Shown here: one piece after another, positions 1 to 64,000 of the stretch
How positions within the stretch are numbered: position 1 is the stretch's first letter
How the letters are laid out: every line of letters starts with the position of its first letter
Assembly: GCA_963665845.2 (NCBI GenBank)
Contig: OY762492.1
Span: 3,456,001 to 3,520,000 of the forward strand
Reading direction: 5' to 3'
Length of the DNA: 64,000 nt
Origin: Candidatus Poribacteria bacterium
Lineage (GTDB): Bacteria > Poribacteria > WGA-4E > GCA-2687025
Notes under the pieces: model-generated
Databases searched by the model: none
Told to the model about the DNA's origin: nothing
Seen by the model: only the letters and a program-made list of their open reading frames with translations
Made by a program: the position numbers and the translations under genes

Positions 1-23
1 GCGCATGGGGCCGCCTAGGACCG

Positions 24-132
24 CCATTCCGCCCTTGCCCATGCGGTAAAACATAACGCGCGGGAATCTTAAGGCATTGCAGCCGCCGCGCCCGCCCTTT
101 AAACCCCCTGGTTCCCCCTTTTCAAGGGGAAT
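24..132. repeat. REP-like palindrome cluster (GCGGGAATC type plus CCCCCTTTTCAAGGGG type)
   Basis: cgcgggaatcttaaggc and ccccctggttccccctttt caaggggaatc motifs that recur in many intergenic regions of the window. Confidence 0.7.
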
Positions 133-252
133 CGGAGGCCGCGCGGCGCGAATATCCCCGTATGGACGTATCTACACGGGATCGGTTTCTGTTCGATCCA
201 ACGGCGTTCGGCGCTATCATAACGTTATCAATGAACGGCATGGAGCGGCGGT

Positions 253-1146
253 TTGACGGAACGGATACGCATTGGAACGCGGGGAAGCGCGCTGGCGCTG
301 GCGCAGACGCGGCTGGTCGCGGACGCGCTGACAGCGGAAGTGGAAACGCGCGTCATCCGCACAACAGGCGACCGCATCCAGGACAGACCGCTGCCGGAAA
401 TCGGCGGAAAAGGGCTGTTCACATCGGAGCTGGAGGCGGCTCTGCTGGAGGGACGCATCGACGCCGCCGTCCACAGCATGAAAGACATGCCGACCGAAAT
501 GGACGCGCGGCTCATGGTCGGCGCCGTTCCAGCGCGGGCAGCCCCGTTCGACGCGCTCATCACAGCCGACGGCGCCGCTTTAAAAGAGCTGCCTGAAGGC
601 GCGCGCGTCGGGACAAGCAGCCGACGGCGCGCCGCCCAGCTGCTTGCGGTCCGCCCTGACATAAACGCGGTACCGATACGCGGCAATGTGGACACGCGCA
701 TACGCAAACTGCGCAGCGAACCGTACGACGCGCTCATACTCGCCGCGGCGGGTCTGGAGCGCCTTGGACGCGCGGAGGAAATCGTTCAGCTGTTGAAGCC
801 GCCCATGATGCTGCCCGCCGTTGGGCAGGGCGCCTTATGCATACAGACGCGGAGAGGAGACGCGGAAACGCTGAAACTCCTGCAGCCCGCGCATGACGAG
901 GCGGCATGGCGCGCCGTTCAAGCCGAACGCGCCTTTCTGCGCGCCTTAGGCGGCGGCTGCCATACGCCCATCGCCGCTTACGCCGTATGGACGGAGGAGG
1001 ACGGCGCGGCGCTGACAGGGCGCGTCTTGAACGCGGACGGTTCAAAATGCGTGGAAGGCGCGCGCGTCGGACATGACCCTGAAAGGGTCGGGGCGGAGCT
1101 GGCTGAACAGCTGTTGAAACAAGGAGCGAAGGAGCTGCTGACATGA
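253..1146 (+). CDS. hemC: hydroxymethylbilane synthase (porphobilinogen deaminase)
   Basis: IGTRGSALALAQ, GGKGLFT, VHSMKD, GTSSRRR, RGNVDTR and GGGCHTPI motifs; TTG start with GGAG upstream. Confidence 0.97.
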   Translation: MTERIRIGTRGSALALAQTRLVADALTAEVETRVIRTTGDRIQDRPLPEIGGKGLFTSELEAALLEGRIDAAVHSMKDMPTEMDARLMVGAVPARAAPFDALITADGAALKELPEGARVGTSSRRRAAQLLAVRPDINAVPIRGNVDTRIRKLRSEPYDALILAAAGLERLGRAEEIVQLLKPPMMLPAVGQGALCIQTRRGDAETLKLLQPAHDEAAWRAVQAERAFLRALGGGCHTPIAAYAVWTEEDGAALTGRVLNADGSKCVEGARVGHDPERVGAELAEQLLKQGAKELLT

Positions 1147-2657
1147 CGGGGCGGGCGTATCTGATAGGCGCGGGTCCGGGCGATCCGAAGCTGTTGACGC
1201 TGCGCGGACGCGAGCTGCTGGAGCGCGCCGACATTATTTTTTACGACGCGCTGGCGAACCCGTCGCTGTTGAAACACGCGCGCCCGGACGCCGAAAAAGT
1301 GTATGTCGGCAAGCGCGGCGGCGAGAATTACATTCAACAGGAGGAGCTGAACGCGCGGCTCCTCCAATCGGCGCGGGAAGGCAAAACGATCGCCCGTCTC
1401 AAAGGCGGCGACCCGTTCATCTTCGGGCGCGGCGGCGAGGAGGCGGAAATGCTGCGCCTTGCGGGCGTCGATGTTGAGATCGCGCCGGGCGTTCCGTCGC
1501 CGCTCGCGGCGGCCGCTTACGCCGGCATTCCGTTGACACACCGCGAATACGCCTCTTCAGTCGCGTTCGTAACGGGTCATGAGGATCCGACGAAGCCGTC
1601 TCCCTCTGTCGACTGGAGAAAGCTGGCGGGCGCGGTCGACACGATCGCCGTTTTGATGGGTATGGGAAACCTGGCGCGCATCGCGGAGGAGCTGATGGCG
1701 GGGGGGCGTTCGCCAGAGACGCCGGCGGCGGTCGTTCAATGGGGGACGCTTCCGCGGCAGCGTACCGTTTTGGCGGCGTTGTCGACCGTCGCCGAGGAGG
1801 CGGAGAAGGCGGGCGTCGGCAGCCCCGCGATTGTTCTCATCGGCGAAGTGGCGCATCTGCGGGAGCGTCTGGCGTGGTTCGACCGCCGGCCCTTGTTTGG
1901 AAGAACGGCGGTCGTGACGCGCGCCCGTTCGCAGGCGAGTTCGCTGGTCGGCTTGCTGGAGGAGGCGGGGGCTGAAGTGATCGAATGTCCGGCGATTCGC
2001 GCCGTACCTTTAAAAGAGAACCCGCTTTTGGACGCCTCGGTCAAGATCCTCCGCGGTTTTGACTGGACGATCTTTTCAAGCGTGAACGCTGTGGACGCTT
2101 TCTGGGCGCGGCTGGAGTCTTCGGGTCTGGACGCGCGCGCGTTCGGCGCATGCAAGGTCGCCGCGGTCGGTCCGGCAACGGCGCGCCGCCTCCGAGAGCG
2201 CGGAATACAACCCGACCTTGTGCCGCGCGAGTCGCGTTCCGAGGGCGTTTTGAAGGAGATAGAGAATCCCATATGGAAGCGGTTTTTGCTGGTTCGGGCG
2301 TTGAAAGGGCGCGAAACGCTGCGCGAGGGGCTGCTCAACGCGGGAGCGGATGTGGTCGATGCGCCGGCGTATGAGACCCTTGCGGACGCGCAAAACGCCG
2401 ACCTTGTCAAAAAACGATTAGCGCAAGGGGGCGTAAACGTGGTAACATTTACCAGCGGATCGACGGTCGAGAATTTTTTAAAGGCTCTTGAGTCCGAGGA
2501 TGCGGCGGGATTGCTTCAAAATACGGCGGTCGCGGCGATCGGACCCGTGACGCGGGCGGCGGCGGAAGCGCGCGGCTTGAAGGTCGCCATCGAAGCGCCC
2601 GAAGCGAGCGTCGAATCGCTGGCGGAAGCGGTCCTCAATTATTTCGCGGGAAAGTGA
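1143..2657 (+). CDS. cobA: uroporphyrinogen-III C-methyltransferase / uroporphyrinogen-III synthase fusion (CobA-HemD)
   Basis: [14 protein letters not shown] and [16 protein letters not shown], followed by [29 protein letters not shown] and IGPVT; ATGA overlap with hemC. Confidence 0.95.
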
Positions 2658-2664
2658 GCGGCTT

Positions 2665-3153
2665 ATGGAAAGCAAATGGATCAAGTTCGTTCTCGCCGGG
2701 ACGCTGCTGACAGCGGCGGCGGTTCTGTTGAGCGTTGTCGCCTTCAACAGCCCCGGCGCCAACCTTGTCCGCTTCACCCCAGACCAGCTGCTTGCGGACC
2801 AAGGCGGCGCGTCCGCCGGCGTTCAGGTAGACGGATGGGTGGCAGAGGGGACGGAACAGTACGACATCGACCAGCAGGAGCTGCGCTTTCAGGTCCGCGA
2901 CGCCGAAAGAACGGCGTTTATCGACGTCGTATACCGAGAAGGGCTGAAGCCGGACAGCTTCAAGGAGGGCCAGGGCGTCGTCGTGAGCGGACATTACAAC
3001 CGCGCCTCCAACACCATTCAGGCGTCCAAGCTGATGACAAAATGCCCCTCCAAATACGAAGCGGCGGACGGCGGTTACGCCGAGTCGGAAGGCGCGGCTG
3101 AACAGACAGAGGCGCCGCAATACTCCGAAAGCTCTCCTGAAAGCTCTCCATGA
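2665..3153 (+). CDS. ccmE: cytochrome c maturation heme chaperone CcmE, CxxxY variant
   Basis: N-terminal membrane anchor, PDSFKEGQGVVVSG, KCPSKY heme-binding motif; directly upstream of ccmF. Confidence 0.92.
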   Translation: MESKWIKFVLAGTLLTAAAVLLSVVAFNSPGANLVRFTPDQLLADQGGASAGVQVDGWVAEGTEQYDIDQQELRFQVRDAERTAFIDVVYREGLKPDSFKEGQGVVVSGHYNRASNTIQASKLMTKCPSKYEAADGGYAESEGAAEQTEAPQYSESSPESSP

Positions 3154-5342
3154 ACGACCGTCCGCGCGAGACGAAATTCGCTTTTTCCATCGCTTTTGCG
3201 TTTGTAGGCGTTTCGACGCTCATTTTTTTGCTGATGTCTAGGACGGACGATGTCGCTGCTACAGGATTTCCGCGCGCCGCCGTCTACATTGCCGCGGGCT
3301 GCGCGGCATGGGCATGCCTCGCGTTCGCTGTCGGGCTGCGCAGCCGGCATGAGGGCTGGCTCCGCAGCGCGCGGCGCGGGATTGTCGCCGCGTGGACGCT
3401 GATACTCTTTACGACCGTCTGCCTGCTCATCGCGCTGCTGTCCGACTGGCACCATGTCGAATATGTATGGCGCACTTCAACGCCGCAACAGCCCGTCCAT
3501 TACAAGTTGAGCGCTCTGTGGGGCGGCATGTCCGGCTCCATGCTGTTTTGGAACGCGATACTGACCTCCTGCGCCGCGCTGATGGTCTGGCGAAGCCGCG
3601 GCGAAGAGGACAGGCTGACCGATTACGCGCTCGGCGTCATGTCGGTCGTCATGCTGTTTTATGCGGTTTTATCGGCGGGGCTTGTCCCGGGCATCAGCAA
3701 CCCGTTTCAGCTGTTGAGCGACGACATCCGCATGCGCGTGGAGGCGGACGCGGCGGCGGGCGTTTCAACGCGCGGGCTTGGAATGAACCCGCTTTTACAG
3801 ACCCCCTTGATGATGATTCACCCCCCGAACCTGTACGGCGGCTTTGTGATCTGCACCGCGCCGTTCGCCTACGCGGTCGGGTCGATGCTTCAAGGGTCGG
3901 GAAGTACGCTCTGGCTCGCCCGTTCTCGGCGTTGGACCATCGCGGCGTGGCTGTTCTTGACGCTCGGCAACCTGCTCGGCGGCGCGTGGGCGTATAACGA
4001 ACTTGGATGGGGCGGCTACTGGGGCTGGGATCCTGTGGAGAACGCGGCGCTGCTGCCTTGGCTCATGATCACCGCGTTTCTCCATTCGGTCATGATTCAA
4101 GAGCGGCGCAACATGCTCAAGATATGGAACATCGCTCTCATCTCGCTCACCTTTCTGCTGGTTCTGTTTGGGACGATGCTGGTACGGTGCGGGCTGTTGA
4201 CATCTGTCCATGCGTTTGGAGAGTCGAGCGAGCTGCTGACCTATTTTGGAAGCTTTTTGGCGCTTTCAACCATCGCTGTCGTTTTGTTGATCGCGCGCCG
4301 ATGGCGCCGGCTGCGCAGCGTCAACCGATTCGATTCGCTGCTGTCTAAGGAGGCGGCGTTCCTTTTTAACAACTGGATCTTTGTGATCAGCGCCGCGGTT
4401 GTCCTGGCAGGCACCATTTTTCCGATCATTTCGGAAGCGTACTACACCTATGTGCGCGGAATTCCCGACCGCAAGATCGCCGTTTCGGAGCCGTATTACA
4501 ACGCTTTCATCGTTCCGCTTGGGCTGATTCTGCTCGCGCTGACAGGCGTCGGACCGATGATTTCATGGAAAAAAGCGACAGGCTCGAACCTTCGCCGCAA
4601 CTTCCTCTTGCCGACAGCGGCGGGCTTGATTGCGGCGCTGGCGTGCGTCGCCCCGTTCGTCATCATCGGGAATTCCTCCCCTGACGAATTCCCGTTATTG
4701 AAGACGATCTATTCGCTGCTGTGCGTTTTTGCGTCTGTGTTTGTGTTAGGGACAATCGCGCTGGAGTACTGGAAAGGCGTACGGATACGCATGCGGCGCG
4801 GGTCGCCGAATCTGTTTTCAGCCTTGTTCAAATTGACGAATCAGAATCGGCGGCGGTACGGCGGTTATATTGTGCATATCGGCGTCGCGCTGTTTTATAT
4901 CGGCGCGCTGGGGTCGAACGGGTTTCAGCTGTCGGATCGGGTGATACTGGCGCCGGGCGAAACGCATCAGATTGCCGGTTATCAGCTAAAATACGCCGGC
5001 GAGCCGTTTCAAAAGCGCGGTCCGAACGCCGTTTTCCATGGCGTTCCGATTGAGGTGTCCAAAAACGGCAGCGGACCTATCGCCCAACTGGAGCCGTCCC
5101 GCGGCATGTACGACGCCAGCGAATCGGCGACATACGAATCCGACACGCTGCGCCGCTTGTCGGGCGACCTGTATATATCTCTAGGCGGGGTCAACGAGGA
5201 GGGGAAAGCCGATATGCAGGTGTACTACAACCCGCTCGCATGGGTCGTTCTATGGGCGGTTCCGATTGTGATGATCATCGGCGGGGCGGTCTGTCTAGCG
5301 GAGCGGATCAAATACCGGCCGACGAAAGGAGCGGAAGCATGA
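3150..5342 (+). CDS. ccmF: cytochrome c heme lyase CcmF
   Basis: LWGGMSGSMLFW, GMNPLLQ, IHPP, WAYNELGWGGYWGWDPVENA, SVHAF and RYGGYIVHIG motifs. Confidence 0.97.
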   Translation: MNDRPRETKFAFSIAFAFVGVSTLIFLLMSRTDDVAATGFPRAAVYIAAGCAAWACLAFAVGLRSRHEGWLRSARRGIVAAWTLILFTTVCLLIALLSDWHHVEYVWRTSTPQQPVHYKLSALWGGMSGSMLFWNAILTSCAALMVWRSRGEEDRLTDYALGVMSVVMLFYAVLSAGLVPGISNPFQLLSDDIRMRVEADAAAGVSTRGLGMNPLLQTPLMMIHPPNLYGGFVICTAPFAYAVGSMLQGSGSTLWLARSRRWTIAAWLFLTLGNLLGGAWAYNELGWGGYWGWDPVENAALLPWLMITAFLHSVMIQERRNMLKIWNIALISLTFLLVLFGTMLVRCGLLTSVHAFGESSELLTYFGSFLALSTIAVVLLIARRWRRLRSVNRFDSLLSKEAAFLFNNWIFVISAAVVLAGTIFPIISEAYYTYVRGIPDRKIAVSEPYYNAFIVPLGLILLALTGVGPMISWKKATGSNLRRNFLLPTAAGLIAALACVAPFVIIGNSSPDEFPLLKTIYSLLCVFASVFVLGTIALEYWKGVRIRMRRGSPNLFSALFKLTNQNRRRYGGYIVHIGVALFYIGALGSNGFQLSDRVILAPGETHQIAGYQLKYAGEPFQKRGPNAVFHGVPIEVSKNGSGPIAQLEPSRGMYDASESATYESDTLRRLSGDLYISLGGVNEEGKADMQVYYNPLAWVVLWAVPIVMIIGGAVCLAERIKYRPTKGAEA

Positions 5343-5806
5343 AACGGATCGCGTTTGCGGCGGCGTTGACCGTTGTTCTTACGGTTGGCGCCGCCGAGGA
5401 GAGCGGACCGCTGACGCCGATACAGCAGGCGGCGCTGAAGAAAGCGTCGCAAAGCGTCCTTTGCGGCTGCGCCGACTGCCCGCCGACAATTCTGCGCGAC
5501 TGCATGTGTCATTGGGCGCGCGACGCCAGGGATGTCATGACGGAGCAGGCGCAGGGGGGAGAGACGGCGGAGCAGATTGCGGCGGCGTATATTGAAAAGT
5601 ATGGGGAGCGGTATCTTGCGGCGCCGAAGAAGGAAGGTTTTGATCTACTGCTTTGGATCTTGCCGGCGGTTCTGTTTGCGGCGGCGACGGCGTTTCTCTG
5701 GTTTTTCTTAAAAACTCAAAAAGAGAGGGCGGAAGAGACGGCGGCGGAGCAGCCCTCGGACGAGTATCGAGAGCGAATTGAAAACGAGCTGAAGGCGCGG
5801 GGATGA
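5339..5806 (+). CDS. ccmH: cytochrome c biogenesis protein CcmH
   Basis: signal peptide, LCGCADC..DCMC, YIEKYGERYLAAP..GFDLLLWILP; ATGA overlap with ccmF. Confidence 0.85.
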   Translation: MKRIAFAAALTVVLTVGAAEESGPLTPIQQAALKKASQSVLCGCADCPPTILRDCMCHWARDARDVMTEQAQGGETAEQIAAAYIEKYGERYLAAPKKEGFDLLLWILPAVLFAAATAFLWFFLKTQKERAEETAAEQPSDEYRERIENELKARG

Positions 5807-5860
5807 CGATTAACGGCGCGGAATGGTTTTGGCGGATGCGGACGTTGTTTGCGCCGCCTA

Positions 5861-6031
5861 AGATTCCCGCTTACGCGGGAATGACGAAGAGAGAGGGGCG
5901 GGAATGACCCCCGTTTTCACGGGGCAGGCTATGGGGCGCGGGAATGCATGCCCTCGCGGAAGCGGGGGACGAAGAGAGAGGCGCGGGAATGCATGCCCTC
6001 GCGGAAGCGGGGGACGAAGAGAGAGGCGCGG
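5861..6031. repeat. REP-like palindrome plus 45-bp tandem duplication inside the ccm operon
   Basis: gattcccgcttacgcgggaatgacg, then gcgcgggaatgcatgccctcgcggaagcgggggacgaagagagag at 5936 and 5981. Confidence 0.85.
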
Positions 6032-6060
6032 AACCGTATGAGCGTTGGGGCAGGTTCAAG

Positions 6061-6444
6061 ATGACGGCGGAGACGGCTCTGTTTGCCGCATTGTGCGCGT
6101 TGGCGCTGCTCGGTTTGCTTTATTTGGGAAGCCCGATTTTGAGCGCCGGCGGGCAGCGTTTTGAGGCGCGCGACACGGAGCTGGACGAGCTGATGATCGA
6201 ACGGGAGCGCAGTTATACGGCTCTTGCCGATCTGGATTTTGACAAGGAATGCGGTAAGATTTCGGACGCTGATTATGAGCGGCTGCGCGCCGATCTGATG
6301 CGCGAAACGGCGCACATACTGGCGGAGATGGACGCGCGCATTGAGGCGCGGGGAGGATCGCCGACCGCGGCCGCCGGCGCCGTTGACGACGACCTGCTGG
6401 AGCGGGAGATCGAAGCGTTCAAGAAAGCGCGGGAGCGGTACTGA
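6061..6444 (+). CDS. small membrane-anchored ccm-associated protein (CcmI N-terminal-like)
   Basis: TM helix followed by LADLDFDKECGKISDADYERLR; start placed at ATG 6061 because the longer ORF runs through repeat DNA. Confidence 0.65.
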   Translation: MTAETALFAALCALALLGLLYLGSPILSAGGQRFEARDTELDELMIERERSYTALADLDFDKECGKISDADYERLRADLMRETAHILAEMDARIEARGGSPTAAAGAVDDDLLEREIEAFKKARERY

Positions 6445-8174
6445 TGAGGCTTGCTGTACGGTTCGCCGCCGTTCTATGCGCAGCGGCGGCGGCGTTTTTA
6501 ACTGCAGACGCCCAGACAAACGGAACGATACGCGGACGCCTTCTCGACGCGGCGACCGAGCAGGCGTACGACGGCGTGGACGTAACTCTCACATGGACGC
6601 AGGACGGCAAAACGGAGCGGCGCGTTCAACAAACGCAGAACGGCGGGCGGTATGAATTCACGAACCTTCCTGTTCAGCTGGAGCTGTCGTTCACGTTGTC
6701 GGCGGAGGTAGAGGGAGAGCTTATTGAGCGGAAGGGCGCCGCGCTGTCGGAGTGGACGCCGGAGATGGTCTACGATTTGAAGCGCGTTGCGGCAACTTCA
6801 GACAACGCCGAACTGGCGACGCGCCTCGTCATTGCGATTCACGATTCGGGCGACCGCGGTTCATGGAGGCTGGCGGAATTCATCACGATAGAAAATAAGG
6901 GCGCCGAGAATTATGTCCACGCGGACGCCGACGGCAAACAGATTCCTTTGCTTTTAGACGCGCCGGCGGGAGCGTCGGAGCTTTCTGGACAGCGTCAGGC
7001 AATTGACGGCGCCTCAACCCCGCTTCAAATAGACGAAATGGGCGCGCTTCTGAACGACCCGCTGCCGTCGGGTCAAACGCTCATCACCTACTCCTACAAC
7101 CTTTCGGCGGAGCCGCCGCTGGACCTGTCGCGGACGCTTCATCTTCCGATGGACGAAATACTTGTGTTGGTCGAAAATCCGAACGGGAGAGTCGTTTCGG
7201 ACGGGTTCGAGTCGACAGGCTCGCAGACGATTGGAGGCGCCACTTTCCAGCGTTTTGAGCTGAAAAACGCGCCGGCGGGACAGAATATACCGATACGGGT
7301 GGAGCTGCCCTCGTTGTCGGCGCAGCTGATGATCATGCTTCAGGCGGCGGAAACGGACGGGTTCGTTGAGGCGGTTGAGTTTCTGCATGTTCAAAACAGC
7401 GGGAGCGAGGATTTCAGCGAAACGGATCATGACGGAAACCCGATCGGTCTGCATATCCATCTGCCGGAGGGCGCGCGGGATATAAAGGCGGGCGGCGCCG
7501 GCGGGCGGCCGATTCAAACGCGGACAGACGAAACAGGCGTCAGCGTTGTCGACCCGATACCGCCGGGAATCACAACGATTGAGCTGGCGTATTCCATGCC
7601 GGTCGGCGCGCCGATAGACCTGTCGCGTTCGTTTCATATTCCGGTGAGCGAGATACGGGCGGCGCTAGAGAATTCGCGCGCCTGGATCGCCTCTCCGCTT
7701 TTCATCATGCAAGGCTCCGAGTCGATCCACGGGGACGGAAGCGGCGCGCCGACGATGCGCGTCAACCTATTCACGCGGCATAACATTCCGTTTGGCAGCC
7801 CCGTTCCGATACGGGTCGATTTTTTCGGCGGCGCGGCTTCCAGTACCGAGGGAGTCCCGGTTTTCTTGGCGGCTTTGATTGGCGCGCTTGCGTTGACGGT
7901 CGGCGGCGCGGTCGGCTCATGGGTCTCGCAGTCGCGTTCGTTGAACAAAAGAACGGCGGAGGAGCCGGAGCCGCCCCCTCGTCCGATGGAGAAGCTGAAA
8001 CGTTTCAAGGCGGGCGATCTGGCGGTCATGAAGCGGATGCTGCTGGAGCAGATCGCCGAGCTGGACGCCCAGCGGGAACAGAACGCGCTGACAGGCGCCG
8101 CCCACCGGCAGATGCGCGATGAGGCGAAGGCGCGCCTTGCCCGCGTCATTGAGCAGCAAGAGGCGCCGCGATGA
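6444..8174 (+). CDS. exported, membrane-anchored protein with carboxypeptidase-regulatory-like N-domain and a duplicated beta domain
   Basis: signal peptide, GTIRGRLLD..GRYEFTNL, two similar domains, C-terminal TM and helical tail; TGATG coupling. Confidence 0.7.
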   Translation: MRLAVRFAAVLCAAAAAFLTADAQTNGTIRGRLLDAATEQAYDGVDVTLTWTQDGKTERRVQQTQNGGRYEFTNLPVQLELSFTLSAEVEGELIERKGAALSEWTPEMVYDLKRVAATSDNAELATRLVIAIHDSGDRGSWRLAEFITIENKGAENYVHADADGKQIPLLLDAPAGASELSGQRQAIDGASTPLQIDEMGALLNDPLPSGQTLITYSYNLSAEPPLDLSRTLHLPMDEILVLVENPNGRVVSDGFESTGSQTIGGATFQRFELKNAPAGQNIPIRVELPSLSAQLMIMLQAAETDGFVEAVEFLHVQNSGSEDFSETDHDGNPIGLHIHLPEGARDIKAGGAGGRPIQTRTDETGVSVVDPIPPGITTIELAYSMPVGAPIDLSRSFHIPVSEIRAALENSRAWIASPLFIMQGSESIHGDGSGAPTMRVNLFTRHNIPFGSPVPIRVDFFGGAASSTEGVPVFLAALIGALALTVGGAVGSWVSQSRSLNKRTAEEPEPPPRPMEKLKRFKAGDLAVMKRMLLEQIAELDAQREQNALTGAAHRQMRDEAKARLARVIEQQEAPR

Positions 8175-8181
8175 GCCGCCG

Positions 8182-8835
8182 ATGAACGGGCTTTCGGCGG
8201 AGCGTCTAGAAAAGAGGCGCGGCGGGCTTCCTGTTCTGCGCGGGGCGACGCTTCAACTGGAGCGCGGCGCAAGCCTGTCGCTGATCGGAGCGAACGGAAG
8301 CGGAAAGACGACGCTGCTGGAGCTGCTGGCGGGGCTGTCCCGCCCGAACGGCGGGTCGATCTTTTGGAACGGCGTGGACGCGCGGAAGCGTCCCATGAAC
8401 TACCGCCGCTGCGTCGGGTACGCGGCGCATGAGCCGTTGATTTATCCTGAATGGTCGGGTCGGCAAAACTTGCTTTTTTTTGCGCGGCTGCGGGGCATCG
8501 ACAATCCGCGCTTGCAGGTTGAACAGGAACTGAACGAGGCGGGGCTGGCTCCCTTCGCCGAGACGCCCGCGCGGTTCTACTCAAGAGGGATGACGCAGCG
8601 TCTGGCGCTGGCGCGCGTTTTTTTGCGCCGTTCAGAGCTGCTGCTTTTGGACGAGCCGTTCGCCGGCTTGGACGAAGAATCGCGCCGGCGCCTGCTGGAT
8701 CGGCTGCATCGAGAACGGGAGAGAGGAGCCGCGCTCATCCTTGCGACGCATGACGCCGAGATCAGCCGCCAAGCATGCGAACGCGAAGCGCGTCTGCTGG
8801 AGGGAGCGGTCGTTTTGAGCGGCGGCAATGAATGA
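8182..8835 (+). CDS. ccmA: heme exporter ATP-binding protein CcmA
   Basis: GANGSGKT, YSRGMTQR, LLLDEP; ccm context. Confidence 0.9.
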   Translation: MNGLSAERLEKRRGGLPVLRGATLQLERGASLSLIGANGSGKTTLLELLAGLSRPNGGSIFWNGVDARKRPMNYRRCVGYAAHEPLIYPEWSGRQNLLFFARLRGIDNPRLQVEQELNEAGLAPFAETPARFYSRGMTQRLALARVFLRRSELLLLDEPFAGLDEESRRRLLDRLHRERERGAALILATHDAEISRQACEREARLLEGAVVLSGGNE

Positions 8836-9545
8836 AACACACGTTTGCGCAATTCAGCCGCCTCTTTTACAAAGACCTGTCGCTCCAATGGCGCAGTCGG
8901 GGGGCGATGGCGGTGGCGCTGCTGTTTTCGTTGACGGCGGTCATGCTGTTCGCGCTGGTGTACGGTCCCTTCTTCTCGCCGCCGGAGCTTCCGATGGAGG
9001 CGCGGCGGCGCGAGCTGGCGAAACTTGCCTCCAGCGTCTACTGGACGGCGGCGGCGTTTGCAGGCGTTGTCGCCGTGTACCGCAGCGCGGAGGCGGACAG
9101 GGAAGCGGGCGGAATCAAGGCGGTACGAATGGACGCGGACGGCTCCGTCATTTATGCCGCGAGAGTCTGCGCCTTGAGCGTCATGTTATGCTTGACGCAG
9201 CTGGCGCTCGGTTTGTTGACGGCGGCGTTTTTCGACATTGCCTGGTTGACGCTGGGCGATGTCCTGCGGCTGATCGGAGTCGGCGCGGCGGCGGCGGTCG
9301 GACTTGGAGCGGTCGGCGCGCTGATGGGCGCCATGGCGGCGTCTATGCGCGGCGGCGAAGGGCTGCTCTCGGCGGGAATGCTGCCCCTTCAGTTGCCGCT
9401 GCTTATGGCGGCGTCCAAATGCGCGGCTCCGATCTGGGCGTCCGAGCCGATACCGGAAAAGATGTGGATCGCGCTGCTTGCCTCGTATGCGCTCATCATG
9501 TCGGCGGTCGGGCTGCTGCTTTTTGAACTTGTTTTGGAGGATTAA
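8832..9545 (+). CDS. ccmB: heme exporter permease CcmB
   Basis: KDLSLQWRSR start, multiple TM helices, LPLQLPLL; lies between ccmA and ccmC. Confidence 0.85.
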   Translation: MKHTFAQFSRLFYKDLSLQWRSRGAMAVALLFSLTAVMLFALVYGPFFSPPELPMEARRRELAKLASSVYWTAAAFAGVVAVYRSAEADREAGGIKAVRMDADGSVIYAARVCALSVMLCLTQLALGLLTAAFFDIAWLTLGDVLRLIGVGAAAAVGLGAVGALMGAMAASMRGGEGLLSAGMLPLQLPLLMAASKCAAPIWASEPIPEKMWIALLASYALIMSAVGLLLFELVLED

Positions 9546-9546
9546 A

Positions 9547-10212
9547 ATGACGAAAATGCAGGCGGGGGCGGTCGTTTCAACGCTGGCGGTTTTTGCGGCG
9601 TTGACGGTCGTGTTCCTGTTTTTGCCGCTTGAAAAGGAGATGCTTGAGGCGCAAAAGATTTTCTATTTTCACGTCTCGTTTGCGTTCACGATGTTTCTGG
9701 CGTGCGTTGTGACGGCGGTTGCCGGCGGATATTATCTTGCGCGGGGAGGCGCGCTGGCGGACGCGGTCGCGGGGGCGTCGGCGGAAGCGGCGTTTCTGTT
9801 CGCGTCGATCGTGCTGTTGACCGGAATGTTCTGGGCGCGCAGTTCGTGGAATGCATGGTGGAGCTGGGAGCCGCGCCTGACCTCCATGCTGGCGCTGTGG
9901 GCGATCTACGCGGGTTATCTGCTGTTTCGGGCAAACGCGCGCGGGGAGACGCGCCGCCGCCTCTCGTCGGTCTACGGGATCGCCGCGTGCGTCATGGTTC
10001 CCATCGTGTACTACTCCATCAAGCTGTGGGGAAGCGTCATGCACCCGCCGCAGGGGACGATCTTCAACATGGAAGGTTCCATGCAGGTCGGCTTGCTCAT
10101 CAGTTTCGCGGCGGTTTTAACCGTGTATGCGTCGCTGATCGCGCTTCGTTCTCAAATCGAGACGGCGGAGCGGCGCTTGGAGTCTCTCTGGCAAAACGAA
10201 GGAGGGCGGTAA
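9547..10212 (+). CDS. ccmC: heme exporter / cytochrome c biogenesis protein CcmC
   Basis: KIFYFHV, TGMFWARSSWNAWWSWEPRLT (WWD domain, WEPRL variant), MHP. Confidence 0.93.
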   Translation: MTKMQAGAVVSTLAVFAALTVVFLFLPLEKEMLEAQKIFYFHVSFAFTMFLACVVTAVAGGYYLARGGALADAVAGASAEAAFLFASIVLLTGMFWARSSWNAWWSWEPRLTSMLALWAIYAGYLLFRANARGETRRRLSSVYGIAACVMVPIVYYSIKLWGSVMHPPQGTIFNMEGSMQVGLLISFAAVLTVYASLIALRSQIETAERRLESLWQNEGGR

Positions 10213-10213
10213 G

Positions 10214-10534
10214 ATGCGGGCGGCATGGATCGCGTTTGCGGTCAGTTTTGCGGTATGTACAGCGTTGGCGTTTATGACAACGGCGCCGGTGGGCGTCTCG
10301 GCGGAGGATGTGCGCGCCGAGGCGGAGGCTGCTCAAACGGCGGCTCCCGATCTGCTGTCGGACGAGGCAATTCAAAAGGCGGTCGACTATTTAGAGAAGA
10401 AGCAGCGCCGTCGGCTCAACTACCTTTTTTCGGCGTATCTTGTGTTGTGGGGCTTGCTGGGACTGTATCTTTACACGCTGGCGCGGAGACAGGCGCGCAT
10501 TGACGCGGAGCTGGAGCGGTTGAGCGCGTTGTGA
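10214..10534 (+). CDS. CcmD-like protein with N-terminal extension
   Basis: C-terminal YLFSAYLVLWGLLGLYLYTLARRQARIDAELERL; follows ccmC. Confidence 0.7.
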   Translation: MRAAWIAFAVSFAVCTALAFMTTAPVGVSAEDVRAEAEAAQTAAPDLLSDEAIQKAVDYLEKKQRRRLNYLFSAYLVLWGLLGLYLYTLARRQARIDAELERLSAL

Positions 10535-10584
10535 GAGGAGGCGCCTGAAGACAGCGGGGAGTGAACGCCGCCGCCCGCTGTCCG

Positions 10585-10675
10585 TCATTCCCGCGCGTCC
10601 CTTCCCGTCCCGTCATTCCTGCGCAAGCGAGAATCCAGAATCTACCTCATAAGATTCCCGCCCCGCGCGGAATGT
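10585..10675. repeat. REP-like palindromes between convergent genes
   Basis: gtcattcctgcgcaagcgagaatcc and attcccgccccgcgcggaat. Confidence 0.7.
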
Positions 10676-11475
10676 CGGATCAGGGTCTCGATGAGCGCAA
10701 AGTTGCCCTGTATGAAAAGCGCATGCGCCTCTTCCAGACGCATGTATGCGATGCGCGCCTCCAGCGGTCCCGTCCGCGTGGAGAAGCCGGCGCGCGGCTC
10801 CCCGTCGCCGTATCCGACGCGCAGCTGAAGACGCCTCGCCAGGTTCCATTCCGCGCCGAAACGCCCGCCGCCGTCCCATTCAACCAACAAAAGAAAACGC
10901 CCCAGACGCAGCGACGACCCGACCGCGTAACGCTCAAACCCGCCGCCGCGCTCCGTTTGACTCCACCGCGCGCCGACCGTCCACCGCTCCGACGGCAGCA
11001 GCAAAGCCCCGACATCCAGCGCAGGCGCATGACCCAGAAACTGAAACCGGTTCGACGGATGCTTTCGCCAAAACTTTCCGCTGACGCCCGCCGACGCATG
11101 GCGCCCGATTCGCCGCGCCGCGCTCAAGTAGGTATGGTCGAAGACGCCGTCCGTTTGCCCGATGCGGTTGCCCCATGCGAGACCCCACCCGCGCCAGCGG
11201 TAGGAGGCGCCTTTCGGGTCGAAGGAGATGTCGGCGCGTCCTGTCAGGTTCGTTTGTCCAAAAAAGACGGCGCCCTGCCCAAAGCCGAGATGGGCGGGGT
11301 TGTGAAAAAAGCCGACGCCCCCGTCCAGAAGCGCCGCCCCTGCGCCTCCCATCGCGGCGGCGCGCGCGTCCACAGGACCCGGCAACGGCAGCCGTATCTC
11401 CGCATCCTCCGCCGAAGCGGACGCCGTTATGCAAGCCAAGAGCGGGACGCATAGCAGGCGGGGCAGGTTCAGCAT
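10642..11475 (-). CDS. PorV/PorQ-like outer-membrane beta-barrel protein
   Basis: signal peptide, DARAAAMGGAG..FFHNPAHL motif, alternating beta strands, ALDVGAL, LRVGY. Confidence 0.6.
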   Translation of the reverse strand: MLNLPRLLCVPLLACITASASAEDAEIRLPLPGPVDARAAAMGGAGAALLDGGVGFFHNPAHLGFGQGAVFFGQTNLTGRADISFDPKGASYRWRGWGLAWGNRIGQTDGVFDHTYLSAARRIGRHASAGVSGKFWRKHPSNRFQFLGHAPALDVGALLLPSERWTVGARWSQTERGGGFERYAVGSSLRLGRFLLLVEWDGGGRFGAEWNLARRLQLRVGYGDGEPRAGFSTRTGPLEARIAYMRLEEAHALFIQGNFALIETLIRHSARGGNLMR

Positions 11476-12524
11476 GCGGCGCCGCCTGTTTGGAGAAGCC
11501 GCCGGACGCCTTCCGCGGCCGTTTCGGCGTCTCTCAAGGGGGTCGTCTGCGCGGGGGGAGTCCAGTCCGCCAGCGCGTCAATGGAAACGCGCCCCATGCC
11601 TGTCTTCTCGGCGATGGCGGCGTAGGTCGGCGCGTAACGGTCTCGACGGCGGGGCGGAATGTCCACGACAACCGCCGGACGTCCGCTGGACGCCGCTTCG
11701 CACACCATCGAAAAGGAGTCGACCGTGACGGCTGTCCATGCGCTGCGGGCGAGGACGTTCAGCGCCGCCATCGGTTTCTGCTCAGGGTCGCCGGCGTAGG
11801 CGGCGTAGACGCAGAGTCCGCTTTCGTCTAAGACGCGCCGTATCGCCGCTTCCGCCTCCGGGGGCGTTCGTCTAGATGTGGCGGCGGCGATGCGCATCCC
11901 GTTTTGACGCGCCGATTGGACGACCGCTTGCGCCGTCCGTTCCGCGGCCTGCGCCGTCCATGTATATCGCTTGTCGTTCCCCCCAAAAAGCAGTCCGGCG
12001 CAGAGCGGCGCCTCAATCCGCGCGCTCATTTCGTCGACGATTTCAGGACAGACGCGGTTCGGCGCGCCCAAGGTTCGGAGGACGCGCCCGCTTCCGCGTT
12101 CATGGAACGGCAGCGCCGCGGCGTCAAACGGGCGGACGCCCAGCGGCGATGGACGCATACAGACGACGCTTTTGGCGCCCAAGAGGCGCGACGCAATCAG
12201 GTTCGGCGCCGCAACGGAGGAGCCTGTCGACAGCGCGATGTCGGCATGGGAAACAGACGCCAGCTCCGCATATGAGTCAGGCTGAAGCGCATGCCGCAGC
12301 GCCGCGGCGAGCCGTTTGAACCCGACAACGCGCCGAAGCAGAACGGCGGCGCGCAGCGCGTTGTCATGCCGTTTGGACCGCCAGCGTATGCGGACTCGCG
12401 CGGCTTCAAAGTCGGGAAGGCAGCGCAAAACGCCTTCCGTTTGGCTTTCATGCCCCGGCTTGCCGTCCATCAGGGCGAGGATGACGGGAACTCGGTTTTC
12501 CATCGCCTGTGGGTCCATAACCAT
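11469..12524 (-). CDS. ELM1/GtrOC1-family putative glycosyltransferase
   Basis: DGKPGHESQ, TSRRTP and VTVDSFSMVCEAASSGRP motifs. Confidence 0.85.
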   Translation of the reverse strand: MVMDPQAMENRVPVILALMDGKPGHESQTEGVLRCLPDFEAARVRIRWRSKRHDNALRAAVLLRRVVGFKRLAAALRHALQPDSYAELASVSHADIALSTGSSVAAPNLIASRLLGAKSVVCMRPSPLGVRPFDAAALPFHERGSGRVLRTLGAPNRVCPEIVDEMSARIEAPLCAGLLFGGNDKRYTWTAQAAERTAQAVVQSARQNGMRIAAATSRRTPPEAEAAIRRVLDESGLCVYAAYAGDPEQKPMAALNVLARSAWTAVTVDSFSMVCEAASSGRPAVVVDIPPRRRDRYAPTYAAIAEKTGMGRVSIDALADWTPPAQTTPLRDAETAAEGVRRLLQTGGAAC

Positions 12525-13363
12525 TGCGAAGGGCGCTCTCGGATCAGCTGTTCGAGCCTTGCGTAAATGTTTTGGAGCGTCTCGCGGTCGGAGCCGCCCT
12601 GCGGTATCGGTTCAATGAAGACGGCGTGTTTTCCGCCGCCGTTTCTAAACGGGGCGCATAGCAGAAGCGGGCATCCGAGTTTGCGCGACAGCGCCGCCGG
12701 GCTGCGCTCCGCCGAGGCGTACCGTCCAAAAAAGAGCGTCGGGGTCCCGTTTGGACCGGCGTCCTGATCGGCGAGAAAGCCGACAGCGCGCCCCTCCCTC
12801 AGACCGCGAACCACTTTTTTGAGCGCGCCTTCTCTCGGCGTCAGCTCAAGCCCGGCGCTGGACCGGCAGCGGGCGGCGAGCGCCTCCAGCGACCGATGCG
12901 GCAGCGGCTGCGCAATCGCCATCGGCTTCGGCAAAAACTGCGGGCTAAGCGGCGCGAGTATCTCCCAGTTGCCCGTGTGCGGTATGAAGAGAACGACGCC
13001 GCGCCCTTTTTCCGCCGCTTTTTCCGCCTCCGTCCGTCCCACAATCTGAACGCGCCTCTGAAAACGCCGCTCCCATTGCGGAAAGAGCAGCAGCTCCACG
13101 ATGTTTTGACCCAGATGCCGAAAATGATCGCGGACGATATTTTGACGCTCCGCCGCCGTTTTTTCGGGGAACGCCGCGTCCACGTTTTGCCGCGCGACGC
13201 GCCGCCTTGAACCGAGCGCCGCATGCATCAAACCGCCGATTCGGGCGCCTAAAAAGAGCGCGGCGCCATGCGGCAATCGGCGCGCCGTGAACGCAAGCGC
13301 CAACGCGGCGAACGTCAAAACGGCGTATTGCGCGCGCTTTAGAAACGAACGTTTTTTCAACAT
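12470..13363 (-). CDS. lipid A biosynthesis acyltransferase (LpxL/HtrB family)
   Basis: HTGNWE, LADQD, FFGR and PSQWLWTHRRWK motifs. Confidence 0.92.
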   Translation of the reverse strand: MLKKRSFLKRAQYAVLTFAALALAFTARRLPHGAALFLGARIGGLMHAALGSRRRVARQNVDAAFPEKTAAERQNIVRDHFRHLGQNIVELLLFPQWERRFQRRVQIVGRTEAEKAAEKGRGVVLFIPHTGNWEILAPLSPQFLPKPMAIAQPLPHRSLEALAARCRSSAGLELTPREGALKKVVRGLREGRAVGFLADQDAGPNGTPTLFFGRYASAERSPAALSRKLGCPLLLCAPFRNGGGKHAVFIEPIPQGGSDRETLQNIYARLEQLIRERPSQWLWTHRRWKTEFPSSSP

Positions 13364-13412
13364 CGCTTTATGTTATCATGCATGGCGGCGCGGCGGCAGC
13401 GGCTCCTGTAGG

Positions 13413-13441
13413 TTGACATCCAGGCGGAAAACGGTTAGCCT
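13413..13441 (+). promoter_or_regulatory. sigma70-type promoter, probably giving a leaderless transcript
   Basis: TTGACA-17 bp-TAGCCT ending 7 nt before ATG 13449; no Shine-Dalgarno. Confidence 0.55.
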
Positions 13442-13448
13442 CATTCTA

Positions 13449-14000
13449 ATGAAAAACCGCGCCCAGACCCCAATCTACACGATCGGATACGGCAGCCGCG
13501 CTCTGGATGCGTTCATAGAAACGCTGCGCAAATACGGCGCGCAGTATCTCGTTGATGTGCGTTCGGCGCCGTATTCCCGCTATAAGCCTGAATTTTCCAA
13601 ACAGCCGCTGGAGCAGGCTCTCCGCCGAGAGGGGCTGCATTATATCTATATGGGCGAGGCGCTGGGCGGCAAGCCGAGGGACAGGTCATATTATTATGCG
13701 AACGGCAAGGTGAACGATGATCTCCTGCGAAAGGCGGAGTTTTATCAAAAGGGGATCGCGCGGTTGCTGAAGGCGGCTGAACGGGGGCTGACGATAGCGG
13801 CAATGTGCAGCGAGGAGAAGCCGGAGAGGTGCCACCGCAGCGAGCTGATTGGGGCGTCGCTGAAGGAGAAGGGCGTTGATGTGCGGCATATCGACGAAAA
13901 CGACGCGCTTCTGACGCAAGATCAGGTTGAGGAGCGGTTGAACCCAGGCAGGCAGGGGTTGCTGCCTGGGATAAGCGCGGTTCGGTCGCGCAAGCGGTAA
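13449..14000 (+). CDS. DUF488 family protein
   Basis: IYTIGYG, LVDVRSAPYS, LGG and MCSE..PERCHRS motifs. Confidence 0.9.
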   Translation: MKNRAQTPIYTIGYGSRALDAFIETLRKYGAQYLVDVRSAPYSRYKPEFSKQPLEQALRREGLHYIYMGEALGGKPRDRSYYYANGKVNDDLLRKAEFYQKGIARLLKAAERGLTIAAMCSEEKPERCHRSELIGASLKEKGVDVRHIDENDALLTQDQVEERLNPGRQGLLPGISAVRSRKR

Positions 14001-14009
14001 CGGTAAAGA

Positions 14010-14507
14010 ATGCGTATGAAGCGTCCAAAGATTGTCACCATCGGCGTTTACGGTTTTGACGAGGAAGGTTTTTTTGAGGCGCTACGCTCCGCGGGGGTGG
14101 ATGTTTTCTGCGACATTCGCTTTAGGCGCGGCATGCGCGGCGCAGCCTATGCGTTCGTCAACAGCGTTCGTCTGCGGGAGCGCCTTGACGAAATGAAAAT
14201 CCGTTATCTGCATCGAAAAGACCTTGCGCCGACGCAGGCGGTTCGAGACCGTCAAGCGGAGGAGGACCGCGCCTCTAAAACGGCGAAACGAAAGCGCGTC
14301 CGGCTGGGCGAGGCGTTTATCGAGGCGTACCGCGCTGAATGTCTTGACTCGTTTGATCCGCAAAGTTTACTGGACGATCTTGGGGAAGATGCGCAGGTCG
14401 CGGCGCTGTTTTGCGTTGAGAGGGAACCGAAGGCATGCCACCGTTCCTTGCTGGCGGAGAAGCTGAAGAATGAGCTTGGTCTTGAGGTGAAGCATCTTCT
14501 GCCATGA
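14010..14507 (+). CDS. DUF488 family protein (second, divergent clade)
   Basis: IVTIGVYG, DIR, LAPT and LFCVEREPKACHRSLL motifs. Confidence 0.85.
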   Translation: MRMKRPKIVTIGVYGFDEEGFFEALRSAGVDVFCDIRFRRGMRGAAYAFVNSVRLRERLDEMKIRYLHRKDLAPTQAVRDRQAEEDRASKTAKRKRVRLGEAFIEAYRAECLDSFDPQSLLDDLGEDAQVAALFCVEREPKACHRSLLAEKLKNELGLEVKHLLP

Positions 14508-15151
14508 ATTCCGCCATGATGAACGTCAGGCTGTTGATCGCCGCCAAAACGCGAATGAGGAATGGAGTCTGCCTCGGCGCGTTGACAACAAGGGGGGAGA
14601 ATCTTCGGTTGATTCCGCCAGGCGAAATCTTCTTTCCCTTTGCGGATGCGGAACAGTTTGAGATCGGGCAGGTCTGGGAGATGACGGTTCAGCGTGTGAG
14701 GTCTGTCAAACCGCCGCATACAGAAGATGTTTTTGTTCATCAAAGAGAGCAAGATCGAACTCTGACAATGGAGGAGACGGAAACCGCAATTGAAAAGGTG
14801 GCGGAGATTGCCGCTGGGCGTTTCAGCGCGCTTTATGACAGGTTGTTGCGACGGACATCTGCGGGATCGCTTTACATATCGAGAGCGGGCGGCGTTCCGA
14901 ATTACAGCGTTGGGTTTTGGCGTCCAGACAAGCCGCTGACGCGCTTTCCGACAGGCAACGGGCAGCGTTACCGTTATCCGACATCAATGGGGCCATTGAG
15001 TTTTAAGTTTGTCGGGTTTCAAGAGCCTATCGAGACGATTCCTGCGGATACGCTGGTTCGCGTTTCGTTGGCGCGCTGGTGGAAACCTGATGATCTGGAC
15101 GTGGAGTTGCGCTGTTACGCGCAAATCTCTGGATGGTACAAAAAACCTTAG
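14504..15151 (+). CDS. probable dual OB-fold domain protein
   Basis: LLIAAKT..GVCLGAL..LRL, PPHTED, VRVSLARWW..CYAQISG; coupled to DUF488 genes. Confidence 0.6.
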   Translation: MNSAMMNVRLLIAAKTRMRNGVCLGALTTRGENLRLIPPGEIFFPFADAEQFEIGQVWEMTVQRVRSVKPPHTEDVFVHQREQDRTLTMEETETAIEKVAEIAAGRFSALYDRLLRRTSAGSLYISRAGGVPNYSVGFWRPDKPLTRFPTGNGQRYRYPTSMGPLSFKFVGFQEPIETIPADTLVRVSLARWWKPDDLDVELRCYAQISGWYKKP

Positions 15152-15615
15152 CAAGCTGATTGGGCGCTACTGACGAAGGCGGGCGTGGAGACGCTCTTAA
15201 GCGGTTCCGTTTCCCCCCGATGATGCGCGTTCAACGCTTCGTCCGCCATATTGCTTAGGAGCGTTTCGGATTCAGGCAGTCGGAACGCCGCGTCCCATTT
15301 TGCGTCGTCCTCCTCGTCTTCCTTTTTGATGCGCGCAAATTCAGCCCCGTATTTTCGGTGGTTCATCAGCTCAGGTTGAAGCGAAACGGCGGCGCTAAAA
15401 TCCTCTTCGTAATTGTCCATATCGCCGATTTCTTTGTAGGCTAGTCCGCGGCATATAAACGCAGGGGCGCAGTATCTGTCTTGCTCAATTAGGCTTTTGA
15501 AGCATGCGATCGCGTCCGACCATCGATTTGCCCGCATATATGCGCACCCTAAAAGAGAAAGAGTCCTTGTTTCCATACTCTGGAGTTCCTTGCGGTCGTC
15601 AACGAAAAACTGCAT
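15148..15615 (-). CDS. short TPR protein with antitoxin-like C-terminal tail
   Basis: two TPR units (LLGCAY..AIACF; AFICRGLAY..DF..A) then DDAKWDAAF..MADEALNAHHRGETEPL. Confidence 0.65.
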   Translation of the reverse strand: MQFFVDDRKELQSMETRTLSLLGCAYMRANRWSDAIACFKSLIEQDRYCAPAFICRGLAYKEIGDMDNYEEDFSAAVSLQPELMNHRKYGAEFARIKKEDEEDDAKWDAAFRLPESETLLSNMADEALNAHHRGETEPLKSVSTPAFVSSAQSAC

Positions 15616-15735
15616 TTTTCACTCCGCCTATTCAGCGCGCCGCGGCTGGGATCCCGATAAGGTTTTCATACCTGTCAACATTTCCATACTAGCCTAACAT
15701 TAAAATATTCCCGAAGGCAAGCGGGGCGCCTGACC

Positions 15736-15977
15736 GGCAGTCTCTATAGGCGATGGTCTTGATTTTAGAGAGTCGTTTTGGAATGCGGAGGCTGTCTGGG
15801 AAAACTCTGGATTCCCGCTTACGCGGGAATGACGAATAGCCCAATAACAGCGGTTGGGGCGCGGTTTCTGGACTCCCCCCTTGAAAAGGGGGGCTGGGGG
15901 GTTTTAGTTCCGTGCGCGGAATCACGATTAGCATAACTCAAACGGGATTTTCGTCGTCATCGCCTGTAGAGACTGCC
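15736..15977. mobile_element. MITE with IS1-family ends
   Basis: TIRs ggcagtctctataggcgatg / catcgcctgtagagactgcc; 8-bp direct repeat gcctgacc on both sides; right TIR identical to that of the IS at 51598-52422. Confidence 0.88.
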
Positions 15978-15979
15978 GC

Positions 15980-16202
15980 CTGACCTTACGTCTTAAGTTG
16001 GGACACGGCGGCGGGCGAACGCGGACGTCTTCTGAGGCGCCTCTAGATTCCCGCGCGTTTTACCGCAGGGGCGGGAATGCATGCCCTCGCGGGCATGTCC
16101 TCGTGAAAACGGGGAAGCGGGGGACGCTCTGGTTGGCGAAGCCTTTTCCCATAAATAGAGCGATCGTCAGTTCAAATGTCCCAACTCTCGGCATGAGGTC
16201 AG
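15980..16202 (-). mobile_element. MITE, CTGACC-end family
   Basis: imperfect TIRs ctgaccttacgtcttaagttgggaca / tgtcccaactctcggcatgaggtcag; inverted homolog of 56783-56950. Confidence 0.8.
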
Positions 16203-16279
16203 AGACGAAGAGCGTTGACGAACGCCGCTCCCGGCGTTAACCTTCATGCGTAAGAACGCTTCCTTTTCGAGAGGTAGAT

Positions 16280-18499
16280 ATGCGAAAGATTGCTGTCATT
16301 GCAATCGCGGCTGCGGTCGCGGCGTTTTTCATCTTCCGCGCATTGACGCGCCCGACGGGGCTGTCCGAGTCAGAGATCGCGCGTCAGTCGGCGGTCGGCT
16401 TGTCGACGCGCGACATAGCGCCGACCGATTACCGTTCCATGCCGCATCTTGAACAGGGGGCGAAGGGGGCGGTCGTTTCCGCCGTTCATGCGCATCATAT
16501 CGCGGAGAAGGCGGGTTTCAAAAGCGGCGATCTGATCCTCTCGGTGAACGGCGTTGAGACGAAGTCGGCGGCAGAATATGAGACGGCGCTCCAGCAGGCG
16601 CTGGCGGCGGATCGGCTAGAATACCGCATACAGCGCGCGTCCGGCGTCGAGACGATCCGTTTCTCGCTCGATTACGGCGCCTCGTTCAACTCCATCGGCG
16701 CCGCTCTCATGCGGGACGGGCAGCTGGACGAAGCGGAGGCGGCGTTTCAGCGCGCCTTGGCGATGGAGCCGAATTTCGCCGAAGCGCATTACAACTTAGG
16801 AAACCTGAACCTTAAACGCGGCGATCCGGAGACGGCCGTCTCGATGTTTCAGAAGGCGGTTGAGGCGGATCCGAATATGCGCGAGGCGCGGTATCAACTC
16901 GGCGAGGCGTATGCGCAGCTGGAGCAGTATGAACGCTCCATCGCCGCCTTCAAGCAGCTGATCGCCGTCGCGCCGCCGGAGACCGCGGAGCGGGAGCTGC
17001 GCCCTGCGCATGCGGCGCTCGCGTCGGTGGGCGACGTTCTGCGCCAAATTGAGGCGTCGGGCGAGGTGGAAGCGGGAGCGCATGCGGCGGTGTATCCGAA
17101 GGCGCAGGGCGTTATTATAGAAATGTCAGCGGAGGAGGGCGACCGCGTTCAGAAGGGGGATGTTCTCGCAGTCATTGAGCATGAGGAGCTGAAGATTGCC
17201 GCCGTTCAAGCGAAGGCGTCTTTGGAAGCGGCGTCGGCGGCGTATGTTCAAGCGCAGAAGCTGGCGAAGACGTCGGCGCTGGCGCGGTTGAAGCAGGCGG
17301 AAGCGGGCGCGGCGCTTGCGTGGGCGTCTTTGGCGCAGGTGATGGACATCAGCGAAACGCGCGCCCGCGCCCAGACGGAGCAGGCGCAGGCGGGATTGGA
17401 AGCGCTGCGGGCGAACCTAACGAAACTGAAAACGGGTTTGCGCGAGGAGGAGAAACTGCAGGCGCGGGCGGCGCGAAATCAGGCGCGCTCGGCGTTGACA
17501 AGCGCCGAAAGCGAACAGCAGCGCGTCAAGGCGCTGTTTGAAGGCGGAGCGGTGAGCTTGCAGACGTTTGACTTGTCGACGGCGCAGCTGGACGCGGCGC
17601 GGGCGCAATTTGACGCGGCGGAGCAGGGCTGGGTTCTCGCGCAGAAGGGCGCGCGGGAGGAGGACATCTCCGCGCTGGAGGCGCAGGTTGATCAGGCGGA
17701 AGCGGCGCTTCGGCTGGCGCAGGCGCAGCTGGAGACGCAGACCTGGGAGAAGGACGCCGCGATGGCGCAGGCGCAGGTTGATCAGGCAAACGCCTCGCTC
17801 TTGACCGCGCAGGCAAGCGTGGACGCCGAATCGTGGCGGGCGGAGATTGCGGCGGCGAAGGCGTCTCTGGCGCAGGCGCAGGCGGCGTCCGATTTAGCCG
17901 AAAAAAGAGTCCGCGACGCCTCCGTGCGCGCGCCCATCGGCGGCGTCGTTTCCAAACGCATGCTGGACCTGGGCGGGCGCGCCTCGCCTCAGGAGCCGCT
18001 GTTTGAAATTCATGATCAAGACGCGGTGACGGCGTCTGTGCCGATACTGGAAGCGGACATCGCCTGGGTGAAGCCTGGTTTGAAAGCGCGCGCGTATCTG
18101 TCGGCGCTGGCGGAGCCGGTGGAGGGGGTCGTCGCGTCGGTCAGCCCGTCTGTCGACCCGAAGACGCGGACAGCGGATGTGGAGATCGCGCTGGAGAACC
18201 CAGGCGGAGCGGTGAAGCCAGGGATGTTCGCGCGGGCGGCCATCGATGTTGAAACGCGCGCGGACGCGGCGCTGGTTCCGCGCGACGCGCTGGTGACGGA
18301 GAACAGCCTCTTTGTCGCGCGGAACGGGCGCGCTCATTTGACTCAAGTGGAGGTCGGCTTGACGTCCGGAAACGCGGTGGAGATCTTGTCGGGCGTTCAG
18401 CCTGGAGACGCGGTTCTGTTTATCGGGCAGAGAAGCTTGCGGGACGGCGACTTTATTCAGATTGTGCGCAGCGTGGACGATTGGCGGTCGGAACCATGA
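16280..18499 (+). CDS. RND efflux periplasmic adaptor with N-terminal PDZ and TPR domains
   Basis: AEKAGFKSGDLILSVNG (PDZ), three TPRs, EEGDRVQKGDVL, long coiled coil, VRAPIGGVV, KPGMFA. Confidence 0.88.
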   Translation: MRKIAVIAIAAAVAAFFIFRALTRPTGLSESEIARQSAVGLSTRDIAPTDYRSMPHLEQGAKGAVVSAVHAHHIAEKAGFKSGDLILSVNGVETKSAAEYETALQQALAADRLEYRIQRASGVETIRFSLDYGASFNSIGAALMRDGQLDEAEAAFQRALAMEPNFAEAHYNLGNLNLKRGDPETAVSMFQKAVEADPNMREARYQLGEAYAQLEQYERSIAAFKQLIAVAPPETAERELRPAHAALASVGDVLRQIEASGEVEAGAHAAVYPKAQGVIIEMSAEEGDRVQKGDVLAVIEHEELKIAAVQAKASLEAASAAYVQAQKLAKTSALARLKQAEAGAALAWASLAQVMDISETRARAQTEQAQAGLEALRANLTKLKTGLREEEKLQARAARNQARSALTSAESEQQRVKALFEGGAVSLQTFDLSTAQLDAARAQFDAAEQGWVLAQKGAREEDISALEAQVDQAEAALRLAQAQLETQTWEKDAAMAQAQVDQANASLLTAQASVDAESWRAEIAAAKASLAQAQAASDLAEKRVRDASVRAPIGGVVSKRMLDLGGRASPQEPLFEIHDQDAVTASVPILEADIAWVKPGLKARAYLSALAEPVEGVVASVSPSVDPKTRTADVEIALENPGGAVKPGMFARAAIDVETRADAALVPRDALVTENSLFVARNGRAHLTQVEVGLTSGNAVEILSGVQPGDAVLFIGQRSLRDGDFIQIVRSVDDWRSEP

Positions 18500-21400
18500 G
18501 GCTGGCGCGCTTTTCCGTTAAAAATGTGCTGCTCATCAACCTTGCGATGGCAACGATACTGCTTTTGGGCGCGTATGCGTTTCTGGTACTGCCGCGCGAG
18601 GCGTCCCCCGACATCAACTTCAACTGGGCGTTTGTGACGACGGCGTATCCCGGCGCCGCGCCGATTGAGGTGGAGCAGCTGGTCACGATACCGATGGAGG
18701 AGGCGATACGCGAGGTGGCGGACGTCAACATGGTCACCTCCACCTCCAGCGAGGGTATCAGTTTTATCAGCGTCAAATTCGCCCAGAACATGTCGCGCGG
18801 CGATTTTGACAAGCGCTTTCAAGACCTTCAAACGAATATACGCGCCGCGGAGGTTCCAGACGGCGCCGAAGACCCGGACATCCGCAAGCTGGACACGCAG
18901 GACTGGTGGCCCGTTGTGAGCGTCGCGGTGAGCGGGCAGCTGCCGGAGCCTGTCATGAATCAGATCGCCGAGGATCTGATCGACCTGTATGAGCAGAACG
19001 ACGATGTTGGGCAGTTGACCGCCGTCGGAATGCGCGAGCGGGAGATCTGGGTTGAGGTTAACCCAGACGCGATGAACAGCCTCGACATCGGTTTTCAGAG
19101 CGTCGTTCAGGCGCTGGCGGCGCGTAACTTAAACGTGCCGGGCGGAGAGCTGCGCCCCGGCGGACGCGGCGAGTTTCTTGTACGAACGCTCGGCAAGATC
19201 AACGCGCCGGAAGAGGCGCGTCAAGTCATCATCCGAACCGGACCGTCGGGGCGGCAGGTGCGCGTCGGCGATGTGGCTGAGGTGACCGATACCTTCGAAA
19301 AAGCGCGCATGATCTCCCGCATGGACGGCGAACCTTGCATCACGATCAATGTCGCCAAAAAGCGCGGCGCCAGCACCATCAGCGTCGTGGACGATGTGCG
19401 CGAGCTGACCGCCCGATACGAAGCGGAGCGGCTTGTCCCCGGCGCGCGGCTGGAGATGGTGAACGACTCCTCCGAATATATCATCAACATCATCGACAAG
19501 CTGCAGTCGAACGCCGTCTTCGGCATCGTCTTTGTGACGCTGGCGCTCTGGCTGTTTATCGGCTGGCGGGCGGCGCTGGCGGTCGTCGTCGGCATGCCTG
19601 TTACTTTCGCCGTCACCTTTATTTTCATGCGCGCGACGGGGCGGTCGCTGGACGGCAACGCGCTCTTTGCGCTGGTGCTGGTCTTGGGAATGATCGTCGA
19701 CCATGCGATCGTCATCGCGGAAAACTGCGTCCGCCATCTACAGATGGACAAGTCGAAGGCGCAGGCGGTCATTGACGGCGTCGGCGAGGTGTTTCAGCCG
19801 GTGCTGGCGGCGACGCTGACGACCATCGCCGCATTTTTGCCGTTGATGCTCATGCCGGGCATCATGGGCGCGTTCATGCGCATCATCCCGCTTGTGGTGA
19901 CGCTGGCGCTGGTCGCGTCCAACTTTGAGGCGTTTTTGATCTTGCCCGCGCATGTGATGGACTGGACGAAGCGGCGCGCTCAAGGCGTCCGCGCCGAAAA
20001 CCGCTGGTTTCGCGCGGTTCGGCTTCGGTATATGCGCCTGCTGCGGCGGGTCATTCATCGGCGTTATCTGGCGGTGGCGCTGTTTTTGTTGATAGCGGTC
20101 GGAAGCGCGTTTTTACTGCCGCTGGTCGGCGTCCAATTGTTTGAGGGCGACCCGCTCTCCCGTTTCTATGTGCGGGTCTGGATGCCGCTCGGCACAAGCC
20201 TTGAAACGACCGACGAGACGCTGCGCGAAATTGAAACGATCGCCATGCAGCTTCCCGACACGGACGTCGCGGCGGTCATCTCAACGGCGGGCATGCTGCT
20301 GGACGACGAAGGGACGCGCGTCGGCGACCGGTATGGACAGGTTCTGGTCGATGTGCCGGACGGTTCAAAAGAGAGCCGACCCATTCCAGAGATTCTTGCC
20401 GACATGCGCATGCGCTGCAGCCGTTTGACAGGGTATGAAAAGATACGGTTCACGATGGACGAGGGCGGACCGCCGACCGGGAAGCCTGTAGAGGTGAAGG
20501 TGAAAGGTCCCGATCTAGATCGGCTGCAGGAGCTGGTGACGGAGCTGAAGGGGGAGCTGGCGTCCATGCCAGGCGTGTACGACATCGGGGACGATTTTTC
20601 GCCCGGCAAGGAGGAGCTGCGCATCAAGGTGAACGACGAACGGGCGCGGATGCATGGGTTGGACGCGGCGCAGATCGCCATGTTTGTGCGCACCGCCGTC
20701 AACGGGACGACCGCCACCTCCATCCGCGACGGCAACGACGATGTGGATGTGATTGTGAAGGTGAAGGGCGGCGCGGAGTCGCCTCTGGAACGGATCAAGA
20801 GCCTGCGCATTGCGGCGCCGGGGGGCGGTTCTCTTCCGCTGCGCGAGGCGGCAACCTTTGAGACGGGGCGCGGCTATTCGGACATTCTCCGCTTTGAATA
20901 TGAACGCTCCATCACCGTCTTTGCGGAGGTTGACTCGACCATCGCGTCCGCGGTGGCGGTAAACAGGGAGATGGAAAGCAGGTTTGCGAATCTCGGCAAG
21001 CGTTACCCAGGCTACCGTCTCGATTTTCGGGGCGAGTTTGCGGAGTTCAGAGACGCTTTCAACAGCCTTGCGAGTCTGTTTGCGCTGGGCGTTTTCATCA
21101 TCTTCCTGCTGCTGACGGCGCAGTTCAAGTCGCTCATACAGCCGTTCATCATTCTCTTCACGATACCGTTTGCGTTTGTCGGCGCGGTCGTCGGGCTGAT
21201 TGCGATTCGGGCGCCGTTCAGCATCATGACGCTCTACGGGATCGTCGCGCTGGCGGGCATTGTGGTGAACGACTCGATTGTGCTGATCGACTTCATCAAC
21301 AAGCGGCGTCAAAACGGGGCGGGGCGTTGGCGCGCCGTCATGAAGGGCGGGGCGCTGCGTCTTCGTCCGGTGCTGTTGACCTCCATCACGACGATTGCGG

Positions 21401-21615
21401 GGCTTCTGCCGATGGCGCTCGGAATCGGCGGCGGCTCGGAGGTGTGGGCGCCGCTGGCGAACACGATCGTATGGGGGCTGTCCGCGGCGACGTTCATGAC
21501 GTTGTTTCTCGTCCCGGCGCTGTATGCGATCGCGGACGACGCGGCGGCGTTTCGGCAGCGTCTTCGGGCGCGCCGCCCCGCGCGGTTAGAGGCGGCGCCC
21601 GCCTCGGCAGATTGA
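18496..21615 (+). CDS. RND efflux permease (AcrB/AcrD/AcrF family)
   Basis: YPGAAP.EVE, GMIVDHAIVIAEN, GIVVNDSIVL, RLRPVLLTS motifs; about 1040 aa. Confidence 0.95.
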   Translation: MRLARFSVKNVLLINLAMATILLLGAYAFLVLPREASPDINFNWAFVTTAYPGAAPIEVEQLVTIPMEEAIREVADVNMVTSTSSEGISFISVKFAQNMSRGDFDKRFQDLQTNIRAAEVPDGAEDPDIRKLDTQDWWPVVSVAVSGQLPEPVMNQIAEDLIDLYEQNDDVGQLTAVGMREREIWVEVNPDAMNSLDIGFQSVVQALAARNLNVPGGELRPGGRGEFLVRTLGKINAPEEARQVIIRTGPSGRQVRVGDVAEVTDTFEKARMISRMDGEPCITINVAKKRGASTISVVDDVRELTARYEAERLVPGARLEMVNDSSEYIINIIDKLQSNAVFGIVFVTLALWLFIGWRAALAVVVGMPVTFAVTFIFMRATGRSLDGNALFALVLVLGMIVDHAIVIAENCVRHLQMDKSKAQAVIDGVGEVFQPVLAATLTTIAAFLPLMLMPGIMGAFMRIIPLVVTLALVASNFEAFLILPAHVMDWTKRRAQGVRAENRWFRAVRLRYMRLLRRVIHRRYLAVALFLLIAVGSAFLLPLVGVQLFEGDPLSRFYVRVWMPLGTSLETTDETLREIETIAMQLPDTDVAAVISTAGMLLDDEGTRVGDRYGQVLVDVPDGSKESRPIPEILADMRMRCSRLTGYEKIRFTMDEGGPPTGKPVEVKVKGPDLDRLQELVTELKGELASMPGVYDIGDDFSPGKEELRIKVNDERARMHGLDAAQIAMFVRTAVNGTTATSIRDGNDDVDVIVKVKGGAESPLERIKSLRIAAPGGGSLPLREAATFETGRGYSDILRFEYERSITVFAEVDSTIASAVAVNREMESRFANLGKRYPGYRLDFRGEFAEFRDAFNSLASLFALGVFIIFLLLTAQFKSLIQPFIILFTIPFAFVGAVVGLIAIRAPFSIMTLYGIVALAGIVVNDSIVLIDFINKRRQNGAGRWRAVMKGGALRLRPVLLTSITTIAGLLPMALGIGGGSEVWAPLANTIVWGLSAATFMTLFLVPALYAIADDAAAFRQRLRARRPARLEAAPASAD

Positions 21616-21634
21616 CATCGTCAAGCCTCGCGTT

Positions 21635-21876
21635 CTGACCTCTGAATGATCGCTCTATTCATGGGAAAAAGACCCCGCTAACCAAACCGTCCCCCGCTTC
21701 CGCGAGGACATGCATTCCCGCGCAAGCGGGAATCCAGAGTGCCGACAGAAACCGTCCGCGTTTACCCCAAGCGTCCATCTTACACGCCGTCATTCCCGCG
21801 CAAGCGGGAATCTTAGGCGTCGCAGACGCCGTCCATATCGCGTCTCCGATCAACATCATCGTATGAGCGTACTGCC
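21635..21876. repeat. composite MITE remnant with two REP palindromes
   Basis: ctgacc..gatcgctctattcatgggaaaaa end, two cattcccgcgcaagcgggaatc copies, IS1-type end tcatcgtatgagcgtactgcc at 21856-21876. Confidence 0.75.
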
Positions 21877-22048
21877 GCCCAGCCGTTTTGGATGCATACC
21901 CTCCCCCGCATGTGTTATACTCTAATGCAATCGTTCCGGCTGATGCCGGCGTTACACAGGTTTGCGCACAGGCAACTCGAAAGGAGCGCCGCATAGATGA
22001 GGTTCCACAGATTCAACATCAGGAGTGTCGCGCACATGAAACTCACAC

Positions 22049-25000
22049 GTGACGTACCCCCCCCCCCCCCCCCCCCCCCCCCGCGCTTGGTCCGCTGCTC
22101 TAGCGGCGGCGCTTCTCTGCGCATGGCTCGTTGCTGAAAACAGCAGCGCGCAACAGGTCCTGACAGGGCATACGGATGATGTCAGGTCCGTGGCGTATTC
22201 GCCGGACGGTCAGACGATCGCCAGCGGCAGCGCCGACGGCACAATCCGCATCTGGAATCCAGCGACGGGCGCGCATGTCCGAACGCTGGAAGAAAACGAA
22301 ACCAGAGTTTTCGCTGTGGGCTATTCGCCGGACGGTCAGACGATCGCCAGCGGAAACTTCTACAACACGATAAGCGTCTGGAACGCTCAAACAGGCGCGC
22401 ATCTCAAAACCCTGGAAGAGCGCGTGAACGGCGCGAGCGTCTGTAGAGTAGGCGACGTCCTACAGCCCGGAGACAGCTGCTATTATCCGGGAACTGACAT
22501 TGTGATTCGCGCTGAGGGCGGAAGCCTTATCATTGGAGGCGCATCCTTCTCTGGGGCAACCATAAATCTCCAGGGCGTTACCATCGGCGGCGTACGCATC
22601 TCCATTACTGCCGTACGCGACGGAAATTCTTATAGAATTTCCGGAATTGCGAGCGCGTCCGCTGTCTACTCGGTGTCGTATTCGCCAGACGGAACGCGAA
22701 TTGTCAGCGGCGGCGGCGGCGGCAGCGGCGACGACACGATTCGGATCTGGAACGCCGAGACGGGCGAACTCATACGAACGCTTGAAGGGCATACGGGTAT
22801 TGTCTGGTCTGTGGCGTATTCACCGGACGGTCAGATGATCGCCAGCGGCAGCTGGGACGACATGATTCGGATCTGGAACGCCAACACGGGCGAACTCATA
22901 CGAACGCTTGAAGGGCATACAGATAATGTCTATTCTGTGATGTATTCACCGGACGGTCAGACGATCGCCAGCGGCAGCGCCGACGACACGATTCGGATCT
23001 GGAACGCCAACACGGGAGCGCACATACGAACCCTCCAAGGACATACGAATACAGTCCTTTCTGTCCTTTCTGTGGCATATTCGCCGGATGGTCAAACGAT
23101 CGCCAGCGGCAGCGCCGACGACACGATTCGGATCTGGAACGCCAACACGGGAGCGCATCTACGAACCCTCCAGGGACATACGGATGTAGTCCTGTCCGTG
23201 GCCTATTCACCGGACGGTCAGACGATCGCCAGCGGCAGCTGGGACGACACGATCCGCCTCTGGGACATCAGCGACCTCGCCGCTCCTGTAGACCGCCCAA
23301 CGGCGACCGTCTCCGGCCCGAGTGAGACGCAAACAGGCGCGTTCGATGTGACCATCGAGTTCAGCTCCGCCGTCACAGGTTTCGAGTCGTCCGACATTGT
23401 TGTGACGAACGGCTCTGTGACCAATCTTGCCGGCAGCGGCGCATCCTACACGGCAACGATTCAACCGTCCAGCACAGGAGCCGTTACGGTGAGCGTCCCC
23501 GCCAACGCCGCGGGGAACAACACCGCTTCCAACACCTACTCTGTCAACGCTGAAACCGGAGGGCCGCAGGTCCTGACAGGGCATACGGATGATGTCTTTT
23601 CTGTGGCGTATTCTCCGGACGGTCAAACGATCGCCAGCGGCAGCAGGGACGACACGATCCGCATCTGGAACGCCAACACGGGAGCGCACATACGAACCCT
23701 CCAAGGACATACGAATATAGTCCTTTCTGTGGCATATTCGCCGGATGGTCAAACGATCGCCAGCGGCAGCGTCGACGCCACGATTCGGATCTGGAACGCC
23801 AACACGGGAGCGCATCTACGAACCCTCCAGGGACATACGCGTGTAGTCACATCCGTGGCCTATTCACCGAACGGTCAGACGCTTGCCAGCGGCGGCTTCG
23901 ACAACACGGTTCGGATTTGGAACGCCAACACGGGAGCGCATCTACGAACCCTCCAGGGACATACGGATCAGGTATGGTCCGTGGCATATTCACCGGACAG
24001 TCAGATGATCGCCAGCGGCAGCGCCGACGCCACGATTCGGATCTGGAACGCCAACACGGGCGAACTCATACGAACGCTTGAAGGGCATACAGATTATGTC
24101 TATTCTGTGATGTATTCACCGGACGGTCAGACGATCGCCAGCGGCAGCGTCGACGCCACGATTCGGATCTGGAACGCCAACACGGGAGCGCACATACGAA
24201 CCCTCCAAGGACATACGAATACAGTCCTTTCTGTGGCATATTCGCCGGATGGTCAAACGATCGCCAGCGGCAGCTGGGACGACATGATTCGGATCTGGAA
24301 CGCCAACACGGGAGCGCATCTACGAACCCTCCAGGGACATACGGATGGAGTCCTTTCTGTGGCGTATTCGCCGGATGGTCAGACGATCGCCAGCGGCAGT
24401 TACGACGATACGATACGCATCTGGGACATCAGCGACCTCGCCGCTCCTGTAGACGGCCCAACGGCGACCGTCTCCGGCCCGAGCGAGACGCAGACAGGCG
24501 CGTTCGATGTGACCATCGAGTTCAGCTCCGCCGTCACAGGTTTCGAGTCGTCCGACATCGCTGTGACGAACGGCTCTGTGACCAATCTTGCCGGCAGCGG
24601 CGCAAGCTACACGGCGACGATTCAGCCGTCCAGCTTCGGAGCCTTTACCGTTACGGTGAGCGTTCCCGCCAACGCCGCGGGCAACAGAGCCTCCAACACC
24701 TACACGGTCAACGTTGAAATCGGAGCGCTGCGGGTCCTGACAGGACATACGGACCCGGTCTGGTCTGTGGCGTATTCGCCGGACGGTCAGACGATCGCCA
24801 GCGGAAGCTCGGACGACACGATACGCATCTGGAACGCCAACACAGGGGAGCCTCTCAGAACCCTCCAGGGACATACGAGTACTGTCAGGTCTGTGGCGTA
24901 TTCACCGGACGGTCAGTCGCTCGCCAGCGGCAGCTACGACAACACGATACGCATCTGGAACGCCAACACTGGCGCGCATCTACGAACCCTCCAGGGACAT

Positions 25001-27385
25001 ACGAATTGGGTCAGGTCTGTGGCATATTCTCCGGACGGTCTGACGATCGCCAGCGGCAGCAACGACAACACGGTTCGGATCTGGAACGCCAACACTGGCG
25101 CGCATCTACGAACCCTCCAGGGACATACGGGTCAGGTCTGGTCCGTGGCGTATTCACCGGATGGTCAGACGATCGCCAGCGGCAGCGGCAGCGTCGACAA
25201 CACGATACGCATCTGGGACGCGAACACGGGAGAGCATCTCCGAACCCTCCGAGGGCAGTCTTGGGTCACCTCTGTGGCATATTCGCCGGACGGTCAGACG
25301 CTCGCCAGCGGCAGCAGAGACCAAGCAAATCCAATTCGGGTCTGGGACGCGAACACGGGAGCGCATCTACGAACCCTCCATGGACATACGAATCCAATCC
25401 TTTCTGTAGCGTATTCACCTGACGGTCAGACGATCGCCAGCGGCAGCGGCGACGACACAATCCGCATCTGGAACGCCAACACAGGGGCGCATCTACGAAC
25501 CCTCCAGGGACATACGGGTACGGTATGGTCCGTGGCGTATTCGCCGGATGGTCAGACGATCGCCAGCGGCAGCTGGGATGAGACGATTCGGATCTGGGAC
25601 ATCAGCGACCTCGCCGCTCCTGTAGACCGCCCAACGGCGACCGTCTCCGGCCCGAGTGAGACGCAGACAGGCGCGTTCGATGTGACCATCGAGTTCAGCT
25701 CCGCCGTCACAGGTTTCGAGTCGTCCGACATTATTGTGACGAACGGCTCTGTGACCAATCTTGCCGGCAGCGGCGCAAGCTACACGGCAACGATTCAACC
25801 GACAGGCGATGGCGCTGTTACGGTGAGCGTCCCCGCCAACGCCGCGGGCAACAACACCGCCTCTGACGCCTACTCTGTCAACTACGAACCGCCTTTGTTT
25901 GCGCATACGGGCGGCATTTTAGCGGCGGCGTATTCATCTGACGGAACCCGCATCGCCACCGCCTCCGCGGACGATACGGCGCTCATCTGGGATGCCGACG
26001 CGGAAACGCCGCTCCTTGAACTGACGGAGCATACGGTTGATGTCCGCTCCGCCGCCTTTTCGCCGGACGGAACCATGCTCGCCACCGGCAGCGCCGACGA
26101 CACGATACGCCTCTGGAACGCTGAAACGGGCGCGCATATTCGAACGCTGGCGGGACACACGGGCGACGTCTATGCGCTAGACTATTCGCCGGACGGCGCG
26201 ACCATCGTCAGCGCAAGCGGCGACCGTACAGTTCGGCTCTGGAACGCCGAAACCGGGGAGCTTGTCAAGACGATGACGCAGCATGCGGGGGTTGTTCGGA
26301 CAGCCGTCTTCTCTCCTGACGGAACGCTCATCGCCAGCGGCGGCGCCGACCGTACCGTGCGCCTCTGGAACGCGCAAACCGGCAAGCTTCTCTCCACGCT
26401 GAAAGAGCATGGGCGGACGATCTACTCGGTCGCCTTTTCACCCGACGGAACGGTTTTGGCAAGCGGCAGCGCCGACAAAACGATTCGTTTTTGGGATGTT
26501 TCGTCGCAGTCGCTTCTCCATACCCGTACGGTGGGCGGGTCTGCGGGTCTCGTGTTTTCGGTCGCCTTTTCGCCGGACGGTTCCACGCTCGCTTCCGGGA
26601 ACGAGGATGGGACCGTCCATCTCTGGGCGTCCGGAAACGGCCGGCATAAAGAGACGCTAGAGGGACATACGGGAACCGTTTACGCGGTCGCCTATTCGCC
26701 CGACGGTCAAACGCTCATCAGCGGAAGCCGCGACAAGACGCTGCGCTTCTGGTCAATGCCGAAGCCCAATCTCGATCTGAACGGCGACGGCGTCGTGGAC
26801 GCGGCGGATCTGCAGATGGTCGCCAACAGCTACGGCGGCTCCGATCCGAACGCGGATGTGAACGGGGACGGCGTCGTGGATGTGAACGACGTTCTGCTGA
26901 TCGCGGACGCCCTGGCGAACGCGCAGGCGGTCGCGGCGGCTCCGGCGTTGGCGTCGTTGCGGGAGGCGCCGTCCTTTCCGCAGGTGTCCAGCTGGCTGAA
27001 CGACGCGAATGGGCTGATTGTCCGCAGCGATTCGGCAAAGCGGGGCATCGCCGTTTTGGAGGAGATGCTTCGGTCATCGCTGCCGGTTGTGTCCACCAGC
27101 GCGCTTCTGCCGAACTACCCGAACCCGTTCAACCCAGAGACCTGGATCCCGTTTGAGTTGGCGGAAACGTCCCGCGTAAAGTTGACGATCTACAACTCAT
27201 CGGGTCAAACCGTGCGCGTGTTGGAGCTTGGGCAGTTGCCGGCGGGCGCCTACCGCAGCCGCGCCAAAGCCGCCCATTGGGACGGACGGAACAATCTGGG
27301 CGAACCTGTCGCCAGCGGCATGTATTATGTCCGCATTGAGGCGGGGTCGTTCACGGCGCTGCGGCGCATGGTTGTGCTGAAGTAA
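22049..27385 (+). CDS. large secreted WD40-repeat protein: 4 x 7 WD40, 3 Ig-like modules, dockerin-like and FlgD-Ig/T9SS-like C-terminal domains; start ambiguous
   Basis: [25 protein letters not shown] repeats, [16 protein letters not shown] modules, [49 protein letters not shown]. Confidence 0.92.
22057..22082 (+). repeat. C26 homopolymer tract
   Basis: 26 consecutive C at the 5' end of the WD40 gene. Confidence 0.9.
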
Positions 27386-27463
27386 GGCATTTCTGTTTGC
27401 GCGGGAGCGCGTTGCCGTTCCCGCGCAAATTTTCCGCGTTCTCATGCCGACATGTCAAGCGCG

Positions 27464-28501
27464 TCAATCTCTCCGCTCCTCGCCGTCCCAGTAGCCGACA
27501 GCGTCTTTCTTTCGGAAGGCGCCGATGGGGCGCGCGACAATCTTCTCGGAGTCGGGGTATTCGCACACCAGATGCGGATGTTCTTCGCCCAGCAGAAAGA
27601 GAACGCACCGCTCCGAGCCGTTGTTGATGAACTTGTGCGCGCCGCTGCGTCCGGGCGGGAAGGCGATGAAGTCGCCCTTGCGCACCATGAACTCGCCGCG
27701 GTCGGTTCGCATCAGGCATTCGCCCTCCATCACGATCGCCGCTTCTTCGTCGAAATGATGAAAATGGAACGGGCAATTGAACTGCCCAGGCTCCAGCCGC
27801 CACAGCATATAACCTAGATTTTGCGCCCCAATCAGATGTCCAATCTCCGCCGTGAACCCCTCCTCCAGCTCCTCCATGTTGATGCGGTTGATGTACACAT
27901 CGGAGCGGCTTTGGAGGCATTCGACAAGGCGGCGGCTGGCGTCATGAAAGATGGAATGTCCGTCTCCAACAAGGATAACTTCAGGCTGAAGGCGCAAGAT
28001 CTTGCGCAGCTCCAGCGCCGCTTTGGCGGGGTTTGCCAGCTTTTCGTCCGGCAGCATGGACAGACGCCCCATCGGTTCGCCGGCAATCAGATCGCCCGCC
28101 AGAACGGCGTTGTGTTCCGGAAAGTGCAAGGCGATCTCCCCTGGGCTTTTGCCGTCTTCAAGGCGCACGGCGCGCATCCCCTCGACAACCTCTTCCCCGT
28201 CCTTGAGCGTTCGGTCGACCCGTATGGAGAGGAGCGGCGCGTCCGCTTCATGCGCGGCAACTTCGGCGCCGAAACGCTTGCGGAAGGCGTCCGCTTCGCG
28301 CTCATGGTCTCGGTTGGTGATGACAATCAGGCTGGCGCCCCCCAGCTGTTCAAGCTGCCGCTGATCCGCGTCCGACATCGGAACGGGGTCGATCAGTATG
28401 TTGCCTTGCGGGCGCGTCCATAGATGCCCGTTGAAGTCGATCTGGCGCATTTCGCTGAAGAGTGACCATGTATAAAATCCGTCGAGCGTCAGCTGTTTCA
28501 T
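27464..28501 (-). CDS. MBL-fold / cupin fusion protein
   Basis: ILIDP, ITNRDHER, GKSPGE, LVGDG; C-terminal CPFHFH..EE..GDFIAFPPG..AH cupin. Confidence 0.8.
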   Translation of the reverse strand: MKQLTLDGFYTWSLFSEMRQIDFNGHLWTRPQGNILIDPVPMSDADQRQLEQLGGASLIVITNRDHEREADAFRKRFGAEVAAHEADAPLLSIRVDRTLKDGEEVVEGMRAVRLEDGKSPGEIALHFPEHNAVLAGDLIAGEPMGRLSMLPDEKLANPAKAALELRKILRLQPEVILVGDGHSIFHDASRRLVECLQSRSDVYINRINMEELEEGFTAEIGHLIGAQNLGYMLWRLEPGQFNCPFHFHHFDEEAAIVMEGECLMRTDRGEFMVRKGDFIAFPPGRSGAHKFINNGSERCVLFLLGEEHPHLVCEYPDSEKIVARPIGAFRKKDAVGYWDGEERRD

Positions 28502-28600
28502 TGTTTCCCTTCGCTGTTGAGAGCCGCTGCAGACGCCCCTATTCTATCCGAAATAGAGGCGCGAAGAGAAGAGCGGATGAAACTTGCCGCGCCGCGCGCT

Positions 28601-28691
28601 GTCATTCCCGCGTAAGCGGGAATCTTAGGCGCCGCAAACGCTGTCCGCAGCGCTTTAAACCCCCCTAACCCCCCTTTTCAAGGGGGGAATC
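28601..28691. repeat. REP-like palindrome pair
   Basis: gtcattcccgcgtaagcgggaatc and cccccctaacccccttttcaaggggggaatc. Confidence 0.8.
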
Positions 28692-28701
28692 AGAGGCGCG
28701 C

Positions 28702-28730
28702 TTGACTCCCCCGCCCATACCAAGCATGAT
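28702..28730 (+). promoter_or_regulatory. sigma70-type promoter
   Basis: TTGACT-17 bp-CATGAT upstream of GGAGG and ATG 28759. Confidence 0.55.
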
Positions 28731-28758
28731 GCGGCTAACGCAACGCGGAGGATGAAAC

Positions 28759-29871
28759 ATGGCAGACGGCAAAGCGTTCCGAATCGGAGTTATCGGCGCG
28801 GGATGGGCGGCGGACGGGCATATCGCCGGGTTCAATATCGACCCGCGCGCGCAGGTTGTCGGCGTCGCCAACCGAACCAGAGAACGCGCCGAAGCGACCG
28901 CTCAAAAACATGGCATCCCGCATGTCGTTGGAAACCACACAGAGCTGCTCAAGCTGGACCTGGACGCTGTCGCGATCACAACGCCCGGCAAATACCATTA
29001 TGAAGCGGCGATGGACGCCTTCGCCGCGGGCTGCCATGTGATCTGCGAAAAGCCGATGGCGATGAACGCCCAAGAAGCGTACGAGATGCAGCGGGCGGGC
29101 AAAGAGCGCGGACTCGCCGGCGCGATGGCGTTCACATGGCGCTACCCCGCGCGGTTCATGCGCATGCGCAAGATGATCGCGGACGGCGAAATCGGGCGCG
29201 TCCATGAGGTTCACGCGCACTGCATGTCCCCCTCAGGCAAAATCTCCGTCGATGGATGGATGAGTCGGCTGGAAGAGGGGGGCGGGCTGCTTTATCAGCT
29301 CGCGTCGCATGAGATTGACCGCGTCCGCGCGCTCATCGGGCGGGAGGCGGAAAGGGTCTGCGGACGACAAAAACGCGCGATCACAAAAGCCGCCGTCGAC
29401 CCGAAAACGCGCTACTTTTTGGAGATGATGCGTTGGCGCCCCGACAAGCCGATTGAGGAATACGAGATGGTCGAAGCGACCGCGGACACCGGCTACGACA
29501 TCATCGCCGACTTTGAGGAGCAGATTGCCGCCGTCTTCCGCGCCGGAAAAGGTCGAGGGGAAAACGGGCGCGTCATTGAAGTGTACGGCGACGAAGGAAC
29601 GCTCATCTTGCGCGAGCATGAGCTGGTCAGAAGCCCCTACGGGGAACGCAAATTTGAGCGCATTGAGGTTCCCGAAACGTTTAGAGAGGCGACGGCGCAT
29701 CTGCCGTACCTGCATCGGCTCTGGGCGGAACTGATTGCCGAGTTCATCAACCTGATGGAAGACAAGGAAAGCCCCGTCCCGACGCTGTGGGACGGCTACA
29801 AAGGCATGCAGATCATCGACGCGGCGCGTATTTCTGGGGCGGAGGAGCGGTGGGTTCGCATAGAGCCTTGA
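28759..29871 (+). CDS. Gfo/Idh/MocA family oxidoreductase
   Basis: IGVIGAG, HVICEKPMA, GGGLL..SHEID, IEVYGDEGTL. Confidence 0.93.
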   Translation: MADGKAFRIGVIGAGWAADGHIAGFNIDPRAQVVGVANRTRERAEATAQKHGIPHVVGNHTELLKLDLDAVAITTPGKYHYEAAMDAFAAGCHVICEKPMAMNAQEAYEMQRAGKERGLAGAMAFTWRYPARFMRMRKMIADGEIGRVHEVHAHCMSPSGKISVDGWMSRLEEGGGLLYQLASHEIDRVRALIGREAERVCGRQKRAITKAAVDPKTRYFLEMMRWRPDKPIEEYEMVEATADTGYDIIADFEEQIAAVFRAGKGRGENGRVIEVYGDEGTLILREHELVRSPYGERKFERIEVPETFREATAHLPYLHRLWAELIAEFINLMEDKESPVPTLWDGYKGMQIIDAARISGAEERWVRIEP

Positions 29872-29907
29872 GGCGCGCGGCAATTTCAGATACTCATGGC
29901 TCCTTTG

Positions 29908-30900
29908 TTATGGTCTTTCGGCGCGGTTTCTGCTCAATCGAAACTCTGGATTCTCGTAGAAATCGTATAGATGCTCAATGCCAAGGCGTCTATAAAGATT
30001 TCGAATGGCCAATGCGACTCTTTCTCTCGTTCCTTCGGGACCTGGCGGGAGGGATGGGGACGGAAAGCTGGTAATCCGACTGCCGTGGGTGACGGGAAGC
30101 TCCCCTTGCGCGGAAACCATAAGCGTTTGCATCTCCTGCCGCAGCAAGGCGGCGCGCGAGGCGGCGCTGTCGCGACGCGCCCGGATCCAATTCGCTTCGA
30201 GGTTTAGGAACCGATCCAACTGCTCTGGAGATGGGCGAAAGCCTGTGCGTTTACCGTAATTCATCACGGTTGGCAAGTTCCCAAAATGCTGAAACGGTTT
30301 TCCCCAGTTGTCTAGTCGTGCTTCGTAAGGCCTCGTTCCGTCTCCGCTCCCTATGGGCGGTTCAAACCCCCAGAAATTTCGATACGATTCCCAGGTTCTT
30401 GGGTCTCGCCAATCGATTTCGAAGGGAGCTATCATTTTGCTTCCTCCCGTTGCTTGGGTCCAATCAATTGAGAGTGGAGGCCCCGTAGGGGTTGCGCGCG
30501 CTGCTTTCAATGATTTCGAATCAACTTTGCGCGTTGTGGTATCCCAATCGGGATTGATACGGTAGGGATTGCCTTGCCGCGTGTAGGCGATCCTTCCGTA
30601 CCGTTCGCACCCAGGGGGAATCAAATTTGAGATTTCGCCGCTTGCAGTACCGGCGGCCGCTTTAGCGCTTGTCGCCGTTTCTTCATTCCGGGCGATTTCC
30701 TCGGCGTTTTCAGGCTTTTCGGCGGGGGCGTCCGGCGTCGTTGCCCGCTCCGTTTTGTCGATCTTGACGACAGGCGACTGGACGAACGTTTCATCGGCGG
30801 GAATGTCGTTCTCGGCGCTGTTGCGGTATGCCAGCCAGAACGCTCCCGCGATGATGAACGCGAGACCGACCAGCGCTCCTCCGATCGCAACTTTTTTCAT
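29908..30900 (-). CDS. hypothetical membrane-anchored protein, tandem paralog A
   Basis: N-terminal TM; shares TRQGN, PTGPPLS, WESYRNF.GF, DNWGKP, RTGFRPSPEQL and IEHLY.FYE with the neighbouring gene. Confidence 0.75.
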   Translation of the reverse strand: MKKVAIGGALVGLAFIIAGAFWLAYRNSAENDIPADETFVQSPVVKIDKTERATTPDAPAEKPENAEEIARNEETATSAKAAAGTASGEISNLIPPGCERYGRIAYTRQGNPYRINPDWDTTTRKVDSKSLKAARATPTGPPLSIDWTQATGGSKMIAPFEIDWRDPRTWESYRNFWGFEPPIGSGDGTRPYEARLDNWGKPFQHFGNLPTVMNYGKRTGFRPSPEQLDRFLNLEANWIRARRDSAASRAALLRQEMQTLMVSAQGELPVTHGSRITSFPSPSLPPGPEGTRERVALAIRNLYRRLGIEHLYDFYENPEFRLSRNRAERP

Positions 30901-30977
30901 GGCAAAACCCTTTCGTGTCGCTGCTTGCCTGTCGAGTCGTTTCGCATCGCTTCCGCGTTTCATGTTGGTTGTCTGCG

Positions 30978-31937
30978 TTACTTGCGGTTCTTTCTGAAAT
31001 CAGGTTTTTCGTAAAATTCATACAGATGTTCAATGTCCATCCGCTTGTAAAGGTCCCTGATCGCAGCGTCACTGGTTCTTCTTCTGCTTTCACGGGTTCG
31101 TTCCACATTGCCAGTTCCTTGATAGATGATGGCAACAGTCTCGGTATTGGGGAGCATGCCCTGGGCGGAATCCCTGAGATTGCGCATCTTTTGACGCAAT
31201 GCCTCTGCCGCGTCGGAATCGCCAACGAAACGCGCCCGACGCCATTCATCTTCAAGGTTCATATACCGCTCTAACTGCTCAGGGGAGGGTCGAAAACCAG
31301 TCCGTCTGCCATAGTCAATCACGATTGCGGTATTGTCATGCCATTGTATCGGCTTCCCCCAGTTGTCAATCATGGCTCTATAGCGGCTGGAACCGTTGGG
31401 GTTAAAAGGCGGGTCAAAGCCGAAGAAGTTACGGTAAGATTCCCACGCTCTTGGGTCTGTGAAATCAGCTCCTGGCACAAACTTTTTGATCGGATCCGAT
31501 TTTTCCGCTTTCCACCAGGGAAGAGACAGCGGAGGTCCGGTCGGCTCTTCGGCGGCAGCAGCCCACGCGGTCGGATCGTGTATTGACGGCACAGGACCAT
31601 ACTGATGCGGGTTGATGATGTACTCGTTCCCCTGCCGCGTGATCCCAATCATCTCGCCTTTCTCGTTCGTATAGGCGACGCGCGGCTTCGTTACGAGCGG
31701 GGGCGCATCTCCATTCGCCGCGGCTTCCGCTTCGCCTTCTGCCGTTTCGGTCGGGGAGTCCTGCGCGCCTTGCTTGGCGGTCGGCGCCTCCTGGCCGGAC
31801 TGGACGACGGGCGACTGGACGGGCGTCTCATCAACGGCAATGTCGTTCTCGGCGCTGTTGCGGTATGCCAGCCAGAACGCTACCGCGATAATGAACGCGA
31901 GACCGACCAGCGCTCCCCCGATGGCAACTTTTTTCAT
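30978..31937 (-). CDS. hypothetical membrane-anchored protein, tandem paralog B
   Basis: near-identical N-terminus MKKVAIGGALVGLAFIIA; GAAAGGA upstream. Confidence 0.75.
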   Translation of the reverse strand: MKKVAIGGALVGLAFIIAVAFWLAYRNSAENDIAVDETPVQSPVVQSGQEAPTAKQGAQDSPTETAEGEAEAAANGDAPPLVTKPRVAYTNEKGEMIGITRQGNEYIINPHQYGPVPSIHDPTAWAAAAEEPTGPPLSLPWWKAEKSDPIKKFVPGADFTDPRAWESYRNFFGFDPPFNPNGSSRYRAMIDNWGKPIQWHDNTAIVIDYGRRTGFRPSPEQLERYMNLEDEWRRARFVGDSDAAEALRQKMRNLRDSAQGMLPNTETVAIIYQGTGNVERTRESRRRTSDAAIRDLYKRMDIEHLYEFYEKPDFRKNRK

Positions 31938-32050
31938 GGCAAATCCTTTCTTTCGTCCGACGCTTTTATTATAGACCATAATTGCATCCGCTCAACTTTA
32001 GGCGTATCATGCGTTTCGTTGAAACGCCGCGCATATCGGAAAGGCATGTT

Positions 32051-32839
32051 ATGAAATCTGGGTTCATGAGTTCCGTCTGTCCAAAGCAGACGCTCCAGCA
32101 GCTGACCGCCTCCGCCCAAAAGTACGGCTATACGGGCATTGAGTTCCGCGTCGAATGGGGGCATGGGCATGGCGTTGAGCTGGACGTTTCGCCCGCCGAC
32201 CTGCAGAACGCCCGCCGTCATCTCGCCGACGCCGGCATAGACGCCTCATGCGTCGCGACGAGCGTCAAATTCAACACAAACGATCCGCTTCACCATGAAA
32301 GCCATCAGGAAACGTTGAGGCGTTACATACCGCTTGCCGCCGAGATCGGCGCGCCATGCATCCGTACCTTTTCGGATCCGCTGCCTGAAGAGAACGAAGC
32401 GGCGCGCAGCGAGATCTTGAAACGCGCCGCCGATTCCTACGCCGCCGTGAACGAGCTTGCCGCGGAGCATGACATCCGCGTTCTCGTGGAGACGCACACG
32501 AACATGCGCGCCCACTGGGCAATGCAGGTTCTGGAGCTGGCGCAGGCGTCCCATCTTCAAGTTCTATGGGATCCTGGGCATCATGTGCGGCGGGGTCAGT
32601 CGGTTGATGAGGCGCATGGTTATCTGCAGGGCAGCGTCGCGCATCTGCATTTTGGAACGGCCGGCCCTGGGGAAGGCTCCATGTCGGAGGAGGAGCATGC
32701 GCGCGTGGTGGAGCTGCTGAACGCGGACCGGTTTGAGGGGTATTTTTCGGTGGAGGTGATCAATCCGGACGATTCGGACGCGGTCTTGGCATACAACAGC
32801 CGGCAGTTTGAAACGTATCTGGAGGCGGCGCGTCGATAA
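32051..32839 (+). CDS. sugar phosphate isomerase/epimerase (xylose-isomerase-like TIM barrel)
   Basis: GYTGIEFR, VETH, WDPGH and GYFSVE motifs. Confidence 0.88.
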   Translation: MKSGFMSSVCPKQTLQQLTASAQKYGYTGIEFRVEWGHGHGVELDVSPADLQNARRHLADAGIDASCVATSVKFNTNDPLHHESHQETLRRYIPLAAEIGAPCIRTFSDPLPEENEAARSEILKRAADSYAAVNELAAEHDIRVLVETHTNMRAHWAMQVLELAQASHLQVLWDPGHHVRRGQSVDEAHGYLQGSVAHLHFGTAGPGEGSMSEEEHARVVELLNADRFEGYFSVEVINPDDSDAVLAYNSRQFETYLEAARR

Positions 32840-32995
32840 GATTCCCGCTTTGACCCAAAAGCGTTTGCGCAACCCGCTGTTCCCCGTTTTCACGAGGATA
32901 TGCATTTCGGGCGCGGCTAAAACCCCCAGCCCTCCTTTTTTTTAAGGGGGAGTCCAGAAACCCGCGCCCTACACCCGCTGTCATCGTCCGCTGCA

Positions 32996-34252
32996 TCAAC
33001 CCTTTCTCTGACAGACAACGATGCATTCTTCATGCATCGTCGGCGCCGTTTTCCCGGCGATGTTTGCGGGGCTGTTCGTTTTCGGCATGCGCTTGTTCGG
33101 GATATTGCGGACGATCGTCTCTCGGTGGGCGAAGCCATGGCGTTCAAACGCGGCGGCGATGAATTCGTCTGTCCGCAGATATTCGCCTTTCACCCGGCGG
33201 TTTCCGACAACATAACAGACCGTCGACACGGGCTTCAGCGCCTTGGCGACCGCGGCGGCGCTGCGTTCCAGGTCGGCGTAAAACGCGGACGCTTCTCTCC
33301 CCCGTTTCTCGTCCTGCGCGCGAATCCTCTCAACCGCCGAGGCGACCGGCGAATCGGGGTCATGCGCCGCCTCTCCGACGCGCCCGCCCATGCTCATTTT
33401 GTCGACGCGCCGCGCCTCGGCGTATCCGATCCACTCCGACGCCAGCCGCGAAAATTGCCCGTACGCGACGGTCGTCTGCGAATCGCCGTACGGCGGCGAG
33501 GTCAGCGCGAGCGCATACCCGTTCGGCGGATGCGGCATCGGCAACTCGCCATGCGCCGTATTCGCGCTTGAAACATGCGCCTCCACCCGCTTTCGCTTCT
33601 GAAGATAGGCGGACATGCCCAGCCTGTTTCGGTACAGCTTTTTGCGGAAAACGTCAAAAACATCGGGGTTGAAAGTTTCCATCTTCGGCGCGGGGATGCG
33701 ATGCAGTTTGAATTCGCCCGTCCGCGTGTATGAGCATTCTCGTACCGTTTCGGAAAAGGCGACCCAGAAAAAATCGCGGATCGAGTCATCCTCCTCGGCG
33801 CCGATTTCAGCCCGAAGAAACGCAAGCCTTTCGATCACATCGTCCGAGAACCAGTACTCAAGATTGAGTATGTCAGGGACGGGGCGTTCTGGGACGTCTC
33901 CCGAAAAGCCGACCTTCAGCAGCCTTCCGCTCAAGCGGTCTAGACGCAAATCCAAGAGGGCGGGCGGAATCGGCGTCGTCTTGACGCGCGCGATGAGCCG
34001 CGCCAGCGGGTTGATGTCGCACCCGACGCTATGCATTCCGAACAGCGACGCCTCCGCCAGCGATGTTCCTGTCCCGCAGTACGGATCCAGCAGCCATTCG
34101 CCCTCAACGCCGTACCGTTTCAGAAGCTCCCGCGCGATCTGCGGGATCATTCGGGCGGGGTAGTTGTGGAAGCAGTGCGTGTACTCTTTTGTGTTCGCCC
34201 CGCGGAAATCCCAGTCCGCCTCATGCGTCTTATTGATGGGCGTCCCTTTCAT
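32996..34252 (-). CDS. amino DNA methyltransferase, probably N4-cytosine; no adjacent endonuclease
   Basis: THCFHNYPARMIPQIA, LDPYCGTGT (motif I), TSPPY (motif IV), VVGNR. Confidence 0.9.
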   Translation of the reverse strand: MKGTPINKTHEADWDFRGANTKEYTHCFHNYPARMIPQIARELLKRYGVEGEWLLDPYCGTGTSLAEASLFGMHSVGCDINPLARLIARVKTTPIPPALLDLRLDRLSGRLLKVGFSGDVPERPVPDILNLEYWFSDDVIERLAFLRAEIGAEEDDSIRDFFWVAFSETVRECSYTRTGEFKLHRIPAPKMETFNPDVFDVFRKKLYRNRLGMSAYLQKRKRVEAHVSSANTAHGELPMPHPPNGYALALTSPPYGDSQTTVAYGQFSRLASEWIGYAEARRVDKMSMGGRVGEAAHDPDSPVASAVERIRAQDEKRGREASAFYADLERSAAAVAKALKPVSTVCYVVGNRRVKGEYLRTDEFIAAAFERHGFAHRETIVRNIPNKRMPKTNSPANIAGKTAPTMHEECIVVCQRKG

Positions 34253-35091
34253 TCACCCCAGAGGTCCAAACCCAGCAGTTTCCGTCCGAGCGGCGAGAGC
34301 GGCGCCGGTCCGTAATTCTCCGCTTCCCATCCGCGCGCGTCGCCGCGGAAGGAGCCGTGTCCAGAAGCGCGCCGTTCGCGCCACAACGCGACGCGCCCAT
34401 CCCGCGCCGCCTCGCTCGGAGACTGCGGCGCCGGACTCTGGTTGATGTACTGCGCGATGCGCGGCTTGTCGGAGGTGTTGCGCCCGTTGCCGTGCGGCAA
34501 GGCGCGGTGCCAGATCAGCAGGTCGCCCTGATTTGCCGGTATTTGGTGAAACAGCCCTGGCTCCAGCTTCGGCGCAAACGGGTCTTTCTCCCGGATCAGC
34601 GTCTTATGCGCCCCCGGCATGCAGACGAACGAGCCTTGATCGGAGGCGGTGTCGCGCAGAAACAGAACGCCCTGCGTCCCAAACCCCAGCGGCAGCTTCG
34701 TCACATCTGCGTCCCAGTGGTACATTCCCTTATGATCCCACTGCGGATGGTCGGGATGGCGCGGCGGTTTGAAATTGACGCGGTCAAGCGACGTCCACAG
34801 CTTCTCCGTTCCCCAAAGCTCCGAGAACGCCTGATGAATGCGCGGACTTTGCCGCGTCTGCCACATGGCGGGATGCTGATACATCTCCACCATGCCGGCG
34901 CCGGGGCGGTGCGGCGCTTTATACCAGTCGTTCGGATCGCTCGGGTCGAAGCCCAAGAAGCTGAAGACGGCGTCCACAACCGCTTCGCAATGCTTCTTCG
35001 GCGCCGCTTCGCGCACAATCACATACCCGTTTTCGTTAAAAAAGTCTCGGTCTTTTTGCGTCAAAACGCCCATTTTCAACGCTCCTTTCAT
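34249..35091 (-). CDS. phytanoyl-CoA dioxygenase (PhyH) family 2OG-Fe(II) oxygenase
   Basis: FFNENGYVIVR, HWD, GDLLIWH..LPHG..N..PR. Confidence 0.88.
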   Translation of the reverse strand: MKGALKMGVLTQKDRDFFNENGYVIVREAAPKKHCEAVVDAVFSFLGFDPSDPNDWYKAPHRPGAGMVEMYQHPAMWQTRQSPRIHQAFSELWGTEKLWTSLDRVNFKPPRHPDHPQWDHKGMYHWDADVTKLPLGFGTQGVLFLRDTASDQGSFVCMPGAHKTLIREKDPFAPKLEPGLFHQIPANQGDLLIWHRALPHGNGRNTSDKPRIAQYINQSPAPQSPSEAARDGRVALWRERRASGHGSFRGDARGWEAENYGPAPLSPLGRKLLGLDLWGE

Positions 35092-35104
35092 GGAGAATTG
35101 CGCC

Positions 35105-36082
35105 TTACCGGTCGCGGACAGCCAGCCCGCGCGCCAGATTTATCAGCGCTTCCTTGGCGCCGCTTTCGGGCAGCGCCTTCAAATGATCAATCGCCTGCTC
35201 CGTATAATCGGCAGCGGTCTTCAAAGCGTATTTTAACCCGCCCAACGCCTCGGCGCGCTGAACGATCCACTCCGTCTCTTCGGGCGAACGCTCATCCGCC
35301 AGCATCAGTTCGCGCAGGCGGGCGCGTTCTTCGGGGCTGCAGTTGTCCCGAAAAAACATCGCCGGGAGCGTCATTTTGCCTTCGCGCAGGTCGTTGCGCG
35401 TCGGCTTGCCGAAAACGCTCTCCTCGCCGATCATGTCTAAGACATCGTCCATCACTTGAAACGCGATGCCGACCGCATGTCCGTAGGACGCCAGCGCCTC
35501 AACCGCGTCGGAACCCGCCGAGCCTTGCAGCGCGCCGATGCGGCATGAGCAGGACATCAACCGCGCCGTCTTCAGCTCTATCACCTTAAAGTAGTCGTCC
35601 AGCTCCAGTTCAAAGTCGCGCGCTTGGTAGGCGTGAATCACTTCGCCTTCGCACATGGACTGCGTCGCTTCGGCGACCGCCTCGTACACCTCTTCGTTCG
35701 CCTTGCATGCGACGAGTACGGCTAAAACGCGCGCATGCATATAGTCGCCGACCAGCACCGCCACCTTGTTGCCGAATTTGGCGTTCAGCGTTTCCTGTCC
35801 GCGGCGCATAGGCGATTCGTCGATCACATCGTCATGGGCGAGCGAGGCGATATGGATCAGCTCCATCGCGGCGGCGAGGTCGTACATGGCGCCGCCTGAC
35901 GCGCCGGCGGCGCGCGCCGAAAGGAGCGTCAGTATCGGCCGCAGACGTTTTCCGCCGCCCTTGATGACATGTTGCGCCGCTTGATCGACAAACTCATAGA
36001 CGTTCGCCGCCCGCTCCAAGAGGCGCCGCTCCACAATCTCAAGGTCGCTTTGGACGAATGCGTTCACCTTTTCAATCGACAT
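35105..36082 (-). CDS. polyprenyl diphosphate synthase
   Basis: GGKRLRP, HDDVID..RRG, KTA and FQVMDDVLD motifs. Confidence 0.95.
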
Positions 36083-37388
36083 GCGCGCCGCCCGCTTCAA
36101 CCTCTTCAACCGCTTCTTTGAACGCTTTCTCGGTCGCTTCGATTTCCGCCGCCGTATGCGCTGTTGAAACAAAAAACGCCTCAAACTGCGCGGGAGGCAG
36201 GTAGACGCCGCGGTTCAACATGGCGCGGTGAAAGCGTCCAAACTTCTCCGTGTCGCACGCGAGCGCGCCGTCATAATCGGTTACAGGTCCTTCGCCAAAA
36301 AAGACGCACAGCATGGAGCCGACGCGCGCCGTGTAAAACGGACCCGCCGCCTCTGAAAGCGCGCGTCGAATGGCCGCCTCTAATTGCGCGCCGAGCGTTT
36401 CAAGCCGTTCATAGACGCCCGGTTTTTTCAACTCGGTCAACGCGGCAATGCCCGCCGCCGCCGCCAGCGGATTTCCGGACAGCGTCCCCGCCTGATAGAC
36501 CGGACCGGTCGGCGCGACGACCGCCATGATGTCGGCGCGCCCGCCGTATGCCCCAACAGGCAAACCGCCGCCGACAATCTTGCCGAGACAGGTCATGTCG
36601 GGGGAGACGCCGTAACGCTCCTGCGCGCCGCCGTAAGCGAGGCGAAAGCCGGTCATCACCTCGTCAAAGATGAGCAGCGCGCCATGTTTCGTTGTCAATT
36701 CGCGCAGCGCCTCTAGATACCCTTCCGCCGGCGGAACCAGCCCCATATTGCCGGCGGCAGGCTCCAAGATGACGCAGGCGACTTCGTCCGGATGTTCCGA
36801 CATGGCGCGGTCGACCGCATCGGCGTCGTTGAACGGAACGATGAGCGTATGTTTGGCAAAATCGGCGGGGACGCCCGCGCTGGTCGGCGTTCCAAAGGTG
36901 GTCGCGCCGGAGCCTGCTTTCACCAACAGATAGTCGGCATGTCCATGGTAGCAGCCGGCGGCTTTGACAATCATATCGCGCCCGGTGAAGCCGCGCGCCG
37001 CGCGTATCGCGCTCATCGTCGCCTCGGTGCCTGAATTGACGAGGCGTACGCGGTCCATGGACGGGTACGCTTCGAGGATCATCGCCGCCAGCCGCGTTTC
37101 GTATTCGCCGCAGGTTCCAAAGCTGGTTCCGCGCTTCAACGCTTCGCCGACCGCCGCTTCAATGGACGGATGCGCGTGTCCTAAAATGAGGGGACCCCAT
37201 GAGGCAACATAGTCGATATATCGGTTTCCGTCGGCGTCCATGAGATGCGGCCCGGCGCCGCGCTCCATAAAGACCGGGTCGCCTTGGACGGCTTGAAAGG
37301 CGCGGACGGGGCTGTTGACGCCGCCTGGCATCGTTTGCTGCGCCTCCGCCCACAACTCCGCCGACCGACTCCGTTTGCGATTCGGCAT
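36072..37388 (-). CDS. hemL: glutamate-1-semialdehyde 2,1-aminomutase
   Basis: [58 protein letters not shown]. Confidence 0.97.
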
Positions 37389-37563
37389 CGCTCCAACGCT
37401 CCTGCCCTACAACTGCGATCGCTAATAAGCATACCATACCAGATTGCGCTCTGAATAGAAAGCGCAACTCTTCGACGGCGGTACGCTGATGCGGTAAAAC
37501 GCGCGGGAATCCAGAGGCGCCGTAGAAACCATCCGCGTTCACCTGATGTCAAGAAAACGCGGT

Positions 37564-37591
37564 TTGACAACCCCCCAGCATCGTGTATAAT
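37564..37591 (+). promoter_or_regulatory. consensus sigma70 promoter for the TPR-PIN-PIN locus
   Basis: perfect TTGACA (37564) and TATAAT (37586) with 16-bp spacer. Confidence 0.75.
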
Positions 37592-37640
37592 AATCTGACA
37601 GCGCGGCATAGCGCCGCATCGGTTGCGATTGGAGCGAAGC

Positions 37641-39647
37641 ATGGCTGAACGAAGCGAAATTCAGAGCGATCGATTTTTAGCGCATCTTACATCGCAGAGC
37701 ATTGTTGCGGACAGTGAATCCATCTTTCAGGGCGGTTTTCAACAACCGCAAATCATGGCGTTTTCAGTAGAATCTAACAGTCCCCTATTCACCTCGCTCA
37801 ATGAGGCTGTTGATCAAACACGGACTTCCTCTGATCAATCGAAAGGCTCCGGCGGCGCCGTTGAAGCGCAGCCTAAAGATCGGTCGGCTGCTCTGAACGA
37901 AATTGCAGATCCGAAACTTCGCGGAGCTCTGAATAGAGCGTTGAAATCGCAAGACGAAGCGGACGAAAAAGGCGTCAATAAAAAAACGCGCTACAGATTG
38001 CTGATGCAAGCAGTCGGGAACTACAGTGACGCTTTGGATTTGATGGCGCGACAGAACGAAGGCGAAAAAGACGTTGCGTTGGAATCGGCTATTCATAATG
38101 GCATTGGCGTCGCTTACGGGATTATTGGCCGTTCAGATGACGCAATTGACAGATTTGGCAAAGCCATCAAGATTGATCCCGACAATGCGATTGCCCACTA
38201 CAATTATGGCGTCGTTTGCATACAGAGCGGGAAGATTGACGCGGACGCATATCATAGCCTGGGCGTCGGTTCCATGTTACGCGGCAACGCCGACGAAGGC
38301 GTAAAAAATCTCAAAAAAGCGATTGATCTAGGCTCTAAGAACTCTGACACATTTTTGTATTTGGCTACCTATTATACACAAATTGGCGATCTTGATCAAA
38401 CTATAGCCTATCTTAAAAAAGCCGTTAATATTAGTCCAAAAGATGCAAAATTATATCACAGGTTAGGCATTGCGTATGGAGAATCGAAAAATCCGAACAA
38501 AGCAATTGAAAATTTTGAAATAGCCGTCAAAATTAATCCAAATGATGCGGGAATTTACTATAGTCTGGGTGTTGCTTACAGTCTGGTAGGCAATCGCAAG
38601 AAAGCGATTGAATATGGACATATGTCTATTGATCTCAATCCTGATTTTGCTGACGCTCTCTTTAACCTAGGGAATGAATACATAAGGGAAAGAGAATTCG
38701 ATACCGCAATAAAATATCTCAAAAGGGCTATTGAAAAAGGTCCTCGCCGCATAGACGCTTATATGAACCTGAGCTATGCGTATGAGAAAAGCAACAGATC
38801 TGAGGATGCAATTGAATGTTGCCTTAAGGCGCTTGCGATCAACCCCGAAAACATCGTTGCGCATCATAACCTAGGTATTGCGTATGCGAGAGCCGACAAC
38901 CTTGAAGCCGCCCTTGAAAGCAGTCTTCAAGCGATCCGAATGAAACCCGACTTCGCCGCCGCATATATGGGGCGCAGTTTCATCTATCTTATAAAAAGAG
39001 AACAGGACGAGGCAGCAGGTCAGCAGGACGAGGCAGCAGATCAGATGAATGAGGCAGCGGAAGACTTCGCTGTCGCGCTGTCGCTCAATCCAGAGCGGTA
39101 TCAGGAGTATGCCGACATATTTGCTGATGTTCTGCGGAAGATCGAAGAAGATGAAGCGCCCTGGAACGAGCTGCGCGCCGCGCTCATCCAGGCGCAGTCG
39201 GACGCGGAGCATGAACAGCCGGAGGGATGGACGACTCTCCTCAATAGCGCGTTGGAGGCGGTCGACAAGCTCGCCCCGCTGCGAAAAGACATACGCCGCC
39301 TCAACCGCGCGGCGAAATATTTGGCGGTAGAAGAATGCCGCGATGTCCGGACAGAGCTTGGATATGTCCTGAACGAGGCGCTGGATCGATTAGGCTCTCT
39401 AGCGGCGTTTCAGCGCGAGACGGCGCGGCATGCGCTTTCGATGGAAGCGTCGGGAGAAGAAAAAGATGGCTTTGCGGCGGCGCTGCTCCGGCTCAATCGG
39501 TCGCTGGACGCCATAAAGATTGAGGAGGTCAACGATGATTTTCTGAAAATTCGGGCAGATAATTCGATGCAAACCCTCCGCTATCTGCAGACCCGTATCA
39601 AAACGGGCGGGCGAAAGTTCACATGGGAAGAAGCGAATGAGCGTTGA
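37641..39647 (+). CDS. TPR-array protein with helical domain and C-terminal antitoxin-like tail
   Basis: about 10 TPR units; ends ..TGGRKFTWEEANER and overlaps the PIN start by 11 nt; GGAG before ATG 37641. Confidence 0.85.
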   Translation: MAERSEIQSDRFLAHLTSQSIVADSESIFQGGFQQPQIMAFSVESNSPLFTSLNEAVDQTRTSSDQSKGSGGAVEAQPKDRSAALNEIADPKLRGALNRALKSQDEADEKGVNKKTRYRLLMQAVGNYSDALDLMARQNEGEKDVALESAIHNGIGVAYGIIGRSDDAIDRFGKAIKIDPDNAIAHYNYGVVCIQSGKIDADAYHSLGVGSMLRGNADEGVKNLKKAIDLGSKNSDTFLYLATYYTQIGDLDQTIAYLKKAVNISPKDAKLYHRLGIAYGESKNPNKAIENFEIAVKINPNDAGIYYSLGVAYSLVGNRKKAIEYGHMSIDLNPDFADALFNLGNEYIREREFDTAIKYLKRAIEKGPRRIDAYMNLSYAYEKSNRSEDAIECCLKALAINPENIVAHHNLGIAYARADNLEAALESSLQAIRMKPDFAAAYMGRSFIYLIKREQDEAAGQQDEAADQMNEAAEDFAVALSLNPERYQEYADIFADVLRKIEEDEAPWNELRAALIQAQSDAEHEQPEGWTTLLNSALEAVDKLAPLRKDIRRLNRAAKYLAVEECRDVRTELGYVLNEALDRLGSLAAFQRETARHALSMEASGEEKDGFAAALLRLNRSLDAIKIEEVNDDFLKIRADNSMQTLRYLQTRIKTGGRKFTWEEANER

Positions 39648-40101
39648 TGCGTTTATCGATACAAACGTCGTACTATACAAGTATGACCATAAGGATGCGT
39701 CTAAACAAAGAAAGGCGGACCGTCTCATCAAAAGCGCGGTCGAAAATAAAGACGCGTGCATCAACTATCAGGTCGTTCAGGAGACGCTGGCTGTTCTGTC
39801 GGGCGGAAAATTCAGAGCGCCTCTTAGAGAGCTGGAAGCGGAGCTGCGGGATACGTTGTTGCCGCTCTGGACGGCAAACCCTGCGCAAAATGCGACGCCG
39901 ACCCCAGACCTCTACCGCCGCGCCGCCGCTGTCATGGACAAGAGCGGCTACAGCTTTTATGACAGCGTTGTCATCGCCGGCGCTCTTGAAGCAGGCTGCA
40001 AAACGCTTTACACCGAAGATATGGAGGACGGACATCAACTCGAATCTGTAACGATTGTCAACCCGTTCAAAGAAGAGGAGAACGCGCATTCCAAATCCTG
40101 A
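39637..40101 (+). CDS. PIN domain ribonuclease (VapC-like)
   Basis: FIDTNV, QVVQE, SFYDS, GCKTLYTED and IVNPF; acidic tetrad intact. Confidence 0.93.
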   Translation: MSVDAFIDTNVVLYKYDHKDASKQRKADRLIKSAVENKDACINYQVVQETLAVLSGGKFRAPLRELEAELRDTLLPLWTANPAQNATPTPDLYRRAAAVMDKSGYSFYDSVVIAGALEAGCKTLYTEDMEDGHQLESVTIVNPFKEEENAHSKS

Positions 40102-40585
40102 GAATGAAAAGAGCGCTAATCAAGGAGAACCGCCGCCCAAAGACGCGCCGATAAAGATCGAGTACATGATCGGCCCCGATGTCGTCGCAGCCGCCTTTGA
40201 CGATACGAACGGCAGGAGGCGTGGAATAGCGGAACAAATCATACAACGGGCGCTCAGCAACCAAAGCGGATGCGTCAGTTTCCAAGTCGTTCAAGAAACC
40301 CTCAACTGGCTTGACAAGAAACAAACGTTGCATCCAAGAGATCGCAACACTTATATGGAGACCGAGCTGATTCCCCTTTGGACGCAAAATCCTGTTTGGC
40401 AGAACCAGCCGACGCTGGACACATATCTGCGCGCTTTACAGATCCAAGACGCATACCAGCTGCATTTCTACGCTGGACTTCTTGTGAGCGGCGTCATCGA
40501 TGCAGGATGCCAAACGCTTTACTCGGGGATGTACGATTCTCGGCAGAAAATCGAGGGAGTGGACATCGTCAACCCGTTCAACTAA
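40088..40585 (+). CDS. degenerate PIN-fold protein; start uncertain (ATT 40088 after GAGGAG, TTG 40055 or ATG 40166)
   Basis: QVVQETL, GCQTLYS and IVNPF retained, but DTN->GPD, FYD->FYA and TED->SGM. Confidence 0.75.
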   Translation: MPNPENEKSANQGEPPPKDAPIKIEYMIGPDVVAAAFDDTNGRRRGIAEQIIQRALSNQSGCVSFQVVQETLNWLDKKQTLHPRDRNTYMETELIPLWTQNPVWQNQPTLDTYLRALQIQDAYQLHFYAGLLVSGVIDAGCQTLYSGMYDSRQKIEGVDIVNPFN

Positions 40586-40758
40586 AGAGGATGGGGCATG
40601 CTTGGTCAGAGCGTCGGCATTCGCAAGCCTCATGTCAATCTTTTCAATCTTGGAAATCCTAGTTCAGACCACAAACGCGGCGCCTAAGATTCCCGCGCGT
40701 TTTACCTCAAGGGAGGAAACGACTTGCGCCGCCGCCCCGAAACATAGACAATGCGCCT

Positions 40759-41892
40759 ATGTCAAAGGCGCGCAGCGAACGCAAACGGCAGGATGAGCAA
40801 TGGATGGCGCGCGCGCTGGAGCTTGCCCAAAGCGCGGCGCGGCGAACCTCCCCCAACCCGATGGTCGGCGCTGTCGTCGTCCAGAACGGGCGCGCTGTCG
40901 GCGAGGGGTTCCATCGAGGCCCTGGACATCCGCACGCCGAAGCGGAAGCGCTGAAACAGGCGCAGGAAAAAGCCGACGGCGCCGCGCTCTATGTGAACCT
41001 AGAACCATGCGCCCATGAAGGGCGAACGCCGCCATGCGCTGATCAGCTGGTCGAATGCGGCGTCGCGCGCGTCGTCTCCGCCATCGAAGACCCTGACGAG
41101 CGGGTGTCGGGGCGCGGACATGCGCGCCTGCGGGCGGCGGGCATACGGGTTGAAATCGGGCTGATGGCGGAAGAAGCGCGCCGCCTCAACGCCCCGTACC
41201 TAAAATGGAAACGGCGCGGCGTCCCGTTCGTCACGCTCAAAATGGCGATGAGCCTAGACGGCAAAACGGCGACCGGGACAGGCGAATCGAAGTGGATCAC
41301 CTCGGAGGCGGCGCGCCTGGACGGCAGGCGTCTGCGCGTCTCGCATGACGCGATACTGATCGGAGTCGGTACCGCCCTCGCGGACGATCCGCATCTCACC
41401 GCCCGCCTCCCCGACAGCGGCGCCGATCAAGACCCGCTCCGCGTTGTCGCGGACACGCATGCGCGCCTCCCGCCGACCGCGCGCATGTTTCAAAACCGCG
41501 GCGGTAAAACGATCCTCGCCGTCGGCGAGACGGCTCCTGTCAGCCGCGTCCGCGCGTTGGAGTCGGCGGGGGCGGAGGTATGGCGCCTGCCGCTTTTGGA
41601 GGGGCGCGTCTGCCTTGAGTCGCTGCTTCGGCGCCTGGGCGAAGCGGGCGCGCTGAGCGTTCTGGCGGAGGGCGGCTCCGCGCTGCATGGAAGCCTCGCG
41701 CGCGGTCGGCTGGCGGACAGGGTCGCCGCTTACATCGCCCCGATCATCATCGGCGGAGAAGGGCTGCCGGCGGTCGGGGACGCCCAGCTCAACCGCCTCT
41801 CCGACGCCCTGCGCATACGCGACTGGACAACGACCCGCATCCCGCCGGACATACGCATCGACGGGTATATTGAAGAAGCGGACAGCGAATAG
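40759..41892 (+). CDS. ribD: riboflavin biosynthesis deaminase/reductase
   Basis: PNPMVG, HAE, NLEPCAH.GRTPPC, SLDGK, SKWIT, DDPHLT, EGG. Confidence 0.96.
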   Translation: MSKARSERKRQDEQWMARALELAQSAARRTSPNPMVGAVVVQNGRAVGEGFHRGPGHPHAEAEALKQAQEKADGAALYVNLEPCAHEGRTPPCADQLVECGVARVVSAIEDPDERVSGRGHARLRAAGIRVEIGLMAEEARRLNAPYLKWKRRGVPFVTLKMAMSLDGKTATGTGESKWITSEAARLDGRRLRVSHDAILIGVGTALADDPHLTARLPDSGADQDPLRVVADTHARLPPTARMFQNRGGKTILAVGETAPVSRVRALESAGAEVWRLPLLEGRVCLESLLRRLGEAGALSVLAEGGSALHGSLARGRLADRVAAYIAPIIIGGEGLPAVGDAQLNRLSDALRIRDWTTTRIPPDIRIDGYIEEADSE

Positions 41893-41930
41893 CGCGGTTG
41901 ACGAACCAGAAAGCGTCCGCGCCACAATTC

Positions 41931-42150
41931 GTCATTCCCGCGCAAGCGGGAATCCAGAGGCGCCGCTGACGACGTCCGCATTCCCCGAAACCGTCATCCT
42001 ACCAAACGTCATTCCCGCGCAAGCGGGAATCCAGAGGCGCCGCAGACGGCATCCGCATTCGACGTCATTCCCGCGCAAGCGGGAATCTTAAGGCATCGCC
42101 GCCGCTCCCGTCCTTTTAAACCCCCCTAACCCCCCTTTCAAGGGGGAATC
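41931..42150. repeat. cluster of three REP palindromes plus CCCCC-TTTCAA-GGGGG hairpin
   Basis: gtcattcccgcgcaagcgggaatc at 41931, 42008 and 42064. Confidence 0.9.
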
Positions 42151-42191
42151 CAGAGGCGCCGCATTCGCCGAAACCGTCATTCTACCCGCTG

Positions 42192-43328
42192 TCATTTCTG
42201 CACAGCGTCTATCAGCCTGTTGATTTCCTCTTCGTTGTTAAAAAGCGCCGCGGAGACGCGAATCCCATCAATCTCCTCCACATACCGTACGCGGATGCGC
42301 TCCTGTTCGTACAGCTCCGCCGCAAGCGTCTCGCCTGAAACGCCCTCGACCGAAAAGGAGGTCATCGCGCATGAATGCTCCCATGCGTCAGGCGTGTGGA
42401 GGCGGACATTCGGCGCCGTTTTCAGCCCCTCTTTCAGCATGCCGGTCAACGCGCGCATACGGCGCCATGCGTTCTCAAAACCGACCTGATCCCACCATTC
42501 AAACAGCGGCTCAAAGCCCGCATAACGCCCGCAGCCGCGCGTTCCGCATTCAAACCGCCGCGCGGAGCGGTCCAGCGTCAGTCTGTCCGCCGCCTCGTCG
42601 TAAATGCCCGAACCCATGCCCACCTGCGTCGGCGTCAGCGCGTCCATCAGCGCGGGGCGTATGCGCAGATAGCCCGTGCCTTTCGGTCCGAGTAGCCACT
42701 TATGCCCGTTGCCCGCGTAGATGTCCGCTTCCTCCGCCGCCTCCTGTATCGGCATTTGCCCCGCCGCCTGCGCGCCGTCGATGAGCGACAGGACGCCGCG
42801 CTCTCGACAGCGGCGCGCCATCTCGGCGGCGGGCGCCCGCTTGCCCGTGACGCAGCTGACATGGCTGAACGCCGCGAGGCGCGTTTTAGGGGTAAAGGCG
42901 GCTTCGAGAGCGTCCAGCGTTTCTTCAGGCGTGTTGCCAAAACGAAAACGGCGGACCGACACGGCGTTTTCTCCCGCGGAACGCTGCGCCAAAAACGCCC
43001 ATGGAAACAGCAGCGCCGCATGTTCCTCGTCCGAGATCAGTACCTCTCCGCCGCCGCTCCAGTCAAGCCCATGGGCGGCGGCGTTGATGCCTTCGGTGGC
43101 GTTGCGCGTGAAGGCGACCTCGTCCGCGGAGACGCCCAAAAACGCCGCCAGACGCGCCCGCCCCCGTTCAAGCCGTTCAAGAGAGGCGGTCCACTCCACC
43201 TCTCCGCCCAGTTCAAACGCGCGGACGGACTCCTCCGTCTTCTCGGCGACCGACAGCGGACACAGCCCCGCCGCGCCTACGTTTAAATACGCGCACCGTT
43301 CTAACAGCGGAAACTCGCCCCGTATCAC
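42192..43328 (-). CDS. class V PLP-dependent aminotransferase-fold enzyme
   Basis: YLN, FTRNATEG, SHV, DGAQ, GHKWLLGPKGTG, FECGT. Confidence 0.9.
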   Translation of the reverse strand: MIRGEFPLLERCAYLNVGAAGLCPLSVAEKTEESVRAFELGGEVEWTASLERLERGRARLAAFLGVSADEVAFTRNATEGINAAAHGLDWSGGGEVLISDEEHAALLFPWAFLAQRSAGENAVSVRRFRFGNTPEETLDALEAAFTPKTRLAAFSHVSCVTGKRAPAAEMARRCRERGVLSLIDGAQAAGQMPIQEAAEEADIYAGNGHKWLLGPKGTGYLRIRPALMDALTPTQVGMGSGIYDEAADRLTLDRSARRFECGTRGCGRYAGFEPLFEWWDQVGFENAWRRMRALTGMLKEGLKTAPNVRLHTPDAWEHSCAMTSFSVEGVSGETLAAELYEQERIRVRYVEEIDGIRVSAALFNNEEEINRLIDAVQK

Positions 43329-44134
43329 AACGCCACAATACGGCGCATGCGCCGCGCCGTTTCGATATGGTCGTCCCGCGATCCGCCCACCTCATGGATA
43401 ACAGGCGCGGAATACCCTGCGGCGCGCAGCTCCGCCATGACGCCCGCCCAGTCGGTGTCGCCGTCCATGAGGCGGGTCCAGGCGTGCGGTCCGCGCTTGA
43501 AGTCCTTGAAATGAACCCGCTTGATGCGCGTCCCAAGCGCCCGTATCCACTGCTCCGTATAGCCGTATGCCATCATGTTGGCGGTGTCCAGATAGGCGCC
43601 GATCCATTCGCTGCCGACCTGGTCGATGAGTTGGCGCATTTCGCGCGGGCTGAGCAGAAACTTGTTCCACACGTTTTCAACGCCGACGGCGCATTGCCGC
43701 TTTTCCGCGATGGGAGCCAGCTCCTTGAGGCTGCCGCAGAGCGCGTTCCAAGCGTCGTCGTAGGTTCCTTCTTGGGGGAGGGCGCCGGGGTGAAGCAGCG
43801 TCGCGCCGGCGCCGAGAGCCTCCGCGATTTCGCATGACCTCTGGACGCGCAGAATGCCGTGTTCGCGCTGGTCGGGGTCGGTTGAAAGCAGGTTTCCGCC
43901 GCCCCCTTTCGGCGAGGCGGAGATGACGCTGGCGATCTCAACGCCGGCGTCGGCGCACCGCCGGGCAACGTCCGCCAGTTCGCTGTCGGTCATGTTCGGA
44001 TGGAGGTCTTTGCCGTCGCGGAAAGTCAGCTCGACCGCTTCGTACCCCGCTTCTTCGCACAGGTTGAGCGTTTCGTCCAGGGTGGCGGCGCCGAGTATGA
44101 TCTGTGTGATGCCGATTTTATTCGTTGTTGTCAT
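43325..44134 (-). CDS. sugar phosphate isomerase/epimerase (hexulose-6-phosphate isomerase-like)
   Basis: GYEAVEL, ENVWNKFLLSP, DTAN, HFKDF, GDTDW. Confidence 0.88.
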   Translation of the reverse strand: MTTTNKIGITQIILGAATLDETLNLCEEAGYEAVELTFRDGKDLHPNMTDSELADVARRCADAGVEIASVISASPKGGGGNLLSTDPDQREHGILRVQRSCEIAEALGAGATLLHPGALPQEGTYDDAWNALCGSLKELAPIAEKRQCAVGVENVWNKFLLSPREMRQLIDQVGSEWIGAYLDTANMMAYGYTEQWIRALGTRIKRVHFKDFKRGPHAWTRLMDGDTDWAGVMAELRAAGYSAPVIHEVGGSRDDHIETARRMRRIVAL

Positions 44135-44328
44135 GGCGGCTCCTTTTTCTTGGATTAAATGTAAGCCGATCGGGCGCGCAGGTCAAGCGCCCATGGTTAT
44201 CGTCATGACGCGGCGGAGATTTGTTGCGCTCAAAATATTGCGGCGCGGCAAAGCCTATGCTATGGTTTCGGACGTTGGCAGCAAGCGTTCAGGTACTCGG
44301 CGGAAACACCGCCAGAGAGGCGTTGACG

Positions 44329-45426
44329 ATGCGATTCACTGCGGCTTTCCAGACAGCCGTTTTGGCCGTCGCGCTGCTGTCGGCTTATTCCGCGGCGGCG
44401 CAGCTGCCGTCGCCCAAAGAGAATGTGCTGCGGCTTGAGAGGCCGACGATCGTTTACAAAGCCAACGAGGCATACGAGCTGCGCCTCATCGACTGGGACG
44501 GACAGAACGACAGGTTGTGGATGACCGACTCGCGCAAGCGAATGCGCTTTCTAGCAGGCGTCGAATGGTCGCCGGACGGCAGGCGCGCGGCCATTGCCGG
44601 ATTTTACGGAGGAGGAAATTACGCGGTCAATGTTCTCAACCTGTCCACAAACCAAGTCGATATTGTGACGAAGCCTTTTGAAGGCAAGATCGTCCTCAAC
44701 TCCCCTGCATGGTCTAGAGACGGCCGTTCGCTGCTTCTTGCAGGCTTTCCGTTGCCTCCAGGAGGTTTCTGGTCAGATATTTACAAGCTGGATCTATCGT
44801 CGGGGCGTCTGAAAAATCTGACAAACGCGCGCGACAACCTCAATCAATTTCCTTCATGGTCGCCTGTTGAGGATAAGATTTTGTTTCGCTCGAAGATCCC
44901 TGGTGAGGACAACCATGACATCTATGTGATGAACGCGGACGGCAGCGGCGCCGTTCGCTTCGTTGATCCGAGTTATGAGAATGCTCCCGCATGGTCTCCC
45001 GATGGCAAGCGGATCGCGTGGTCGTCCACCCGCGGCTCCAAATTTCCCGACTACAACATCTTTGTGATGAACGCGGACGGTTCGAACAAGGAGCCGCTGA
45101 CAACCAGCCCGAACTATGATTACGCTCCGAGGTGGTCGCCGTGCGGAAAATGGCTCGTCTATTGTTCAAGAGAATGGGTTGACGGCGCCGTATGGAATGT
45201 GTACCGCGTTCATGTGGAGACAAAGGAGGTTGTTCAGCTGACGGTCAATGGGGGGCGCGACCCGCGGTGGGTCTTGGCGGGCAAGAGCCGCTTCCTCTCT
45301 GTCGACCCAGCGGATAAAAAAAAGGCGCCATGGGGCAAGATAAAAGAAGCGGAGGCTCAAGATTCCCGCGCGCTTTACCGCAAGGGCGGGAATGACGGTC
45401 TGGCTTGCGAAGCCTTTTTTCCATGA
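44329..45426 (+). CDS. secreted TolB-like/PD40 beta-propeller protein
   Basis: signal peptide, WSPDG repeats, DIYVMNADG; C-terminal LSVDPADKKKAPWGKIK motif. Confidence 0.85.
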   Translation: MRFTAAFQTAVLAVALLSAYSAAAQLPSPKENVLRLERPTIVYKANEAYELRLIDWDGQNDRLWMTDSRKRMRFLAGVEWSPDGRRAAIAGFYGGGNYAVNVLNLSTNQVDIVTKPFEGKIVLNSPAWSRDGRSLLLAGFPLPPGGFWSDIYKLDLSSGRLKNLTNARDNLNQFPSWSPVEDKILFRSKIPGEDNHDIYVMNADGSGAVRFVDPSYENAPAWSPDGKRIAWSSTRGSKFPDYNIFVMNADGSNKEPLTTSPNYDYAPRWSPCGKWLVYCSREWVDGAVWNVYRVHVETKEVVQLTVNGGRDPRWVLAGKSRFLSVDPADKKKAPWGKIKEAEAQDSRALYRKGGNDGLACEAFFP

Positions 45427-45558
45427 ATAAAGGCTTTGTTCGATCAATGCCCCCACTTTCTGCCTAGTTCAGACAAACCCTGTATGCGCGAACATACGCA
45501 ATTTCGCGTTACGAACGCTGCGGGCGCAAGCCTAGACCGCCTGCGCCCGCAGCGTAGA

Positions 45559-47793
45559 TCAACCGCGAAGGATGTATTCTTTCCCCGCCTCCGTCTCAAT
45601 TGCGACGAGTCCGTCCTCGTCCGCCGGCGCTGCGGCGCCGTTCACTTCCAGCGGTGACGCCGAACGAACGCGGCATGCGTTGCCGAGAATGGACAGAAGG
45701 CGCGCCTCCTTCAGCCCGCCGTTTTCCCACTCGATATCGACCTCAAAACCGCCGCGCGCCCGCAGACCCTTCACCCACCCGCTTTGCCAGGCAGACGGCA
45801 GCGCCGGCAGCAGCGCGATCTCGCCCGCGTGGCTCTGAAGCAGCATCTCCACAACGCCCGACGCGCCGCCGAAGTTGCCGTCGATCTGAAACGGCGGATG
45901 CGCGTCAAACATGTTTGGATAGGTGCCGGTCGCAATGAGGCTCTCCAGCATGAGATATGCATGGTCGCCGTCCTCAAACCGCGCCCAGAAGTTCACTTTC
46001 CACGCCTTGCTCCAGCCGGTGCCGCCGTCCCCGCGTATGAGCAGCGACTGCTTCGCCGCGTCGCACATGTCGGGCGTTCCGCGCGGCGCGATCTCGCTGC
46101 CCGGATGCAGCCCCCACAGGTGCGACACATGGCGGTGCCGTTCGTTCGGGTTGTCCTTGTCCTCAAGCCACTCTTGAAGCTGCCCCAGCCGTCCGATCTG
46201 GTTCGGCGCGATGCGCTCATGCATCTCCTGGAGCCGCGCGCGGAAGTCGGCGTCCACATCCAGGATCGCGCTCGCCTTCGCGCACGAGTCGAACAGGGCG
46301 CGGATGATCTGATGATCCATCGTCGGGCCGGCGACCAGCCCGCCCAGCTCGGGCGAGTTGGACGGCGTACTGATGAGCCAGCCTGTCTTCGGGTCTTCGA
46401 TGAGAAAATCGACAAAAAACTGCGCCGCGCCTTTCATGAGCGGATAGGCGCGTTCCGCCAAGAACGCCTTGTCTTCGGTGAACAGATACCGCTCCCAAAG
46501 ATGCTGGCACAGCCACGCGCCGCCCGTAACCCAGATGCCATGGTTGGAGGCGTTGATCGGCGCGGCGCCGCGCCACATGTCGGTGTTGTGATGGAGAACC
46601 CATCCGCGGCAGCCGTAATGTTTCTGCGCCGTTCGGACGCCCGTTTGCGCGACATCGGCGATCATGTCGAACAGCGGCTCGTGGCATTCGGACAGGTTTG
46701 CCGCTTCCGCCGGCCAGTAGTTCATTTCGATGTTGATGTTGACCGTATACTTGCTGCCCCAGGGCGGATTCTGGCTCTCGTTCCAGATGCCTTGCAGGTT
46801 GAGCGTCTGCGTTCCAGGGCGCGAGCCGCTGATCATGAGATAACGCCCGAATTGAAAGTACGCCGCCGCCAATTCAGGATCGTTGTTGTCGGCGAACGCT
46901 TTGATGCGTACGTCGGTCGGCCGGTCAGGGTCGTCCGAGTCGCCGAGGTGAATCTGAACGCGGTTGAACAGCGCCTGATAATCGTCGATATGCTCTTTTT
47001 TGGCGGAATCGTAGTCGGTCTCAAGGGCGAGGGCGGCGCGTTCGGCGCACAGCGCGGCTGGGTCGGCGTCGGCGGTTTGGAAGTCGCGCGCGCTGGACGC
47101 TCCCGTCAAAATGAGCGTCGCCGACTCCGCTTCTTCGACCTGTATATGCGCGGTTCCGTCCGCGATGCTGACGCTTCCGCCTTCTGTCTGAATGTGAAGC
47201 CGCGCCTCAAACTGCGTGACCCCGCGCTCCACCTTGCCGCGCATGACCAGCGCCTCGTCCGACAGCGGTTCCGTTTCAAACCCGCTGTGGGGCGACACCA
47301 GACGCGCCGCGAAGGAGATGGGCTTTCCTCCCCCCTGAATGCGAAGAAAAATCGCTTGGCGCGGCGCGCTCGCAAACATCTCCCGCGTCCATTCGATGCC
47401 GTTTTCGTCTGTGTATTGAACGGAGGCGATCGCGCTGCCGATGTCCAGCTCGCGCCTGTAGTTTTGAAACTCGCCGCCGCCTTCAAATTCTAGGAGCAGG
47501 TCGCCGAACGGCTGGTACGATTCTTGCCCCAGCGGTATGCTCATGAATTCGCGCGCGGCAAGCTCTTCCGCTTCACGCTGTTTGCCGTCGAACAGCAGCC
47601 GGCGTATCTCGCCGAGATGCTGCGCGGCTCCTTCATGGGCGTAATCGTGCGGTTGCCCCGACCAGATCGTGTCCTCGTTGAATTGTATGCGTTCCGCGTC
47701 CGTTTTGCCGAAGATCATGGCTCCGAAGCGCCCGTTTCCGATCGGATGCGCTTCGACCCACTGCTCAGCCGGCTTGTCATGGTAAAGTTTCAT
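45559..47793 (-). CDS. glycoside hydrolase family 95 (alpha-L-fucosidase-like)
   Basis: [62 protein letters not shown]. Confidence 0.96.
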
Positions 47794-47865
47794 CGGCGCC
47801 CCGTTCTGTTGTTTTGTCCATGTTATACCATGCCTGCGCCCGCCCGTCTTTATTCTCTTCCGCCG

Positions 47866-48015
47866 GGCAGTTTCTATAGGCGATGATGTACGAAAATCCT
47901 GTTTGTGTCGCGCTACTCGTCATTCTACGCGCGGCTAAAATCCCCCCAGCCCCCTTTTCAAGGGGGGAGTCTAGAAATCCCGCGCCCTACCCGTTGTCAT
48001 CGGACGGCCGTCATT
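47866..48015. repeat. IS1-type MITE end, hairpin repeat and left half of the REP interrupted by IS110
   Basis: ggcagtttctataggcgatga; cccccttttcaagggggg; ends ..ccgtcatt. Confidence 0.75.
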
Positions 48016-48028
48016 TGTATGATGATCT

Positions 48029-49441
<1,413 letters not shown>

Positions 49442-49558
49442 AAACCCTTTCCGAGAGACAGCTGCGGCGGCTCCTTCGGCTCTTGCCGAAAAATATCCGC
49501 CGCGGCGACTTTCGGGACAACAGAAAGTGCGAAATGGTTGACTTTGAACACAGATACT

Positions 49559-49642
49559 CCCGTGTAAGCGGGAATCCAGAGGCATCGGGGATGACGTCCG
49601 CGTTCCCATGCCGACATGTCCCAACTTAAGACGTAAGGTCAG
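49559..49642. repeat. right half of the interrupted REP and CTGACC-family MITE end
   Basis: cccgtgtaagcgggaatccagagg..atgtcccaacttaagacgtaaggtcag. Confidence 0.8.
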
Positions 49643-49661
49643 GAACGATCCGCAGACGAAC

Positions 49662-51473
49662 TTACCAAGCCGATGTGCTATCGTTGCGAAACTTCAGAGG
49701 GTGAACGTCTCTCGGATGACCTATTTTCTGTTTTGTCACCTGATAAGGCTCCCATGTGAATAGGTTCCCGTACGACATGGCAATATCCTGCGCGAGCCGA
49801 ATCTCTTCCTCGGTCGCGCCGCCGTCCGTCAGAGCCGCCTGCCATTCCTTGACCGCAATCAGCTGGTCGAAAGCTCCCTCCGCCCTCTCTTCTCTGCCGA
49901 GCCGAACCAGATCATAATAGATATGTTCAATGTCCATAGCGATGGACATGCTCTCGGCGATTTTATGTACCGCAATCTCATAGACCGCCGTCTCCACATC
50001 CATGCTCGACTCTTCGCCTTCCATGAAGATCGGAATGCGGTATTTCTCATCCACAAACGACCAGTAATCCGGCTTCGGAACGGCGCGGCGCTCATCTTGG
50101 GCAGCGAGGACCGCCTCTGCCGCGGCAATCTTTTCAGCGTCGTCGGCGTTCTCGTCCACTAAAACCGTCTGCCAATTTTGGACTGCATCCCGCCATTTAA
50201 GAACAGGCTCCGATTCAAAGACAGCGATGTTAGCGGGCAGCGCTCTGAACGCTTTTCGGAATCCCTCGGCGCTTTTGTACGGCTCATAGCTGAGGATATT
50301 GCTATAGGGGCGCATGTCGAACCGCCTCCACACCGCGACGCCCGCCCGCGCCGCTTCAAGCGCGGCTGTAGCGGGGTCTAGACGCCAGTCCGCTTCGCGC
50401 TTGTTTTTGCTCATCCCAATGAAAGCGGGCGGAGACGGCAGCCATGCTGGGTTCAGCGCCTCAATGCATGCGTTTGCAAACGCCTCATACGCCGCGTAAC
50501 GCGCTTTCCAAACGGACGCTTGAAATGGGCGCAGTTCTCCTCCTCCGCTCCTGAGAAATTCCGCGTATGCGTCTTCCGCTTCAAGCCTTTTTTCAGCGGC
50601 TATGAGCCACGTTTGAACGGCGGCGCGCGCCGCTTCATGGCGGGCGGTACGTTCAGGCGTCCATTCTGAAAGGTCGGCGGGTCTGGCAAGCTTCTGGGAA
50701 ATCTTCTTCGCCCGATAGACAGCCTGCCAGGCTCTCATGACGCCTTCCTCCGCGTTCGGAAACTCCGGCGGAGACAGCTTTCCTCTCACGGTAACAAGCT
50801 CTTTGACGAACGCCGCGCAGGACTGTATCTTGTCTCGCTTTGCCGTTGACAAAGGTACGCCGCTCTTGAGCGCGCCCAGCCATGCTTGTTCAATCGCCGT
50901 CTTCTTTTCAAACATGCGCAGCGACGCCGCATGATTCTTCACGAGATCGCGATGGTCGCCCAGCCGATCGTCTGTCCCCCGCAAATAGTCCAGCAGGAAT
51001 TGATCCCGTTTCAAACGCTCCTCGGCGCAGTGGATATACAAGCCCCGTATGCCGTCGGCGGCAAGCGCCTCATTGACAGCAGTTTTTTGAGGCATGATTA
51101 AAATGGGCGGACCATGCATATCGTCTGGCGTCGGATCGCGAAAATAGGCGACGCCGCCGTTTGCGGCAATGAGACGCTCTATGTCGTCCGTGTTCTGAAT
51201 CGAATGGCCGATCAGGTCCGTAATGACCGCTATATCCGCTACGACGCCGAGACCTGGGATGGATCGGATATACCCTTTCCGGTAGTTGAGCGCGACTTCT
51301 CTAGAGCCGAAACTTACCTGACCTCGGCGCAAACGGCGATCCTCCGCCTCCATGCTTGCGGCAGCTGCATGCTCAGTCGCGGGAGGGGGCTGCTGCGTAT
51401 AACATCCCGCTATCGCCAAGAGAGCCGAAGCAATGAGCGCGTTCAACAAGCGCGGCATCTTTCCTAACCTCAA
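49662..51473 (-). CDS. hypothetical lipoprotein
   Basis: about 600-aa ORF, lipobox-like LAIAGC, mostly helical; no family recognised; start may be ATG 51458. Confidence 0.65.
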   Translation of the reverse strand: MRLGKMPRLLNALIASALLAIAGCYTQQPPPATEHAAAASMEAEDRRLRRGQVSFGSREVALNYRKGYIRSIPGLGVVADIAVITDLIGHSIQNTDDIERLIAANGGVAYFRDPTPDDMHGPPILIMPQKTAVNEALAADGIRGLYIHCAEERLKRDQFLLDYLRGTDDRLGDHRDLVKNHAASLRMFEKKTAIEQAWLGALKSGVPLSTAKRDKIQSCAAFVKELVTVRGKLSPPEFPNAEEGVMRAWQAVYRAKKISQKLARPADLSEWTPERTARHEAARAAVQTWLIAAEKRLEAEDAYAEFLRSGGGELRPFQASVWKARYAAYEAFANACIEALNPAWLPSPPAFIGMSKNKREADWRLDPATAALEAARAGVAVWRRFDMRPYSNILSYEPYKSAEGFRKAFRALPANIAVFESEPVLKWRDAVQNWQTVLVDENADDAEKIAAAEAVLAAQDERRAVPKPDYWSFVDEKYRIPIFMEGEESSMDVETAVYEIAVHKIAESMSIAMDIEHIYYDLVRLGREERAEGAFDQLIAVKEWQAALTDGGATEEEIRLAQDIAMSYGNLFTWEPYQVTKQKIGHPRDVHPLKFRNDSTSAW

Positions 51474-51597
51474 AGGCGCGGGGCAGGCGGTAAAAACGTT
51501 CCAAGAGGAGCCACATCACTATGCCCTTTGTTACATGTTCATCCAACAAACGCATTATGGCATAGGCATTTGAGAAACGCAACCTTCTTCACGGCAG

Positions 51598-52422
51598 GGC
51601 AGTACGCTCATACGATGATTATGGTAGAATCCGATTTAAATTGGCTCAACAGGAGAATCGCAAATGGCCCGCCCACGCTCGTATCGTCACGACATTCGCT
51701 GCATCCACTGCGGATCCAACTGGATGGTGAAAAACGGCAAAGACGGCGAAAAGCAGACATACCTTTGCCAGGATTGCAATACCCGACACACTCCATCGGG
51801 AAAACGCCGCTGGTATTCGAAAGAAATCAAAGATCAAGCGGTGAAAATGTATGAGAACGGAACCAGCGGTCGCGCCATCGCCCGCATTCTAGGGGTAAGT
51901 CCCAGCGCGGTCTACAGGTGGATCAAAAAAAAAGCTGAACATGCGCTGCGGGTGAGGGAAGAGCGGAGAAAAAACAACCTGAAAAAGCGCATGGCCAAAG
52001 CGATCGCGATCGATGAGATGGTGACTTATCAGCGCGCCCGAAGGGGTCCTGGTCAGAAGAAGGTGTGGATTTGGACCGCGCTCATTGAATGGTTTGATGG
52101 GTCTCTGTCGTTCGATTTTGTCGTTGGAGATCGTACGGCGGAGACCTTTCAGAAGCTCATGGATCGTCTGCCTGTGGCGGAGACGTATCATACGGATGGA
52201 TATGGCGTGTATGATGAGATTTCGCGTCGTCATCGTGTCATCGGCAAGGGAGGAAAGGTGAACCGCAACGAGTCGCTTCATTCTCGTCTTCGGGAGAGTT
52301 TATACCGCTTTCGTCGGGGCGCCAAAGGTCTTACGCGGAGCCTCTGGATGCTTGAGGCTTCGATTGCTCTCGTCGCTGTCATGAAAGGGTTTTTATGAAT
52401 ATCATCGCCTGTAGAGACTGCC
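51598..52422 (+). mobile_element. IS1-family insertion sequence
   Basis: imperfect 21-bp TIRs ggcagtacgctcatacgatga / tcatcgcctgtagagactgcc around a transposase; no TSD seen. Confidence 0.85.
51664..52398 (+). CDS. IS1 family transposase (single in-frame ORF)
   Basis: CIHCGS..CQDC zinc ribbon, HTH, IDEM, TDGY and NES DDE residues. Confidence 0.9.
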   Translation: MARPRSYRHDIRCIHCGSNWMVKNGKDGEKQTYLCQDCNTRHTPSGKRRWYSKEIKDQAVKMYENGTSGRAIARILGVSPSAVYRWIKKKAEHALRVREERRKNNLKKRMAKAIAIDEMVTYQRARRGPGQKKVWIWTALIEWFDGSLSFDFVVGDRTAETFQKLMDRLPVAETYHTDGYGVYDEISRRHRVIGKGGKVNRNESLHSRLRESLYRFRRGAKGLTRSLWMLEASIALVAVMKGFL

Positions 52423-52579
52423 GTCCAGAACCCTTGCGCTTTACCCGACGTCATTCCCGCGCCCCTCTTCGGCGCCGATCCTACCTGTCGTCATTTCCGC
52501 GCCCCACTTTCTGTCATTCCCGCGTAAGCGGGAATCTTAAGGCGCCTCATGCAAAGTTAGCGTTCATGTTAGGATTTGA

Positions 52580-52957
52580 TCAGGCGTAGTCGGTCAACGC
52601 GCCTATCAGATACGGCAATTCGGACGCGACGCGCGAGTTGGACGCGACGATGTCGACCCCAAGCTCCTTCGCTTTTTGAAACGCTTCAACGTTCATATGG
52701 CTTCCGAAGGCGAGCAGCGGCAGCGTCTCGGCAAGCGGTCCCGATTTCACCTCTTCGATGAACCCGACCCAGTCGAACCCGTCTTTGTCCATGGAGACGA
52801 GCGCGGCGGTGAATTCGTTTTCTTTAAGCCGCCGCCGCGCAATCTCTAAGTTGCCCGCCCCGGTCGCTTCATAGCCGAGAACCTTGGCGCCTTCCAGCAG
52901 TTTGGCGAAGAAGAACAGGTCGGCGATGATGAGCAGTTTGCCTTTGCTTTCGGTCAT
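52580..52957 (-). CDS. small receiver-like domain protein
   Basis: DLFF..K, LLAFGSH, AKELGVD; canonical phospho-Asp not evident. Confidence 0.55.
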   Translation of the reverse strand: MTESKGKLLIIADLFFFAKLLEGAKVLGYEATGAGNLEIARRRLKENEFTAALVSMDKDGFDWVGFIEEVKSGPLAETLPLLAFGSHMNVEAFQKAKELGVDIVASNSRVASELPYLIGALTDYA

Positions 52958-53502
52958 ACCTTCTCCTTTGGCGTCCATACCGTTTCATCTTGCCCGCCGC
53001 GTATCGCGACGGCGCGCGCCGCGACAAAAAGCAGATCGGACAGGCGGTTCAGATAGATGAGCGCGGACGGATGGACAGGCTCCTTTTCGGCGAGAGCCGC
53101 GACGCGCCGTTCCGCCCGCCTGCAGACGGCCCGCGCGGTATGAAGCGCCGCCGCGGCGCGGTTTCCCCTCGGCAGAATGAACTGTTTCAGCGGCGGAAGC
53201 TCCTTTTCAAGCTGGTCTATGCCGCGCTCAAGGTCCTCCGCCGCGTTCTCGTCCATCATCGGCGAGTCGCTTTTCGGCGCGGCGAGGTCGGCTCCCAGCT
53301 CAAACAGGCGCGCTTGCGACGCGGCCAGAATGTCCAGCAGGTCGCCGTTTCGCGCGTCCAGCTCCGCGTCTGCCGCGCCGAGAAAAGCGTTCAGCTCGTC
53401 CACGGCGCCAATCGCTTCCATGCGGGGCGAACTTTTAGAGATTCGCCCCGCGCCGAAGAGATCGGTCTCTCCGCTGTCGCCGCGCTTGGTGTAAATCTTC
53501 AC
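52954..53502 (-). CDS. pduO: cob(I)alamin adenosyltransferase, PduO type
   Basis: KIYTKRGDSGET, GAVDELN, FILP, RAVCRRAERR, YLNRLSDLLF; GTG start. Confidence 0.93.
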   Translation of the reverse strand: MKIYTKRGDSGETDLFGAGRISKSSPRMEAIGAVDELNAFLGAADAELDARNGDLLDILAASQARLFELGADLAAPKSDSPMMDENAAEDLERGIDQLEKELPPLKQFILPRGNRAAAALHTARAVCRRAERRVAALAEKEPVHPSALIYLNRLSDLLFVAARAVAIRGGQDETVWTPKEKV

Positions 53503-53783
53503 GCGACCGTTTCGGCGGTGTCGCCGTCGTCCGCTTCCTCTTCCGCCTCTTCTTCGATGTCGACCCGTTCGCCGCCGCATGATTCCGCCCGGCGGGCGCG
53601 TTTCTCTTTGGAGAGTTCGACGCAAGCGTCCATCGTCTGGACCGCTTCGTCAACGCACTCGCTGACGCAGGATTTGACGCCCAGCAGCAGCTCCCGCTTT
53701 GCGTTCGTGAAATGTGTAACAAACTCTTCTGGCCAGATGGACAGAAACTCAGATGCCGCTTCTTCAAAGATGCTCGCGCTCAT
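53499..53783 (-). CDS. small acidic hypothetical protein
   Basis: GAGGAG before ATG; PEEFVTHFTNAKRELLLG; GTGA coupling to pduO. Confidence 0.65.
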   Translation of the reverse strand: MSASIFEEAASEFLSIWPEEFVTHFTNAKRELLLGVKSCVSECVDEAVQTMDACVELSKEKRARRAESCGGERVDIEEEAEEEADDGDTAETVA

Positions 53784-53811
53784 GTCGTTCTCCTCATGTG
53801 AATGCCTGTCT

Positions 53812-56352
53812 TTAGTATGCCAGCTCCCAGCCGACATAGTAAAGCGCGCCGTTGAAACCAAACGGGGCGGATCGGCGCGAATACGCAAAAACGCCCGGCG
53901 AATCGACAATGATATTGCCGTTCGCGTCCAGGATCGTTCCGCCCCGCGCCTGACCGATCTTGTTCGCGTCCGGCGTCGCATTGAACAGGTTGTTCGCCCC
54001 GAATTTCAGCCGCGCCGTCTCGCTGATGTTGAAAGCGATCTGCGCGTCCGTAACGATCTTGGGCGAATAGGTCTGGCTCCGTCCGCCGTCAATGACCGTG
54101 TATGCGCCGTAGCGGTGCGCGGCAAGGTCGATGTCCAGCCCTTCGCCTCGATACCGCGCCGACCATGAGAACCGATCTTTCGGCTGCCACGTTTCAATGA
54201 TGGAGCGGTCCTGCTCCGAAAAAAGCGATTCAGGCAGATCGGCGGGCAGATTCACATCCGTAATCTCCGTCTCCGTCACATTGCCCGCGACGCTCAAAGT
54301 CAGAATGCCGCTCTCGCCGACCGGCTGCATGTAGGTTGCCACCACATCCATGCCGTTCGTTTCGGTGTCCGCGGCGTTCATGAAGAACTGCGCCCCGGCG
54401 ACGCCTGCGGACGAAAGCGCGGTTCGCACAGCGTCGGGAAGCGAGTCGTCGCCCGCTTGCGCGCGTCCGCTGATGATGATGCGGTCTTCAATGGCGATGC
54501 GGTACACATCCGCCGTCACGGTGAATTGCGAATGCGGACGCATAATGACGCCCCCGCCGATATTGACAGCGGTCTCTTCGCTCAGCTCCGGCACTCCGAC
54601 CGCCTTCGCGATCTCGCTGTCGTTGCGGAAGGTGCCAATCTCCTGCGGAATGTTTTCGCCCGTCACAGGGTCAATGTTGAACTGCGTGCTGACATTGTTG
54701 AAATACAGCTGCTGCATGGACGGCGCCCGAAAGCCGGTGCTGATGGAGGATCGGAACGCCAGCTCCTCGGTCAGTTCCAGCCGCGCGGCGATCTTGCCGT
54801 TGGCGGTCGCGCCGAAGTCGCTGTAATTTTCAACGCGGACGGCGGGGCTAATCAGAAACGACTCGCTCAAATTCAGCTCAAGGTCGGCGTATCCGGAGAT
54901 TGCCGTGCGGTCTTCGTCCACAACGTTCGTCGGCTGAAAACCAGGGAAGACCTGAATGCCGCCGGAGGCTCCGCCTGGGCCGTCGTAGTCTTTATAGGAC
55001 AGCTCCTCGCCCTCTCGAATTTCATAGCTGTCAAGGCGGAATTCGGCGCCCCAAGCCAGATGCCCCGCGTCCATGAACGGGTACGCGAAATCAAGATTGG
55101 CGGTCGTCAACCCAAGCTGCAGTCCGCCCGCGTCCGCCGACGTTTCGTCAGGGTCAGGACCGTTCGCGGCGACGCGCGAGGCGTTGTGCGAATTGCTGAT
55201 GGTGAAGTCGAACGTGTTCAGCCCGCCCGAAAGGCTTGCGTCGATTCGCATGCCGTTCTCCAGCTCTTTTTCCGCCCCAAGCGCGACCGAATAATCAAAG
55301 ACGTCCGTATTGATGAGCGGAAGAAAGCCGTCCGGATAGAGCGAGCCTTCAGGGTTTCTATCCAGCTGATTGGCGCGGCGGTAGAATCCCGCGCTTTCGT
55401 TGTTTCGGGACGAGATGTCAAAGGAACCGTACAGGTTGTATCCGCCCGCCGGCAGCGATCCGTTCAAGACCAGCGCATACTGCGTGGAGGCGGCGTCGCC
55501 CAGTCGGAAGTTGAGTCGGTCAAATTTCGCCTCTTTGCTTCCGGGGTCCGATTCGATCATTGGCGGATCGCTGCCTTCCACAAGCGTTGTGCTTGGAAAT
55601 TGAACGTTGCCGGTGAGGCCGGCGCGGTTGGTCGCTTCTCTGTCGCGGAATTCTGCCGCGATATGCAGCGCGCCTTCTTTTCCGAGCCGCAGGCTGTGGT
55701 AGGCGTTCAGGAGCGTTGTCGCGCCGTCGCCTTCATGGGTGATCCCGTAAGAGGTGGAAAAACCGCCGCCGAACTCGTCTTTCAGGATGATGTTCATAAC
55801 GCCGGCGATGGCGTCGGTGCCGTACTGGGCGGAGGCGCCGTCGCGCAAAATCTCGATGCGCTGGATGGCGGCGGCGGGTATCGCGTTCATGTCGACGCCG
55901 GCGGTTCCGCGTCCGACGGAGGTGTTGACATGGATGAGCGCGCTGCCGTGGCGCCGTTTTCCGTTCACCAGAACCAGCGCCTGGTCAGGTCCGAGGCCGC
56001 GCAGCGTCGCCGGACGGAGCGCGTCGGTGCCGTCGGAGATGGAGGAGCTGGAGAAGTTGAAAGAGGGCGCGAGCGTTTGCAGGATGCGCCCCAGTTCAGT
56101 ATGCCCCGTTTGCCGCATCTGCGTTTCGGTGATCACATCCACAGGGGCGGGCGAGTCGAGTCGGCTGCGTTCAGGAGCGCGCGTCCCGACCGTGACGACA
56201 GGGTCTAACTCCGCGTCGGTTTCGGTTGACGATTCCGTTTCTTCGGTAGTTTCCTCTTCTTCATGCTGGTCGGCTTGTAGAGCCGCGCCAAAGAGCATCG
56301 ACGCAAAAGCCGCTGTCCAAAAGACATATATCCATCGTTCAGTTCGCTTCAT
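53812..56352 (-). CDS. TonB-dependent receptor
   Basis: VVTVGTR, PVDVI, LRGLGPDQ.LVLVNGKRRH, RIEILRDGASAQYG.DAIAGV, STGFRAPS, GANNLFN, terminal aromatic residue. Confidence 0.95.
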   Translation of the reverse strand: MKRTERWIYVFWTAAFASMLFGAALQADQHEEEETTEETESSTETDAELDPVVTVGTRAPERSRLDSPAPVDVITETQMRQTGHTELGRILQTLAPSFNFSSSSISDGTDALRPATLRGLGPDQALVLVNGKRRHGSALIHVNTSVGRGTAGVDMNAIPAAAIQRIEILRDGASAQYGTDAIAGVMNIILKDEFGGGFSTSYGITHEGDGATTLLNAYHSLRLGKEGALHIAAEFRDREATNRAGLTGNVQFPSTTLVEGSDPPMIESDPGSKEAKFDRLNFRLGDAASTQYALVLNGSLPAGGYNLYGSFDISSRNNESAGFYRRANQLDRNPEGSLYPDGFLPLINTDVFDYSVALGAEKELENGMRIDASLSGGLNTFDFTISNSHNASRVAANGPDPDETSADAGGLQLGLTTANLDFAYPFMDAGHLAWGAEFRLDSYEIREGEELSYKDYDGPGGASGGIQVFPGFQPTNVVDEDRTAISGYADLELNLSESFLISPAVRVENYSDFGATANGKIAARLELTEELAFRSSISTGFRAPSMQQLYFNNVSTQFNIDPVTGENIPQEIGTFRNDSEIAKAVGVPELSEETAVNIGGGVIMRPHSQFTVTADVYRIAIEDRIIISGRAQAGDDSLPDAVRTALSSAGVAGAQFFMNAADTETNGMDVVATYMQPVGESGILTLSVAGNVTETEITDVNLPADLPESLFSEQDRSIIETWQPKDRFSWSARYRGEGLDIDLAAHRYGAYTVIDGGRSQTYSPKIVTDAQIAFNISETARLKFGANNLFNATPDANKIGQARGGTILDANGNIIVDSPGVFAYSRRSAPFGFNGALYYVGWELAY

Positions 56353-56452
56353 GAGACATCCTCTCCGCTTTCCGTAGACCGTCCAAAATGAACCGATTTT
56401 CGCATGAGAGTATAACGGCAATCGGGCTGCGCGTCTATATTGGCGTTTCTGA

Positions 56453-56607
56453 GGCAGTACCTACAGGCGATGATATGCATTTTTGCGCGACTGCCTGCGG
56501 ATCCAGGCCGTCATTCCCGCGCAAGCGGGAATCCAGAGTTTTTCCATAGAGCCTTCGCATTCCAAAACGGCGCTCTAAAATCGAAATCATCGCCTATAGA
56601 GACTGCC
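56453..56607. mobile_element. MITE with IS1-family ends carrying a REP
   Basis: TIRs ggcagtacctacaggcgatga / tcatcgcctatagagactgcc; 8-bp direct repeat gtttctga on both sides. Confidence 0.88.
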
Positions 56608-56782
56608 GTTTCTGAGGCAGTACGCTCATGCGATGGACTTCATTTTGACCTTAAAGCGTTGGCGCCGCTTGTCGTCATTCCCGCCCTTGCGATAAAACGT
56701 GCGGGAATCTAGAGGCGTTTCAGAAGACGTCCGCATTCGCCAGGCGGAATGTCCCAACTAAAGATGTGATGTCGGAAGCTTG

Positions 56783-56950
56783 CTGACCTTATGCTTAAAG
56801 TTGGGACATTTGAACCGACGATCGCTCTATTCATGGGAAAAAGGCGCCGCCAACCAGACCGTCATTCCCGCGTAAGCGGGAATCTAGAGGCGCCGCAGAA
56901 GACGTCCGCGTTCGCATGCCGACATGTCCCAACTTAAGACGTAAGGTCAG
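56783..56950 (+). mobile_element. MITE, CTGACC-end family, carrying a REP
   Basis: ctgaccttatgcttaaagttgggacat / atgtcccaacttaagacgtaaggtcag; flanked by aagcttg on both sides. Confidence 0.85.
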
Positions 56951-56960
56951 AAGCTTGCAG

Positions 56961-56989
56961 TTGACAGCCGGCGCATGATCAGGCATACT
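56961..56989 (+). promoter_or_regulatory. sigma70-type promoter of rpsT
   Basis: TTGACA-17 bp-CATACT. Confidence 0.6.
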
Positions 56990-57018
56990 TTAAACAACTT
57001 TGACCTAGGAATAAGCGA

Positions 57019-57342
57019 ATGTCTCGACGAACAGCGGAGAAGAAATACACCAGCACTGAAGAGCGCGTCGCCTATAAAAACCGCGTCAAGCGGAGCATCA
57101 TCGCAAATGCGGAGAGGAAGCGGCTGCGAAACCGTCGCGTCATGTCGTCGCTGCGGACCGCTCTCAAAAAGGCGCGGTTCAACATCGCCGCCCAGAGCGA
57201 AGACGCCCAAGAAAGCGTCCTGCGCGCCGTCAGCCTTCTCGACAAAGCGGCGAAAAAAGGCGTCATCAAAAAGCGAACGGCGAACCGCAACAAGTCGCGG
57301 TTGATGAAACGGCATCATCTCGAAACGATCCGCGCCGAGTGA
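57019..57342 (+). CDS. rpsT: 30S ribosomal protein S20
   Basis: RLRNR..SSLRTALKK, LDKAAKKGVIKKRTANRNKSRL. Confidence 0.9.
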   Translation: MSRRTAEKKYTSTEERVAYKNRVKRSIIANAERKRLRNRRVMSSLRTALKKARFNIAAQSEDAQESVLRAVSLLDKAAKKGVIKKRTANRNKSRLMKRHHLETIRAE

Positions 57343-57394
57343 GCGTTTAGACGCGCCTTGGTTTCGATTCCCCCTTGAAAACAGGAGCGTTCGG

Positions 57395-58003
57395 TTGCGG
57401 TACTACCCTGAGAATCTCGCGCGTTTGTTGACGGAGCTGCGCAAGCTCCCTGGCGTGGGCGAGAAGACTGCGCAGCGTCTTGCGTTTCATATGCTGCGCG
57501 AGCCGGCGGAAGATATTCGCCGCCTCGGCAATTTGATTGCAGAGTTGCATGATCATCTGACGCGGTGCGATGTGTGCGGCAGTTTCACCGACAAGGCGCA
57601 GAACCCGTGCAGAATCTGCGAAAGCCCCAACCGCGACCGCAGCGCGATCTGCGTTGTGGAGAAGCCGGACGACATCGCCGTCTTTGAGCGCATGGGCAGC
57701 TACCGCGGGCTTTACCATGTGCTGGGCGGCGTCCTGTCCGCGTTGAACCATGTCCGCCCCGACGATCTGCGCATACCGGAGCTGCTGTCGCGCGTGAAGA
57801 AGGAGCAGACGGCGGAGGTGATCTTGGCGCTGAATCCGAGCGTGGAGGGCAACGCGACCGTCACCTACCTGTCGCGCCAGCTGGAGCCGCTGCCCGCGCG
57901 CGTGACGCAGATCGCATACGGCATTCCGATCGGAAGCGAGATCGAGTATGTGGACGAGGTGACGTTGAACCGCGCCTTGGAGAGCCGAAGCGATGTGCCT
58001 TAA
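57395..58003 (+). CDS. recR: recombination mediator RecR
   Basis: KLPGVGEKTAQRLAF, C4 zinc finger, ICVVE, YHVLGG, EVILALNPSVEG; TTG start. Confidence 0.97.
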   Translation: MRYYPENLARLLTELRKLPGVGEKTAQRLAFHMLREPAEDIRRLGNLIAELHDHLTRCDVCGSFTDKAQNPCRICESPNRDRSAICVVEKPDDIAVFERMGSYRGLYHVLGGVLSALNHVRPDDLRIPELLSRVKKEQTAEVILALNPSVEGNATVTYLSRQLEPLPARVTQIAYGIPIGSEIEYVDEVTLNRALESRSDVP

Positions 58004-58883
58004 GAAGAGTCTCTCGGCAATTCTCGCGCTTTTTTTATGGGCGGGATTTCACACGCGCGCGCAGCAAATCCCGCAGATAGACGCCGACCGCGCGATGGCG
58101 TACTTGACGGCGCAAACGGACCTCGGACCCCGCAACCCAGGCTCGGACGGACACAAGGCGGGGCGCGACTATCTCGCCGCCGAGCTGAAAAAATGGGCGG
58201 ACGAGGTACATCTTCAGCCGTTCACCCACAAAAAGATTGAGATGTGGAACATCGCTGCAACTTTCGGCGAGGGGGAGAATCCTGTCCTGCTGTGCGCCCA
58301 CTGGGACACGCGCCCGTTCGCCGAGCATGACCCGAAGAAAGAGAATCGCAAAACGCCTATTTTAGGGGCGAACGACGGCGCTTCCGGCGTCGCGGTACTT
58401 CTTGAGATGGCGCGTCAATTTCATGCGGCGCCGCTTCCGTATCCTGTCGTCATCGTGTTGTTTGACGGGGAAGATTACGGTCCGACGACCGATGAGATGT
58501 TTCTCGGCTCCACCTACTACGCCGCGAATCCGATTCCGTCCAAGCCCCGCTTTGCGATTCTGCTCGACATGGTTGGGGACGCCGATTTGTCGATACCGGT
58601 AGAGCCGTTTTCGTATCGGGCGGCGCCGGAGCTGGTGAAAGGCGTATGGAAAACGGCGCATGAAATCGGCGCGGACGCCTTCGTCGAACGAATGGGTCCG
58701 GCGATACTGGACGACCATATTCCGCTCATCAAGGCGGGCATTCCCGCCATCGACATCATCGATTTCTCATACCCGCACTGGCACACCATCGCGGACACTC
58801 CCGACAAATGCTCCGCTCAAAGTTTGAAAACGGTAGGGGATGTTGTGCTGCGGTATCTGTTCACGCGCGTGTCGCCTCCATGA
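57993..58883 (+). CDS. M28 family peptidase / glutaminyl-cyclase-like
   Basis: GPRNPGS, AHWDTR, GANDGASG, FDGED, LDMVG, DDH, WHT. Confidence 0.9.
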   Translation: MCLKKSLSAILALFLWAGFHTRAQQIPQIDADRAMAYLTAQTDLGPRNPGSDGHKAGRDYLAAELKKWADEVHLQPFTHKKIEMWNIAATFGEGENPVLLCAHWDTRPFAEHDPKKENRKTPILGANDGASGVAVLLEMARQFHAAPLPYPVVIVLFDGEDYGPTTDEMFLGSTYYAANPIPSKPRFAILLDMVGDADLSIPVEPFSYRAAPELVKGVWKTAHEIGADAFVERMGPAILDDHIPLIKAGIPAIDIIDFSYPHWHTIADTPDKCSAQSLKTVGDVVLRYLFTRVSPP

Positions 58884-59524
58884 CGGCGGCGGAGGCAATT
58901 CGAGAGGCGTTCTCGGAGGCGTCTCTTCCGCTTTCGGATCGTCAAGCGCGCGCGTTTACGGCGCATGCGGAGCTGATGCTGCGCTGGAATCGGACGCATA
59001 ATTTGACGCGGATCGCGACGCCTGCCCAGATTGCGCGGCGCCATTTTTTGGACTCGGCGGCTGTTCTTGACCATGTTGATGCGCCGTCTGGAGCGTTGAC
59101 TGCGGACATCGGATCGGGGGCGGGGTTTCCAGGGCTTGCGGTGGCGGCGTACCGCCCGGATCTGCGCGTTCGTCTTTTTGAGTCGTCCTCCAAAAAAGCC
59201 TCCTTTTTAATGGCGGCGCTGCCGGCGGTCGGCGCCGGCAACGTTCAGGTTGAGCATACCCGCTTGACGGTCGGCGCGTCCATAGCGAACAGCGGCGCGT
59301 ATGATCTTATTCTGTCCCGTTATACAGGCTCGCTGGAATGGCTGGGTCGATTGAGCGGGCAAATGTTGAAATCGGGCGGATGGCTTGCGGCGCATAAGTT
59401 TGACGACGCGGACGAACGGGAGGCGCTGGCGCGTTTCCCGGACGAGTTTGGCGCGCGGCATGTAGAATGGCGCTCTGACGCCCGTTTGGACGCGCGGCGC
59501 CGTTTTGCGCTGGCGCAGTTTTGA
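58880..59524 (+). CDS. rsmG: 16S rRNA m7G527 methyltransferase
   Basis: WNRTHNLT, HFLDS, DIGSGAGFPG, ES..KKASFL. Confidence 0.93.
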   Translation: MTAAEAIREAFSEASLPLSDRQARAFTAHAELMLRWNRTHNLTRIATPAQIARRHFLDSAAVLDHVDAPSGALTADIGSGAGFPGLAVAAYRPDLRVRLFESSSKKASFLMAALPAVGAGNVQVEHTRLTVGASIANSGAYDLILSRYTGSLEWLGRLSGQMLKSGGWLAAHKFDDADEREALARFPDEFGARHVEWRSDARLDARRRFALAQF

Positions 59525-59576
59525 GCGCGCGGGCGTTTGGCGCTAAACTGAAGACCATTCGGCGCTGGACAAAACG

Positions 59577-62141
59577 ATGGAAAATCGCAAATCAACGCTG
59601 CGGCGCATACAGTACCGCTGGTTTGGAAGCTTGAGCGGTCAATTGCTGCTCATGTTTGTGGCGGCGTCGGCGATACCGGCTCTGGCGGTGGTGTTTTTGC
59701 CGAGGATCGGATTGTATGCGCAGAGCCGCGCGTCGCTTCAAAGGGCGATCGGATCCGAACTGCATAAAACATCGGTGGAAGCGCGCGAGAGCGCAACCCT
59801 GCTTGTTACAGAAGAGCTGAAATGGGCGGAGCAGCAGGCTGACCGCGCCATCGGCAAACATGTGCGGGAAATCGCCAAGCAGAACATGGACACGATGCTC
59901 ATCATCGGCGCATGGGGAAGCGGCGAATCTCCTCTTGGCAGCGGGGCGGATATTATTGTCAGCAATATCGTCAGGGAACGTTCGCGCGTCGTCGGTTACA
60001 CGATCGCCGACCATCGCGGACTGACCCTCGCATCCAACGAAAAGAGCCGTCCCGCCACCGTTTTAAACGAAACATGGTGGAAGGAGACGGTTCAAAACAA
60101 CAGACCGCATATCGGCAAGACAGGTTTTCATAACAAACACGATTCGGTTGTCGCGCGGCTTGCCGTGCCGATACGCGAGAACTCCAACCGCAGCAGCAAG
60201 CCGGTAGGCGCGATGCGTTTAACGCTCTCCTTTCCAGAGCTGGCCGATCTCAGCGGCGCCGGCGCCCAGGAGGATCCGCGCCGCATTGAAATTTTAGGGC
60301 GCGATCCGCATGACCCTGACAACCGCTATGTGTATCTGGTCAGCTCATCGGAGCCTGGATGGGACCGCCTTGAAAACGAGGACACGGTCTGGGTGGAGCT
60401 GGAGCCGAGGCGAAGCGGGCGCGCCGCCGGCAACAACGGCGCCGTGAAAAGCCTGATGATCAGCGCGCGCGTCTCTCTCGGCAAATTTGCGCATCCCGAC
60501 CTGGGCGAGGAAGAGTATGCGGTGGAGGGTTTGACAGCGTCTGAATTTGCGGACATGGCGTTTGAAAGGCTGTCCGATTCTCCAAATCCGCCGTTGGGGG
60601 TCATGGTTTCCGTTCGAAAAATGGGACTGACCTTTTCAAAATCGGCGGAAGACGCGACGGACGCCGCCAGCAGATCCGACGCCCCCGTCTACCGCATCGA
60701 ACCGGACAGCAAAAATGTGGAGCGGGTCTGGGCATACGACAAGTTTATCGGACCGATACCGCTCTGGTCGGCGCTCGTCTCGGAGCCGACGACGGTCGCC
60801 TTCATCTCTGAACAAATGCTCTGGAAGCGCATCCTGTGGACGATCGGCTTGGCGGCGGTCGTTTTCGGCATCGTCTCGTTTCTCTTTGTGCGCCGAATTG
60901 TGCGCCCGATACGTCAGATCACCGACGCGGCGCACACCATCCGCCTCGGAAATTACCAGCAGGCGATACCGATCACAAGCCATAACGAGATCGGAATACT
61001 GGGCGAAGAATTCAACGCCATGACGCAGACGCTGCAGGACGCCCTGGCGCGAATCCGCCAAGAAGAGCGGAAGTTGAACTCGGTCTTGAACGGCATCGCC
61101 GAAGGGATCGTCCATTTAGACCTGGAGCGGCGCATTGTGCTGCTGAACCCGGCGGCGGAGGCGCTGCTGAATTTGCCGTCGGACGCGGTCGGCAAGACGG
61201 TCGACGAGGCGCTGGACCCGCAGCTGCTGGAGCGGCTCTTTCCGCCCGACAGAATGCGCCCATTGAGCCATCGAGTGAACGCCTACGAGGTGGAGATCGA
61301 ACGGAATAAACAAAAAATCGCGCTCAAAGTGGTGCGCGGGCCGGTCTACTACACGGACGGGGCGCCGACGGGCGCGGTGTATGTGCTGGACGACATCACC
61401 CGCGAAAAAGAGATTGACCAGATGAAATCGGAGTTTGTCGCGCTGGTCTCGCATGAGCTGCGCACCCCGCTGACCTCCATTTACGGCTACACGCGGCTCA
61501 TTTTAGACGGAAAAACAGGCGTCATACCAGAGGTGATGCGCGACAAACTGGAGCGGGTGGAACGGCAGGCGGTCAGGCTGTCCGGTTTGATCAGCGACCT
61601 GCTAGACCTTTCGCGCATCGAATCGGGGCGCATTGAGCTGAAGTTGGAGCCGCTGGACCTTGCGGAGGTCGGAAAGACGCGCATGGATGAAATCAGTCCC
61701 CAAGCCGCCGAGAAACGCATCCGTCTTTCGTTTGAAGCGGAACCTGGACTTCCGCTTGCGACAGGCGACGCGGACCGCATCGGGCAGGCGGTAACGAACC
61801 TGCTCGGCAACGCGGTCAAGTTCACCCCGGACGATGGAACGGTTGAAACGCGCGTCGGGCGGGAGGGCGGCTATCTTTGGTTGAGCGTCAAAGACACTGG
61901 CCCCGGCATCGCGCAAAGCGACCAGGAGATGATTTTCGACAAGTTCCGTCAATCGTCCAATCATCAAACGCGCAAGCAGGGCGGAACAGGTTTAGGACTC
62001 GCCATCGCGCGCAGCATTATTCAGGCGCACGGGGGCGAAATATGGGTCGAAAGCGCCCTCGGCAAAGGAAGCGAATTCGCCTTTCGAATACCGATAGACG
62101 AAGCGGGCGAGACGGTACAGTTCACCGAAAACTCGATCTAG
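59577..62141 (+). CDS. membrane sensor histidine kinase (periplasmic sensor, HAMP, PAS, HisKA, HATPase)
   Basis: two TM helices, EIGILGEEFNAM, SHELRTPLTSI, NLLGNAVKFT, DTGPGI, GGTGLGL. Confidence 0.95.
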   Translation: MENRKSTLRRIQYRWFGSLSGQLLLMFVAASAIPALAVVFLPRIGLYAQSRASLQRAIGSELHKTSVEARESATLLVTEELKWAEQQADRAIGKHVREIAKQNMDTMLIIGAWGSGESPLGSGADIIVSNIVRERSRVVGYTIADHRGLTLASNEKSRPATVLNETWWKETVQNNRPHIGKTGFHNKHDSVVARLAVPIRENSNRSSKPVGAMRLTLSFPELADLSGAGAQEDPRRIEILGRDPHDPDNRYVYLVSSSEPGWDRLENEDTVWVELEPRRSGRAAGNNGAVKSLMISARVSLGKFAHPDLGEEEYAVEGLTASEFADMAFERLSDSPNPPLGVMVSVRKMGLTFSKSAEDATDAASRSDAPVYRIEPDSKNVERVWAYDKFIGPIPLWSALVSEPTTVAFISEQMLWKRILWTIGLAAVVFGIVSFLFVRRIVRPIRQITDAAHTIRLGNYQQAIPITSHNEIGILGEEFNAMTQTLQDALARIRQEERKLNSVLNGIAEGIVHLDLERRIVLLNPAAEALLNLPSDAVGKTVDEALDPQLLERLFPPDRMRPLSHRVNAYEVEIERNKQKIALKVVRGPVYYTDGAPTGAVYVLDDITREKEIDQMKSEFVALVSHELRTPLTSIYGYTRLILDGKTGVIPEVMRDKLERVERQAVRLSGLISDLLDLSRIESGRIELKLEPLDLAEVGKTRMDEISPQAAEKRIRLSFEAEPGLPLATGDADRIGQAVTNLLGNAVKFTPDDGTVETRVGREGGYLWLSVKDTGPGIAQSDQEMIFDKFRQSSNHQTRKQGGTGLGLAIARSIIQAHGGEIWVESALGKGSEFAFRIPIDEAGETVQFTENSI

Positions 62142-62154
62142 GGAGGAAAGCCGC

Positions 62155-64000
62155 ATGCGTAAAAGGGCGCGGCGCATGGCGGCTTGGACGCTCGCGCTGA
62201 GCATTCTAGCGCTGACCGGCTGCGGACCGGAAGAGCCGACGACCATGCCCCTCGGCGCATGGAAAATCGCGCGGCAAGGAAAATGGCGCGGCACGTTTTA
62301 CGATCTGGAGTTTGCGAATGCCCAGACCGGATGGGCGGTCGGAAGTACGGAAGGGGCGCAGAAAGCTCTCATCGCGCATACCTCCAACGGCGGAGCGGAA
62401 TGGACGCCTCAACATGCGGATGTACAAGGACCGATGCGCCGCGCCGCCTTTCAAAACGAAAAGGTCGGATGGATCGTCGGGGACGGCGGAATCGTTGTCG
62501 GAACGGGCGACGGCGGAACGACATGGACGCGCCTTAACCTGAACAGCTCCAGCGCCTTTTACGACATCTTTGCAGGACATGGCGCCGTTTGGATCGTCGG
62601 GGACCACGGCGCCGCGTTCCGCTCCCGGAACGAAGGACTCGATTGGGAACCTGCGGGGAAGGGGCTGGAGCAAGCGTCGCTGCGGGCGGTTCATTTTATC
62701 GACGCGCAAACGGGATGGGCGGCAGGATGGAGCGGGCGCATTTTCCGCACCGACGACGGCGGAGACGCATGGATCCCGCAGCAGACGCCCGATTCCATCG
62801 GCGGCGCCGAATTGACGCGCATCCGTTTTTTTGACGCGCAAAGAGGCTTTGCGGTCGGCGACCAGCGGACGATCCTAGCGACGGAGGACGGAGGCGAAAC
62901 ATGGCGCCATATCACCGACGGCTCCAACGAGCGGCATTTTCAAATCTACGGACAAAAACGCCGCCTCGGCGACGAGCCGCTTCACAGTTACATGCTGTAC
63001 GACCTGCACATCGAGCCGCCGAACAGGTTATGGGTCGCGGGCGATCTGGGCGCGGCGCTGAAGTCGGAGAACGGAGGCAAAGTTTGGACTCACATGCTGG
63101 GCGGCCGCACCGGAAAGCGGGGGGCGCATCCCGTTTTTCTCGCCGTTGAATTTGCCGACGCAAACGCAGGATGGGTCGCGGGCGAAGGCGGCGGGATCTA
63201 CGCCACCAACGACGGCGGAAAGACATGGACGGCGCAATCGACAACGGCGGGGCTGCTCTACGGCGTCTGCTTCGCCAGCCCGAAGGTCGGCTGGGCGGTC
63301 GGCGACCGAGGCGACGCCCTGTTCACCTCCGACGGCGGACTCAACTGGACGGCGCAGGACAGCTCCACCGACGAATGTTTCAGCTCAACGCATTTTATAG
63401 ATGAACGGCGCGGCTGGGCGGCGGCGGAGTTCGGCGTCATCGTCCATACCGACGACGGCGGCGAAACATGGACGAAACAGGAGACGCCCGGCAATATCGA
63501 CCTGTTGGACATCTACTTCGCGGACAAGCGAAACGGATGGGCGGTCGGCGTCGCAGGGAAGATTTACCGAACGGCGAACGGAGGCGCCGACTGGACAGAA
63601 TCGGAGGCGCCTGTCAAGCGGGAGCTGTTTGCCGTCCATTTTGTGAACCCAAAGATCGGATGGGCGGCGGGGAAGGAGGGCGCCGTCGTACGCTCAAGCG
63701 ACGGCGGCGTTACATGGACGCGCCAAGCGGAGCAGATCGGATCCGATGTGTGGCTGATGAGCGTCTACTTTCATGATAAACAAAACGGCTGGACATGTTC
63801 AGCCGAAGGGCGCATTTTTATGACGCAGGACGGCGGGCAGACATGGACAGAGCAGGAGACGGGCGTTGACGCAGTTCTTTACGACATCGCCTTTTTAGAC
63901 AAACGAAACGGATGGGCGGTCGGCGGCGGCGGGCTGATCCTGCAGACGACAGACGGCGGAACCCGTTGGCGCAAACGGCCAAGCGGAGTCGATGTGGACT
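62155..64000 (+). CDS. YCF48/BNR-repeat beta-propeller lipoprotein, truncated by window end
   Basis: GGAGG then MRKRARR..LALTGC lipobox; repeated GWAVG..T.DGG.TW units; no stop seen before the window end. Confidence 0.85.
   Translation, partial: MRKRARRMAAWTLALSILALTGCGPEEPTTMPLGAWKIARQGKWRGTFYDLEFANAQTGWAVGSTEGAQKALIAHTSNGGAEWTPQHADVQGPMRRAAFQNEKVGWIVGDGGIVVGTGDGGTTWTRLNLNSSSAFYDIFAGHGAVWIVGDHGAAFRSRNEGLDWEPAGKGLEQASLRAVHFIDAQTGWAAGWSGRIFRTDDGGDAWIPQQTPDSIGGAELTRIRFFDAQRGFAVGDQRTILATEDGGETWRHITDGSNERHFQIYGQKRRLGDEPLHSYMLYDLHIEPPNRLWVAGDLGAALKSENGGKVWTHMLGGRTGKRGAHPVFLAVEFADANAGWVAGEGGGIYATNDGGKTWTAQSTTAGLLYGVCFASPKVGWAVGDRGDALFTSDGGLNWTAQDSSTDECFSSTHFIDERRGWAAAEFGVIVHTDDGGETWTKQETPGNIDLLDIYFADKRNGWAVGVAGKIYRTANGGADWTESEAPVKRELFAVHFVNPKIGWAAGKEGAVVRSSDGGVTWTRQAEQIGSDVWLMSVYFHDKQNGWTCSAEGRIFMTQDGGQTWTEQETGVDAVLYDIAFLDKRNGWAVGGGGLILQTTDGGTRWRKRPSGVDVD

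Follow-up and report, generated by a model that had tools for sequence, protein, structure and literature searches.

What sets off chromosomal type II toxin-antitoxin systems has long been an open question, and the locus described here raises it in a precise form: could a TPR array, joined to the toxin-binding end of an antitoxin, be the sensor that releases a neighbouring PIN toxin? The DNA analysed (the window) is a stretch of 64,000 nucleotides from a Candidatus Poribacteria genome. Its first-pass annotation had read the locus as a tripartite system composed of a TPR sensor-antitoxin fusion, an active PIN and a dead PIN. The features are, in window coordinates:

37490..37545, no strand: dispersed genomic repeat (REP-like), left of the cassette, with genome matches at many places
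37564..37591, plus strand: sigma70-type promoter consensus, 12/12
37641..39647, plus strand: TPR-helical bundle-antitoxin tail fusion gene, 668 aa
37641..38078, plus strand: N-terminal region of the fusion, aa 1-146, no family
38079..39110, plus strand: TPR array, about 9 repeats plus capping helices, AT-shifted
39159..39548, plus strand: helical domain, aa 507-636, predicted four-helix bundle, no family
39549..39644, plus strand: antitoxin tail, aa 637-668, with homology to positions 43-74 of 74-aa RHH-type antitoxins
39637..40101, plus strand: PIN1, VapC-like RNase by homology, full acidic active site
40166..40585, plus strand: PIN2, PIN1 paralogue without three of the four core acidic residues; alternative start TTG 40055
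40587..40734, no strand: dispersed genomic repeat remnants, right of the cassette, with genome matches at many places

The fusion ORF begins at the ATG 37641, with a GGAG 6 nt upstream, and ends at 39647. The consensus promoter announced in front of it is present as TTGACA-16-TATAAT, the sole perfect one among six sites within 37380-40800. The surroundings were also as annotated: a hemL-like gene (PF00202) and ribD (PF01872, PF00383) flank the locus, and the two segments bracketing the cassette are dispersed repeats among the matches listed. In 38300-38900 the GC content is 0.39, the chromosome having 0.60, and four-fold sites of the fusion gene have a GC of 0.54 in the TPR part versus 0.83 in the helical part, in agreement with the AT-rich TPR core noted earlier; the TPR value is the second lowest among the 45 TPR ORFs measured. 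An assembly artefact was rejected: in run X3 (study P1, perhaps the source of the assembly) a single contig covers 37497-40669 with zero differences, a contig of run X5, from another study, spans the TPR-helical junction (38902-39346) with zero differences too, and the fusion recurs in database proteins. The TPR part was without cover in runs X5 and X6, which is no evidence of absence.

PIN1 matches PF01850 at 39.7 bits (cut-off 23.6) and keeps D8, N10, E49, D109, E127 and D128, residues that each occur in 58-59 of the 59 family rows; by sequence, this full acidic active site is compatible with the active PIN of the first-pass annotation. The only solved-structure relative of its profile is PcrIIC1 (8wmm, E 3.5e-16). 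The subfamily was not found in 60 other genomes of the class at E 1e-25; when genome contigs were searched, PIN1 as a single sequence gave no match and an alignment query gave matches. In PADLOC-DB 2.0, neither PIN was matched and four weak partial matches fell on the TPR protein.

An antitoxin-type gene lies ahead of the PIN in 77 of the 80 closest PIN1 relatives. The described C-terminal tail of the fusion and its 11-nt overlap with the VapC-like PIN gene were both found. The small antitoxins proposed for this PIN subfamily do have a like tail and the same overlap: the 32 aa of the tail are homologous to the C-terminal half of RHH-type antitoxins of 74 aa (E 4e-6, about 25,600 ORFs) and the overlap occurs in 71 of the 80 relatives. 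That antitoxin subfamily is itself uncatalogued and gives weak Pfam matches only (VapB_antitoxin E 0.028, DUF6364, FitA-like RHH). By homology and analogy, the last 32 residues of the fusion are the predicted toxin-binding part of an antitoxin. Positions 1-42 of the small-antitoxin profile, the RHH half, had no match in the fusion and none above E 0.07 in the genome. A separate small antitoxin made from an internal start was considered and rejected: none of the four in-frame starts of the last 200 codons has a clear ribosome-binding site, most paralogues have L or I at M601, and the genome shows no RHH half. Complex predictions for two PIN1 copies with the helical-tail domain scored 0.02, 0.33 and 0.26 against a mark of 0.32 and give no verdict.

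The protein of roughly 670 aa with about 10 TPRs that had been announced was roughly right: Pfam TPR_1 detects seven stretches in the 668 aa, and a custom TPR profile nine repeats. The longest unassigned stretch of the domain map is 146 aa, and no STAND NTPase was found, the best 25 of 34 Pfam families being TPR or helical-repeat. The fusion protein is likely cytoplasmic because a crude hydropathy scan revealed neither signal peptide nor membrane helix. Positions of the TPR groove showed no extra variability compared with the outer surface (71/150 versus 86/180 identical among relatives, with a repeat alignment that is perhaps imperfect).

What precedes the tail is a bundle of 130 aa. No family was found for it in Pfam or NCBIfam, nor any usable Atlas match. 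By fold it is matched best (Z up to 12.3) by generic four-helix bundles, under the tool's helical-fold level. A search of 1.84 billion representatives recovered the domain itself and two small antitoxins, the latter via the tail; two further matches, P0018 (repetitive sequence) and P0017, were set aside. It was not found in the 40 relatives, JGI metagenome contigs, viral contigs and plasmids searched. Because six of the seven helical-tail copies in the genome consist of bundle and tail without TPR, the TPRs are an optional head upon this bundle. The proposal that a TPR array had replaced the DNA-binding domain was therefore half right: the RHH half is absent, but the helical bundle has taken its place. 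Behind the TPR-less copies, four of six PINs have decayed. Promoter and leader DNA like that of the locus is found ahead of several paralogous cassettes.

PIN2, which ends at 40585, has no Pfam match, yet the PIN1 family profile detects it with a probability of 99.9; it is 36% identical to PIN1. It carries G at D8, A at D109 and no acids at 127/128, E49 being the sole survivor, and this loss of three of the four core acidic residues bears out the dead-paralogue assignment. Its start is uncertain (TTG 40055 or ATG 40166), and in three database relatives the called protein has 139 aa. A decaying pseudogene was rejected, the reading frame being intact in other strains (small numbers). The three-gene form is specific to the locus, because a dead PIN adjoins none of the six other genome copies and none of 80 outside loci.

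The fusion is not confined to this assembly, since six other database proteins carry it with differing TPR arrays. P0011 is 100% identical to it over aa 507-668 versus 51% in the TPRs, and the array shares 51-62% identity with those of three long relatives. PIN-type and ParE-type tails swap their heads at a junction of the form W(D/N)(E/D)L, which in the fusion is PWNEL, at the start of the helical domain. P0014 combines the PIN-type tail with a head that bears a ParE-type tail in the genome, and the TPR protein at C1:3608159 joins a fusion-type head, including the first 28 aa of the fusion, to a ParE-type antitoxin tail.

A TPR-antitoxin fusion, as first proposed, is thus real at the locus, but it is far from single. 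Of 54 TPR ORFs in the genome, 18 end with an antitoxin part, in four unrelated kinds: helical/RHH-type tail (1), UPF0175 (4), AF2212-type tail (2) and ParE-type tail (11). An intact toxin follows directly 3' in 11 of these and not in the other 7. Compared with the small stand-alone antitoxins, three of the kinds lack the N-terminal half and retain the toxin-facing one. The genome's matches to PF01850 (4), DUF3368 (3) and ParE-like toxins (8) all lie behind an enlarged antitoxin, and PF05016 and PF05015 have no match there. Elsewhere in the class, 22 of 60 other genomes carry TPR-UPF0175 ORFs, 29 in all and with 1-17 repeats each; these fusions are known from four families, including that of the source genome. 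An intact DUF3368 PIN lies 3' of 19 of them (10 have no intact one), and three bear an N-terminal TIR domain. In G055 another kind occurs, TPR and antitoxin with a PF05016 ParE; in its sample, one of 29 TPR ORFs has an antitoxin tail (plus a UPF0175 one) and seven of 29 finish at the same cap with no payload beyond. No TPR fusion was found directly 5' of PF01850 at 28 loci of four other genomes. Antitoxin tails also occur on non-TPR proteins (the L059 helicase; L199, L202 and others), and the paralogous arrays are surrounded by DNA methylase/R-M genes. The layout therefore recurs in the genome and its relatives with at least four unrelated kinds of antitoxin. The four non-homologous parts in the genome suggest that fusion arose repeatedly and independently, which was counted as support. 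Such fusions are undescribed in the literature searched, which covers few subscription journals (supplements of PMC2701414 or PMC5499597 could list some); 'UPF0175 + tetratricopeptide' returned no paper.

In our opinion there is about an even chance that the locus is a type II toxin-antitoxin system with putative gating by a ligand and a probable antiviral role. The observed starting points are one promoter, overlapping genes, an intact PIN1 site, the homology of the tail and the missing RHH half. The cassette would be VapBC-like, with a predicted antitoxin that lost its DNA-binding half and bears an exchangeable TPR head, likely a protein sensor. The last 32 residues would bind and block PIN1, as suggested by homology and by the two-part layout of antitoxins outlined in PMC4803016. 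The four-helix bundle may stand in for the RHH domain as a dimerising stalk; the cassette would therefore not be autorepressed and should be expressed steadily, in a sentinel-like manner. The heads do differ in number and sequence of repeats and are swapped at one junction. Once a trigger (a phage protein being the likeliest) had bound the head, the tail would be displaced or destabilised, and the freed PIN RNase would halt translation. PIN2 may pair with PIN1 and set the threshold, as a buffer or as a helper in the manner of SMG5-SMG6 (PMC12923823).

Observations on the side of this sensor reading are the four antitoxin kinds, their class-wide persistence, the TIR and mosaic heads, the methylase/R-M surroundings and, by analogy, the Avs TPR sensors (10.64898/2026.01.04.697583) and CapRel (PMC11578894), as those sources present them. 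On the other side are fusions with just 1-3 repeats, the six TPR-less copies out of seven, frequent toxin decay, a groove without extra variability and a position between housekeeping genes. Antitoxin tails on non-TPR proteins, the rarity of tailed TPR ORFs in G055, the 0/28 PF01850 loci and the lack of a PADLOC model also belong there. A wider proposal is tentative, with the chances somewhat against it: in at least four or five independent events, variable TPR arrays, some TIR-headed, would have been attached to unrelated antitoxins at the half that binds the toxin, and recombination between tandem cassettes would have shuffled them. The outcome would be class-wide modular immune receptors, NTPase-free programmable pattern-recognition switches, tuned at this locus by a dead toxin copy.

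The main rival, which we regard as rather unlikely, is that addiction glues genes together. Expanded and recombination-prone TPR genes would fuse to whatever lies 3', the head having its own job or none and no control over the toxin; the antitoxin fusion would then persist because its loss would free the toxin. The TPR-less copies with the same leader, the identical cap type without payload, the tails on a helicase and other long ORFs, the frequent decay of toxins and the ordinary groove are all compatible with this, as is the rank of TPRs as the commonest repeat of Poribacteria, usually read as host-interaction proteins (PMC3909097). Such gluing sits poorly, however, with a UPF0175 fusion retained in four families with 19 of 29 toxins intact, and a secreted host-facing role is ruled out for a cytoplasmic antitoxin fusion. 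Head exchange at one junction and the gain of TIR heads resemble the tuning of an input.

Quite improbable is a host-state sensor, whose head would bind a cellular chaperone, a protease adaptor or misfolded proteins and set antitoxin turnover under stress, leading to dormancy and not to phage defence, on the model of TAC/SecB-like logic. TPRs are general protein-binding modules, and the housekeeping neighbourhood with a strong unrepressed promoter would fit, but a fixed partner predicts a conserved head whereas heads differ at 38-49% of positions, even where the C-terminal domain is identical, and the number of repeats ranges widely. That the PIN pair is an accessory or scaffold like PcrIIC1, in a three-protein complex with another task and no toxin, is very improbable: PcrIIC1 is the one solved-structure relative of the PIN1 profile and PIN2 is retained though dead, but almost all of the closest relatives follow a gene of antitoxin type, and the active site does not vary.

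If the preferred ligand-gated reading holds, putting a TPR array where the DNA-binding half was would likely let a foreign protein turn on the neighbouring RNA-cutting toxin, by a switching that is putative. What may serve as the trigger input is a module of its own, moved between toxins. Natural controls exist (one tail occurs with a long, a short or a foreign TPR head or with none, and one head with two toxin types), and the question is therefore directly testable. One third of the genome's TPR genes end in an antitoxin part, which gives some of the TPR expansion in these likely sponge symbionts an alternative interpretation. Should gating be true, the scaffold would be a simple protein-triggered switch.

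Among known systems, type II pairs of the VapBC/FitAB type share with the locus a PIN with full active site, an overlapping upstream antitoxin gene and a homologous toxin-facing tail. Their antitoxins are small, with an N-terminal DNA-binding domain (RHH, AbrB, HTH or Phd), whereas the one here has 668 aa and none; the helical bundle, the TPR array and the following dead PIN are features of the locus only. In TAC (toxin-antitoxin-chaperone) systems, the third gene is a SecB-like chaperone; here it is a PIN paralogue. PF20698, which from its Pfam name we take to be the PIN of a TPR-GreAB-C-PIN system, matches neither PIN of the locus, and one sister DUF3368 PIN reaches E 0.016, below cut-off. 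COG2886 (UPF0175) and COG2880 (AbrB-like) with PIN were predicted as toxin-antitoxin pairs (PMC2701414) and COG2405/DUF3368 is treated in PMC5499597; these are the antitoxin and toxin families of the sister fusions, but described there as small proteins, and 'TPR' has no occurrence in the main text of either paper. For PcrIIC1, a predicted PIN nuclease, a boost to type II-C CRISPR targeting is described (PMC12669027). Antitoxins are usually two-part in layout (PMC4803016), and the same source gives PasABC as a tripartite type II system in which a third protein tunes neutralisation; PasC is not presented there as a toxin paralogue, unlike PIN2. A paralogous PIN partnering an active one is described for the eukaryotic SMG5-SMG6 composite PIN (PMC12923823). 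The proposed logic is that of CapRel SJ46, in which the antitoxin part senses phage proteins and frees the toxin (PMC11578894; 10.1101/2023.12.08.570793); that is one polypeptide with a toxSAS toxin, whereas the locus has separate ORFs in different frames, a PIN toxin and, as putative sensor, an exchangeable separate TPR array. TPR arrays are established as phage-protein sensors in Avs (10.64898/2026.01.04.697583), and variable TPR-like arrays as putative pattern receptors tied to an effector are common to the locus and to the Avs/STAND NTPases; there the switch is an NTPase, and here the coupling would run through the antitoxin tail.

The locus between the hemL-like gene and ribD had been described in the first-pass annotation as a promoter, an ORF joining TPRs and a helical domain to an antitoxin-like tail, a VapC-like PIN gene overlapping it by 11 nt and a second PIN paralogue. 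This layout was recovered as follows.

37564-37591, plus strand: sigma70 promoter of perfect consensus, upstream of the 668-aa ORF
37641-39647, plus strand: TPR-helical-tail ORF of 668 aa, with about nine TPRs
Residues 507-636 of the 668-aa protein: helical domain, predicted four-helix bundle (mean pLDDT 86.7)
Residues 637-668 of the 668-aa protein: antitoxin tail, C-terminal to the helical domain
39637-40101, plus strand: PIN1, full acidic site, 11-nt overlap with the 668-aa ORF
Ending at 40585, plus strand: PIN2, 36% identical to PIN1, D8, D109 and E127/D128 absent

The TPR array was confirmed with about nine repeats instead of the ten or so first counted, and the acidic-site residues fit the reading of PIN1 as active and PIN2 as dead. 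Comparison of the predicted structure of the helical domain gave generic fold matches only. The dispersed repeats said to bracket the cassette were found on both sides, and the AT-richness noticed in the TPR core persists at four-fold sites, where GC is 0.54 in the TPR part (AT-shifted) and 0.83 (host-like) in the helical part; the gene is therefore a mosaic. In G001, a genome of the same genus (91% complete, ~90% DNA identity), rearrangement has affected the hemL and ribD blocks, which end at window positions 37463 and 40717, and the cassette is absent. A sponge metagenome run contains a 96% identical contig. The syntenic block of G001 also has the DNA methylase gene (PF01555; 32996-34252, minus strand) that lies 3.4 kb from the cassette.

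An alignment-based scan gave 348 PIN1 relatives, the best 80 of which were kept. Among these best 80, 77 are preceded by an ORF with the same kind of tail, overlapping the PIN gene by 11 nt in 71 cases and by 14 nt in 6 (the other 3 upstream ORFs were left unassigned by the tail pattern), in agreement with the tail and overlap given for this PIN subfamily in the first-pass annotation. When trimmed, 72 of the upstream ORFs give proteins of 73-93 aa whose beginning is RHH-like, a label given from our own reading and weak Pfam matches below cut-off. With the profile of these 72 small antitoxins, searched against ~25,600 ORFs, residues 637-668 of the window protein matched positions 43-74 of 74 (E 4e-6) and nothing in the protein matched positions 1-42; the window protein has thus lost the DNA-binding half and retained the toxin-facing one, in line with what the first-pass annotation had supposed. 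From this homology we infer that PIN1 is bound and neutralised by the tail. No TPR or helical-domain match was found within 2.5 kb of the same best 80 loci, and a second PIN match occurs near one of them, at a distance of 1.4 kb.

The fusion is real and shared and is not unique to this assembly, since TPRs are joined to the same domain in six database proteins of 205-645 aa (P0010, which is partial, P0011, P0013, P0014, P0015 and P0016) and the TPR-helical junction reads the same in a contig from another study. P0011 is identical to the window protein over residues 507-668 and 51% identical in the TPRs. Six more copies in the same genome, 178-182 aa long, consist of the bundle and the tail without TPRs. 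Of the six PIN genes that they overlap, 2 are intact and 4 broken, with homopolymer errors a possible cause of some breaks. These copies have promoter/leader and first codons in common with the TPR gene, and seem either to have arisen from the TPR form by internal deletion or to have preceded it. Two PIN paralogues (contig positions C1:3610639 and 3611688) are frameshifted at the same spot in an A-rich run, which may be explained by a lesion common to both, by phase variation or by a sequencing error.

In the whole genome, an antitoxin part was found at the C-terminal end of 18 of the 54 TPR ORFs.

Helical/RHH-type tail: the window protein, 1 of 18
UPF0175: 4 of 18, with a DUF3368 PIN behind 3
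C-terminal half of AF2212-type antitoxins: 2 of 18, with VapC behind 1 and stand-alone forms in genome G004
Tail of the kind typically found on small partners of ParE-like toxins: 11 of 18, toxin intact in 6

Five of the 6 intact ParE-like toxins pass the PF24732 cut-off, and one more ParE-type ORF, the twelfth, was judged TPR-like by eye alone. As the antitoxin parts are non-homologous, at least four separate fusions are required. The site of head exchange is a W(D/N)(E/D)L junction: the head of P0014 is that of C1:1680518, which here bears a ParE-type tail, and in C1:3608159 a ParE-type tail follows a head of the type found in the window protein. Elsewhere in the window, a TPR gene with a ParE-type antitoxin tail and no toxin behind it (15148-15615, minus strand) converges on a DUF488 and dual-OB (PF22557) pair (14010-15151, plus strand). 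Tandem TA cassette arrays with common leader DNA (C1:1671000-1693400, loci L008 and L011; C1:3604000-3612200, L009) sit among DNA methylase genes and a restriction-type gene labelled by eye; their apparent matching site in G001 (L187) holds another cassette set. At C1:3597177-3597491 a dispersed repeat unit occurs six times with 58-nt spacing.

A PF03683 search of 61 genomes of the class returned many long frames, and the 27 loci fetched outside the genome under study (frames of at least ~197 aa) contained TPR-UPF0175 fusions in 26 cases (29 ORFs, 1-17 repeats, 22 genomes), behind which we read an intact DUF3368 PIN in 19, a fragment in 6 and none in 4. Related genomes are non-independent cases, and a single old event may account for the UPF0175 fusion. 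In PMC2701414 and PMC5499597, DUF3368 and UPF0175 appear as predicted TA partners only. Three of the fusions (L126 in G049, L129 in G055 and L130 in G028) have an N-terminal TIR domain and a DUF3368 PIN behind, and G055 holds a further kind, TPR plus antitoxin plus PF05016 ParE. The ParE-type TPR fusion also occurs in G001 (7 ORFs); in a survey of loci for 30 of ~160 matches, the 28 loci from other genera had this tail on small stand-alone proteins in 15 and on a TPR protein in none. In G055 (C1:880500-897000, L230) seven TPR genes are clustered; they differ in their N- and C-terminal domains and have a capping segment in common.

PIN1 and PIN2 are adjacent in one contig each of metagenome runs X6 and X8, and PIN2 is present in X7, the three runs being from other studies. 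Among the differences listed for these runs, PIN2 indels are frame-keeping only, and three database copies (91-99% identical) retain the same dead-site residues. In X6, pN/pS, taken from 36 of 37 differences, was 0.40 for PIN2 (7 silent, 10 replacement codons) versus 0.29 for PIN1 (7 and 7). These data, small in number, point to a retained protein. The dead PIN2 of the proposed tripartite system was confirmed and is probably kept; a wider three-gene form did not hold, PIN2 being found at the window locus only, and the three-part form is therefore a local elaboration.

We give an even chance to the window cassette being a ligand-gated antitoxin system. In such a system the antitoxin, cytoplasmic and expressed at a steady level, would keep PIN1 in check with its tail. 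Binding of a trigger to the TPR array would dislodge the tail or make it unstable, and the freed PIN1 would cleave RNA and halt translation; PIN2 would pair with PIN1 and so set the threshold. The genes, the homology, the missing RHH half, the exchange of heads and the spread are observed, whereas binding, trigger and outcome are predictions. Against a sensor role count the forms without TPR or with one repeat, TPR groove positions that vary no more than outer positions, frequent toxin decay, and the antitoxin tail on only 1 of 29 TPR ORFs sampled in G055 (20 regions picked among the top 150 hits). Upstream of PF01850, none of 28 loci from four other genomes has a TPR fusion and several carry tails on other long ORFs. 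Long non-TPR ORFs of other class genomes (224 to >497 aa; L199, L202, L203, L200, L206 and L222) have an antitoxin-like tail at the C-terminal end and a PIN gene immediately downstream, and in a Dehalococcoidia locus (L059:127-2511) the tail of the 668-aa protein is fused in frame to a DEAD-box helicase with MrfA Zn-binding domain, before a PIN1 relative. Antitoxin tails thus join neighbouring genes readily, which supports addiction stabilising passenger TPR genes, a possible though rather doubtful explanation. Stress or chaperone sensing by the TPR protein is improbable, and a non-toxic, PcrIIC1-like PIN complex is very improbable. The pro-CRISPR factor PcrIIC1 (PDB 8wmm) is the only solved relative of the PIN1 subfamily by sequence, which hints at its origin from a TA toxin of this sort.

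Among the papers searched, from a limited set of journals, none was found to describe TPR-antitoxin fusions. The main weight lies on the repeated and widespread TPR-antitoxin architecture in type II TA, more than on the three-gene form. Compared with known systems, the cassette would work like VapBC, yet it is without one defining VapBC feature; if gated, it would be like CapRel and like Avs, yet each of these has one defining feature that sets it apart from the cassette.
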